Assembly (NCBI RefSeq): GCF_037042905.1
Contig: NC_087251.1
Span: forward strand, 35,342,001 to 35,406,000
Direction: 5' to 3'
Length of the DNA: 64,000 bases
From: Lytechinus pictus
Lineage: Eukaryota
This document shows, one piece after another, positions 1 to 64,000 of this stretch (position 1 is the first letter of the stretch; every line of letters begins with the position of its first letter). The translations under genes were made by a program, and so were the position numbers. Under the pieces are notes generated by a model, which saw only the letters and a program-made list of their open reading frames with translations, ran no database searches and had not been told where the DNA came from.

Positions 1-1062
1 CCATGGCGATTCAAGAATGTAAAATGTGCTCACGAACAATTGAAATAGAATATAGATAGGAATTCTCCGTAAGGTAATATACCATTATTGCATCGTTCAT
101 GAAAGAGGACTACACAGGTTTTCAATGAAGAATGCAGAAATGCATTTTTCTCCCCTTTAAACTGAATAATGGAGATAAGAGCTTCACATGGAAGCAATTT
201 CTTAAACAAATTTCATTATGAAGCTATATAAACCTGACTGTGATATCCCTTTCCCAACGACCATAGCGTAATGAGATTAAGCAACCCTACCTTAATCATT
301 TTATTACAGCCATTTTCAGAACTAGTGCATTCCCTGATAATAAAGTTAGAACTTAATCATATCACCTTAACCATCAATGAATCCTTAACTAAAACACCTA
401 AAATCATTTGAAAGTCGATTAAAATCCCCTATACTAAAAACGCCTCAACCACCTGAACATGCTGAAAGAGCATTATGAACATGATGAAGCTAAATTCCCA
501 ACTACTCAATTCTGGTCACGAGCCGTTACTCTAACTGAAAAAAATTGGTCATGTAGTCTAATGTTATACACCGAATAGAATCCATCTACTCTCTGAAATA
601 TTTATAATACAAATATCATGTTGGAAAAGAACAAACGATTGTAACATGCTTAAAACATATCGTAACGAGATGAATCTTGTTTTATAATACAATAAAATGG
701 CCGATCAAATGTTATGTCAATATCAACGTTATATTAAACATTTTAATTTGATAAAGAGAAGGCGCGATTCTAGGAGGGAATGGGCTCTGGTCCATTTGGC
801 CCAAAATTAGTAAGTACGCTGCATTGGATTGGGGCACTCTTTTCTGTCCATTGAATGTTTGTATGGATATTGGCTCATTTTGAAGTGAATACTGTTTTCC
901 TTGTCATTTTTTTCATAGATGATTATATATGTCTGTATGTTTGTTGAGTGGTTTCCTTGTTTTTTCTGATTTTTTAAATTTTATGGCTGTAAAGACCGTT
1001 TTTTGCCCCCGCCCATATCCCTGAGTCCAGTTTCATGAGAATTGTTATATTAGCAAATGGAC

Positions 1063-1121
<59 letters not shown>

Positions 1122-1139
<18 letters not shown>

Positions 1140-1319
1140 TAACAAGTGCACACCTAGTTACCAATAATGCACATAGCATTTCCATTCATTTGAAACCAGG
1201 ATGAAAGAGCATTGCAGATTAAATGCCTTGCTCACGGGCATGGGTGCCGCGGCCGGGATCGAACCCAAGACTTTCCCATTATAGCCGGGCGCCTTAGACC
1301 ACTCGGCCACGGCACCTCC
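1122..1319 (-). mobile_element. tRNA-derived SINE
   Basis: Minus strand has A box TGGCCGAGTGG, B box GGTTCGATCCC, then GAGCAAGGCA; a (TTA)n-like tail abuts the TA microsatellite. Confidence 0.75.
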
Positions 1320-2494
1320 ACTTCAAATTCAAACAAATTTACGATCAGCCGATCAAATCTAACCTGTTACCTCAATTTTTGTTTAATTTCATTTTTTTCA
1401 TGAAGCGGGCTCTACTAAAGAGGTAGATTATTCAAGACAGATGCTCCAGTGCAGGGTCAAAATAATCACTTTATAGGTCAGAGTCAATTGAAAAATAGAC
1501 CATTCCACCTGCATTCTCCTCTTCGCGATACAAGAGGTTGTAACTATTTTCCTTGTGCATTTTAGGTGTCAAGTAGGATAAAAAAGATTGAAGTATCACT
1601 TTCTGGGTTGTCAAGATGACAGATCAAGCTGGGATTTCACTTCTGATAAAATCTAATGTTACACAAGTCATTTTCAGATGGGTTTTCCCCCATGACAGAG
1701 ATGAACGATCGATCGATGATGTTGCTCTTGATGTTCATAGTTGTTGTTGTTGTTTAGATGCATGTTGACATTATGATATCCAAATAACTGTCACTATTCA
1801 TTTGGTCAGATCTGTGGAGATTTCCCCCATGTCTTAGATGATCAAAACAAGATATTTTTCTCTGTTTTGTGGTTGTTGATGTTTAGTTACTTGTTGACAT
1901 TATAATGTCCTAATTACTGAGGACGTTTGCTTTATAGTCCGATCTGATGGACTATCGTCGTGGTTAACAGAGGGCGTATCCGATATGGATGTGGGAATAG
2001 AAATCCGAGATCAGACGGAGACGTGGGTGCTTAATCTTCTTAGAAAATTTGTAAACGGGGTAGATGACGTATATAGCATCTTGTAAATTCAGAAGGAGGT
2101 GAGGAAAGTATGTGTTGGACTGATATATCATCTCGATATAGAAAACATTACTTTCTTTTAACATCTTATTTAGAGCATGATACAGGTTAAGGTGTAACAA
2201 GTGAATGACATTTAGTTGTTTTTTATACCAATGATCGAGATAGATACAGACCGATATGTTTGTTCTTAAATCGCTTGTTTTTTTTTCTTCTTTTCATCAT
2301 GAGAGCCTAACCTACATGATGCTGATAAGCTGATGCACGTTTTCAAAGACAAGAATACTAGGAATGGCGGAAAAGATCACGGTGCCGTCTACTTGCTTGA
2401 AATATTGAAAAATACATTTATAAACATTTCTCAATATCTATGTCCACCCCTCCCTCCCCCAATATACTGTATATATTACAAATAAACTCTTTAA

Positions 2495-2946
2495 TAGACC
2501 AGCTCGTAGTTACTTCTGGGACAATTTTGGTCAAATGACCTTTCATTTCTTTCATTATGATAGGCAGATTTCAAAGCAAGATATTACGTAAGCTTGCCTT
2601 ACATAGCAGGATGAAGAAATTGAATAGACCAGGTGACTAGAATAGCACACCAATGAACACTTTATGGATGTATTTGTTGTATTCCTACTTTAAATGCATA
2701 TCATAGCATGTTGCACAATGTACTTGGCAAACTGTGAAATACCAGTCGTTCGTGGACGCATTGTTGTTTTTTGTGGATGTAAATGAAAACCACAATTTAA
2801 AAGAATATATGAATAACCAAGACATCAAAGTTGGTACTTATCTCATTAGATTTTAAACCACCATGTCACTTTAGTACAAATGACCTTCCTCTGATCATGC
2901 GTAGAATCTTTTGATCATGCGCAGAAAGGAACTACGAACTGGCTTA
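2495..2946. mobile_element. Non-autonomous DNA element with imperfect TIRs
   Basis: TAGACCAGCTCGTAGTTAC ... GGAACTACGAACTGGCTTA, with TTAA on both flanks. Confidence 0.55.
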
Positions 2947-3029
2947 TTAATGTTATACCATTCATGAATAGCTCATTAACATATGTATTGTTAGGTTTGG
3001 TCCGGGCAGTGATTGTGCCTTTACTTGAA

Positions 3030-3155
3030 TAATATAGGGTATTTATATTGCGCACATATCCACCTTGTTAGGTGCTCAAGGCGCTCCTATATTACCCGGC
3101 TAAGCTAGGCGTTCATAGCGCACACAGCTTTTTAAGGAATTACTTCCTACCGGTC
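3030..3155 (-). mobile_element. SINE/LINE 3' fragment with L2-type tail
   Basis: Reverse complement GCGCCTTGAGCACCTAACAAGGTGGATATGTGCG resembles the L2 3' end at about 39340-39375. Confidence 0.65.
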
Positions 3156-3571
3156 CCTTTTGACCTGGGCAGTGATCCGGTGCTTTGACCAGATACTTGG
3201 CATGTTTTAGGGAAAGGATGTGTGTGCCTATAGCATTAAAAAAAATGTCAATTAGATTTCAAATACGCATCTTCAGACATGGAGTTGGCAAGCCACGTAG
3301 CCTACTAAATGGCATGCGAATAGGGGAGAGAAGGACCAAAAGCTGGGATGATGGCGTCCCAACGGATACTAAAAGATGACTTGACGTTTTGAAGTAGCGC
3401 GTTATGGACAGAGATAGAACGACAGAGAAAAAGGTGGAGATAGACAGAGAGATAAAGAATTCATTATGAACTCAAGAAGAAGGATTAAATGATATTCTGG
3501 CAATTAAGTGGCTCCTTAATAATGTTGACCAAAATCGGATATATCTAATACCGTGTTTTTTTTTCTTTCAG

Positions 3572-3694
3572 GTCTTAAAACACCAGAAAAACCTCCATCA
3601 TTTTGTGAAACGATCTGTGAAGGATGCACCTCGTAGTCGTCGACAAAGAAGAAGCATTGATGATGCTGCCACTCTACTGAAACAAGACCCTATG
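3572..3694 (+). CDS. PCSK2: PC2 coding exon (prodomain, internal RQRR basic site)
   Basis: ttttctttcag|...|gtaaga boundaries. Translates VLKHQKNLHHFVKRSVKDAPRSRRQRRSIDDAATLLKQDPM, which resembles the PC2 prodomain (YHF...RRRS...L..DP.V) and joins the next exon in phase 0. Confidence 0.85.
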
Positions 3695-4274
3695 GTAAGA
3701 ACCATCTATCTGACCATTATCCGTGGCCCACTTTGAAAACCTCACCGGAAGAGTCAGAATATTTTGACCACTAAAAAAAGAAAGATCATAGGATACCGCA
3801 ATTTTAGCCTAAAGCACTTTCCTATGAATATAATCCTGACAAGAAACCAAAAATATTAATATCTATATATGAATAAGAAAGGTGGTTACTCTGCCCCTTG
3901 AGTCCCTACGCCAACATGTACGCTAGTGTCCACAGTGGAGTGTCAAATGCGGCGTACGTGACTTGTATACTTCAAAATACGTGCGACAGCTTACCATCAC
4001 ACTAGCACATGAGGCCGCACATGATTGGCGAACAATTCTCCTCTCTTTTTGTACTTTTCAGGTAACTGATAATGTATGCCAGAACAAACCTATGGTATCA
4101 TGATGCGATCTGCTGGTAAAATACGATGATGTCGTTCATCTGGGTAAAAATGTAATTGGTGCATGGTGGTAAAAAAAATCGTACACCTAATATAGTTCAC
4201 CAAATGGCGCATGGGGGATTTCGTCTATTGAAATCATCATCCTCACGGTCCTGGGAGCGGGGTGCTACGAATAT

Positions 4275-4402
4275 GTTATAGCAGGGTCCGCTGGGAAAAC
4301 AGTTTTCAGAACTGAAGTGGCTTCCCTGGGTAAATATACCTATATTATTATTGTTATTATTATTATCATTATTATTATCATTATTATTATTATTATTATT
4401 AT
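4275..4402 (+). mobile_element. Retroposon 3' end with (TTA)n tail
   Basis: CAGGG...CAGTT/AACTG...CCCTG stem-loop followed by about 60 bp of (TTA)n. Confidence 0.5.
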
Positions 4403-6052
4403 ACGCAATAGGCAGCATCCCTTAGAAATCCGGTTGGTATGCTAAAAATGTTAATGTATACATTTTACCAAAATCACCTATATTTTTGAGTAATTTTTTT
4501 ATTTTAATTATATATGTGTGTGTGTATATGTATTTGTATATATTTTTTTTTTTTTGGGGGGGGGGCTTATCAAACTTTTTCTGAGCCAAAATATCTTCAT
4601 TTTCGAGTGAACCTAACATTTTTTTTCAACAGCCAGCAGTACCCCTTCTTAAAAAATCGTTCCCATAAGATGCGATAAAAAAGGAGATCGAGTTTATACA
4701 TAATCGCCAAACGTGACATGTCTGTTTCAGAGAACCAGTTCAAATATCAAGTCACATGATTTCAATACACAGTTGCAAATATGAAGATGCCCCTGCAGGC
4801 TGCAGTGCTTATTGTCTTACAAATTCCATTTCATCAGGTGATGAAAATAAACAACAACATTAAAACTATGTTCAGATATCCAATTACCGTTCTTCCATTT
4901 AACAGAATTGAAATCTTCATTCACGAGCTTGAATGTGTGTTTCCATAGAGCAATGTCTCGTTTTGTACTTATTTTATCACTTGACCCCTCGTGTTTTTCT
5001 GTGTCGCTTGAGATGCTTTAACTATGAAAATGACAGGCATTATAATGGTGTAGTATTTAAAACCTAATTTTTTATCACCCTCCAGCGCCATGGCTGATAT
5101 ACTGCTGTAGACAGTTTAATATTTATTTCACGACAGTTTAAAACTAATGGCAAAACTCTAAGGCCCATGGCCATGATAGTCATGATTTGAAACGTTGATA
5201 AAGGGTTCAAATGTACAGAAATCTCAAAAAATGGGCTTTTGGGGTTAATTCGTTGGAGCCTGGTAGTATCGAAGACTGTCTACCAGTATGCCAATTTCAA
5301 TAAGTTTCCCTAAATGATGATTTTAATTAGATGATCTTAATTATTGGACAATCATATTGAATTAACTAAAGAGCAACCTGTACTCTGATAGAACACTTTC
5401 AAACTTATAGATCCAATTTTTGGAGCACTCGATTGGTAATTTATTGAATTCCCCTTGTATTTATATTGGTATCTTAGCATTTCCCGATTGGTATATGTAT
5501 CACATCAGAAATGGTTCTTCTTAATTACTTTGATATCAAAAGTAGATGTTGACATAATAATAATATGATAACGATTCTCAAGATATATCTGTACTAGCAA
5601 AGTCTACACATGCCATGCTTATTTTATGGTAAGCATTTTTAAGAAGATGACGAGGTAATATGTGGTTACGTAACAAAAGTACTATCAGCAATAGTGAGTT
5701 GATTGATAATCAACGATCCGGGATTTATTGATTGCTCAAAAATAACTACATTGTATCTTATTGCAAACGGTTCATTTCTGAAAAATGCATGTATTTGGCC
5801 TTTTCTAGGGCAAATACTGTTTTGAAGATTTGCACAAACTTTTTAATATTTCATCATCTTCCATTTTAATAAAAAATAAATCCTTCTTAATCGTTCCATG
5901 AACCATAAATCTTTCAATTTTCTTTAAAAAATGCCAGTCTTGCGATTGGTTCCTTGTAAATATCCACCATAGTATATTCCTGAGATGCTTGTTTTGCTCT
6001 AATTTGTAACCCGATTCTTTAATATGATTTCAATCATAATAAAGACTTTCAT

Positions 6053-6661
6053 GAAACCTGGCTGTATTTGAAAAAAAAACGGCAGTGGGAGTTTCTTCTT
6101 TTGGAGATATAACTTCCAAAAACAAAATAACTCTTTTTGGGGGGATATGAACTACCAATAACCAGTTCAAAATTCCAATCTCCTATTTAATTTACCCTGT
6201 AATAATTAGAAACTTGGCTGTAATTGAAAAAAACGGCAGTGGGAGTTTCTTCTTTTGGAGATGTAACTTCCAAAAACAAAATAACTTTTTTGGGGGGATA
6301 TGAACTACCAATAACCAGTTCAAATTCCAATCTCCTATTTAATTTTCCCTGTAATAATTAGAAACTTGGCTGTAATTGAAAAAAACGGCAGTGGGAGTTT
6401 CTTCTTTTGGAGATGTAACTTCCAAAAACAAAATAACTTTTTGGGGGATATGAACTACCAATAACCAGTTCAAATTCCAATCTCCTATTTAATTTTCCCT
6501 GTAATAATTAGAAACTTGGCTGTAATTGAAAAAAACGGCAGTGGGAGTTTCTTCTTTTGGAGATGTAACTTCCAAAAACAAAATAACTTTTTGGGGGGAT
6601 ATGAACTACCAATAACCAGTTCAAAATTCCAATCTCCTATTTAATTTTCCCTGTAATAATT
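6053..6661. repeat. Tandem repeat, 4 copies of about 150-156 bp
   Basis: GAAAC(C/T)TGGCTGTA recurs at 6053, 6209, 6361 and 6511; units differ mainly in homopolymer lengths. Confidence 0.95.
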
Positions 6662-9600
6662 CGACTGTTTTTATGGTTTTAATGGTATGTTTATAGATTC
6701 AGAAAATACTGCATGTTTAGTGTCAAATTATATAGCAAATGGACTAAGCTGAAACAGTGCTCTGAGAATAAAAACAAAAAGCAGACTCTGTTTATAACCA
6801 GATTTATACAAGGTAGTTCAACGCTTTGATAATGATAATGATGAAAATAAAAACCTTCTTTAAACCAATTATCCTCATGCAATATAAAAATGAATGTACG
6901 TTACCAGGGTAACGATGACGTCATTGTATTAGTACATCAGAGCCCGATGTAATGCAGTACTGATCCCGCTTGTATTATCACCCTGGATAGTGCAGGGTCG
7001 GAGTGTGAAAATGATGTCTTTCAGGGCATCGAAAAATGGTTCTGAGGAATTGTTCTTTTTGTAATGATCATAATTCACTCGCAGTCAAGGCAAGCATCCA
7101 AGATACGTATTCACTGCCAATAGATGAATCAAATTGATCTATTTCTTACATTTTATGCAGCTCCTTTTACTTTAAAAATCAACAACGTCAAGCTCCCCAC
7201 CGAAATTGGCTTAAAAGAAATATACAAATTATGTTTTAAATGTATTATGTATTTTATAATATCATGTTCCTCATTATAAAGTGGCATCGAATTTTGACTG
7301 GCGTTTTATGGCTAAAACAACCCAAAAAGAATATAATAATGGTATTAATGATAATGATAATGATCATAATAGTAACAGTAAATGATGATGATGATGAGAT
7401 GATGATAAAAACAGATGAATGAAAAAAAAAGCTGCAAATCATTTAAATGATTTTAAAACATTGGCGAGATCGTCGTTTATTGAGGAGCAAATGTATAGGC
7501 ATATTTGATAATGTTCGCATTCTCAGAAAAAAAATGTGAACCTAGATCTAGTTGAATCACACACGATATATCAACAGAATGCCAAGTACGTTGGTTTTAT
7601 GATAATTTCCCATTTGTAATAAATGCCTTGTTTTGATATGCGTGACAGCAATGATATGACAAGAAGAAACATAATGGATATCTGATCTTAAGCCTGTAGT
7701 CATAACGGCATAATTATTTCTTGCTTTATGTAAGAAAATGACTTTGATTGATGTTTAATGATAGATATTGTGCTTGCTCTACTTGTCAAGTTTGTAAAAG
7801 GAAAAGAGTCTGCATGCGTCATAGAAATGTTTCCATAGCATATGGACGATTTGAAAGCGCGGGAAAGGTAAGAGCACTTGGGGCAAAATGCGATTAAGTC
7901 TGATAACATAAAGGTCATTCTTGCCCAACATATGGCTGCAGTGCTGTATATTCTTGGTTTAACTACACACTCCCTTCTATTAACGCATAAAAGCCTAGTG
8001 TTAACCGGTGTACGTGCAGGGTAACATCAGTAATTTTTATCCAGTGTTAAGTTTGGTGTTAAGTGAACACCGATGGGTGTTATTATGACACTTTTGGCTA
8101 ACATTGTTCGGTGCTATGTTTCCATTTCTTGATTTTAATTTGAACACCTCAGGGAATGATCCTTTAGGGACACCAACTGATGTCGGTTTAAACACTCGAA
8201 TATTTACATTATGCTTTTTGGATATCACGTACTTTACTGTATATGTTTCTATTTACCTCTTTAAATAGTATACAAATAATGAATGTTCATGAGTGCAATT
8301 CATCTTTCACCGAATTAAGTAGTTTGTCCATTACACGAATGAAAAGAACATTCATTATATGGTTTACATGACACCTACAAATTTATTCTTTTTCATATGA
8401 AATATGAGAATTTCGATGCAATAAATGGTCATGCAGAGCGAGCGCTGTCTGATGATTATCGCGTACATACAACATGCGCGCTTCAAACATGAGTAGTTTT
8501 GATGTGGTGCATGCCTGTTGTTTCGGAGCGCGCATGCAATAGACAAAATCGTATGGGGTATGGGTCCATAATTGCACGATGCATGGATCGAAAATTGCAC
8601 GGTTGATGACGTCATTGTAAAATGAGCTGAATGATCGATATCAAACAACCAATCAAATGACAAGGATCTATCTAGGTGTCAAATAATAAATTTTATATCC
8701 TTCATATAAAATTAAATCATGTACATGTATGCTGATTGGTTTAAATAGCATCATGTGACCAAACATATTCTCACTATTTGCGATGATGTCGAAAATGAGA
8801 CGCCAACCGAAGAAAATGTGTTATTCCGTGACGTCAATGATGGAAGAGTCGACTATTCCATCATTGACGTCACAGATCATTGACAGAGATCATGCAATCT
8901 CTCGGGTGCACTGGTCGGCGAGTTGACTCCACCGGGCAAGTCTCGTGAAGGGACGGCGCAGGCACAAATCCGCGTTCCGCTGAGCGCGTGGTTTCGGGAA
9001 AAGTAGATTAGTCTGCGCAGCGCGTTATCTATATTTAAGTTCAGATTAAGAAAATATGAACTACGTGTACAAGAGTAGATAGGCTATTCTACCTTATTAA
9101 ATGTAGGGTATAAAACAAATATACCAGGCCTTTACTTCGAAAGTATAGAGGGAATTATTTATCCTCGGTTGTACTGGCCAAATTAATACTTTTCCCGCTA
9201 TATACTTACTCAAAGCGTGGTATAATTATATAATATACTGGAAAGACAGGTGATATAGTAAGGGATAAGTGAGATGAAAATCGAGAAAAACCCACATGAC
9301 AGTTATATTGATCTCTCAAGTTGAGCTCCCTTCAGAGTCTTTGTGTATGCTACCTGTCATCTTTATTTCATCCCGGACATGCCTCTTTTTACGAAATAAT
9401 TTTAAAGATATTATCAAGGTGAAAAGCGTTTTCAGAAGGGAGTTTTTTAAAGATCGAATCTCTTAATCTTATTTGTAGATCATCTTTCAAAAGTACGAGA
9501 CACTCCGTAAATAGAACGAGATTTCTCTTTTGCCGTAAATACTTCGCGGTTGGGGCGATATCAATTCCTTGTTGAATGGTTAGATTCCCTCACTTGAAAT

Positions 9601-10154
9601 GGTATTGAGATACAGAATTACGCGAAGATACTGGCAGATCAAAAGATATAAAAAAAGAGTATGAGTTGAAAAAAAAATGTCGGTGAGGAAAGCTTTATAT
9701 CATACAGAATAATAATATCATAAATAGTATTCTAAAGGTTGTGTCAAGTTTGTTAGAGCCACTGCCCCATCCTCCTCCCCAAAACAACAATAAAGAAAGA
9801 AAAAAACCATTCTTAACAGAAATTGTTTTACCCCTGATTTCTTATACTTGAACTATTCCCTTCGAACTTTTCTCTAGACATTTAAATGAATTATTCCTGA
9901 GTATTTCATATTTTTATTGTAAAAAGAACAGAATAATATCGATAATACATTGAATAAATACAAAAAAAATCCACTTATAAGTTGATGACTTTCCACTTTT
10001 AGTGTAATAAGACACACACGCGCGCACCCTTTCCAGAGCTTTATGGGTATGCGTATAGAGGGTGTGCGTGCGTGCGTTTTGGATGTGGGTGTAGATATGT
10101 TTTGTCAATGTTTTCCTCATGCCTTATTCAAACCATAATCAGAATGATTAAATG

Positions 10155-10190
<36 letters not shown>

Positions 10191-10568
10191 GCCTTCTGCT
10201 TCTGCCAAATCATAGCTATACTTCAAACTAATTTACTTGGCCCATAACCCACCACCCCTGCGGTTAAAAGTGTTATGTATAAGAATTTATATGATTTTTA
10301 CTAGAAATGTCGAAAATATGGGTGCATTGTTGATGGAATTCATAAATCAACTCAATTTAAACATTGTTTTCCATCAGTAGCGGAGGCTTTGCTCATTTCC
10401 CAAGTGCTCAGTATTTTTTATCCCGATCACTCATTCACTCTCTTATGTGAGTAAGAGAAAACAGTGTCGCAAAAAGATAGTTATCATGTAAATGAATTAT
10501 CAAATTGCATGTTAATGTTGTGATTCATTGATAGTGAACATAATATTTTCTGCTAATGTCTATATGTA

Positions 10569-10819
10569 CACAGCAAAAACTGTGCTGAACTGCTGTCTGT
10601 TGGTGTATATACAGGATCACACCAGTCATTTTAATCCGGTGTTAAATGTTTAGTGTTAGAACAACACCTATATGCATGTTAATACAATACATTTGGTTGT
10701 TACTTTACACTCATTGATGTGGTGTCCGATCTTCAAGGTGTAACTTTAACACCTCAGGGTGTGGTTCCTGAAAAGGGGACACCAACTGGTTTTAGTTTTA
10801 AGACCCTAGTTTTACAGTG
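10569..10819. mobile_element. About 250-bp MITE (CACAG...CAGTG ends); relatives at about 7.99-8.24, 32.0-32.3 and 43.50-43.74 kb
   Basis: Shared ACACC/GGTGTT-rich internal sequence in four degenerate copies, aligned by eye. Confidence 0.55.
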
Positions 10820-11957
10820 GATATAATAAACTGTATAGACTGTGTGCTGGAAACAACTGTATAACCAGTATTAATATGAAGGCCTACGATGATGCGATAT
10901 TTATTTTTGATCATAGCTTGAAGCATACATCACAACATACCCATTAATAATGTATAAAGTATTGGAAATATGCTGCAACTGACATGATAGCTTTATTTTA
11001 ATATTCCTACTTATATACAGTATACAGTTCATAAAGACATCGGACCATCTCCTTAAAACTAATTTTACTAAATTTGAATCATGAGTGGTTCAAAACACTA
11101 TCACATCAAACAGGATATTGCATGTGCGATGATGGTTGAGCAATAGTCTTGAAAGTGACAAACAAAAGCAAATACCTCTACTTTCGTATTTTCATTTTCG
11201 ATCAATTTCGAGACTATCATCTAATAACAAAACATGGAGTAAAACTGACAGGCTGTATTAAAACTATGCAAGTTGCTGCCATTTATTTGTGAAAACTATT
11301 CGTCATGACTATGGTGATAATAAGTATTTGCCACAATTCCTCGCGTATCGCATTTCAGGTTTTATTTATGACACCCAATCTGTATGTAGGAAAGGTTGAC
11401 GTAAGATGAACAAAATATGAAGAAATTGAATTAAGATTCTCTTTCTGTTACAAAAATCTTTATTTCATTTTGACGATCATGTAGTTTATGTTTGATATTC
11501 TATAAATATCTAGGTTATTGTCTTGAGACTGATGTCAAACAGAGAAAATAAGGAATCCTTATTTATAAATAGAAAAAAAAGTTACATCTTTCAAATCGGA
11601 TTTGACTGACTCTGCGCTATTTTTTTTTATATGAAACGATGAATACATTCCTGGTGGCTATGAATTTGATGTTAATTTTTGCAGGACTGGATTCGCTATT
11701 AATAACGACTCTTTTTACAAGGAAGATATAGTAATGATTGAAAAAAAAATAATTTCTGTATAAAAAAAAAATGCATATTCATATTTACTAGATCAGTGTT
11801 GACATCCGTGTGGTAGTTTAGTGTCCTTTTCATTTTAATTCAAAATCTAATAATATTATAATTCGATTATGAGTTATATTATAGTTTGCTTGAAAAGCTT
11901 TTAATTAGGTTTAGAATGTCATTATATAAATAACGATGCGAGGTTTTTGCATATATA

Positions 11958-13849
11958 CACTACTCAAAAAAAGTTAAGGACCACTTTTTAAAACGTAAAG
12001 ATTTTATACAAGGTGTTTTATTTCTGGAAATACCTCAGTACAACTGTCCTAAATGTCCTTAAACACGCTGTAATTAATTTCACGCATGGGTGGTTTCAGT
12101 TGTTGCACAATGTCTCTCGCATCACTGCACATCCTGAAAAGTGGGCCCCGAGGGGTATCAGCTACCGACATGAAGTGGTAAAAACGAATGTCTGAGTGTC
12201 TTTCAGGCAGTTCAGTAACGAGTGTGACCACCTCCTGCAGCAATAACGGCTTCACAGCGCTGTCTCATGGAGCTGATGAGGCGATTGATGTCTCTGACGT
12301 CCAGTGCATCCCATGCAGCCTCCAGAGCCACACCCAGCTGCTGCAGTCCAAGTGGATGGGCTTCGAGCTGCTCGAGACTCCTCCCCATCATGTCCCAGAC
12401 GTGCTCTATCGGGTTTAAGTCCGGGGACCTCGCTGGCCACTCCATACGCTCAATCCCCTGGCCCTCAAGGAACTCGGTCACCACCCTAGCTCGGTGGGCA
12501 CGGGCATTGTCATCCATGAAAATGATGTTTTGTCCCACATTTTCTGCAAATGGCACCACTATAGGTTCAAGGACCTCATCCCTGTACCTCACTCCTGTCA
12601 TTGCTCCCCCTGGGACCACGTAGAGACGAGTACGGTTGGCGTAGGTGATGCCTCCCCACACCATGACGCTGCCTCCCCCATAACGGTCATGTTCTGCAAT
12701 ACAGGGGTCTGCAAATCTCTCTCCTGGTCGCCTCCAGACTCTCGAACGTCCATCATTGTGGTCAAGGGAAAATCTGCTCTCATCTGTGAACAGAACTCTA
12801 CGCCATTGCTGTCTGGTCCATCTGACATGCTCCCGGGCCCAGTTGAGACGAATTCTTCTGTGAGCAGGGGTGAGTGGGACACACTGAGCTGGCCGTCTGG
12901 CATGCATATTGGCTCTGTGAAGTCGGTTACGGATTGTTTGAGTGGAAACAATCACTCCAGTTGCTGCAGCGAAGTCATTGTTGAGGCGGCGTGCACTGTG
13001 AAAGCGGTTGCGGAGGCTGAGATTCGTCAAGTAGCGATCATCTCTAGAGGTTGTCGAAACTGGTCGGCCACTGCGGGGTCTCTCGGAGTATAGCCCTGTC
13101 TCTCGGTGTCTTTGATTTGCTCTGCTAATGACACTGTGTGACACGCCCATCATTCTGGCTACTCTTCGCTGACTGAGGCCAGCTTCCAGCATCCCTAGGG
13201 CTCTGGCTACATCTGTTTCACTTAGGTGGTGTCTTGGCATTGCTGTTGTAGGCAAGTTGTTGATTGTACAGACTAAAGACGGAAAATGCTTTGGAAGACA
13301 CTTGTATTATGGCCCACTGCAATGATGCCAGAGACATCATGAAAGAACTGCATGTGTGAAATTGATGTCATTGTGTTTGATGGCATTCTGGACAGCTGTA
13401 TCTTGGCATTGCTATTGTCAGCAAGTTGTTGATTGTAGAGACTAAAGACAGAAAATGCTTTGGAAGCCACTTTTGTACGGGCACATTGCAATGATGCAAG
13501 AGACATGAAAGAACTGCATGTGTGAAATTGATTTCATTGTGTTTGATGGCATCCTGGACAGCTGTATCTTGGCATTGCTGTTGTCAGCAATTTGTTGATT
13601 GTAGAGACTAAAGACAGAAAATGCATTTGAATCCACATTTGTACCACTTCACAATGGGCCCACTTTTCAGGATATGCAATAATGCGAGAGACATCATGCA
13701 ACAACTGAAACCACCCATGTGTGAAATTGTTACAGGGTGTTTGAGGAGATTCAAGACAGCCATATTCGGGTATTTCTAGAAATACAACACCCGGTTTGAA
13801 AATTGTATACACACATTAAAAAGTGGTCCTTAACTTTTTTTGAGTAGTG
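11958..13849 (-). mobile_element. Full-length Tc1-family (DD34E) DNA transposon
   Basis: Perfect 34-bp TIRs CACTACTCAAAAAAAGTTAAGGACCACTTTTTAA (11958-11991 and 13816-13849), TA on both flanks, imperfect inverted similarity extending to about 220 bp, and an intact transposase ORF. Confidence 0.96.
12212..13240 (-). CDS. Tc1 transposase, 342 aa, uninterrupted
   Basis: ATG at 13240 (MPRHHLSE...). Paired-like HTH region with GRP motif, VLFTDESRF, and MDDNARAH...SPDLNPIEHVW with 34 residues between the second catalytic D and E. Confidence 0.95.
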   Translation of the reverse strand: MPRHHLSETDVARALGMLEAGLSQRRVARMMGVSHSVISRANQRHRETGLYSERPRSGRPVSTTSRDDRYLTNLSLRNRFHSARRLNNDFAAATGVIVSTQTIRNRLHRANMHARRPAQCVPLTPAHRRIRLNWAREHVRWTRQQWRRVLFTDESRFSLDHNDGRSRVWRRPGERFADPCIAEHDRYGGGSVMVWGGITYANRTRLYVVPGGAMTGVRYRDEVLEPIVVPFAENVGQNIIFMDDNARAHRARVVTEFLEGQGIERMEWPARSPDLNPIEHVWDMMGRSLEQLEAHPLGLQQLGVALEAAWDALDVRDINRLISSMRQRCEAVIAAGGGHTRY

Positions 13850-14189
13850 TATATATATATATATATACACTACTCAAAAGGGTAGATAGCTCTGGGGAAC
13901 CTTGATTTAAGCTACGCCTACCATTGTTCTCTTCATCCATTTCTTTCACACAATATTTAAATATAAAAGAGTTGCCAAAGCTGTAGTACATGTATAACTT
14001 CACACATGTGTATACTTTCTCCCATACGTGTGCTGTATCAAAGCAATAGCTTTGATCCAGCTGAGGCATGGCGGCTTGTCATTGTTCAAAACCCACCTTC
14101 ACCCGACAAAGGAAATTATAATTGGTATGGTGTCGAAAATCTGTCTATCTGACGGTCAATTGAATCGGGGTCGCCCTAGCCACTAACCC

Positions 14190-14261
14190 GTCTCTGTGGT
14201 CTAGTGGTTAAGGCACCGGCGTTCAAAGCTGGGGGCCCGGGTTCGATTCCCGGCAGAGGCA
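14190..14261 (+). tRNA. tRNA-like gene, anticodon TCA (copy 1)
   Basis: Hand-folded 72-nt cloverleaf: GTCTCTG/CAGAGGC-A, D stem GTCT/AGGC, anticodon stem CCGGC/GCTGG with loop GTTCAAA, T stem CCGGG/CCCGG with loop TTCGATT. A and B boxes present, followed directly by TTTTTT. Function unproven. Confidence 0.6.
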
Positions 14262-14601
14262 TTTTTTCGGCATCACCAATTTTTCCAAAAAGGGTAGATA
14301 GCTCTGGGGAACCTTGATTTAAGCTACGCCTACCATTGTTCTCTTCATCCATTTCTTTCACACAATATTTAAATATAAAAGAGTTGCCAAAGCTGTAGTA
14401 CATGTATAACTTCACACATGTGTATACTTTCTCCCATACGTGTGCTGTATCAAAGCAATAGCTTTGATCCAGCTGAGGCATGGCGGCTTGTCATTGTTCA
14501 AAACCCACCTTCACCCGACAAAGGAAATTATAATTGGTATGGTGTCGAAAATATGTCTATCTGACGGTCAATTGAATCGGGGTCGCCCTAGCCACTAACC
14601 C

Positions 14602-14673
14602 GTCTCTGTGGTCTAGTGGTTAAGGCACCGGCGTTCAAAGCTGGGGGCCCGGGTTCGATTCCCGGCAGAGGCA
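14602..14673 (+). tRNA. tRNA-like gene, anticodon TCA (copy 2)
   Basis: Identical to copy 1. Confidence 0.6.
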
Positions 14674-15013
14674 TTTTTTCGGCATCACCAATTTTTCCAA
14701 AAAGGGTAGATAGCTCTGGGGAACCTTGATTTAAGCTACGCCTACCATTGTTCTCTTCATCCATTTCTTTCACACAATATTTAAATATAAAAGAGTTGCC
14801 AAAGCTGTAGTACATGTATAACTTCACACATGTGTATACTTTCTCCCATACGTGTGCTGTATCAAAGCAATAGCTTTGATCCAGCTGAGGCATGGCGGCT
14901 TGTCATTGTTCAAAACCCACCTTCACCCGACAAAGGAAATTATAATTGGTATGGTGTCGAAAATATGTCTATCTGACGGTCAATTGAATCGGGGTCGCCC
15001 TAGCCACTAACCC

Positions 15014-15084
15014 GTCTCTGTGGTCTAGTGGTTAAGGCACCGGCGTTCAAAGCTGGGGCCCGGGTTCGATTCCCGGCAGAGGCA
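15014..15084 (+). tRNA. tRNA-like gene, anticodon TCA (copy 3, one G fewer in the variable region)
   Basis: As copy 1, but the G5 run reads G4 (mutation or homopolymer error). Confidence 0.5.
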
Positions 15085-15424
15085 TTTTTTCGGCATCACC
15101 AATTTTTCCAAAAAGGGTAGATAGCTCTGGGGAACCTTGATTTAAGCTACGCCTACCATTGTTCTCTTCATCCATTTCTTTCACACAATATTTAAATATA
15201 AAAGAGTTGCCAAAGCTGTAGTACATGTATAACTTCACACATGTGTATACTTTCTCCCATACGTGTGCTGTATCAAAGCAATAGCTTTGATCCAGCTGAG
15301 GCATGGCGGCTTGTCATTGTTCAAAACCCACCTTCACCCGACAAAGGAAATTATAATTGGTATGGTGTCGAAAATCTGTCTATCTGACGGTCAATTGAAT
15401 CGGGGTCGCCCTAGCCACTAACCC

Positions 15425-15496
15425 GTCTCTGTGGTCTAGTGGTTAAGGCACCGGCGTTCAAAGCTGGGGGCCCGGGTTCGATTCCCGGCAGAGGCA
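15425..15496 (+). tRNA. tRNA-like gene, anticodon TCA (copy 4)
   Basis: Identical to copy 1. Confidence 0.6.
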
Positions 15497-15836
15497 TTTT
15501 TTCGGCATCACCAATTTTTCCAAAAAGGGTAGATAGCTCTGGGGAACCTTGCTTTAAGCTACGCCTACCATTGTTCTCTTCATCCATTTCTTTCACACAA
15601 TATTTAAATATAAAAGAGTTGCCAAAGCTGTAGTACATGTATAACTTCACACATGTGTATACTTTCTCCCATACGTGTGCTGTATCAAAGCAATAGCTTT
15701 GATCCAGCTGAGGCATGGCGGCTTGTCATTGTTCAAAACCCACCTTCACCCGACAAAGGAAATTATATTTGGTATGGTGTCGAAAATCTGTCTATCTGAC
15801 GGTCAATTGAATCGGGGTCGCCCTAGCCACTAACCC

Positions 15837-15908
15837 GTCTCTGTGGTCTAGTGGTTAAGGCACCGGCGTTCAAAGCTGGGGGCCCGGGTTCGATTCCCGG
15901 CAGAGGCA
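15837..15908 (+). tRNA. tRNA-like gene, anticodon TCA (copy 5)
   Basis: Identical to copy 1. Confidence 0.6.
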
Positions 15909-16064
15909 TTTTTTCGGCATCACCAATTTTTCCAAAAAGGGTAGATAGCTCTGGGGAACCTTGATTTAAGCTACGCCTACCATTGTTCTCTTCATCCATT
16001 TCTTTCACACAATATTTAAATATAAAAGAGTTGCCAAAGCTGTAGTACATGTATAACTTCACAC

Positions 16065-16103
<39 letters not shown>

Positions 16104-17074
16104 CTGTCCCTCAAGTATAAGCTATCGAATAAGGTGTTAGTATTGTATGGATGATAAATAGATGAAATAAATAGTGGTCATGAAAATGGTGTATACATAC
16201 CAAATAAAAAAGAATGAACAAAAACATATAAAGGTGATATTCTATACAATTATATTTTTAACCCGTAATTAGTAGTAGGCTTTGCAACATTAAATGTTGA
16301 ACGTGGCGTCAATTCTGTAATAAAAGTGTCTTTATCCCTTTTATTGCCTGACAATAGGATAATACAAATGTTGTATGGGTGGTAAAAGACAGTCGTTGCA
16401 TGCAAAATGTGACCTTTGCGTACTATTAATGCGTGACTTGACCTTGTTTTCACTACATGGATATCCACCGCAATGCAGCAGTCGCTTTCACAGCGGTAGA
16501 TAGTATGTACCATCGACCAATGCTTAAGGCTTCACACATTACATACGTAGTCCCTCTCAACCGCCATTTCGACGCCATATGGAAGGATTCAGAATTTTAA
16601 AATATGAACCAAAATGGCTTCAAAGGGAGAGTTAGCTCGTGGTATCGGTAATGGTATACGGGATTGTTATTTTTAACCTCATTTTTGCAAAATGTAACCA
16701 ATTAATGCATTTTGATTCATCCGTTTTGCATAAAATGGCATTAATTACTTTATTTTGGTTTGGCTGCTCCCGAATGCATGAATGGGTAACTGAGGTATTT
16801 GCAGTATTGTCTTTATTAGAGGGAGAATTTCCATTTGGGGGATATCGCTCAATACTTGTCTGGTCATTTCTCGTTAAAACACCCTCCTTTGTACATGTTG
16901 TGGATTGGATTTGGCATGAGTCAATAAAGTCAATAATAAAGTATGCTTCAACTTAGAGTGGGAGTGAAACCCTTCTGATTCAAACAAACTGGTATATCGC
17001 TTTACCTATTATAATCTCCGTGAGTGAATCGTTATTGGCTTTCCAATATCGGTTTCTTTTCGGTAATTTGGCTT

Positions 17075-17502
17075 TGGTTTATTTCCAATACGTCTAATGC
17101 CAATTCGTCCAATTGCCAACTCGTCTACCGTATCATTTGGTCTACCATCAGTTCATCCACTCACCACATGGTCAACTTTCATTTAGTCTAATGCCATTAT
17201 GCCTAATAACCAGTTGGTCCAATGGCCATTAAGTCCATATACCATTTGGTCTAATTGGACTAATTGTTAAATTGTGCAAATGAATGAAAATGGATATTAG
17301 ACCAACTGGTTATGAGAGGAAATGGTCACAGAAGAAATGTTGATTAGACGAAGTGATGTTTTTTTACCTGGTTAATGGTTAATGGTTAATGGACCAAATT
17401 ATTGTTAGACGAAATGTTAATGGACGGGATGGCATTAAACTAAATGAAAGCAGACCATGTGTTGAGTGGACGAGTTGGCAGTAGACGAATTGGTAATTTA
17501 CC
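17075..17502. repeat. Foldback-type element with about 15-bp subrepeats
   Basis: The left half repeats (C/G)GTCTA/GTCCA motifs and the right half their complements (TAGACG/TGGACG). Confidence 0.7.
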
Positions 17503-18581
17503 ATTAGGCTTTCCCTAATTTATCGTATTGATTCTTTGTGTCATATCGAATGTGATGTTTAGTGGACATTCCCAGATATAATACTGATCCTTCATTCTAC
17601 GATGCACGATCTATTTTTTTTCTTCGAATTCGCATGAAATTGCACGCACCAAGAATATACATCCCGCCACAAGCCTCAGCTTTTAGGGTATATACGCCTT
17701 CTTCTTTAAACCCAACATGTACATATTTATATACTTCATAACAAATAGATTTTTGTATGAATTAATGTTTACGAAAAATGTAATGAAATGGAAGAAAATG
17801 AATGTTTATTTGATTTGAATTGGTTTTTCGCAAAGATGATTTCCCAGTTCCATGCGGTATAAAACGCATTGCCTTAAAGGGGGCCTGTTGTATAAAAGAG
17901 TTTTTGTTTTATTAATATTTGGAAGAGTTTTTTTCTGGCCAAAGTTTTATTGGCCTCTTCAAGTTTAGAGGACGCGCACTGAGTACACATACATGAGATT
18001 TAACGTTTAATAGTTTATGCGCGTCGGTACAATGCATGACTTTGTTAGAGATCCTACACAAAATAAGGAAAATTTCGTTATGGAAATGAACATTCTTAAA
18101 GGTAGCGCGTGAATTGAAGAAAAAAAAATCACTCGATTCGCTTTCCCCACTTTTAATGTAGAACATTAATTTGGGCTTTTGCTTTCTTGGGGTGTATATT
18201 CTTTGCTCTAATTTTAATAACATTTCTTCTTCAGATATATGCAGATTCACTTCACACATGCGTTTTCATTAATGATTTATGATTGTTAATGGGAATTTCT
18301 CAGTCACCCCATGTTTTGTTAATCTAGTACATAGTTCATAATTATTGCCACTTTTTTATATAAAAGCTGCGCGGTCTTTCTTAAATTGGGATCTGCCCTA
18401 ATTATCGCATCGTTGCTACGCAGTACTGACGAGTATGCTAATCCACCTCTTCTCCGACAGGATTCGTATGTTAGATCGAACAAAAAAATATAAGATTGAT
18501 GACCAGTATTAAATCACATAAAAAAACGATACCGTCCCGTAGGTAAAGATCGATTAGTTCTAACACGCTGAAAGGTGATCC

Positions 18582-18616
<35 letters not shown>

Positions 18617-19162
18617 AATCCCTCACGCATTCACACCCACACCTACATACACAATATCTCTCCGTTTTTCCAGTCTCTCTGTGTGTTTTTTTCTCTCTCT
18701 CTCTTTCTTTCTATCTTCTTGATAAATTAAAATCCCAGTACTTTACATGCAAGAACCTCTCATCATATCTACTCCTTTGCTAATTAATTTTCCACTTTAA
18801 TTCATTGAAAATAGAAACGTTATTAGACGGTATTATGTGTAATTATTCCTCGTAAAATTTCCCCAATCGCATTGAATATGGTGCAGACTTCTCCGCATTA
18901 CATTACTCACAGGTATTACACAATTTCGAAGATATCAAATAAAAGTGGTATCACTAGAGAGAGATTGAGATAGATAAAAAGGTAAAATTAATAAAAGACA
19001 GAAGAGGAGAGGGGGAAGAGAGTGAGAGAAAATGGTGCTATTTTCATTTCAAAGTTCCCTCACTCTTTTGTCTGTATTATCTTCGTGATCTTTTCAACGG
19101 AAGTGCATTCATCTATACTCCTGCAGAGTTTGGCGGCAAGCATTCATTTGATTCGGCGGCCG

Positions 19163-19264
19163 CAGTCACACCAACGAAACCGGCCCCAAACCGACCGATG
19201 GTCTGTCATTGGTAATAACGTAATACATTTGATCGGTCTGGAGTCGGTAGTGCCCGTGTGACTG
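19163..19264. mobile_element. About 100-bp MITE (CAGTCACAC...GTGTGACTG); relatives at about 21610, 21903/27330, 36826, 37275 and 52960-53055
   Basis: 9-bp TIR and a shared core ACCGACCGATGGT.TGTCATTGGTAATAACGTA. Confidence 0.7.
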
Positions 19265-20542
19265 TACCATTTAACACCATTTTTAGGCCTCACGGTCAAA
19301 ACCAATATCGGAAAATGGCGCGCATGGATACCTCTTTTTATCGATTTGACTGGAAAATTGGAAAGCTTTCTGGTGAAAAAAACATTTTGAGCTCAAAGTA
19401 ATGCATTCTTGATTGAATTCGCAAACTAGATACTTTTTATTTTTAAAGTTTGTGGTTGACTAAATGTGATTGTCACTAATAAAACTTTACTATCAGTATG
19501 TTTCTTGTATATAGAGTTGAGTTTTCATATAGTAAAAAATATTGAAAGCCTCGAGACTTAGACAGAAATTGCGTCTAATCAAAATATAATCGTAATTTAG
19601 AAAATCATTGTCTACAGTGTAGCTTCAATTACCCGGCTGACGAACATTATCAGGAGAAAAGTCTGGTTGTTAAAATAGGAACCTTCCAATAACTGTTGGT
19701 TTAAAAAATGAAATAATTAATTGAATAATTTTATCGTAAAAGTGATGATACAAACGATGTTTTTAAGAGGTTATAATACATTGTCGTGTTTAAGTACATA
19801 CATGCTAAGATTAATTCATCCTGCTATTCGCGTCGTTTGTTATGGAAGTATAGATTTTATTCAGAACTTTACCCAATACGTACAGGTCACAGTGATGCAC
19901 TCCGCCTTTCGCCCCCTAGGCACAGGTGACGTCAAATGAATATCAATGATAATATTTTAGAACAGCCTAATGTATATTTTGTATTATCTTGACGCAATCC
20001 GCTGTAGTGCCAGAATGATTTTTTTTCGTTTAATTTGTAAAGAGGAATGGTAAAAAAAAACGCAAAAAATAGCGTGTTGGTAAAGAATGGATTGCCACCC
20101 CAAAATTATGAAAACGAGGCCTGGATTGATACGCTTAAATGTTTTGATAATAATGATATGCCCGCCCCTAATGAACCTGTGCATGGTTGCTCATATTTTT
20201 CGTCTGACATATCTATAAAGATACAGAGGGCGTCTCTGTAAAGCATTTTTCAAATGACATGTGCGTACTTTTTTTTAGAGAGAGAAAACATGAAATGAAT
20301 GAGTAATAAATGAATTACATATTATTGGCTTATTTGACCATGTCCCTTTAATAGTTGACTGTGCAAAATGACCAATTTTGTTTATAATATTGTTGATAAA
20401 ATGCATATTAAAGAGCTGTGAGTACCGTGATCGTAAGTCTCGATTTGCTGAGGTAATAATAGGAGCTAAGAATGCGCAAAATATATATTGTTGTATCATA
20501 ATTATTGTTATTTAATTATTATGCGTTTTCTCCTTTGTATAG

Positions 20543-20719
20543 GTAAAACGTGTCGTCCAACAAGAAGGATACGTTCGAGTTAAGCGTGGATTCAAAGACC
20601 TTAAACAACTATACGAGAATTTTGATCTTCCAAAAGTTAAACAACCCAAGGAGGAAGAGCCTAAAGTATGGAAAGACGCACCATTTAACGACCCACTTAT
20701 CTCAAAACAATGGTTTATT
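20543..20719 (+). CDS. PCSK2: PC2 coding exon (primary propeptide cleavage site RVKR|GF)
   Basis: tttgtatag|...|gtaagt. Translates VKRVVQQEGYVRVKRGFKDL...PFNDPLISKQWFI. Confidence 0.93.
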
Positions 20720-21707
20720 GTAAGTATTTATAGAAATTTCATGAATAATAATCAAGAAGATTGATGGAAAATGAATATTGAATGCTCATTTTCTATATCG
20801 ATCTTCTTTTTTTTAACTCGACGCATGCATTTATTTTGATGATGATGATCAGATGATACAATATTATCCGACTGCTGCATGAATACCTCATTAGCTTTCA
20901 TGATGCCGGATATGTTTGGCATTTGAAGGCGCCACTGTTGTGACTTTCACACACAAAATCCCTTATATCGCGGGGCATATTTTTTAGGAGGTGGGGGTGA
21001 ATCCCTATTCTCGGGGTATGATGTGAAAATATTACTGTTTATATAACACGGTCCCACCCCCCCCCCCCCCACTTCGTCTCAGATTTATAGAAAATAATGT
21101 AAACATAAATTCCTCATACATGCAGACTACTTCATACCCCTGTTATTTGTGTACTCTCGCCAATTTGGAAAATCCAATGTCTAAACCGTAATTCGCCTAC
21201 CCCCCCCCCTCGACCCCCACCTACACATTTTCTAAGAAACGTCGGATATAGACCGAGACAAGAAAGACGTTTGACAATAGATGTTTGTGGTTTAAGAAAA
21301 ATATCGAGTCGGAGACCACCCTCAGGCTATGTTCTGTTGTTGCGAGATCGTATGACATAGGACAACAATCTCACGAGATAATATATAACTCTTCCATAGA
21401 TTTTATTTAAAATTGCAAAGGGAATGACCGCCATGAAGTCAACCAAGAAGTGCAGGTACACAGTGCCGCATACAATCTGACTTTTCAGAAGAGGGCTTTT
21501 ATCATCATGGGAGATGTATTAGATTCAAAAGGTGAAGGTTTTGTGTTCAATTTAACGCGAAGAGCGTGCAGTTTTAATACCTTTGTAGTAATGATACAGC
21601 CCGGTGATACAGTCACATCAACGAAGCCAACGCGAGACCGACCGATGTTTTGTCATTGGTAATAACGTACAAGATTTGATCAGCCTTGTTTTTTTTTTCC
21701 TCCTCTG

Positions 21708-21833
21708 GGGCCCGTTGCAGAAAGAGTTGCAATCAAACGCAACTCTAACAATCATGCGCAACTTGATTTTCAACCAATGAACAGCGCGCATTTTGTACTT
21801 GTTATTGATTTTTTGACTTTCTGCAACGGGCCC
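21708..21833. mobile_element. PIF/Harbinger-type MITE
   Basis: Perfect 17-bp TIR GGGCCCGTTGCAGAAAG with 3-bp TSD CTG. Confidence 0.8.
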
Positions 21834-23458
21834 CTGGTATGACTTGGGCATAAAGCTGTGAACTACGCGATGTGATGCTCGCGACGATGAGGTATCATGC
21901 CACGGTCACACTGGCTCAAGCGACTCCATCCCGACAAGAAAGTACTACGTTAGTAGTTAATGGATAGACCTGGGCTCACTTGACCTTTGACCTACTTAAC
22001 CTTTGACCTTTGACCTTTGACCGCATGACCTTTGACCCCAACTTCCGGTCACTGTGGACCCCGTGACCCCACCTTCCGGTCAATCATGACCTTTGACCTT
22101 TGGGTACGCGGTAAACAGGAAATTGGATAATGAAGCGCGGGACGCGATTTTAATTGGATAATGACTCCGCGTGGGGACGCGATTTTAATTGGATAATGAC
22201 TCCGCGTGGGGACGCCATCTTAATTGGATATGAGTCCACGTAGGGACTCGATCTACAGGAAATTTAATTAACCTCCGCGTGGGGTGATCTCCCGCGCCCT
22301 CGTTGACCCAGACTTCCGGCCAGCCACAACGTCACCATGAATCGGTATTACGACACAGTTACGCAACCACGGCCGTGATGTCATATCCCAGGGAATTACC
22401 CTTTACCCGGTATTGCACCACCGTGGCGCAATCGTCACGTATAGGATACGATGCACAAAACAGACGTATGATTTCTGCACAGTTTCCTATCGAAAAAAGG
22501 ATCTTTCTCCGCCTTCCAGCGGATATGTCAACCGCCTCGCATGACGTCACCGGCTACGCAAGCACCGTGATGTCATCCCAGGGAATTCCCCTTATCCCAT
22601 CGTATCGGTATGGCACCACCGTGGCGCAATCGTCACGTATAGGATACGATGCACGAAACAGACGTATGATTTCTACACAGTTTCCTATTGAAAAAATTAT
22701 CTTTCTTTGCCTACCAGCAGATATGTCGAACCCGATATGTCAAGTGCCTCGCGGTTCACGAATCGATCACCCCACTCACGACCAACGCCCGTCATTGAAC
22801 TTGGGGATATCCTATTCAAGGTGAAAGCCGGCTCTCTCTGTCTCTTATTACAACAATTATTGGTAATCCAACATGTGATTATAATCCTGATAACAGTGGC
22901 ATCTCAAGCTCTACTCATTCCAGACTTTCCCCCATCAAAACTCTCTGACTTTTCCATACTGTTTTGTACATACCTCCATACTTTTCATTTTAACTCACAT
23001 GACCTGCACGGCTCTCTGACCCGCAAAAGTATACTATATTGAAACCCGTAGACGACTCCTTTCAATCAACTTCATTCATCCGCAGTACAGATGGTGATAA
23101 CATGAAACACTATACAGTCAAGGATGATTCTTTATTATTACTATCATTTATTCTATTCCATTTCAATGTAGATAGGTTCAATTAGTGTATAAACAGCAGA
23201 TTTTGATACAAAGGTAAAAATAATGTAAGATATGTTCTCAAATTACGTTGTCACAACAAAATAATTAACTGTTCATTGTTAATACTAAAGTGAAGTTCTC
23301 GTTTTTTCTTTTCCTTCGCTTAACTTATTGGATTGTAACACGTGTCTATGGATGGCATTCAGAAAATATGAACACAATGAAGTTCAAACTGTCATTTATG
23401 CCCGCATTTATGTTGACGGCGTTTTCTTGGATTATTCGACAAGCTGAGGTTTGTGCCT

Positions 23459-24109
23459 TTAGTTGTAGGTTCCATCTTCACCCTCCGTTTCTTCTCCACC
23501 ATCATCATTATCGTCATCGTCACCTTGATACTGGAATAAACCATCGAATTGTGAACCATGCCTGGCTAACACTCTCTGTACGGCTTTCCGGAATTCCATG
23601 CCATTCTCTAATCTTTCCGTGAGATCGGACACGATTTCATGATTGATGTCAGCGTCTTCGAGGTACACGTTCTGCTGCAAGAACTGAGAGTACAGATCGA
23701 AAAAGATGCGTTTGACTGCCCAGAGTAGTTTCACGTGAGCCTTTGCTTTAGCGTCTTCTTCTTCCATTCCTTCTGAGATGTATTTCTGATATTTTTCGTC
23801 TCTCAAGTCCTTGGTGGCCGTCATGGCTTGCTCTAACCATCCTCGATAAGCGAGGTTGTCTTCAGTTTCTTCCATGTTTGTTGTCATTGACGATTCGTGT
23901 CCATCGCTTTCTGATACGCTCGTTTCGGAATCACCGTTGGATTCTTCAACTCTTTGCATTTGAGAGGATGGGTCGGATTCTTCATCTTCACTCGTTTCTT
24001 CTCCAGTATCATGCTCAATTTGTTCATGCCTCTGCATATCATACTTCCTACTAAAAGTTTTATCGCATCGTGAACAAGCGTAACGGTTGGACATATCCAA
24101 TATATTCAT
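23459..24109 (-). CDS. C2H2 zinc-finger/acidic protein, about 216 aa (left-arm copy)
   Basis: First ATG gives MNILDMSNRYACSRCDKTFSRKYDMQRHEQIEH (C-x2-C-x12-H-x4-H), then an acidic linker, a probable helical domain and an acidic tail. Confidence 0.8.
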   Translation of the reverse strand: MNILDMSNRYACSRCDKTFSRKYDMQRHEQIEHDTGEETSEDEESDPSSQMQRVEESNGDSETSVSESDGHESSMTTNMEETEDNLAYRGWLEQAMTATKDLRDEKYQKYISEGMEEEDAKAKAHVKLLWAVKRIFFDLYSQFLQQNVYLEDADINHEIVSDLTERLENGMEFRKAVQRVLARHGSQFDGLFQYQGDDDDNDDGGEETEGEDGTYN

Positions 24110-24201
24110 GCTGACTCGATGATTATTTGTTGGGAAATGAAGAAAATTAACGTTCAAACTTGTAATTATACGTAATCATGAAACGAGCGCGAAGGTACTT
24201 T

Positions 24202-24536
24202 GATTCTTACGGATGTTTACGGATTCTTACGGATGTTTACGGATTCTTACGGATTCTTACTCATTCTTACTCATTCTTACTCATTCTTACTCATTCTTAC
24301 GGATTTTTTACGGATTCTTACGGATGTTTACGGATTCTTACGGATGTTTACGGATTCTTACGGATGTTTACGGATTCTTACGGATTCTTACTCATTCTTA
24401 CTCATTCTTACTCATTCTTACTCATTCTTACGGATGTTTACGGATTCTTACGGATTCTTACGGATTTTTTACGGATTCTTACGGATTCTTACGGATGTTT
24501 ACGGATTCTTACGGATTCTTACGGATTTTTACGGAT
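24202..24536 (+). repeat. 10-bp minisatellite (CGGATTCTTA/CGGATGTTTA/CTCATTCTTA variants), left arm
   Basis: Directly visible tandem units. Confidence 0.97.
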
Positions 24537-24615
24537 TAATCAATGCCTTCATATAATCTCAAGGAAAATATGTTCATCCACGCTAGAATGACCCATGTGG
24601 GTCATTCCAACGTGG

Positions 24616-25062
24616 ATCCGTAAGGATCCGTAAGAATCCGTAAGAATCCGTAAAAAATCCGTAAGAATCCGTAAGAATCCGTAAACATCCGTAAGAATCC
24701 GTAAAAAATCCGTAAGAATGAGTAAGAATGAGTAAGAATGAGTAAGAATCCGTAAGAATCCGTAAACATCCGTAAGAATCCGTAAACAATCCGTAAGAAT
24801 CCGTAAGAATCCGTAAGAATCCGTAAACATCCGTAAGAATGAGTAAGAATGAGTAAGAATGAGTAAGAATGAGTAAGAATCCGTAAGAATCCGTAAACAT
24901 CCGTAAGAATCCGTAAACATCCGTAAGAATCCGTAAACATCCGTAAGAATCCGTAAAAAATCCGTAAGAATGAGTAAGAATGAGTAAGAATGAGTAAGAA
25001 TGAGTAAGAATCCGTAAGAATCCGTAAACATCCGTAAGAATCCGTAAACATCCGTAAGAATC
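24616..25062 (-). repeat. Same 10-bp minisatellite, inverted and longer, right arm
   Basis: TAAGAATCCG, TAAACATCCG and TAAGAATGAG units. Confidence 0.97.
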
Positions 25063-25154
25063 AAAGTACCTTCGCGCTCGTTTCATGATTACGTATAATT
25101 ACAAGTTTGAACGTTAATTTTCTTCATTTCCCAACAAATAATCATCGAGTCAGC

Positions 25155-25805
25155 ATGAATATATTGGATATGTCCAACCGTTACGCTTGTTCACGATGCG
25201 ATAAAACTTTTAGTAGGAAGTATGATATGCAGAGGCATGAACAAATTGAGCATGATACTGGAGAAGAAACGAGTGAAGATGAAGAATCCGACCCATCCTC
25301 TCAAATGCAAAGAGTTGAAGAATCCAACGGTGATTCCGAAACGAGCGTATCAGAAAGCGATGGACACGAATCGTCAATGACAACAAACATGGAAGAAACT
25401 GAAGACAACCTCGCTTATCGAGGATGGTTAGAGCAAGCCATGACGGCCACCAAGGACTTGAGAGACGAAAAATATCAGAAATACATCTCAGAAGGAATGG
25501 AAGAAGAAGACGCTAAAGCAAAGGCTCACGTGAAACTACTCTGGGCAGTCAAACGCATCTTTTTCGATCTGTACTCTCAGTTCTTGCAGCAGAACGTGTA
25601 CCTCGAAGACGCTGACATCAATCATGAAATCGTGTCCGATCTCACGGAAAGATTAGAGAATGGCATGGAATTCCGGAAAGCCGTACAGAGAGTGTTAGCC
25701 AGGCATGGTTCACAATTCGATGGTTTATTCCAGTATCAAGGTGACGATGACGATAATGATGATGGTGGAGAAGAAACGGAGGGTGAAGATGGAACCTACA
25801 ACTAA
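25155..25805 (+). CDS. C2H2 zinc-finger/acidic protein, about 216 aa (right-arm copy)
   Basis: Mirror copy with identical translation; TATAAT at about 25095 upstream and AATAAA at 26112-26117 downstream. Confidence 0.8.
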   Translation: MNILDMSNRYACSRCDKTFSRKYDMQRHEQIEHDTGEETSEDEESDPSSQMQRVEESNGDSETSVSESDGHESSMTTNMEETEDNLAYRGWLEQAMTATKDLRDEKYQKYISEGMEEEDAKAKAHVKLLWAVKRIFFDLYSQFLQQNVYLEDADINHEIVSDLTERLENGMEFRKAVQRVLARHGSQFDGLFQYQGDDDDNDDGGEETEGEDGTYN

Positions 25806-28800
25806 AGGCACAAACCTCAGCTTGTCGAATAATCCAAGAAAACGCCGTCAACATAAATGCGGGCATAAATGACAGTTTGAACTTCATTGTGTTCATATTT
25901 TCTGAATGCCATCCATAGACACGTGTTACAATCCAATAAGTTAAGCGAAGGAAAAGAAAAAACGAGAACTTCACTTTAGTATTAACAATGAACAGTTAAT
26001 TATTTTGTTGTGACAACGTAATTTGAGAACATATCTTACATTATTTTTACCTTTGTATCAAAATCTGCTGTTTATACACTAATTGAACCTATCTACATTG
26101 AAATGGAATAGAATAAATGATAGTAATAATAAAGAATCATCCTTGACTGTATAGTGTTTCATGTTATCACCATCTGTACTGCGGATGAATGAAGTTGATT
26201 GAAAGGAGTCGTCTACGGGTTTCAATATAGTATACTTTTGCGGGTCAGAGAGCCGTGCAGGTCATGTGAGTTAAAATGAAAAGTATGGAGGTATGTACAA
26301 AACAGTATGGAAAAGTCAGAGAGTTTTGATGGGGGAAAGTCTGGAATGAGTAGAGCTTGAGATGCCACTGTTATCAGGATTATAATCACATGTTGGATTA
26401 CCAATAATTGTTGTAATAAGAGACAGAGAGAGCCGGCTTTCACCTTGAATAGGATATCCCCAAGTTCAATGACGGGCGTTGGTCGTGAGTGGGGTGATCG
26501 ATTCGTGAACCGCGAGGCACTTGACATATCGGGTTCGACATATCTGCTGGTAGGCAAAGAAAGATAATTTTTTCAATAGGAAACTGTGTAGAAATCATAC
26601 GTCTGTTTCGTGCATCGTATCCTATACGTGACGATTGCGCCACGGTGGTGCCATACCGATACGATGGGATAAGGGGAATTCCCTGGGATGACATCACGGT
26701 GCTTGCGTAGCCGGTGACGTCATGCGAGGCGGTTGACATATCCGCTGGAAGGCGGAGAAAGATCCTTTTTTCGATAGGAAACTGTGCAGAAATCATACGT
26801 CTGTTTTGTGCATCGTATCCTATACGTGACGATTGCGCCACGGTGGTGCAATACCGGGTAAAGGGTAATTCCCTGGGATATGACATCACGGCCGTGGTTG
26901 CGTAACTGTGTCGTAATACCGATTCATGGTGACGTTGTGGCTGGCCGGAAGTCTGGGTCAACGAGGGCGCGGGAGATCACCCCACGCGGAGGTTAATTAA
27001 ATTTCCTGTAGATCGAGTCCCTACGTGGACTCATATCCAATTAAGATGGCGTCCCCACGCGGAGTCATTATCCAATTAAAATCGCGTCCCCACGCGGAGT
27101 CATTATCCAATTAAAATCGCGTCCCGCGCTTCATTATCCAATTTCCTGTTTACCGCGTACCCAAAGGTCAAAGGTCATGATTGACCGGAAGGTGGGGTCA
27201 CGGGGTCCACAGTGACCGGAAGTTGGGGTCAAAGGTCATGCGGTCAAAGGTCAAAGGTTAAGTAGGTCAAAGGTCAAGTGAGCCCAGGTCTATCCATTAA
27301 CTACTTACGTTATCACTAACGGTGTGACCGCAACCTCATGTATTGACACCATTTCAACAACCTGAGCAAACAGAATGACAAGGGGCTTGTTGGCATGAAA
27401 GGTGTACTCACTTTGATCTCTCGAGCTTTCTCCCTGGCAACGTCTGACCGGAATAGCGCCACCATAGGTCACGTTTAAGATGCGTGATTATTTTGCCTAT
27501 AGGCTTTAAAGCGCCCATCTGTCAAACATTAATGTGTATACAGATAATGATTTTTATTATTTTTTAGTTTGACTTACTTTTCCTCATCAATTTCCATTAT
27601 TTCAACATTTTATAACAACATGTTTCATTAATATTTTTTTTTTAGTATAAATAAAATCTTTGTTCATCTTAATTACAACTATAGCAATATTTGGTTCAGG
27701 TTATTCTTCAAGTTCAAGTTTAATTTCATTTTTTTTTCTTCAACCGAACAATTTTTTTTCTTCAAGTATTAATGATAAATAACAATGATTAAAACAAAAC
27801 ATTACATATGATTTATATGTGATATAAAAATACGGCAATGATCATTTCGAATAAATTTTACTCAGTATTCCCTCTTGGTGACGATTGGTCAAAATTACCA
27901 ATGTCAGTGAATGTGCCGGTGAATGATTAATGCGTCTCGTCAAAATTGGGGATAGACTGACCATCTGAAATGCTCTTTCACAAAATTACTTGTGTTCAAA
28001 CATGTTAGATAATGACACTCAACAATTTGATATTTTGATAAATCCGCGTTGTGTTTGTAAGGTGGGAAACAGGGGTATCATATCACGTGAGCGTAGGTGT
28101 AGTTCATTACTCGTTCGATCGTAAAGTCTCGTGCATAAATGCATTCGATGATAGAGCTTTTATCAAAAAAGGATCAAAACCTTATCAGCAATTCATGTCA
28201 TTCAATCTCAACCTTATGTTATAATTCATTCTTGCAAGCGGCGACAGGATTAGTTACAAAGTCACGTTGGAAGAATATGTTAGTCCCTTGTAGAATGAAG
28301 CAAGGGGGCGGAGGGCGGCCGCGCCCTTTGGTAGTGTGAAAGGAGGGGGGGGGGAGAAAGTAAGAAAGAAAAGTATAGAAAGGATAGTTTAGGCCCTATA
28401 GTTCTGGAATAGCCATTTGATTAAAATGGACAAAATGGAACGCCACCTTTTGATTGCCCCCCCCCCTTACATCAAAACATCCGGACGCCGCTTCTGGTAT
28501 AAAGAGGGGCACTACATCAAGTAGAGTACTACCATCACGTGGCTGACACGGGGGCAATCTCTAGAGAACCAGCGAAGCACTTACATCTTTGTGAGAGAGT
28601 GAGCTGCATGAAGGTCAACAGCGGCCATAATGAGGGGCACTTTGAAAAAAAAAAGAAAAAAAAGGAGAATTAAGGGAAAAGAAATAACAGCATGAAAAAG
28701 CAAGGTAAAAGTCATGCAACTCTATACCCCTTAAATTCAATTGATAAAGATATAGGTCGTCTACCCCCCCCCCCGCATAAAAAAAACCTGGCGCCGCCCC

Positions 28801-29932
28801 TGGTCATAATGATGAATATAATAGGGTATATCATTCCTCATAAGCAACGGACGTCGCCATAACTGTAATAGCCAATTCCATGATTGGTGGAAAAGCAAAC
28901 GCACGTGTCACGGGCTTGTCATCTGTGTTTGTTTCCGCAAGGTCAATCTGTGCAAATAAATAAAACACAAATTAAATATATCTATAATGAAAAGCACAAA
29001 GAGAGAAGAAATTAAATGAAGACCAATTTCCCCAGGAAAAAAAACATTACGACAATTTTTGTTTTCGTTTTTTGACAGGCAGTAACAACATTGTAAACCA
29101 ACCATTTGGATTTTTACTCTATTATTTGCAAATGACATTGTGCTATGCGGCTCTATGAATTCATTCATTCATTTATTTATTTCAATTGATTGAGCTGTGA
29201 AAGAATTGTGGAACTATAGGCCTGCATGAGTAAATATTATTGCTTCTAGACATAACCCGCCACATTTCATGCGGTAATTAGATAAAACAACATGAAAAGA
29301 AAAGTTTTTTGTGTGGAAATATATCAAAACTGCGTATAGCCTCCAGCTCACTAGCTCATCGTGACATTTCGGAATTCGCAGTCTTTATGAAGATTGGCTT
29401 CTGAGATTTTTTTTTTGGAAAATTAACCTCATTATTGTCGGCTTAGATCCTCATCTGGGTCTGGCTCAAAGGAAATGATTCCGAAATCGACTTGTCGTGG
29501 TAATGGTTGCGTGGGATTCTTACGTTTAAAGGTCAACTCATTCAGATTGATCACTTTCGTTTCATTAAAATCTGGGTCTTGTTTTAATTCTAAACGCCAT
29601 CGCTCGAAGCGACGGTTCCATTTATACCGATTACCCAATCGTCTTGCACTGACGACAAGAGGCAGATAAATCGAGCTTCCAATTCAAGAGGGGGAGAGAG
29701 AGAGAGAAAGAAAAAGAGAGGGGGGCTTGAATTCAGAAATGGTAGCGATGTGATATTTTTCTTCGACACATTTCGTAAGATGATTACGAGTGTTCAATAC
29801 GGTGGAAATAAGACATAAGTGAAATAGATACGTTTCACTATACAACACATTGTTACGAGAAAGTACATGGAACTTTCTCTACGTTGAGCTAACCACGTAA
29901 TCCAACACAAGATAATGAAGATATATAATATA

Positions 29933-29994
<62 letters not shown>

Positions 29995-30660
29995 CAGTTG
30001 AGGCCAGAAGTTTACATACACCCAGGAAATTCAAACAAAAGTTGACACTTGCCAAACATGAAATTTACTGTATCTTATGAAATATTTGTGCTATCATGAC
30101 GAATTTGATATAAACAAATGAGTACGTCATGCCCCTTCATCACATTGCTTTTTCATTAGGAGCTGAAAAAATATTTAGGTGTCATTTTTTCCCCAAGAAT
30201 CTTCATATTTTAGACAAATTACAAATAAAAACTTGACAAAAACTTTTCATATTTGTGCTAGTTACTTCTCAACACAAACATTTCAGATTACAATTTTTTG
30301 TTCAGTGGTGACATATCATGATAGAAAGTGTAATATAAATCATAGATTTGACATTTATATATTTTTATGACACGATTTTTGAAAATATAATAACAAAAAA
30401 TAGAATACATTTGGCATGAATATTATTTTTTTTTTCACCTGAAATATACTTTAATCCCAACGGCATTCCAATCATGTGAAAGAGCTTAATATGTGCTTTC
30501 ATTTGATACCAAATTTGTCAGTGTAGTATTTATATTTCTGAAGATATATGTACAACAGATTTGGCAATTGAAAATATGTTTTGAAAATAATCATGTTCCG
30601 AGCAATTATATTTTTCAGGCCTAGCCAAAAGGGAAAAAGCTCCATTGATAAAAGCTACGC
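29995..30660 (+). mobile_element. One end of a second Tc1-like element, in a (TA)n run
   Basis: TA|CAGTTGAGGCCAGAAGTTTACATACAC resembles the Sleeping Beauty-type terminus. No partner end was found and the right boundary is approximate. Confidence 0.55.
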
Positions 30661-31845
30661 CTATACAATTATTCACTGTACGTATATAGAAAGATACGAG
30701 GCATTTTAAGGCAAAAAATGATACTCGGTTCCTCCACCTCTAGTCTGCATTGTGTTTTAGAGATTCGCTCCTTGATATGTTGTGATGTCGATGATGTGTC
30801 GGATTTCATCGTTGCATTATGGATGAAGGATGATCTAAATTCCGCCATCTGCCATCCAACATGTTCACTGTTTCCGCCAACATGCAATACACACGCACAT
30901 AGCCACAAAAACATACTCTCTGTTCTCTCCCTCTCTCATACGCACACCCCCTACACGCACTATCTCTCTCTCTCTCTCTCTCTCTCTATGACTCTGTGTC
31001 TCTGTTGTCAGTGGGGGTGTGATCTGTCTTCTCTCCCCTCTTTGTATTCTCTCTTAATCTTTGACAGCACACACACACACACAAATCTCCCACCTGTCTC
31101 TCGATCTCACACACACACCCACCCACACTTCATATCTCCCTCTTCGGTAATTGTGTTTTTTTGTGCCTCTCTCTCTTCTCTGTTCATCTGTGACAACACA
31201 CACACACATATTTCACTCCCCCTCTCTCTTTTTCCATTTCTCTCTCTTACCCTTTTGTCATCAGACCCCGGTTTCTCCTTGATTAAAATGCGTCAGTTTC
31301 CCCCAATGGAATCACTCTGGAATAGCATTTGTAAACCTAGACGAGTCGCTGAAGCTTGATATACATTTCCTGCTTGCTTATTGAATACCCTTTCTTGAGA
31401 ATACGTTTCTTTTCACTTATAATCACTTCTGATGGACAATCATGCGACTGGCCTTTCGGCGTAAGCAACGCGATCACCGGACACCAACTGATCACATTTC
31501 TCATGGTCAGAAAATGCGTCATTTAAGCCAAAAGACATGCATCTAAATATGTTTCAAAATTGGTCAATGAAAACAATCGCGAAATATATCTCGCAAATTA
31601 CTTTTTTGGTCACACAAATTAAAGATCATCATTTCTATTAATGAGAAATAATGGACGAAGAGAGAGAATATACATATATATATATATATATTACTGTCAT
31701 ATGAATTATTTCATGGGTCTGGTCAAGGCATAGGAGGTAGCGGGTGTACAAAGATAAAAATGGTTACAAAGTAATATAATTAACAATCCATGTTTTTTTT
31801 TCAAATGAACGTTAATAATACATTTCTCTGATTTGTTTCTTGCAG

Positions 31846-31954
31846 AAAAATATAGGCCAAGCAGATGGAACACCCGGCTTAGATCTAAATATTGAAGAAG
31901 CATGGAAGGCTGGATACTCAGGAAAGGGAATCACCATTGCTATCATGGACGATG
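31846..31954 (+). CDS. PCSK2: PC2 coding exon (catalytic Asp, IAIMDDG)
   Basis: ttgcag|...|gtaaga. Translates KNIGQADGTPGLDLNIEEAWKAGYSGKGITIAIMDDG. Confidence 0.96.
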
Positions 31955-32853
31955 GTAAGACACTGTGTTAAAAAAAACTCCTTAAGTATGGGTTAATTTA
32001 ACACCACACAGCAAAAACGGTTGTGTTACCCGGTGTTGATAGATATACAGTATGATTACACCATCCATTTTACACCGATGTTAAATGTATTGTGCTTATT
32101 CAACACCGCTGTGGTCCTATAGAAATAAATAGTATAGTTTGGTTGAGCACACGTCATTTCAACACTTATCATTATTGTTTAAATGTTATCCGGTGTTAGT
32201 CCAAAGCATGTCGGTGCTATTTCAACTCTTCTCTGTGGTGCTTTCCTATATAGATACCAGGCTGATGTTGTGAGATAACATGGGTGTTTTTGTAAAAAAA
32301 TCATTCATCTTTCTCTAAGCATCTTGTTTATTATTATTTTTAATCGAAGATTGGACTTTCTGTGACTTGTACATTTATAACAGTGTTATAAATCATTGCT
32401 GTAGGTATTTTCATAATATACATATTATGAATACGACATGGTTCATTCTGGGATATCCCATGTAATCGCGACAGTTACGAATTCAGAATTGATTTAAGTC
32501 ATCAAACATTATAGCATTAACTGTCCGTAAACGGCAGTGCATACACATTTAAACCTGATAACAAACTGTATTTGAACTTTCGTGGTAAAGCATTAATTAT
32601 TTATGAAAACTTAAACTCTGCAATTAGGTAATGAGCATAGCTTCTCATTCTCCGTGACAGGTAGACCGTGCGAATATTAGGATCATTTAATTCATAGTAA
32701 ATAGAGATGAAAAAATATTTTGGCGCGACCTTATTGATTGCTCAAATTTATACACATTTTTACTCGAAATCAACTCATTCTGATTTAATTTAATCAATCA
32801 ATCATGTGGAACTCATGAATGTTTTTTTTTTCATTATTATTTTTATCTCACAG

Positions 32854-32968
32854 GTATTGATTATCTTCATCCTGATATTGGTCCTAACTTCAATGCTAAT
32901 GCCAGCTACGACTTCAGCAGTAACGATCCATTACCCTATCCACGTTACACCGAAGATTGGTTCAATAG
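32854..32968 (+). CDS. PCSK2: PC2 coding exon
   Basis: ctcacag|...|gtaaga. Translates IDYLHPDIGPNFNANASYDFSSNDPLPYPRYTEDWFNS. Confidence 0.96.
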
Positions 32969-33267
32969 GTAAGACTTAAGGAAGTTCTAAAATTGTAATA
33001 TCGATATCAGCATTTAAAAGTTGACTACCAGCCGTATAATTTACTTTCTTCCTTACCTTTTATTACTGTATCTTAACCTTAACCTTATTTCATGTTGTAT
33101 GTATTTGTATGTACTATATGTACTTTGCATTTGTTATTTTATATACGAAAATATACCAAACAAACAAGTGAGGGAGAATAGATCTCGGCAGAGCGTTAGA
33201 GGTGAAACCGTCACAAGTAAATATAGGCCTATCTGAGGTTAAAAATGCCACGTTTCTGTAATGGGCA

Positions 33268-33512
33268 CACTGTTAAAAATACCCTGATTTTACAGAAAAA
33301 AAGAAGATTTTGCAGAAAGCAATAACAGAATCATTCTGTAAATTCATAAAACAGGATTTTTTTCTGCAATTTAACAGAACAGGTCTGTTTAAAAAAGAGA
33401 AAAGGGTGTTTTATTAAAAGAAATTTGTAAGGTTCCATATACCAAATACCAATTTCCTCTAAGACTCTGCTGCAGAAATTCTTTTATTTTAAGGAAAAAT
33501 GTTCTAACAGTG
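33268..33512. mobile_element. MITE with CACTG termini and 2-bp TSD (CA), EnSpm/CMC-like
   Basis: ca|CACTGTTAAAA...TTCTAACAGTG|ca. Confidence 0.65.
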
Positions 33513-33717
33513 CAGGACAAATGTCTGTTTTATAACGCCAAGCTTGTATAACCAATTACAAATAAAACATCTAGACGACAGAAATTACTCTCGGATCTTT
33601 TTAACTCATGATGAATAAAATGAAATTATATCAAGTCTAATGAAGCCATATTATTATGAATCAAAACATAAACAGCTCAAATCAAATCAAAATTCTTAAT
33701 CTTTTTTTCGTAAACAG

Positions 33718-33806
33718 TCATGGAACGCGATGTGCTGGGGAGGTTTCTGCGGTGGCCAACAATGGAATTTGCGGAGTGGGCATCGCATACAACTCCAAGA
33801 TTGCAG
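33718..33806 (+). CDS. PCSK2: PC2 coding exon (catalytic His, HGTRCAG)
   Basis: aaacag|...|gtatag. Translates [30 protein letters not shown]. Confidence 0.96.
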
Positions 33807-35246
33807 GTATAGTATTTACAGGGGTGGGGATTCCGGCGGTAATTGCGGGCATCTGCACTTGTCATCTTCCAACAGTTAAACCCATTCCCATTAAGCAAAC
33901 ATGCTCTCAGGATCCCCTGCATGGTTGCAAACCTGGAATATTGTCAAACACGTGTTATAATATTGGATCATTGTGAATCCGTTTCCTTTTTCTTTCTCTA
34001 TAGCTCCCTTTTTATCAAAATATCAAGTTTGAAACAGAAGATCTTCATAAACCTTTCCAGTGCTACCTTATGTTACAGTCTCACCAACGAAAACAAACCA
34101 AGACCTATAAAACGCAGTACAATATTTTGAATAGCCTATCGTCGATCGTTTTGGTATTGGTATATCGTTGGTGTGACTACATCATTGAGTAAGACTTCTT
34201 ATTTTGTGAATGAAAATACCCCACGTGCACGAATATGACTAACCCAGGGAGGTCCCCTCTTCCTGATTAAATCTGTATTATGATTTGGATTACAATATGC
34301 GTCACGTGCCATTTACAATTGTCGAAGGCCCTTTTGTCTACTTACAATACTGCTTGATGATGCCTTTGACCTACAATGAACTGTTGTAAGCAACGCTTTG
34401 ACGGACCCAGGGGGTCGGGTAATCGAACATATTTTCCTTTAGGTGGTCTGTGCCTCAAAATAATCTAAAATATCTGAACGGCGACCACGCTAAGTCCTTT
34501 CTTACCTCATGCACTACCCGTTTATCCATGAAGATTTGCCATATAAATGGGCCTACCAAATCTTGATTGGAATAACTACGTAGACCCATCCGCCGTGAAA
34601 GCGAGAAAGGACTGGAGGTCACCACTGACATTGCTATATATTGAGACCGAATGGAAAAGAACACGACCTATATTCAAAGGGACTGGCTTAACTGTATTTC
34701 AAGCCGTTTTTACTCATATAAAATATAGAACCATACCTTGAAATGAAACACGGCAATCGATATCAGAAGATGAATTAAATTCACTTAATTCACTTATTTG
34801 TCGTTAATTCGTAGTTAATTTATGATCAATTATTCACAGTAAGGATTTTCAAGGACACTTAAAAGAAAAAAAAACAGCACTTTCGATAGTCTTTCAAGGA
34901 TTGAAATGAATCCAGATTGGCTGTACTTTGTCCCTGGCTATATAGTTATCAATCGAAATATGGATTTTATTTTTCTTTTAAACAATTTAAATTCTCTAAC
35001 GGATAGAATACAGTGTCCCATCGTGTGTTCTACAGTGTTGAACACAATGTGAAACCATCTTCACACTGTTTAATTTTACTATTTTAGTCCATTATGTGAA
35101 CACACTGTCGAGGTGTCCACATAAGTGTGAAATGTGAGCATTGTATCAGTACTACTCACATCTTCACACTTCCACTGTGCGACCACACTGTGAACATATT
35201 GTTCGACGGTGTCCTTGTTAGGAGGATCACAGTATCTCAACACAAT

Positions 35247-35474
35247 GGGTGATTTCAAGTTCAGTGTTGACCTATTGGTGTTGGTGTTAGGTTAATTTTT
35301 ACACGAATATAACGCCAAACATTAGATGAAGATGGTCCTGAAAAGTCACTCACTAGCTTTTGAGATGTCAATAATGTGATCTGGATCAGTTTTACAATCT
35401 CAGAATAGATTTTGGAGCTAGAGGAAGCAATCCAAATTCCAACACCAATGCCAACACCGGACTTGAAATCACCC
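35247..35474. mobile_element. MITE with GGGTGATTTCAAGT TIRs (Harbinger-like); inverted partial copy at 39461-39590
   Basis: 14-bp perfect TIR and GGTGTT subrepeats. The same terminus occurs at 45231, about 52500 and 52749. Confidence 0.75.
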
Positions 35475-35807
35475 AGTGTCTCTGTTTTCCTCCCAACACA
35501 GTATAAGCTTTGAATTCAAATTTCTCAAAAGTTTCAATCTCACTCCAAATGTTGAGATGCTCCATATTCCATAGCCGATATGGGTTTAACTTAGTCTTTG
35601 AAATTTGTAGTACATGTAACAATAACAATACCAACTTTTTGACAATTACGACATATATTTTTCGAAGAAGAGAAAAAACAATGGGAACGCATAATATAAT
35701 ATATCAATGAGACCTCTGAAAAAGTAGGTGATACTCATAATGAGAATAATAATTATCATTATTATATCTTTAAGAAGTATTTTGATTGATTACAATCATC
35801 ATTACAG

Positions 35808-35983
35808 GTATTCGCATGTTGGATCAGCCTTACATGACTGATATCATAGAAGCTTCGTCTATGAGTCATCTTCCTCAAATGGTCGATATCTACAGTGCCA
35901 GCTGGGGGCCACAGGACAACGGTAAAACAGTAGATGGTCCTAGGGACTTCACTCTGGATGCCATCGCCAACGGTGTCAACAAT
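35808..35983 (+). CDS. PCSK2: PC2 coding exon
   Basis: ttacag|...|gtaagt. Translates [58 protein letters not shown]. Confidence 0.96.
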
Positions 35984-36409
35984 GTAAGTACCATAGTGAT
36001 ATCATAACCCGATACGCAATGACGATAGCTATATGTAAGGATATGAGTTTGTGCATGAAAGGGTATGTATCCGGCATGCTGAATCATGATTAATGCTTCT
36101 TTGGGGGTATCACAAGGTTCAATATTTTGACCGCTTTATTTAAAATGTTAAATATTCCAGGTTTGACAGGTAACCTCGGAGGGGTGGACTTCATCAGTGT
36201 GAACGATGGGCATCTCGTCCTGTATTGCCTATGTTTATATCGGATTCATCTTAGATTCACATTCGTTTATGTTGCTACAAATGAATCACTTCTGAAGCTG
36301 TCCTTTAGACTTTTCCCAAGACCAGAATATTTTGCTCCAAGTCTTATTTTCTAAACGGATTGTTGTCATCATAAATTCCTTCACAATATTTTGACTTATC
36401 CTTATCCAG

Positions 36410-36628
36410 GGCCGAGGTGGAAAGGGTAGCATCTACGTCTGGGCTTCTGGAGACGGTGGTCCAATGGATGACTGCAACTGCGATGGTTATGCCTCTAGCA
36501 TGTGGACAGTATCCATCAACAGCGCCATTAATGATGGTAGAACCGCCCTCTACGACGAGTCCTGCTCCTCGACCTTGGCTTCCACCTTCAGCAATGGCAG
36601 GAAGAACAGACATCCTGAAGCTGGTGTG
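36410..36628 (+). CDS. PCSK2: PC2 coding exon (PC2-diagnostic oxyanion-hole Asp, WASGDGG)
   Basis: atccag|...|gtaagt. Translates GRGGKGSIYVWASGDGGPMDDCNCDGYASSMWTVSINSAINDGRTALYDESCSSTLASTFSNGRKNRHPEAGV. Asp rather than Asn at this position distinguishes PC2 from furin and PC1/3. Confidence 0.97.
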
Positions 36629-37153
36629 GTAAGTTATACTATAGATTCATTACTCTATATCATTCCTCATGCTTCGTCTTGGCCTTCAAAAGTTTCCTTG
36701 TAAACATAAATGTAAAAACAAACATTTCATTATACACATGAGAGTCCTCTCTTGACAAAAACACCGATGATAAAACGGTTGTGAATAAACTACGCAAATC
36801 ATTTCCTAAAGCAACAATCAATCCGGCGAAACCGACACCAAACTGACCGATGGTATGTCATGGGGAATAACGTATTAGTTTTTGTTGGTTTTGGAATTGG
36901 TTTCGTCGTCGTGGCATTACCTAATATAAAACAAACGATCAATGAAGAGACCTAGATTATTATGGTGGTCAGTCCACCACGATTTTGCGTTCGTCTAGTC
37001 CTATTTTGTTGTTGGAAAAGTTCATGTTTGTATTGAAAGCAGTCAATTTAACTCATGATTACTTTACACTGGATATTAGTGATATGTAATCACTTGCCAA
37101 TAACCTATACAACTACTTTGCATATTATATTTTTAATCATGTTTTTGCCTTAG

Positions 37154-37254
37154 GCCACTACTGATCTATATGGAAACTGCACCTTGTCACATTCTGGAAC
37201 ATCTGCCGCTGCTCCCGAAGCTGCAGGAATCTTCGCTCTGGCCCTCGAGGCAAA
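37154..37254 (+). CDS. PCSK2: PC2 coding exon (catalytic Ser, SGTSAAAP)
   Basis: ccttag|...|gtaaga. Translates [34 protein letters not shown]. Confidence 0.96.
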
Positions 37255-37469
37255 GTAAGATCTTTATGCCTCATTCACATCAGCGAAACCGACTCTAGCA
37301 CGAATTAATCTCCAGCGTTATTTCTAATGCCATATAATTTGTTGGTTGGAGTCGGCTTCGTTGGAGTGACTTATGTATAGCATTACGTTGCACGAGACAA
37401 AATATATCATTAGACATTCATGATAAAAGTACGATTTCTTCACAATATGGCTGTTCTTCCGATTTCCTA

Positions 37470-39410
37470 CCACTTACCTGCGGGGTTCCGCAAGGCTCGG
37501 TGCGCGGACCTATCCTGTTCTCGTATCTGAACGGACTGAAAAACATTTTTTCGGCACCACTCTGTTAAATATCATATGCCGATGACATTAAGACTTTTAC
37601 ATCCTTCAAACCCGATCCAGATACAGTTGCTGCCGCTATTCGCAATCTGGAGAACTGCATAAAGGATGTACAAAATGGTTGTGCTCACACTCTCTAAAAT
37701 TGAATTTGTGTTGTACGGCTCTACAACCCATCTGTCTAAAGTGCAACTTACATCAATTTCTATTGCCAACCTCATTGTTGAAATTTCTGATACATACCGT
37801 AAGCTTGGTGTGTTTCTCGAGTCGAACATTACGATGTGTACTCATATCCAATATATCTGTAAATCTGTACGGTATCAGTTGCGAAATCTGGGGTTCATAC
37901 GCAAATATTTGACTCTTGACGCAATAGAGAAAATTGTTCATTCTTTGATCTCATCTCGGCTTGATTTCGGCGATGCACTGTTTAATACGATACTGCAACA
38001 AATAACAATGAAAATTTAGTTTTAAATTTGATTTCCTTTTCTTTTAATACAGGAAATACATGTACATCAATCAACTATTAAAAACAAAACATCTTACATG
38101 TCTTGAAGAATTAGATGTGCAATCCAAGTTTATGATATTATATCCCAATAAAATCCAAGATGGTCGGCGAAGATTCCGTAAATTAAAGTTCACAATGATG
38201 GCGATGACGAAATTGATATTGAAGCACGATGAATAACAAGAGTCACTGTAACCATGGTAACGAGTTAAAATGTCCGTGAAGACGATGTTGATTAACAGTC
38301 AATTTCAGCGATCCTTGGGTTGAAAAGCGTTCATTAAAACAGCTTGATGATCTCGATGAGAACTGAACATTTCTCTCTCAAAGAAACTGCAAACAGTCCA
38401 TTGATGGCGTGCAAAGTTCCACAGAAGATAAATATTCCAGGTGGAAATAAACTCTGCTCTGACATAAAGTCTGGTGTGAAACTCTGAGTTCTGATCTGAT
38501 GTGATGTGATGATCTCCTTGAAGAAACTGCCAGCTTATATACAAATTATTCACTATTCTGGAAGCTTCTAGTATTGTCTACAAAAGAACATTCTCTTTCT
38601 TTCTGGAGCAATCAAATTCTAGAAGACTCTTGAATGACCTCAGTGAAATTAACAATTGTAAACAACATAGCTAATCCTATTGTTCATTTCCACTACCACT
38701 GGGAATCTTATTGTGTAGCAAGCCCTATTCAGAAATAACGAAATTCCTCAGCCTATTAAAGAACATGCCTAACAAAGCTTTAGTGAGACATTCTGGAATG
38801 TTCTTAATCATTCTATGCTATGAATATCCTTAAAGAGAAAATAACTAAATAAAATGAATGTAATTGCTCTTACAATTCTTATATATAACAACACTCTTAT
38901 TTAATCTACCCCAGTCCCAAATTACTCGTTTACAAAACTACAGAATTCTGCTGCTCGAATAGTAACCCTTCAAATCAAATTAACCCATATCACACCTGCT
39001 TTTAAATCTTTACATTGGTTGCCATGAGTGAACTTGTCAAATTCAAAAAAAGCTTTTGCTGGTATATCACTCAGTTCATGGGTCTGCTCCACAGTACAAC
39101 ACAGCTCTCGTTATTACCTGTACACCATCTAGGCTTCTACGCTCCAGCGACTCCGGTCTTCTTACAGTTCCAAAATGTAAAACAAAGTGGGGGGTGGAAT
39201 GGAATTCCCTCTCATGGGAGATCCGGGATAGCAAGTGTGTCTAAACATGCAAGATTAAGCTAAAAACTTACCACTTAAACTCATTCTATCAACGATTTTT
39301 TTTGTTACTTGTAATTTTGTTTGCACCCCCATGACGTGTGCGCCTTGAGCATCTCCTACGAGATGGATATGGTGCCTAATTAATTGCATTTATTTATTAT
39401 TATTATTATC
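37470..39410 (+). mobile_element. Decayed 5'-truncated L2-like LINE, interrupted by an LTR
   Basis: GVPQGSVRGPILF, YADD and IVHSLISSRLDFG; resumes at 38895 with LFNLPQSQITRLQ...NSAARIV...HITPAFKSLHWLP; 3' end GCGCCTTGAGCA...GGATATGG followed by a (TTA)n tail. Confidence 0.85.
37979..38890 (-). mobile_element. Probable solo LTR (912 bp)
   Basis: TGTT...AACA termini with GCAC/ACAC flanks (4-bp TSD, one mismatch). Removing it restores L2 codons D-A-L-L-F-N-L-P. Minus-strand TATATAAG at about 38535. Confidence 0.7.
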
Positions 39411-39632
39411 TCGTAATAATGAATATTCGCTAAAGGGTGCAAATTTCGTTGGGAAGATCTTAGATCACATTATTGACATCTCAACAACCAGTGAGTGACT
39501 TTTCGGGACCATCTTCATTTTATGTTTGGTGTTTTAATCATGTAAAAATTTACCAACACCAACAGGTCAACACTGAACTTGAAATCACCCATTGTCTTTA
39601 CACAAATTGATTTTTTTTCGTCCTCTCTGCAG

Positions 39633-39860
39633 CCGTAACCTCACCTGGAGGGATATCCAACATCTAACAGTCTTGACGTCCCATAAAAACCGGCTGTATG
39701 ACGAGAATTACAAGTGGCAGTGCAACGGCGTCGGTCTCGAGTTCAACCATCTCTTTGGATTCGGGGTGCTTGACGCTGGTGCCATGGTCAAGAAGGCCGA
39801 GAATTGGACCACTGCTTCTGAGAGGTATCACTGCACCGGAGCCAAGTGGAACGGATCAAG
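39633..39860 (+). CDS. PCSK2: PC2 coding exon (end of catalytic domain)
   Basis: ctctgcag|...|gtgaac. Translates RNLTWRDIQHLTVLTS...GLEFNHLFGFGVLDAGAMVK...ERYHC. Confidence 0.95.
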
Positions 39861-40236
39861 GTGAACATAAGTTTAAACAATTATCGACGAAGTGTACAGA
39901 ATATTCACTTTATTATATATAATTATGTTAATTGTGTTATGAAATTTCCCATCCAATAAGAACCATCAAGTATTTTGGTGAAGCGCCTTTTTCCATTTCG
40001 GATTACAAAGCGCTTCACAGTTTGTTTCACTTTGTTGGCCACCGAGAAGTGATAATATGTCAAAAGAGATTGGTCTTCTAGATTTTCTTGAAGAGGTCCA
40101 TGGATGCAAGAATCTTCAGGGATGCTGGGAATTCAAGTTTATTAGTTAATTAGATCTCTTTCTATTATAATTCTAAGATTGCGACATTATTTTTCTTCTA
40201 ACAGTCTAAAACATATCTGTGCGTTTATTCACACAG

Positions 40237-41038
40237 CACCGTGAGAGCTGGAGAAAAGTTGGTCCTGAAGCTTAACACAGATGCTTGCACTGGACAGCAG
40301 AGCTATGTCCGCTACTTGGAGCACACTCAAGCCATCATCACGCTTAACAGCAGTCGACGCGGGGATGTAACGCTCAATCTTACCTCGCCCATGGGTACCC
40401 AAAGCATCCTTCTCAGCACGCGACCCCAGGACGACGACAGCAAGGACGGCTTCCAACACTGGCCTTTCATGACCACCCACACCTGGGGCGAAGACCCGCG
40501 CGGGGAATGGATCCTGGAGGTTGCTATGGTAGATGGATCTGAACATGCCGCCACCCTGACGGAGTGGTCCCTGGTGCTTCATGGGACCAAGAATGCGTCG
40601 TACATTGAAGAAGCCAACTCTCAATCCAAATGCAAGAAAAGGGTCAAGGAACTCGCCAAAGAAGCCGAAGAAGCCGCCCACAACCAGACTATCATAGATC
40701 AACAGGAAGAGGATGAGATCAACCAAGCCATGGAAGAAGCTATGCTGAAGGCACATCTGGAGCAGGATGTTCAGGACGAGGAGGAAGAGGAGGAGGAGGA
40801 GGAAGGCCAACAACCAATGGTAGGGTTCCAGGAAGATTATCCAGATGAGGCCGAGCCGTCCAGTGATCAGTACTCATATAACGGCATAGGAAATGGCATA
40901 TATTCAGAAGTGTCTTCCATTTTCGACGACTATAGCTCATCTGCACCATCATACATCAAATCCTGGAAACAATACGGTACCGACGAAAGGTTCTTGGCAT
41001 TGCTCAAGAATTTACTCACAAAAGAAGATGGTTACTAG
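40237..41038 (+). CDS. PCSK2: PC2 last coding exon (P domain with RRGD, then a long acidic C-terminal tail)
   Basis: acacag| acceptor. Encodes YLEH...SSRRGDV...TSPMGT.SILL...WPFMTTHTWGEDPRG.W.LEV; stop TAG ends at 41038; AATAAA motifs follow at about 41.18-41.57 kb. The ten exons total 2139 nt (713 codons including stop). Confidence 0.95.
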
Positions 41039-42033
41039 CTGGATGATATACTCTTAATCAGAATTCCAGGGTATATTAGACAATCTTAAAATGGGGGGAA
41101 AATCTAATAATAATCTCGATAAGTTCCATAATTAAATGCTCTTTGGATACGTACGGAAGTTTTAATTTCTGAAGAACCGCTTTAATAAATATCTGATCAA
41201 TACCTAAAACATGATTGTAATAATAATGAACATAAATAAAATAAAAAAAAGAACATCTTCAGAAAAATATTACATGAATTTCTATATGTTGAAGTGTTGA
41301 ACTATGATGAACTAATTGAAATCAACTATATTAAAATATCCACTACGTTTAATCTTGACGTCTTTGATCTACGAATTGTTTGAGTATATCTTTATGTAAT
41401 TAAATTCAAATTTAACCCAACTTAATTTCATGTTTTTCTTTTAAAGAACTCTTCATTAAAATTAACTTAAGGCACGATTTATTTATTTTCTTACACAATG
41501 GGGAAAAAAGAACATTTGATTAATCAGACTATTTTAAATGCGGACCAAAGATGGTTTATTAAATGTACAATAAAGGTTTAATCAAGAAATTCTATTTTTT
41601 TTTTCTTTGATCATTTGTGTGTGTTTTTTTTCTTTATTATTATTAACCCTACGGCACCTCATTTTGAGCATTTACAAGATATTGCTGAAATTGACATTAT
41701 TATTGTTTCCATCATGACAAATGCTGTTAATGCAAAATATTTCAATATATTGCATAACTGCATTTTTATATGATATTTATTACATAAATTTATGTACATG
41801 ATTTTCAGGTCTTTTTCCTACCTTTAAAAAACGACGTGATGATGTTCCATCTATCACATTTTATCATTTTTTTGGTATAATGATTACTGTTATATTTATT
41901 CTTTCTTAATTATAATACACTTATGATTATTTGCTGTTATAATACCTACAGCTATCGTAATATTCCATAGTTGATATTTTAGTCATTTGCATTGTTATCA
42001 TTATGATAACTGTAAACATTAATTTCACTATTA

Positions 42034-42050
42034 GAAGTAGTAGTAGCAGC

Positions 42051-42096
<46 letters not shown>

Positions 42097-42465
42097 ATAG
42101 TAATAGCAGTAGTTATAGTAGAAGAACTATCATTTTTATTGTCATTATTATTATTGTTATTGTCATTATCATTAATTTCATTTTTATCATCACCAATATC
42201 ATTATCACCGATATTACTATTATTAAAGAAGATGATACCTATATTATCATTTTAGCTATAATCATTATTATAGTTTTTTTTGTTAATTGTTATGAAAATT
42301 ATTACTCTTTTCATTTTTCATTATTATTATTATTATCATTATTAATATTATCATTACTATTACTATTATTTTTATTATCATTATTATTGTAATTATCATC
42401 ATTATTATTTTTATTATTATTATTATTATTATCATTATTATTATTATTGTTATTAGTATCATTAT
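42034..42465. repeat. (AGT)n and (TAT)n microsatellite/low-complexity tract
   Basis: Directly visible. Confidence 0.95.
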
Positions 42466-45329
42466 CTCTACTGATATATCCTATTATAAACATGATGCCA
42501 ATGCGTATTTCATGACAGTATACTGACAGAATGATCGTTTAAGAAAAAACAATTGATCACCTTCGTAGGGTTAGAAATAAATTAACCAATATCATGATAC
42601 ATGAAACAGTAATAAAACTAAAAAAAGGTGGAACTACGATTCTGTATTGTTTTTCCACTTTGCAAAATGAATCCGAGGAAAATGGTTTTGGGTTTGAAAA
42701 TTATAAGTTGCATATTATTTTTTTCATCAACAGCGAGAGTGGGTAAAATAGATCTCTCCTTGTTAGGATTAGGGGTGATTTTTTTTTTGGGGGGGGGGGG
42801 TGCAAAGACTAAAGCATTGATAATGTGGATGTAATGATATGGTATTTTGTGATATTATTTTTCATCAAAGGTTTGCATCACTTCCAATCAACATTATTTA
42901 TTATCACTTACATTTTACTTATTTTCACCGTAAAGCACGATTATTTTATTAATGAATAAGCTTTGATCGCACTTCAATATACAGCCACAGATTTTTGTGG
43001 ATATCGACTGGATATACACAGGTGGCATTTTAACAAAAATAGTATGTAAAGCGACAAAAACCAATTTCTTCAATTAAATATTTTTCTTTTTGTTATCGGC
43101 ATCAGAAAGGATAGAATAGAAATTACTAATCTATTTTTATGATAAATCTGTATGTTAGGTTTATTTGCATATGTATTGATATGTATGTTCAAAATGAAAT
43201 GTGAGTTATGATATAGTACTTCATTTAGAATTAATTACACTTAACATTTGAATGCGGGTTTATTTTTCTTATTCTTTTTTGCTACTGTGCTGTTAGCTTT
43301 ATTTGTATTGTGTTAATTCTCTCTTCCTCCTTTATTTGTTTGCATAGCAACATATCACTTGCGCGTATATCTTAACTACACCCCTTCTCTCTTTCTCTTT
43401 ATTTTCTTTTCTATATGTAGCTCATTTCGTCAATCATAAAAACACATTCATTTTTTCTTACTGCGCTTTGCAGAATAGGTCAACACCCTTACTCCTGTAC
43501 ACTGTAAAACCTGAGGTGTTAAAACTCATACCAGTTGATGACTTTATAGAGGACCACATCGTAAGGTGTTAAAATTACACTCTCGAGTTTGAACATAACA
43601 CCAAAGGTTGTTAGTTAAACAACTACTCCTATGTTGTTACACGATGCAGTGTTAAACTAACACCATCGATTTAACACCCGTGGCAAATAACTGATGTAGC
43701 CATTTATGTAGACCAGATATTAGCACCACAGTTGTTGATGTGTAGTTTAGAAGACAGTCTAATTACCCGCATTCAAATGTGGCAACAGACAACCTGCTTG
43801 ATACATTTATGAACTGAATAAAAACGTGTGATGTAGAAAAAGATTACAAAAGAATACGGTATGTACATAATATATATTATAGAAATTTATTGTAATTATC
43901 TGAATGATATATGACTAAGATGTAGGCGCGTGACGTCACTTATAGTTCTACATGAACTCCTCAATGTAACACCATCAGATTAGAGACTTACCCCCTGTTA
44001 CCTAGTTGTATATGCGAACAAGGCTTGTAAATGTGCTTGCATAGAACAGTTTATATTACCCCGTGTCCTTGATATGAAGAAATTAAGCAATCAATTTGAT
44101 TTTGTCCATTTCTTTATAGCTGTAAGTATCCCTGCGTTGGTGTAATTCCTTCTTTACGTCCGTCCATTGTTGACCACAAAAAAAACTCTGGACGATACTG
44201 TTTCTGCTATTTAAGAATACAAAATGCAATTTATGCTTTATATTTTAATGAAAAAAATAACATATATAACATTGTATTCATCATGAGATTAATAACGCAA
44301 ACGGAATTGAAATAATTTGAAATTTTGAATATACACTTCTCTGGAAACAGAGTTGAGAATAATTTGTCTGGCCATTTATATCATCGTGATTCCCCATTTT
44401 ACGTGTAGTAGTTACTTAAAGTGCAATTAAATGTACACGTCCCCACACGTTCCCTTTCCATGGATTTTATTTCTCATGTAATCACAATGATTTTATTGTA
44501 CGCGTAAGTGCGGAGGTGTGTGTATGTGTCCAATATTTATCATGTAAAATGATAAATACATGCACGTGTGTACTTTGTTCGTCGGTAGGAGGTGTGTGTA
44601 TGTGTGCGTAGGTGCGTGTACTTATTTGAGTGGTGTGTGCATGTGTGTGTGTGTTTGTGGATGTGTTAGTAAGAGAGGGGAAATCATAATAAGTAATAGT
44701 TATAATATAAATGGAAACATTTGTCATTGTTATTATTCTTTCCTGTTTGTGTTAATATTCCTTGTTTGCAAAAAAAGTCCCTTTGAAACATTATATGCTT
44801 CACTTTCGACTGCTTCAATGGTAACACGCTTTATTTATTAAATGTAATTATTCTCATGCCCAAGCCAAATTAAGGGAATCACTTATTTATATCCTGTTTT
44901 TTTATAACCCATCCACAAATCAAAACCGTGACCGGTCATTATAATCATAACTGCTCATCACCTTTAATACTAGTAGTAAATCTACGCGTTAGGCCAATAA
45001 TGTGCGAGCGCGCAACCAATCCTATAATTATGATCGAATTCGTCATTTAATAATTATATTATATTGAATGGCTCAGAATGGAATACCAGAAATATTGCAA
45101 GAGTTCGGGAAAATATTATGGTATTTCATGAAATAAAGCCATCCAATATATAATCATCTACCCCCCCCCCCAAAAAAAAAAGAGGGAGCAATTTGATTTA
45201 AAAAGTCATCACTTATCACATTATGCCATTGGGTGATTTCAAGTTCGGTGTTCGGTGTTGGTGTTGGTGTTGAGAGCGTAAAAGGGCCGCTGAACCGAGC
45301 TCCAACACCGAGCTGGGTTCAGAGGAATT

Positions 45330-45780
45330 TTGTTTTGTAAAAATATTTATTAATCATTCAGTTCAAAGTAATGGTACATTGTAAAATATTACAAATCAAT
45401 ATTAACAAAACACTGTTCACAAAAGACAAATAATTATCCATAATACAAATAATCGTACATGTCATGGTATTAACATATATGATATACAGTGGATAAATTC
45501 AGTAACAAAAATTAACGATTAATAACCAATATAAATTCACAAAATCATACAATAGCTATGCAGAAAATTGATTGCTCGACATTGATTAAACTGAATGAAA
45601 TTTATAATATAAAAAAAACCGGAAAGGGTTCGAGAGCTCACTCCCCACACACGCCCATAAAAGAACGAAATCGCTCTCACACCCAACCCCCCCCCCCACA
45701 CACACACAGACAAGACAAGACACAAAACAATTAGACAATACAAACAAAAACAATACAAAAATAAGAAAAGCAGGAAGAAG

Positions 45781-45814
<34 letters not shown>

Positions 45815-48800
45815 AAAAAAAAGAAAGAAAGAAAGGAGATAAGTAACATGCAAAGTAAAGAAAAGCGGACAGTTTATAGTGACAGACAGACCAGCCAACC
45901 CCGCACGTGTGCAAACCGGATAAAGCCATCCCTTCCTCATCCTACTTAATTAATTGCTTTTTAGGTGTTCCCACTTTTTATAGTGCTGTGTTAATGTTTT
46001 TCGCTCTATAGCAATTTTCTTTTCTTCTTCTTTACTTTTAAAAAGCTTTACTTGTATCTCTTCAGCAGTTGGTAGTTTATGATTCCCCCTTCCGTGATAT
46101 ATTAAAAATTTGATAAGTAAAATGATATGATTTAATAATTGTCTATTTTCCGTCGTCTCTTCTAATCCAACATGGATATCCTTCCACTGTAAGCTTTTAA
46201 GAATCGGAAATTTTAATATATTGCTACACAATTTCCATAATACTTTAACCATTTCACATTCGTAAAAAATATGTCTATAAGTTTCTTCATCTTTACCGCA
46301 AAAAGAACATTCATTACTCGATACAAATCGAAACCTATATAAATGGTGGTTAACAAAGATAATATTGTATAATAATTTATATTGAAACTCTCTTAACTTA
46401 TTATCTAATGTGCAAAATCTTGGACGATAAAATACTTTTTCAATTTCTTTTTCAGACATGTTATATGACGATTCGAGATTGTAAAAACTGACAGGAGTGT
46501 CGGCAATCTTGTTTATACATGATCTATATAGCTGTTTTGAACAAACTGACTCAAACTGGAAAACATTTTTAAAGAAAATAAATTCAATCTTCAAACCATC
46601 AACTAAGGTATTATTTTTTAATTCGACTTTCCATTCTACAGGAACATGTGCAAATATTTCATTAATTGTTACTATTTCGTCGTCATTTACACCCATAGAT
46701 CTAAAATAAGTATTTGATTTAAGTTCACCGTGTTCATCTACAATATGGTGCAATTTGTATGTGTTTTTTAAGAAAATATTTTCATGAAAATACGCTTTTC
46801 CTTCATTTTTAATATACCTGTTATTGAAAAAAATTTCATTTCTTTTATTACTTATGTCCTTTTTGATGAACACAGTTATATCAAACCAAATACTTAACAT
46901 TTCCTGGTAGTACTTTGGAATTTTTATATTGATCATATCAGGTGTAAAATTACAGTAAAAAATTAAATTACCACCTAATGGTCTTAGCAGAAATTTGAAA
47001 TATTTTTTCCATTTCACTTTCTGGTCACCGTTTACCAGTCTTTTGACCCACATCACTCTCTGTACCATTACAAAAAGTTTAAAATTGAGCAGTTTTATTC
47101 CCCCTTGTTTATATCCCAGATACAATGTGTTTCTTTTAATTTTATCTTTTCCTCGCCATAAAAAGTCGAAACAAATTTCTTCAATTTCTTTAAAAGCCCA
47201 TTCCGGCATAGGCGTTAAAGAACTTACATAAATCAATTTAGAAAATGCATATGTTTTTAGCAGATGAATCTTTCCAAACAAAGTTAGATCTCTTTGTTTC
47301 CACCAATTTAATAACTTTTTAATTTTGCTTAATATTTCTTTATAATTCATTTCTTCAGCAACGTCAGGATTTAATGAAAAGACAATACCTAGAATTTTAA
47401 CCATATCAACTTGTTTCCCAAAAGGGAAAGGGTGAGTAAGGCTTACAGAGGGTCCTAGAGGCAAAATAAACGTTTTATTTTTGTTCATCCTAAGTCCAGA
47501 TGTCTTCCTAAAATTTTCAAGAATTAATTCTAGTCTATATACTGAATCTAAATCTTCTACGAATATAGTCATATCATCAGCATAAAGTATTTGTTTAATT
47601 TCCGTTTCACCAAATCGAATACCCTTTACTAAATTATCATTACGAATACAATGCGTTAAACATTCTATACAAAGTATAAAAAGGTAAGGGGAGAGGGGAT
47701 CCCCTTGTCTTAGCCCCCTCTCGATTGCAAAATAACCGGTCGATTTCCCCCCATTAAAGACACAACTCAGCGAGTTGGTATAAAGAACATTAACCCAGTT
47801 ACTAAAAATCGGCCCAAAACCAAACGATTTAAGCACCCTTTGAAGGAAGGAATGTGAAATTGAGTCAAACGCCTTTTCAAAATCGATTGCAACTAAGTAT
47901 CCTGGTTTATTAAAATTTGATGTATGAAAAATCATATCGTTTATTATTCTTACAGCATCGCCAATATTCCTATTAGTTAAGTAACCTACTTGGTCGCCTG
48001 ACACAATATTATCCAAAATGGTCTTAATTCTTTTAGAAAGTATTTTGGTTAGGATTTTATAATCTACATTAAGCAAGGAAATTGGTCTATAATTGCTAAT
48101 AAACATCGGATCTTTACCTTCCTTATGTATAATTGTAATTATTGCTTGTTTTTGTGAAGGTGACAATTCTTTATATTTCATAGCATCATTAAAAGCATTT
48201 AAGACTAGGTCACCTATTACCTGCCAAAATGTAATATAAAACTCGACATTTAAACCGTCATTTCCTGGTGATTTATTTAATTGCATTTCTTTTAAAATTT
48301 CAATACAATCCCCCTGGTTTATTTTCACTTCGCAATGATTTCTTTGGTTTTCGCTTAGTTTTGGTAAGTTACTAGGAAAAAAACAATCACCAGGTTCTAC
48401 CTCTCCTTTAGAATATAAGGAAGAATAAAATTCTTTTATTTCTTTTAAAATACTAGTTTCGTCATTAATTACATTTCCATTAACTTTAAGTTCTTTAATA
48501 AAACATTTCCGACCATTATAATCTACCAGTTGTTTAAAATATGCAGTTTCTCGTTCTCCACTTTCAAACCATGGGGCTCGAGATCTGATTTTTATACCTT
48601 CATTTAAGTACGCATATATTGTTTTTAGCTCACTTCTTTTTCTTGCGATGATGTTTGCTGTAATTGAACTTTCTCTTCCAATTTCATAATTTCCTTTTCT
48701 AACTTATCAACATTCTCTTTTCTTTCTTTAGCTTTTTTCTTAGAATATTTTCTTGTGAAATTTCGAATTTCCATTTTAACATAATCCCACAGTATTCTAT

Positions 48801-49677
48801 TATCCATAATCTCTTTAGACAGCTGAAGTTTTAGACGAGTTATTTCCTCTTTCATTCTTTTAACATATTCTTCATCGTAACATAGGCTATTGTTGAATTT
48901 CCAGTATCCTGTCTTTATAACAGGGTGAGTAATGGCAAAACTAACATTTAATTCTATTGCAGAATGATCAGGCGACAAAGCCGGTATTATTTCACATTTT
49001 GATACTTTTTCAACAAAAATGTCTGATATCACCCAGTAATCTAATCTGCTCTGCATGTAAGGATTTTGTTGATGATAAGTGTATTGCATCTTATCGATAT
49101 TTCTAAATCGCCATATATCTATTGCCTTATGATTATCCAAAAAACTTTCAAAATCAATACTAAGCCTAGATTGTCTTTTATTAATGCTACTTCCTTTGTA
49201 ATCTAAAAGTATATTCCTCGTCATATTAAAATCCCCTCCTATAATAAAAGGTTTATTTTTAAATTCTTTCTCCTCCAAAATCTGGGAAATATTTTGCAAA
49301 AAATCTAGTTGCTCCTGTTCTTTACTTCCTACAGGAAAATAAACATTTCCTAGTACAACCTGCTGATTTTGCAACAGACCGATTATGAAAATGTATCTGC
49401 CATTTGGGTCAATAATTGTATGTTTTATCTTTATGTTGACCCCTCGAGCAATAAGTATCATGACTCCTTTACCATGGTTTGTACCATGGCTATAAATACA
49501 ATTCCCCTCCCACAATGAACTCCAGTTCCTAACTATTTCTTGAGTACTAAAAGTTTCCTGTAAAAAGATTATATGCCCATTTTTGTCCTTACACCATTTG
49601 AAAATACTTTGTCGCTTATTTTTCTCTCGAATCCCCCTTACATTTAAAGAAATAAAATTACAAACAGATTTATTCAT
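45330..49677 (-). mobile_element. Tx1/L1-clade non-LTR retrotransposon, ORF2 plus 3' UTR
   Basis: APE endonuclease (SLNVRG, FLQET, GGDFN, SRLDY, PDHS), RT (YRPISLLNVDYKIL, QGDPLSPYLF, YADD) and C-terminal CSFC...HIFYEC. Minus-strand AATAAA and A-rich end at about 45.33-45.35 kb. The 5' boundary could not be determined. Confidence 0.9.
45950..49677 (-). pseudogene. ORF2 (endonuclease-RT) split by one frameshift near 48640
   Basis: Frame 1 ends QEKEVS*. The other frame reads ...ELKTIYAYLNEGIKIRSRAPWFESGERETAYF... without a stop into the 792-aa RT ORF. Confidence 0.85.
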
Positions 49678-52600
49678 TTAAGGATATGTTGAAAAGACAC
49701 TACATAGGATGAGAAATGGATGGCTCCCTCCACGGTCTACCCCACTCGAAGTCGATCATGATCAAAGTGTCACTGCAAACTGACCTTAAGAAGATAGAGA
49801 AAGAAAAGAAACAAGCAACAACAAAGAAAAACGACACAGACAAAAACTGACCACGAAAAGACATACCTAACTCAAACATAAGACACTCTAAATTGTGTAA
49901 CGCCCACCCCTCCCTATACCTTAACACCCGATGCTCTTGGTTATTTATCATAAATACTTAAACAATAAACCCGATTCATTCTTATCAGCCTAATAAAAAA
50001 AGGCATAATCTAATAGAAATGAAAAGGAAATAGATTATTTTCTGGAGAAAAAAAAAAAACCGACTTCACAGCAGCCAAAACCATTAAAAAAAAAAAAAAA
50101 AAATCTTTTCAAATTGCCAATAGCATTGGACATGATCGTTACAACCTCTTTTATACAACGATGAATATCTTTTTCGAAGAAAAAATATATGTATCAATGC
50201 TTTGATGCTCTCTTTAAGAAAAAAAAAAAAAAGAATGAGAGAGCTGGAGAGAGAAAAGGAGGGGGAAAAACCTCGATGTCTCAAGAACCCACAGCCGATC
50301 ATTTATGCAAATGATTCTTACAATTGATTGGTGCGCTACATATATGGATCAATGGAAACGGGTGTTGATAACAATGACTAAAAAAAGAAAAGAAAAAAAA
50401 AAAAGATCCACAATCAACAAGAGGAAGACGAAAAATAGCACCTAAACTAACCTGAGCTGTTGAAATCAACAGAGGAAAAGAGAGAGGAACTATCAATAAA
50501 GCTCCTGCGCAGACCATCATGACGCAATATTTTGTTGTTTTACAATTTCTTTGAATTAAACGTAATTTTTGAATGCGCAAAATTCCTTTTCTTTTTTCAG
50601 AAAAAAAAAAAAGAAGAAGAAAAAAGTCCCAAGCTGCACGACAATGTGTCAAATTCCGTCTCTCTTTCTATTCCTCTCTCTTTTTTTCAAGTTAGCATTT
50701 GGAGTTATTGTACAAAGATTAAAGGGTGTTTCACCTCTTATTGATTTCATGCACAAAAGCTTGTACGGTGAACTGTACTAAAAACCATTACAATTCATAC
50801 CAAAAACATTTGATTGAAACAAATAACTTGGTATGTCAAATTGCGAGTTTACTAAGGCAAGTTACAACAACTACTTTGCATACCATCAGGTCAATTAACG
50901 TAGGAGTCAGTGAACGTTTGAAACATTTCTATTACTGGTTGAGCAGAGAAACATAATGATTTTAACCAAATTGAATGAAATGGATTCTTGTCTAAAATAG
51001 ATTAAACTTTTTAACAAAGGATTGGAATATTTGTATCTTAGTATTGAAGTATAACATCGGTTATAAACAAACAAAATATTTTGTTAAGTATTTTGCAATA
51101 GATGCAAGCACACACAATAACTGGTTTTCAGTGAAAAAAGAAAATTGATGAACTATATCATTGAATGTGCTACATTGTCTGATTATACATTCTTCGTTAA
51201 GTTAAAGAAAAGAAAAAAAAATAACCCCGCCCATTTGTTTAGCGTTAGAAAATGTAAACCACTTGAATGCCACCAGCATGTCTGTGACTTGAATAACTTC
51301 GAGATTACTATAGTAATGTTGATTCTTACCAATAGAGCCCTGCATACCGACAGACAAATTTAAGTGGAAGTTACGTTAGCAAAACGTTTAAAACATTTTT
51401 ATAACTGGTTGAACAGTGAAACATAATGACATAGACTTTAAATAGTTTCAGCTTCTTGCTTTAGAACCATCGATTCCTTATTGGATTTTTTTGCATCTCA
51501 GTATTTGAATTGTAACCGAGCATCCACCATATTCTTGTTTGGAATTTACAATTGACATACACACAGAAATCCAACACATTTTCGATTCTTCGAGAAAGAA
51601 AAAAAAATAAAGAGAATGATGAATTATCCCTAATAGACGTAATGCATTGTCTGAATCTATTCTGAGAAAAGTTGCCACGCCCACTTGTTAAACATTTAAA
51701 TTTCAATGCAGCTTTCATGACTGGAGACATGCAAATTAAGTCAAGGTTACTCTTGCAAGGTTGATTCTCACCAATGCCTCCTTTACATGCTAATTGAAAA
51801 TTCAAATTAATTCAGTGAACGTTTAAGAACATTTCCATGGCTCGTTAAATAATGAATGATGGGGACGTTGAACTATATGCATATAGTGTTAACTGAAAAG
51901 AAAAAAAACATAGATTATTACAATTTGAATTCTCTTGGTGTTCCTCTTTATTTCTTTTTGTTTTGTAAACTAATTTTATCAATCTCTAAAACACCACTTC
52001 TCTTTTTTTCCCTTTCAAAGCTATCAACTCTATTATCATTCTCTTCAGTAAGATTTTGCAAAGTAACTTTTGCTCACTTCCAGCAGATATTCAAGTAGTT
52101 ATATCCTAATTCCATCATTGCTTGAAATGATTATCTTTTTTGTTGTTAAAGTTGTTTAAAAAAAAAAAGGAATGATACCGATTGCGTTATCGATAGCACA
52201 TGACGTCACGCCTCTGCGCTGCGCTGCTAAATCATCTCAACTTCACGCGAGAAGTCTTGACGACGAAAATGAAATCGGAGAGAAATGCATTAAATTCTCA
52301 TCGTACAGAATACCAATGTTTTAATTAATTCAAGAATTCGAAAGAGTGAACATTATTCTTCATCAAAATATATACAGCTCAAATGATTTGTACTCATCTT
52401 AACTGTAAAAGCTAATTTTACGGGGATGTTTCATCGTGTTCGCCGCCTGTTCACGAGCTTGAGATTGCCAACACCAACACCAACACCGAACTTGAAATCA
52501 TGATTTTCCCAATCCCTGAGGGTTGGTGTTGGTGAATGGGGATATTGCACGTAGATCGTCAACACCAGCTGCAGTGCTGGGTTCAGCAGACGACATTCAA

Positions 52601-54225
52601 CACCAGCATTCAACACGAACTGCCGGAAATACGTCATATTTTCCGAGGTCAATCCCAACACCAGCCTGATTTCAAGTACGGTATTGTGGCTGGTGTTGGT
52701 GTTGTCACAACACCAACACCAGATTTCAACACCGTACTTGAAATCACCCATTATCACTTCATAGGATCAATTTTGGTCGTTAACATGCGACTTGCATGTA
52801 GTTCAATATGACGTCATCGAGCGTTGTGCTCCATGTTGCGCATCGCATTGCTTATTATTGTCGTACTAGTGGTGATGGTGACGATGAGGAGGATGCTGAT
52901 GCTGATGAGGATGATGATGATGAATGATGATGGTTATCATGCTCGAGTAAGACCATGAACACCGGCGTAAGCGACTCAAGATCGAAAAAGACAATTACAT
53001 TATGACCAATGACATACCATAGGTCGGTTGGGAGTCGGTTTAGTTGGTGTGACTGTAACACTATTGATCTTTTTACAGATTGGTAATAATATTAATCTTT
53101 CATCCCCTTGACTGGGAAGAAGTTATTTTAATGCAGAGTTACGAGAGGGGGGGTCGGGATCGTAAAGGTATACAAACACGCAAAAAAACCCATCTCATCT
53201 TTTTATTACTATTATTATTAATGCACGGTTAGCGCTCCAATTTCGGCTCAGCACCCCCCCCCCCCCCGTCCACACACCCTGATTCATATGAGAGGCCTAC
53301 TTCATTTTCATTAATTTATTCAAGCTTTTTATAAGTTGAAACGTTTTATTCGAGATTTCTGTCCGAGTTCGCTGCTGACCAATACTTTCATTTTCATGAT
53401 TGATATTTGCTGTGATGTGAAGGAAGCATCTTGCAACATGAATTATTCATGAAGGTTCAGGCGCGTTCAAGTCCTGTCCAAAGCAAAATGTCAAACCCAC
53501 AATGGCGGACAGTAGTTTTAAAGGGGGCCTGACTTACTGTCGGGTGCCTGGTAGGCATGGTAGGTAGGAATTCCTCGAATGCCGAGAGAGCCTCCATTCT
53601 CCTCGCAACCGACCATAGTAGTAGTTCAGGATGAGTACGGGATGAGCACAAGATCCTGAATTGCATGTGGTATATTGTGAATGACTGAAATACAATTACC
53701 ATTTTGTCAAATCGCTCTCCAGGGCAGATATCTTCTGTGTCTAATAATCCGAGGGGCAATCAACCATGAATAGAATAAGGCCTAAATGCGAAACACCAGT
53801 GTAGGGTGTCATTGATCCGTTTCGAAAGAACTCACACATTATTTTAACACGCGTGATCTTTATTTCTATAAATTTTGCCTACTTGAACACACCGCGAGTC
53901 TCACTATTCCGGTCATATTTTGGAGGAGTTCTCCTTTCGCATGACTAAGGGGCTACATTTATAATTCATCAAAACTCGGTAAGTTTTCCCCCTTTTTACT
54001 ATCTTCTTTCTCCAAATTATTTAATCTTATCCGAATCTTTATGATATTACTTTATTCCATCGTCAATGTGCCAATCGATTGCATTTAATGAGCATCATAT
54101 TGTTAAAAAAAAATGATTAAACTACGGTAGATCATAAACTAGATTTAAAAAGGGAGAAACCGGAAATGCGACCAATATTTTTATCATCAGGTACATAATT
54201 TTTAATATCAGAATGTTACTTTTAT

Positions 54226-54384
54226 ACCTCGGTCACATTTGCTCTACGGCGGCCGTACGGCGAGTCGAAAACAGCCGTTTTAACATTTTTGTACCAGCTA
54301 CATATATCTGGTTTGAATAAAAATGAATAAAACGGCTGTTTTCGACTAGCCGTACGGCCGCCGTAGAGCAAATGTGACCGAGGT
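54226..54384. mobile_element. Hairpin MITE with about 55-bp near-perfect TIRs
   Basis: ACCTCGGTCACATTTGCTCTACGGCGGCCGTACGGC.AGTCGAAAACAGCCGTTTTA and its reverse complement. Confidence 0.85.
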
Positions 54385-57300
54385 GACTTTAACCTGAAAA
54401 TTTCAAATCTCATCGCAAAAAAAAATTGTTGGGGGTTATATCAAGAGGCACTTGGGCTACATTTTGAATAAACCAAAAACTTTGAAGAATTTCGCTGATG
54501 CTTTACAGATACTGTTCATCCACAATTACATCTTGTAGTCTTAACAGTAGTTATATTCCTCTATTTCTCTATTTTTGTCCCGCATCATTCTACATTGGAG
54601 GCCTATATACTAAGAAGGTTTATACTGATCTTACATGCACGTTCATGTGAGATGACTACGTGACAATGTGCAGAATTGGGGGCGTGGCATATGTGGACAG
54701 ATTTCCTCTCAAGACGTGAACTAACCTTTTCCAAAACTTTACTGCTATTGCAAATTTATATTTTTAAAAGCTGCCTTGATCACATGATCAAAATTTATTT
54801 GGAAAACTGAAAGTGATGAGTCATATGAAAAATAATTCGACATATTGTGGAGGTATTAAGAAAACCCAGCCTCAAATGCCTTGGGTTTGGGATGGTCTGC
54901 CGGGTCACGTGATCTTCCAGAAGCCGTTCAACTTGAACTCGAGAAGCACGCCTGTGATTATTTCACATATGGCTATGACCAACAAGTGCAGATAATATTA
55001 CGAACATTAATGCTTTATGAGCTGTTTTCAGCTACACATGGATGGCATGTGATATAGAGATAAAACAGTGGATGGCTCATAATATTATAAGAGTATTATT
55101 CTCAAAACACTTTGCCTGACATATGGGAAGGTGTATTATGATCAATTGCCAGCTCGTTCGAGGGGGGGGGGGTAATACGGAGACTACAAAATGTAATTCA
55201 TTTCATAATATGATAGTCGATCGTGTAAGGAACATTATGAAAAGGATAAGAACAATTCACTATTCCATGCATTCAGGAGAAATTTATTTCAACATATTCT
55301 TATGAGGAGAATGACTGATCCTAGACCTATATTATTCTGCTAACGTTGAAGAAACTTTGTTGAATCCTATAAGCCTATTGCAAATCCAAAAATATTTTAA
55401 TATTTTCCATTTATTGATTTCTGCAACTTTTTCACATACAGAGAAAATACATTATTCGGCCTACATAACAAAATATTCGCCAATCAAAACAATAAGAAAA
55501 AGTTGTATTTTCTATAACAGAACGATTTTAGAAGGTTGCAGGGGTTGCTATGAAGGGGTCATCCTTTGATGAAATGTTACTTTATTGTTGATCTACGTTC
55601 AATGCAACTCAACTTTCTTCCAACGTCCCATTACGTTTGATTTGCAATTGCAACGTCCCACGTGACATGTATGGTAAGAAAGCATGACTGATATTGGTGT
55701 GGAAATAATGGTTACCCTAGTATATATAATTGAAGATTGTTGAAGTTATGTTAAATAGTTAATTGTTGGAAGATCTAACCCGTTGTTTGCAACGTCATAA
55801 CCAAAGTACGAAGTACGATGGAAATATAATACCATAATGAAGAAAAAATATTAGTCCTATGATAAGAAAACCCTCGCCATGTTACTAGGCTAGGTCTTAA
55901 TTATCTTTTAAGTTGTATTTTCAAAATTTCGGTTCTTCATTATTTTGCAACATTCTCGGAAGCTTATAGGGATTTCATGTAAAGCGTTGAAGCGAACTGT
56001 ATACTTATGTTCAAATAAAAGGTGACAAGTAAGAACCTTGTGGAACGACAATGACGCGATAATAAAGGCAATGTTATATTTTACTGATTAAGGAAAGTTT
56101 TAACATCACCTACTTCATACGTATAGGAGATCATCATCCTCATTAGCATCATCATCGCAATCATAATCACCATACTCATCATTTTATATCTTATAAATAG
56201 TCTGAATTTACATGTTGGGCTAAATACATCATTTATCATGATTAGAAATAATTTTCAATCACTGGTTACCACTTTAAGGGCGACAGTAAACCGAATTGAA
56301 AGCTGACTATCATATAGCATGGACCTATAGCACCTCAGTTAGAGGTGGAAAGTCCATGCATATAGGAATTGCACAGGTACAAACTGCACCTGCAAGTACG
56401 AGTATTCCATCCTCACAATGCACAGAACGTGTATAGGCATATACCGTTAATAAAGCACGATTCCATATACTGTCATCACTCATTATACTGGAGCCATAGA
56501 CATATCCATCTCTATTCGACAACAATTGATTATGATAATAGTCAGCAAGAGAGAGATGGGTTGAGGGAGAGAGAGGGGTAGATAAAGGAAGGGATATACA
56601 AAGAGAGGTAGAGGAAGAGAGGAGAGAGGGGGAGAATGAGAGAGTGGGGGGGCTGTAACTGTTTTTTTTTTCGTAGTGTACTGTCAAGGACGATCGGTGC
56701 ATAGTGAAAAGGTTTTCTATGTCCTATAGAATCTATAGGACAGGACCTTGATATAAGCATGGCCTTTGTGAGCAAAACTTCTCAACCGATTATCATACCA
56801 AAATCAACAAGTAAAGTGATTGTGGTTTTTTTTGGAGTCAATGAATGTATTTATGCCACTCCAATCTGAAAATTCATTTCATTTATTTTCTTATTTCTCA
56901 TTGACATTTGATTCACATAAAAAAGCCGGAACAATAATGCATTATACTACTAGTATTAAATTATAAACAACTATATACAATAACATAATATAATGATATA
57001 ATCAGTCGAGTTATAAGGTAAAAGCATAATCTAAGTCAAAGAAATGTGATGGGACCTACATAAAAACAAACTTGTAAAAACTCCAGGCCCCAAATTTGTA
57101 TTCATTCTCTTATCTGTTTATATTCCTTTCCAAATTAGTATGTCTAATTTTGTTTCTGGCTCTCATTCGGATCAAGGAGAAAAGTTATAGGTCTATGAGT
57201 GCAAGGGAAATAATAATCATGTTTGTTCATTTTGGATATATATTTCAAAATACATTTATTATAACTGAAATTATTTACCTGGCCAATTATCACCCCCATT

Positions 57301-59149
57301 CTTTCAAATTAATCCATATCTTTTTGTTTCTAATACCGTTATTATTCCAATTTTCTATACTATTTTTATCTGAATTGTCCTTAATAACTGTGAAGTCAAT
57401 GTTTTTTTCTGTTTATCTTAAATGAATAACACATTTGACAGCAATACGATAATCTGAATATTATAATGACAAGTCATACATGATTATGGTACTATTTCTT
57501 TGTCATCACAAAAACACAATCACAACTATATATATAGTACGTACAAATTGCGATAATCAAGGCATGAAGATTTTGCGATGCATTCCGTGTAGGCCAGCTT
57601 ATACACAAGTTGTTTGGGCATCCCGTCCCGACACACACTCCTTAAACAATAGTCAAAGTTTGTCGGGTCAAATTATTATATTCGCCTGTTGCACCACAAT
57701 AGCATAAGCGATCACTTTTCAACTGTTAACTATAGTTCACACAAAAAGTAGTTCTCATTTTAACAAAAAGTAAAGAATGGTATACATGGGCAGGTTTCGA
57801 ATCAGAACGTCGCCAGCGGTGCGTTGGGTTTGTATTCACCGAAAGTACTGCACCAATAACCTTTCCAAAAAAAAATTTATGTATAGCATCGATGGGGTGG
57901 TTTAAAACATGATTCAAGAGGGCGAGGGTGCTTGGGCCTTCCAATCGACAAGGAGTGACCGATCATTATTATATGCAGCTATAGGGGGATGCCAACTGTA
58001 AATTACCATATGCAGTGGCATAATGAGCCAACCACTTTGAGAGGGCAGATATGGGGTATCGGGCAAATTTTATATAAAAATTACGAGCGAGCAAAGCTAA
58101 CGAACTTGAATTTCAACATTTTCATCGCAAAAATCCAATTTGGTGAAAGATTTTGACATAATATTCCGCAGAAAAATACAAATGACACATTTCACCTTTC
58201 TCTGTGTCCTTTCCTTTTCTCTTTTCTTTTCTTGACCGTGATTTTTCTTCCCCCCCCTTTTTTAGGGCTGGGGGGGGGGGGGGCAAGCACCCCATCAAGT
58301 CCCCATCTGTACGCCACTGGGAATGTGTATCGCTCCAAGGGAAGCACCATGATTTTGTTGAAGGCATCGGACGACCTAAATAATTATGACGTCATAATTT
58401 CAATTATTTTTTTCCTCCTCGATTATTTCGATCTCTTCGTTTTTGCACTACTTGAAAAATTATAGGGACGATCGCCCCTGTCCCCAGCCCCCTGAAGCAC
58501 CGCCCCTGTATAATTCCAATATCACCCTGATTGAAATATTACGATGGAGCGCAGTAAGGAAGGATAAAATAAAATAGAAAACACATTTCGAAGTAGGGAC
58601 ATATTGCTAAATTTCATAATTAAATAGGCCTACCGTAAATTCCATAGCAAAAACATCGTTTTATTAACATTTTAAGCAATATTAGATACACAAGCATTAT
58701 CACCAGCTGGTGCATGATTCAGATTATGCCACTACTTTTGGTGAGAAGGCTTTGTTTTTGCTTTTGATATATTACATAATTCAAATTGCATTATGGGTAT
58801 AAATAAGCATAGCTTGCTAGCAGTAGCTCCTAGTAATAATACAGAGTTATATTCAGACTGCATAGGCCTATACAGTATTAAAATGAAATGATAAAACCGT
58901 GATAATCACTGTGTGGGGGGGGGCTAACCATGCAAAAAATCACAATCCTATGGTCACTTCTACGTTATTGTACACGGTTTTGGAAAAAAGTGGGGGGCTG
59001 AAGCCCCCCCCCCCCCCCTGCTTCCGCGGCCCCTGTGTTGGTGAATATGTTGTGTCATTATATATCTCTATGGAACAAAGACTGATTTTAGCGGAACATT
59101 CATCAATATTTTGACCAATTATGAATTTATGTGGCTTTAGTGAAGGATA

Positions 59150-59714
59150 GAGTCAATGGGATATTTCTGGGAGCAAACTATCGACCTAACATTAGCATGC
59201 CTAGTGCAACCAACGTCGTGGCGCCACATTAAACAACTCGTAACTAACTACGTACACATTGTATGCTGGCTTGCGCCTAAAATGAGATGCTTCAATGCAG
59301 CATTTTAATTTTTTCTGAAAATTGGACAGGGAATCTGACGAGCTGAGCGCGCGCGAGGTGAACTCGTCAAAACACGCAGAAGATCAGAGAGATGGATGCA
59401 TCAGGGATGCATAGCATAATGGAGATACACTGTGGATGTAGTGCGCACGTACGTACGTCCGGAGCGAGCTAGCTGGAGCTGTAGCATCTTAATTTATGAT
59501 CTCACGCGCTCTAGTAGTAGATGGAGTACGTGTATGCAATATACGTGCAAGGGTAAGGTCGGCTATGTGCTATATAGCTAGCGCATACGTGTACAGGCAA
59601 AAGATAGGCGCCGGGAACAGCTGACAGTGACATTCATAGATCTACCGGTATTTTCTTCAAATTCAGACCGGCTAGCATTCCATTTTAGTTGTATTTTACT
59701 GCCAAGCGGTAAGT
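59150..59714 (+). promoter_or_regulatory. Probable promoter and non-coding first exon of a downstream gene
   Basis: Local CpG enrichment, a consensus donor CG|GTAAGT at 59709, and dense TAGGCCTA/AGATCTAG-type palindromes after it. No coding exon was found. Confidence 0.4.
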
Positions 59715-61249
59715 CAGCATCTTTTACATTATCCTGTAAGAACATTACTCTCGGTTAGCTAGGCTTACATACCGTACATTAAAGGTAAAACATTAGACAA
59801 ATTAAAGGGAAAATGAAAAGGGGGACTCTGACTGAGTGAGTCTCATCAATCGACAACTAACGTCAGGGAGGGGACACCGTATTGTGAACTTGAGTTCGAC
59901 GTTCTATCGAAGTTTAAAAATACTCGTCTCAAGACGACATAACAAATAATTTTACTGTTTAACTTAACCTAGAATTGGTCCAAAGATGAGGCTAATTTAG
60001 TTAAGAATATAGGCTTAACGTAGGCCTACCGTACATCTGTATGACTCTGAGTGACTGTTTTACTTTCCTAGTAATTTTAGCGTTTGTAATTGTATCCGGG
60101 CAAGGCCAAGCAAGAGTTACTGTAAGTCTTTTAAGACGAGCAACATTTTTTAGATCTAGACTAGTCTATAGTATAGGCTAGAGCCTAACCTTGGCTTAGA
60201 TCTAGCTCTAACTCGAAGTTAAAAACGTTAGGCCTGCCCTAGACTAGACCTAATTATAAAACATTTGTTTGTGTTACGAATTTAACTTAAGTTAGGCCTA
60301 CGCCTCACGACACGTTATCCGTATCGTTGAGTCAGCAATACCAGGATTTTTGTCTTAGTAAACAAATTAATGAAGCAGTTCATACCATGCATACATTATT
60401 CTTTTATTATTTTGGTATTTACTATTTAGCATCTTTTTATTAAACAAAGACAACATTAAGATATCATCATTACCTCAATTTACGGATAAATAGACAATAG
60501 TGTGCTTGCTTGTGTACATCTTCATGCATGCATTATTCCTCGCTTTGTAATCTAACTTGTTAGTGATCTACTCTAGTTATCTACATAAGTTCGTCTTTGT
60601 GTGGCGAACCCTAGCCTGGTACAATGGCATGTAGTTGTCATCTTTTCTCCCCTTCAAGTTGAATGTTGGTTTTATGATGCATGCCCTTTTATGTGATTCT
60701 GAATGACTGTTTTTGTTTTGTTTTTTCACCTTCACTTGCAATGTCAACATTACCAAATTATAAAAATGAGTAAAGACCTGAGTTTATTAGCTCTTGATCA
60801 TGCCAAGCATGCTTTCATCATTCAACATTCTTTGTTCACCCTTTGCAATAACAACAATACCCAAATAGTGAATGAGTAAAAATATGTATTTATTTGTGAG
60901 CCCGTGATCATGCTTGCCAAGCATGTTTGCATCACCATTGTTTTACTATCGATTTCAAGTTGAATAATCGAATTCAAACAAAAATCGACATTTTGTTTAA
61001 AAAATTTGCTTTCTAAAGTAACGTCCGCCCTTTTGTGAGAATAACTTCCAATGGCTGGTTTCATCAAAATGGCAATCTTCCTTTTCTATTACCGTAAATA
61101 TTTGGCTTTTGAACATGTTGGGCATGACCCCTTCTTTCAATTCGTTAACTCCCAACTTTTTGATCGCTCTTGCCACACCTATAAAATAATTACTGAGAAT
61201 TTGGTGATTGGTATTCCTGATTGTTACTCAGAACACAAAAAGGACTGAC

Positions 61250-61982
61250 GGGCAAGTCCAAGAAAAGGTCACCCTCGAAGGCAAAATTGACTGATTTGTT
61301 ATGATTACTGATTAGAGAAAAAATCGAAGCAAAAAAAATGTGAAAATGGAAAAATATGAAAAATAAAAAACCATTAGAAATACATAAGAAATTCATGAAA
61401 CCATGAAAAACAAGAAAAAAGACATTCTTGAAATGACTAATTTCCTTTTCATCATATCAAATATGTCTCAAGGAACATAGGAACATTTTAAAAGAAAAAG
61501 ACTATTTTCTTTATTTCCATATTTTTAATTATTTCCATATTTTTAATTTCAATTTTTTAAATTATGGGGAATTTTTTGTACGTTCTCTATGGGGACAAAA
61601 TGTCCCATACGTAACATGTCATTACTTTCTTTAATTAGAGTCTGTAATTAAAGGGTTTTGGCTTATGACATGAAACTTGCTTAAGATATACTAGAGTGTT
61701 GTGACTTCTATCACATTAAGTTACAAGTTGTCAAATGAATTACTTTCAGAGAATTCTCAACTTGAAAAAAAAAAATGTTTTAAAAAATATTTTTTTTCTG
61801 CATCCCATACGTAACAGCACATCTTTTCTCTCTAATTGGTCAAGGTCATATGGCACCATTTTTTTGCATGATTATTCTTCTCCTAGATGTCTACCATCAT
61901 GAGAGCATTCAATCTATTTTTCAGGTCATTAAAGCCCCTGAAATGTCCCATACGTAACGCGCGTGAATTCTTGGACTAGCCC
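61250..61982. mobile_element. Non-autonomous DNA element with 15-bp TIR
   Basis: GGGC(A/T)AGTCCAAGAA at both ends and TCCCATACGTAAC three times internally. It is absent from the paralogous site at about 62530. Confidence 0.7.
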
Positions 61983-63284
61983 TTATGCTTAAATATGTTC
62001 ACTTAATATCATTCCATGCATGTCGTATCCCTCACATGTTTTAGTATCTTGCAAGTTATTATGATAAAAGAGAGCCAAAGAAATGCAAATCATTAACTAC
62101 AAATGTCTTTAGTTTCGATTAATGCCATGCTTGACTTACTCCTTTATTCTTGTAACATTAACATTACCCAATTAGAGAATGAGTAAAAATATGTTTATTT
62201 GTGAGCTCATGATCATGCCAAGCATGCTTACATCACTATTTATTGTTTTACTATCGATTTCAAGTTGAATAATCGACATTTTGTTTAAACAATTTGCTTG
62301 AAAAAGCAATGTCTGCCCTTTGGTGATAATTAACTTCCAATGGCTGGGTTCACCAAAATGGCAATCTTCCTTTTCTATTATCCATTTGATGTTTGAACAT
62401 GTTGGGCATGGCCCCTTCTTTCAATTCGTTAACTCCCAACATTTTGATCGCTCTTGCCACACCTATAAAATAATTACCGAGTATTTGGTGATTGGTATTC
62501 CTGATTGTTTCTCAGAATACAAAGTGGACTTGTGCTCAAATATGTTCACTTTATATCATGCCATGGGCGAAAATACCAGGGGGACAGGGTGGACGCGTCC
62601 CCCCTACCATTTTGGAAAGGGGGGGGGGACATAATATCAAATGTCATCCCTACTATTTGTGGTCTTTTATCATGGAAAAATACATAAGTAAACAATCGAA
62701 ATTATACACATGTATCCTCGAATTTCGAAATGAATATAAACAGATAGTTTTTGTTAAGAACTTGGATAGGAAAAGAAAAGGCATACCGGCCCGACTATTC
62801 TCGAACTCGCATCTAGCCCTATATGCCAGCCAATTGTCAATTTCATAACTAATAAAAATGACGAAAAAAGAAAATCGCCCCTGGATACTTATAAGTAAAT
62901 TTAGTGTATAGATGGTAGACGAGAATGTTCCATACCCCGTAAAAACATACCTTTGTTCAACCAATTCATTTTCCCTTTATTCCAAATTTACTTGGAATAT
63001 AAGAATATTTTCATTGTTCGCGTACTCAGTAAAAATAATAGTTTTCATGAGTAATGATTATTCCTTCGCAGTGAATTTTAACTATGTTTTTTTTTATTTG
63101 TATTTAAATACTCTATTAACGAGACTAAGGGGGCGAAGCGGCGGCCCGCCTCCTATTGGCGGCGCAAACTAGGAAGGTGAGGAGAAAAATAAGAAGAAAG
63201 ATAGGACGAGGAAGGAAGTTAAATGATGGAAGGGGAGGGGAATAATTAAAAGAGAAAACTCTCAAGTCATTGTATAAAAATTAA

Positions 63285-64000
63285 AAAAATTCACTCGCAC
63301 TTTGCATTAATACACAGCCATCTCTTTATATCAAAACGTGCTTAATTTTTTTCTTCCACTTTTTAGATGGAAATATATAAAATCGAATCATTTATTTAGG
63401 GAGATATCGATCTTTTTCATAATTTGTAGGTTTAAATCTTTGAAAAAAATTAGCTCGCGCTTTGCGCTCGCATTGTTTATTGAGATAAACTGCTTGTTCT
63501 TTATTTCAAAAGTGCTTGAAAGATCCAGTTTTCAGATCCGAATATAAATAAAAATTCATTTCGCGCTTCGCGCTCGCATCAGTAATATGGTTGAGTCAGA
63601 TGCTATCCTGTTTATTGCTATAAGGTGAAAAGAAGATGACTTTTGTTGGTCGGAAAATAAAAAAAATCAGGATATGCTTCTCGCTCACATCAATTAAAAT
63701 TCAGTTAGATAGCTACCCTGTCCTTGATTTTAAAATATGCTAATACCGATTTTGTAAGCCGGAAATGACATATCTTAGCACTTCTCGCTCGATTCTAATA
63801 TTGCTTAGTAAGATTCCAATCCTGTTCATGATTTGAAAAAATGTTACGATTGTCCAGTTTTAAGGTTGGAAATAAGAAACTTTCAGCTCGCGCTTCGCGC
63901 CCGCATTAATTGTTTAGATTCCTATCCTGTTCACAATTTTAATTTTTAAGTACTAAGAATGTCCTAGTTTAGGTTGGAAAATCAAAAACTTTCACCTCTT
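63285..64000. repeat. Degenerate tandem repeat with CTCGCGCTTCGCGCTCGCAT core
   Basis: Core variants at about 63294, 63454, 63560, 63680, 63784 and 63887, most followed by ATCCTGTT-like blocks. Confidence 0.7.

Follow-up and report, generated by a model that had tools for sequence, protein, structure and literature searches.

A multi-copy family of palindromic, gene-bearing elements in Lytechinus pictus that probably depends on Polintons

How does a genome come to carry a palindrome of more than 5 kb that ends like a Polinton and contains none of the Polinton core genes? The question is raised by a 64,000-nucleotide stretch of Lytechinus pictus DNA (assembly GCF_037042905.1, contig NC_087251.1, positions 35,342,001 to 35,406,000 of the forward strand), hereafter called the window. 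Polintons, or Mavericks, are widespread virus-like elements of animals, and derivatives that depend on them have barely been described. Our analysis indicates that the palindrome is one member of a multi-copy family of non-autonomous elements with this palindromic build, which probably depend on Polintons. A full-text literature search turned up no description of a palindromic, non-autonomous Polinton present in many copies.

The junctions of the element can be read directly in the window as TACGTT (21946-21951), AGTAGTTAATGG...CCATTAACTACT (21952-27305) and again TACGTT (27306-27311), which is the 5354-bp element with AGTAGT...ACTACT ends and a 6-bp target-site duplication (TSD) that an earlier note on this DNA had described (Table 1). 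The note had also judged the arms by eye to be nearly identical except for one 7-bp unit and the minisatellite, around a unique centre of about 80 bp. When the arms are aligned globally as far as the minisatellite (2250 versus 2243 nt), there is indeed no substitution and a single 7-bp indel, one extra TTGACCT repeat unit at 21999-22005, and the centre measures 78 bp. BLAST of the element against itself pairs positions 1-2581 with 2781-5354 at 99.46% identity, with 5 mismatches and 3 gap openings; because no substitution precedes the minisatellite, all 5 mismatches lie inside it. A repeat search of the window returned the inverted arms as 22003-24537 and 24727-27261 (2535 nt, 99% complementary). 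The left terminal module holds a TTGACCT 7-mer array (21980-22037) and 35-bp repeats (22121-22252), the left outer and middle arm contains a direct duplication of ~198 bp (22408-22529 and 22606-22727), and the centre includes, at 24586-24607, an inverted repeat of 10 bp around a 2-nt loop.

Within the element, a family match was obtained solely for the C2H2 zinc-finger ORF, which is present twice; the ORFs of the left outer and middle arm (22303-23458) matched no Pfam family. As the earlier note had stated, no PolB, integrase, ATPase or capsid ORF occurs within the element according to the ORF list and a Pfam family search. By definition, Polintons encode a protein-primed PolB and a retrovirus-like integrase (PMC5499653); since the element lacks both genes, we file it as a derivative that depends on Polintons and not as one of them. 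No read or contig in four sequencing runs covers the junction with the right flank (27268-27400), so that the evidence for the insertion at this particular locus is the assembly itself. The architecture is far beyond chance, because the same layout recurs at many loci.

Table 1. Positions of the element's parts in the window, and of helper Polintons and related palindromes elsewhere in the genome
Feature	Position	Strand	Remarks
Left target-site duplication TACGTT	21946..21951	.	Identical to 27306-27311
Right target-site duplication TACGTT	27306..27311	.	Matches left copy
Entire element (palindromic, non-autonomous; 5354 bp; AGTAGT...ACTACT at its ends)	21952..27305	.	
Left terminal module, element positions 1-351	21952..22302	+	Homologous to helper Polinton TIRs
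Left arm, outer and middle part; no coding sequence recognised by the searches	22303..23458	.	Absent from helpers
Left zinc-finger gene copy	23459..24106	-	ORF, Pfam, homologues, dN/dS
Left 10-bp minisatellite, unit GATTCTTACG, 33.4 copies	24202..24537	.	
Unique centre, 78 bp	24538..24615	.	Junction common to other copies
Right 10-bp minisatellite, 44.3 copies	24616..25062	.	
Right zinc-finger gene copy, identical to left	25158..25805	+	
Right terminal module, mirror of 21952-22302, shorter by one 7-bp unit	26962..27305	-	Helper-TIR homology
Helper	C6:1299810-1316732		16,923 bp; TSD CATATT
Helper	C21 copy		17,227 bp; TSD GATCCA
Helper	C17 copy		16,195 bp; TSD ATCATG
Family 2	C20:8817011-8822079		5069 bp; TSD CACACT; AGTAGT ends; arms 2377 bp at 99.9%
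Family 3	C6:1965035-1969649		~4.6 kb; 98.8% palindromic; ends AGCAGC...GCTGCT; TSD CATTGG

Where do the ends come from? Three elements of 16-17 kb in the same genome carry terminal repeats that match the first 351 bp of the palindrome; they have (AGT)2 ends, 6-bp duplications and terminal inverted repeats (TIRs) of ~300-540 bp at 94-98% identity. These three elements encode a protein-primed PolB (Pfam DNA_pol_B_2, E 2.2e-34), an rve integrase (E 1.1e-10) with a chromodomain match beside it under the Pfam cut-off, and an A32-like ATPase (Pox_A32, E 1.1e-7), and are therefore Polintons, which we call helpers. The combination of (AGT)2//(ACT)2 ends with a 6-bp TSD is the Maverick signature published for vertebrates (PMC8097293), and the 6-bp TSD is also given as a Polinton/Maverick feature elsewhere (PMC3014272). 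The terminal module is ~90% identical to the helper TIRs at positions 1-303 and 100% identical over its final 52 bp. The homology then breaks off sharply at a single base, leaving the innermost 15-17 bp of the helper TIR unmatched, and RNA reads from helper copies part from the window sequence exactly at 26962. Sharing is limited to element positions 1-351: neither blastn (word size 9) nor tblastn matched arm positions 352-2586 to anything in the three helpers, and sensitive blastn and tblastn found no trace of the zinc-finger gene in them.

The Polinton/Maverick affinity proposed earlier is thus borne out by the ends, the 6-bp TSD and the 351 bp common to elements with pPolB and integrase; the termini matched Polintons and no other superfamily, and the helper TIRs are, as anticipated, well under 2.6 kb. 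The proposal of a snap-back, with one end of a parental Polinton copied into both arms, is not supported, since neither positions 352-2586 nor the zinc-finger gene were found in any of the three helpers. Because the homology stops at an exact base and the rest of the arm is absent from the helpers, the element is not a defective-interfering deletion or copy-back product of extant helpers. Taken at the level of sequence, the comparison supports a Polinton/Maverick-related, non-autonomous element, and its composition is that of a chimera in which a helper TIR is joined to a foreign, gene-bearing palindromic core.

The element is one of many. Searching with the family terminus pattern AGTAGTTANNGGNNAGACCT and up to 1 mismatch gave 93 forward and 78 reverse matches, compared with 18 and 11 for a control pattern, and a manual count among the first 100 matches listed gave at least 35 complete +/- pairs of termini with a spacing of 7 kb or less. 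Perfect 6-bp TSDs, every one different (e.g., GGGGTC, TGGCGT and AGCGAC), flank 13 of 15 independent copies (9/10 and 4/5 in two copy sets, one segmental duplicate with a truncated left end being left out), and the other two have no perfect TSD. Membership of Ginger2/TDD, integrase-like cut-and-paste elements that have TGTNR termini and an AT-rich 6-bp target, RTATAY (PMC2836005), was rejected in view of these varied TSDs and the AGTAGT termini. The copies vary in sequence and in size (2.5-6.9 kb), and the family is also found as tandem arrays. The central 78 bp recurs at 90-98% identity in the copies L045, L046 and L049 and in an array on C6, and partly in an array on C17. A one-arm copy, L048, looks like a deletion derivative because 33 bp of minisatellite adjoins a 46-bp terminus in it. 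Moreover, parts of the family are present in contigs of runs under two other organism labels. With at least 35 complete copies, different TSDs and one common central junction, the palindrome must have arisen once and then spread as a palindrome. Leaving the mechanism aside, the inverted duplication clearly took place once in the family's past. The suggestion that the palindrome spreads as a family of its own is upheld by the same evidence, and the proposed count of loci with the same central junction but different TSDs turned up many.

The zinc-finger gene also lies in both arms of two further palindromic families, which have 6-bp TSDs and (AGT)2 or (AGC)2 ends. It points outward in family 1, that of the window element, and in family 3, where it is 53% identical, and has the opposite, inward orientation in family 2. 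The ends of family 2 are common to a 14.6-kb element (C19:4647614-4662238) with a PolB-like ORF and 3446-bp TIRs that are 100% identical; the two have only ~810 bp in common, and no homologue of the zinc-finger gene was found in the 14.6-kb element.

How have the arms remained alike? The two arms of one copy are 98.5-100% identical in 11/11 pairs, whereas other copies are 88-94% identical to the window arm over the TIR in 9/9 comparisons. The two terminal 20-mers agree in all 35 pairs, one helper has different 20-mers at its ends, and in one copy on contig C1 both arms share a nonsense codon that is private to it. Since the arms within one copy are more alike than separate copies, copying from arm to arm occurred, and these identities show the arms of a copy to have a common ancestor more recent than that of different copies. 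Ordinary gene conversion between close inverted repeats can explain the identity of the arms, with no need for a hairpin intermediate.

How the palindrome itself arose is less clear-cut. In a copy-back, or snap-back, event the polymerase would have doubled back at one end of a parental Polinton, and the resulting molecule, two copies of that end, would have spread as a defective-interfering or satellite family. Near-identical inverted arms with a short turn-around are present (2243 nt without substitution, 78-bp centre), the mirrored arms end in helper TIR sequence and far exceed the helper TIRs (2.6 kb versus ~0.3-0.54 kb), and the 10-bp hairpin adjoins the symmetry axis. The outward gene in families 1 and 3 and the inward gene in family 2 would be expected if a monomer with its gene in the middle had been copied back from one end or the other, and other protein-primed replicons are known to form palindromic defective genomes, which also speaks for copy-back. 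However, arm positions 352-2586 are missing from the three helpers, the homology breakpoint falls inside the helper TIR, a monomeric ancestor was not found, the one-arm L048 looks like a deletion derivative, and the single junction in all copies means that the event was not recurrent within the family. Because the arm core has no detectable Polinton ancestry, the palindrome may not stem from a Polinton-specific replication error, and we consider copy-back rather unlikely. Internal deletion, in which a Polinton with very long, zinc-finger-bearing TIRs lost its core and left the two TIRs as a palindrome, is improbable. Long TIRs do exist in this genome (3446 bp at 100% identity in the 14.6-kb PolB-like element), and butterfly Polintons are reported to have ~2-kb TIRs carrying genes (bioRxiv 10.1101/2025.02.07.637071). 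But the helpers with the same termini have TIRs of 0.3-0.54 kb without the zinc-finger gene, the long-TIR partner of family 2 shares only ~810 bp and has no zinc-finger homologue, and 0/36 PolB matches lie within 20 kb of a zinc-finger match (by eye, best 150 of 299 zinc-finger matches), a count over best-scoring candidates only that could miss a zinc-finger-bearing helper.

Two further readings have little in their favour. A foldback-type cut-and-paste transposon (FB/MuDR-like or P/Galileo-like) that is Polinton-like at its tips only would account for the long inverted arms, the subterminal tandem repeats, the tiny centre and the tandem arrays, a classic foldback trait like the arms. Foldback families have 7-9-bp TSDs, and their partner transposases belong to the MuDR or P superfamily; here, the TSD is 6 bp in 13/15 copies, 351 bp, well beyond mere tips, is common to elements with pPolB and integrase, and no other transposase was tied to these termini among the sequences fetched, making this origin very improbable. 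A foldback element seeding satellite DNA has been described (PMC4079207). We regard it as extremely improbable that the palindrome is a chimera produced in a long-read library or by assembly errors. Palindromic chimeras do arise in long-read data, which counts for an artefact, as does the flank junction of this copy, unconfirmed by independent reads; yet dozens of loci with distinct unique flanks and matching 6-bp TSDs have the same architecture, the copies vary in size and sequence, and family parts occur in contigs of runs under two other organism labels.

Our best reading is an old lineage of trans-mobilised, Polinton-dependent palindromic elements. Each copy consists of ~350 bp of Polinton terminal repeat per end, an arm core of ~2.2 kb that is unrelated to the helper and bears the zinc-finger gene, and the 10-bp minisatellite with a short unique centre. 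From the copy number, the distinct TSDs and the common termini we infer that such elements are presumably mobilised in trans by the helper integrase and polymerase. The integrase would recognise the common termini and integrate the element, and the protein-primed polymerase would copy it, starting at the (AGT)2 ends. A single strand could fold into a 2.6-kb hairpin, so that the arms would be re-copied or repaired against each other at replication or excision through a panhandle or hairpin intermediate, like other protein-primed linear replicons. Alternatively, chromosomal gene conversion would homogenise the arms, and either route would keep them identical. The elements also appear to swap terminal modules with current variants of the helpers. 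To our knowledge, Polinton replication and mobilisation have never been directly observed. We think it quite unlikely that the elements are self-standing old 'hairpin' satellites with a private gene and a palindromic body, which repeatedly capture active Polinton TIRs and re-synthesise their arms each cycle via a single-stranded or hairpin intermediate. If they were, they would be an animal-genome counterpart of the satellite or defective-interfering genomes of protein-primed viruses and a natural reporter of the still unproven mode of Polinton replication.

The Polinton-dependent lineage that we favour differs from each of the systems it resembles. With autonomous Polintons/Mavericks it shares (AGT)2//(ACT)2 ends, a 6-bp TSD, TIRs and 351 bp homologous to local copies, but the element has no pPolB, integrase, ATPase or capsid, is 5.4 kb long instead of ~17 kb, is essentially all arms and bears a gene that the helpers lack. 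The TIRs of vertebrate Mavericks measure 46-1447 bp (mean 402; PMC8097293), as against arms of 2.6 kb here. Long-TIR Polintons, i.e., the 14.6-kb element on C19 and those of butterflies, likewise have kilobase-scale identical arms with genes duplicated in both, but they retain a large unique core with the polymerase, whereas the centre of the element is 78 bp. Copy-back defective genomes would be similar in their two mirror genome ends with a replication origin, their dependence on a helper polymerase and their identical arms, one copied from the other. They differ in that the arm interior of the element is not helper sequence and the element is integrated, multi-copy, descended through one inherited junction and encodes its own selected protein. 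Adenovirus incomplete-particle genomes have large inverted repeats, and yeast linear killer plasmids have hairpin or palindromic derivatives. Foldback transposons (Drosophila FB, Galileo and Tetris, and the sea-urchin TU elements, a term used by no paper found in our foldback literature search) resemble the element in their long inverted arms with tandem sub-repeats, very small centre and tandem-array expansion, but not in the 6-bp TSD, the Polinton termini and the conserved protein gene per arm. As in TIR-sharing, MITE-like non-autonomous DNA transposons, the terminal module alone is common to the partner and the interior is unrelated; the element differs in being far longer, palindromic throughout and coding, and in having a self-synthesising, virus-like partner in place of a cut-and-paste transposon.

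Near-perfect 5-kb palindromes are usually thought to be fragile, and dozens of them persist in this animal genome. With its dozens of young copies, the family seems to illustrate clearly how an element can parasitise Polintons in trans. In addition, its homogenised arms and termini within a copy and variable termini between copies are a measurable footprint of replication or repair on Polinton ends.

Why would such an element carry a gene? The gene reads from the centre to the terminus in the window element and encodes a protein of 215 aa, counted from the first ATG, with one C2H2 finger, an acidic linker and a conserved helical C-terminal domain (the ORF tool had placed the start at an upstream TTG; the ATG start was used for dN/dS). 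The Pfam match of the arm ORF to zf-C2H2 (E 4.5e-5, 24.1 bits) is just below the cut-off of 25.2, the C-x2-C-x12-H-x3-5-H motif is present and conserved among homologues, and in a structure search the finger region alone resembled solved C2H2 fingers, with E above 1. Eighteen homologues were found at 39-92% identity, those bearing a name being from a sea urchin, and the finger and the C-terminal domain are conserved across them. The dN/dS between the family 1 and family 2 genes is 0.15-0.17 at dS 0.62-0.76, which by this measure places the gene under purifying selection, and 129 of the best 150 genomic matches (of 299 candidates) contain no stop. That a selected gene travels only with the palindromic parasite in three diverged families suggests a role in the parasite's own life cycle; most likely, the putative zinc-finger protein is a DNA-binding factor that serves the element itself by acting on its own repeats. 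Over the gene, 73 RNA reads map at low depth; both strands are represented, and the commoner orientation may be the antisense one.

The element at 21952-27305 (5354 bp) is a palindrome with Polinton-type ends. Its edges, read from the window sequence, are TACGTT followed by AGTAGTTAATGG on the left and CCATTAACTACT followed by TACGTT on the right. A repeat search returned a single inverted pair (2535 nt, 99%), and a BLAST self-comparison aligned positions 1-2581 with 2781-5354 (99.46% identity; 5 mismatches, 3 gap openings). Aligned as far as the 10-bp minisatellite (2250 versus 2243 nt), the arms have zero substitutions and differ solely in that the left TTGACCT array has one additional 7-bp unit, at 21999-22005; hence, the mismatches sit inside the minisatellite, which has 33.4 copies in the left arm and 44.3 in the right. 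Both arms carry an identical open reading frame (ORF) with one C2H2 finger motif, and none of the ORFs examined in the element encodes a polymerase, integrase, ATPase or capsid protein. The earlier note, made from the sequence alone, had thus described the structure correctly, including the ends, the TACGTT target-site duplication (TSD), the near-identical arms that differ by one 7-bp unit and in minisatellite length, and the small unique centre, and it was also right about the lack of PolB, integrase, ATPase and capsid genes.

The element belongs to a mobile family (family 1) and is not an assembly artefact. In the 812-Mb eukaryotic assembly that contains the window, its first 349 bp have at least 99 matches (best 40 of 140 candidates scored), and a degenerate 20-nt terminal pattern has 93 forward and 78 reverse matches, compared with 18 and 11 for the reversed control. 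Among the matches listed we counted at least 35 plus/minus terminus pairs 2.5-6.9 kb apart, with identical terminal 20-mers at both ends in 35/35. A perfect 6-bp TSD was present in 9 of the 10 pairs of a first set (11 were examined; one, which is a segmental duplicate and lacks part of its left end, was left out) and in 4 of 5 further complete elements, 13/15 in total, and no two TSDs of the checked copies are alike. The 78-bp central junction recurs in the copies at loci L045, L046 and L049 and in an array on contig C6 (90-98%), and partly in an array on contig C17, which argues that the palindrome originated once and has since been copied in palindromic form. The several loci found with this junction have TSDs that all differ, in line with the earlier suggestion that the palindrome spreads as a family of its own. 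Parts of the family also occur in DNA contigs under two other organism labels, one of which contains mainly the zinc-finger coding region (at least 95% likeness).

Some loci are derived forms. L048 is a 2.5-kb copy with a single arm, and because 33 bp of minisatellite is retained next to a 46-bp terminus, it looks like a deletion derivative rather than an ancestor. Two copies on contig C5 (41084010-41089619 and 41109312-41114921), about 25 kb apart, have the same right flank and TSD; they stem from one insertion that was carried along in a segmental duplication. On C17, positions 8134560-8181418 form an array of about 47 kb with about 11 family-1 units (loci L031-L034 cover 8148001-8184000), repeated at a period of about 4.1 kb. 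In most of these units a full left arm is combined with a right arm that breaks off at about position 887 and so has no terminus; the transposon seems here to be on its way to becoming a satellite-like tandem array. The intervals between family termini at C17:8148001-8184000 and C6:21764001-21794000 contained arrays or nests of small elements and no autonomous parent.

The partners of family 1 are Polintons. A genome search with Pfam DNA_pol_B_2 gave 36 matches, three of which lie between family-1 termini, in the elements that we call helpers (see the table). Their terminal inverted repeats (TIRs) are about 300-540 bp long and 94-98% identical. One copy has 11/11 of the examined frames open; the PolB frame is split in the remaining two, of which one has an internal duplication as well. 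The gene for a PC4-domain protein lies immediately inside the left TIR, with an equivalent position in the other helper copies, and its product may act as the single-stranded-DNA-binding protein for strand-displacement replication. The helpers resemble published Mavericks in the (AGT)2//(ACT)2 end motif, the 6-bp TSD, the size of about 17 kb and the TIR length of a few hundred base pairs; Maverick TIRs are given as 46-1447 bp (mean, 402) in PMC8097293, and a 584-bp TIR with a 6-bp TSD is reported in PMC3014272. The relationship to Polintons proposed in the earlier note is therefore supported, since the family-1 termini are common to elements with PolB, integrase and 6-bp TSDs. Ginger2 likewise uses 6-bp targets, but the TGTNR termini and the RTATAY target described for it in PMC2836005 rule it out.

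Features of the window element, related palindromic families and helper Polintons
Feature	Location	Size	Details
Unique centre of window element	24538-24615	78 bp	
Inverted repeat inside unique centre	24586-24607	10 bp	2-nt loop
Family 2	C20:8817011-8822079	5069 bp	AGTAGT ends; TSD CACACT; arms 2377 bp at 99.9%
14,625-bp element	C19:4647614-4662238 (L052+L053)	14,625 bp	AGTAGT ends; TSD ATGGCG; TIRs 3446 bp at 100%
Family 3	C6:1965035-1969649	~4.6 kb	98.8% palindromic; ends AGCAGC...GCTGCT; TSD CATTGG
Helper, C6 copy		16,923 bp	TSD CATATT
Helper, C21 copy		17,227 bp	TSD GATCCA
Helper, C17 copy		16,195 bp	TSD ATCATG
Helper ORF, protein-primed PolB		1247 aa	Pfam E 2.2e-34
Helper ORF, rve integrase		364 aa	E 1.1e-10; chromodomain match below Pfam cut-off
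Helper ORF, Pox_A32-type ATPase			E 1.1e-7
Helper ORF, PC4 (single-stranded-DNA-binding coactivator p15) domain protein	L038:2336-3031 (+)	231 aa	Pfam E 1e-7

How did a palindrome without replication genes acquire Polinton ends? The earlier note had proposed a snap-back copy of one end of a parental Polinton, and this origin does not hold for the helpers, which lack both the arm beyond position 351 and the zinc-finger gene. The match between the small element and the three helpers is confined to positions 1-351: blastn with a word size of 9 found no match to positions 352-2260 in the helpers, and tblastn found no zinc-finger homologue there. The element is therefore a chimera in which a helper TIR is joined to a foreign core. 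The last 52 common bases are 98-100% identical, and the homology stops at one exact base, which lies within the helper TIR, 15-17 bp before its inner edge. By visual inspection, no scored zinc-finger match (of 150) has one of the 36 PolB matches within 20 kb. The genome searches score the best candidates only, and a helper carrying the zinc-finger gene may exist beyond these.

The arms of each copy evolve in concert. Within copies, arm identity was 98.5-100% in 11/11 pairs (over the 0.4-1.85 kb available) and 96.3-99.9% over full elements. Between copies, we compared the window left arm with 9 other copies region by region, leaving L026, a short copy that aligns badly past the TIR, out of the three inner ranges. 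Identity was 88-94% in the TIR (9/9 comparisons), 81-99% at positions 352-830 (8 comparisons), 98.1-99.7% at positions 831-1450 (8 comparisons) and 98.8-100% in the covered part of the gene (7 comparisons with data). Independent evolution of the arms would give arm differences at least as large as those between copies. The palindrome is older than the family's spread, and the arms differ less than the copies do, most clearly in the TIR; hence, arm-to-arm copying took place after the spread. One copy on contig C1 has a private nonsense codon that is the same in both arms. Terminal nucleotides 9-15 form a variable 7-nt patch between the invariant AGTAGTTA and AGACCT in family 1 and the helpers. 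Every small element has the same patch at either end. One helper has a different variant at each end, and both of these variants occur in small elements. Such sharing would fit a terminal module that helpers and their dependants exchange with each other.

Given the observed architecture, family, common termini, selected gene and concerted arms, we propose that the helper integrase would recognise the common ends and make the 6-bp duplication and that the helper protein-primed polymerase would start at the (AGT)2 repeat; PMC8097293 discusses a jumping-back role for such terminal repeats. Once displaced or excised, a single strand of the element could then fold into a 2.6-kb hairpin, in which one arm would be repaired or re-synthesised on the other, producing identical arms and ends. 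Gene conversion within the chromosome between the close inverted repeats would explain the arm identity equally simply. A probable target of the zinc-finger protein is the DNA of its own element, with the 10-bp minisatellite, the 35-bp TIR repeats and the TGACCT array as candidate sites. The termini at 21980-22100 and 27160-27280, as well as the helper TIRs, contain by eye dense TGACCT/AGGTCA half-sites as direct repeats and CCGGAAGT motifs, which resemble nuclear-receptor and ETS binding sites. Such candidate sites would suggest that host factors are recruited to the element ends.

Judged by sequence comparison, the zinc-finger gene is a real, selected gene that is tied to the palindromic life style. 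Its protein has 18 homologues (39-92% identity; those with a source name are from Lytechinus pictus), in which the finger, an acidic linker and a helical C-terminal domain of about 110 residues are conserved. The genome contains 299 zinc-finger candidates, and 129 of the best 150 scored are stop-free. dN/dS is 0.15-0.17 between families 1 and 2 (dS 0.62-0.76) and 0.23-0.70, on few changes, within family 1. Family 2 carries the gene in both arms, in an orientation to the termini opposite that of family 1, and about 810 bp of its end sequence recurs in a 14,625-bp element. The latter encodes a 1114-aa ORF that is weakly PolB-like (27% identity, E 3e-11, no Pfam match) and no integrase among ORFs of at least 120 aa; a separate 154-aa C2H2 ORF lies directly inside its left TIR. 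Family 3 also has the gene in both arms, at 53% identity. The presence of the gene in families 2 and 3, with differing ends, indicates that its link with palindromes, Polinton-type ends and TSDs is old and has outlasted changes of the terminal sequence.

An AlphaFold2 model of the zinc-finger protein (mean pLDDT, 61.5) predicts a confident helical C-domain at residues 94-208. Foldseek found no PDB match at E <= 0.001, the highest Z in the wide VIA-align search was 5.8, a level generic among helical proteins, the ESM Atlas returned only generic C2H2 clusters, and no relatives were confirmed among IMG/VR viral contigs. The protein has no BLASTP similarity to the PC4-domain ORF of the helpers (E 18).

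In one raw rRNA-depleted RNA run, 73 reads with at least 95% likeness fell on the right arm, on both strands and in 26/30 bins, without splice joints; they are too few, and too ambiguous in strand, to mark the zinc-finger gene as either expressed or silent. Most reads across the zinc-finger ORF would be antisense to it if first mates in this library are antisense, as is commonly the case. None of the listed sequencing runs containing element sequence is recorded as RNA. Twelve RNA reads depart from the window sequence exactly at 26962 and continue as the helper left end next to the PC4-domain gene; hence, helper left ends are transcribed across the TIR boundary.

A full-text literature search turned up no account of non-autonomous Polintons that are palindromic and multi-copy (such elements may be catalogued in Repbase or Dfam) and no paper using the term TU elements for sea urchins; the sole use of "non-autonomous polintons" that it found concerns Tlr1 (PMC5499653). 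We regard the finding as solid and moderately surprising, and useful above all as an entry point for studying how Polintons replicate and are parasitised. Elsewhere in the window, 13820-16234 is a tandem array of six 412-bp units that are nearly 100% identical and lie in a stretch of raised G+C content (0.45-0.47), and 6136-6587 contains a unit of about 150 bp in three tandem copies with 86-100% identity.
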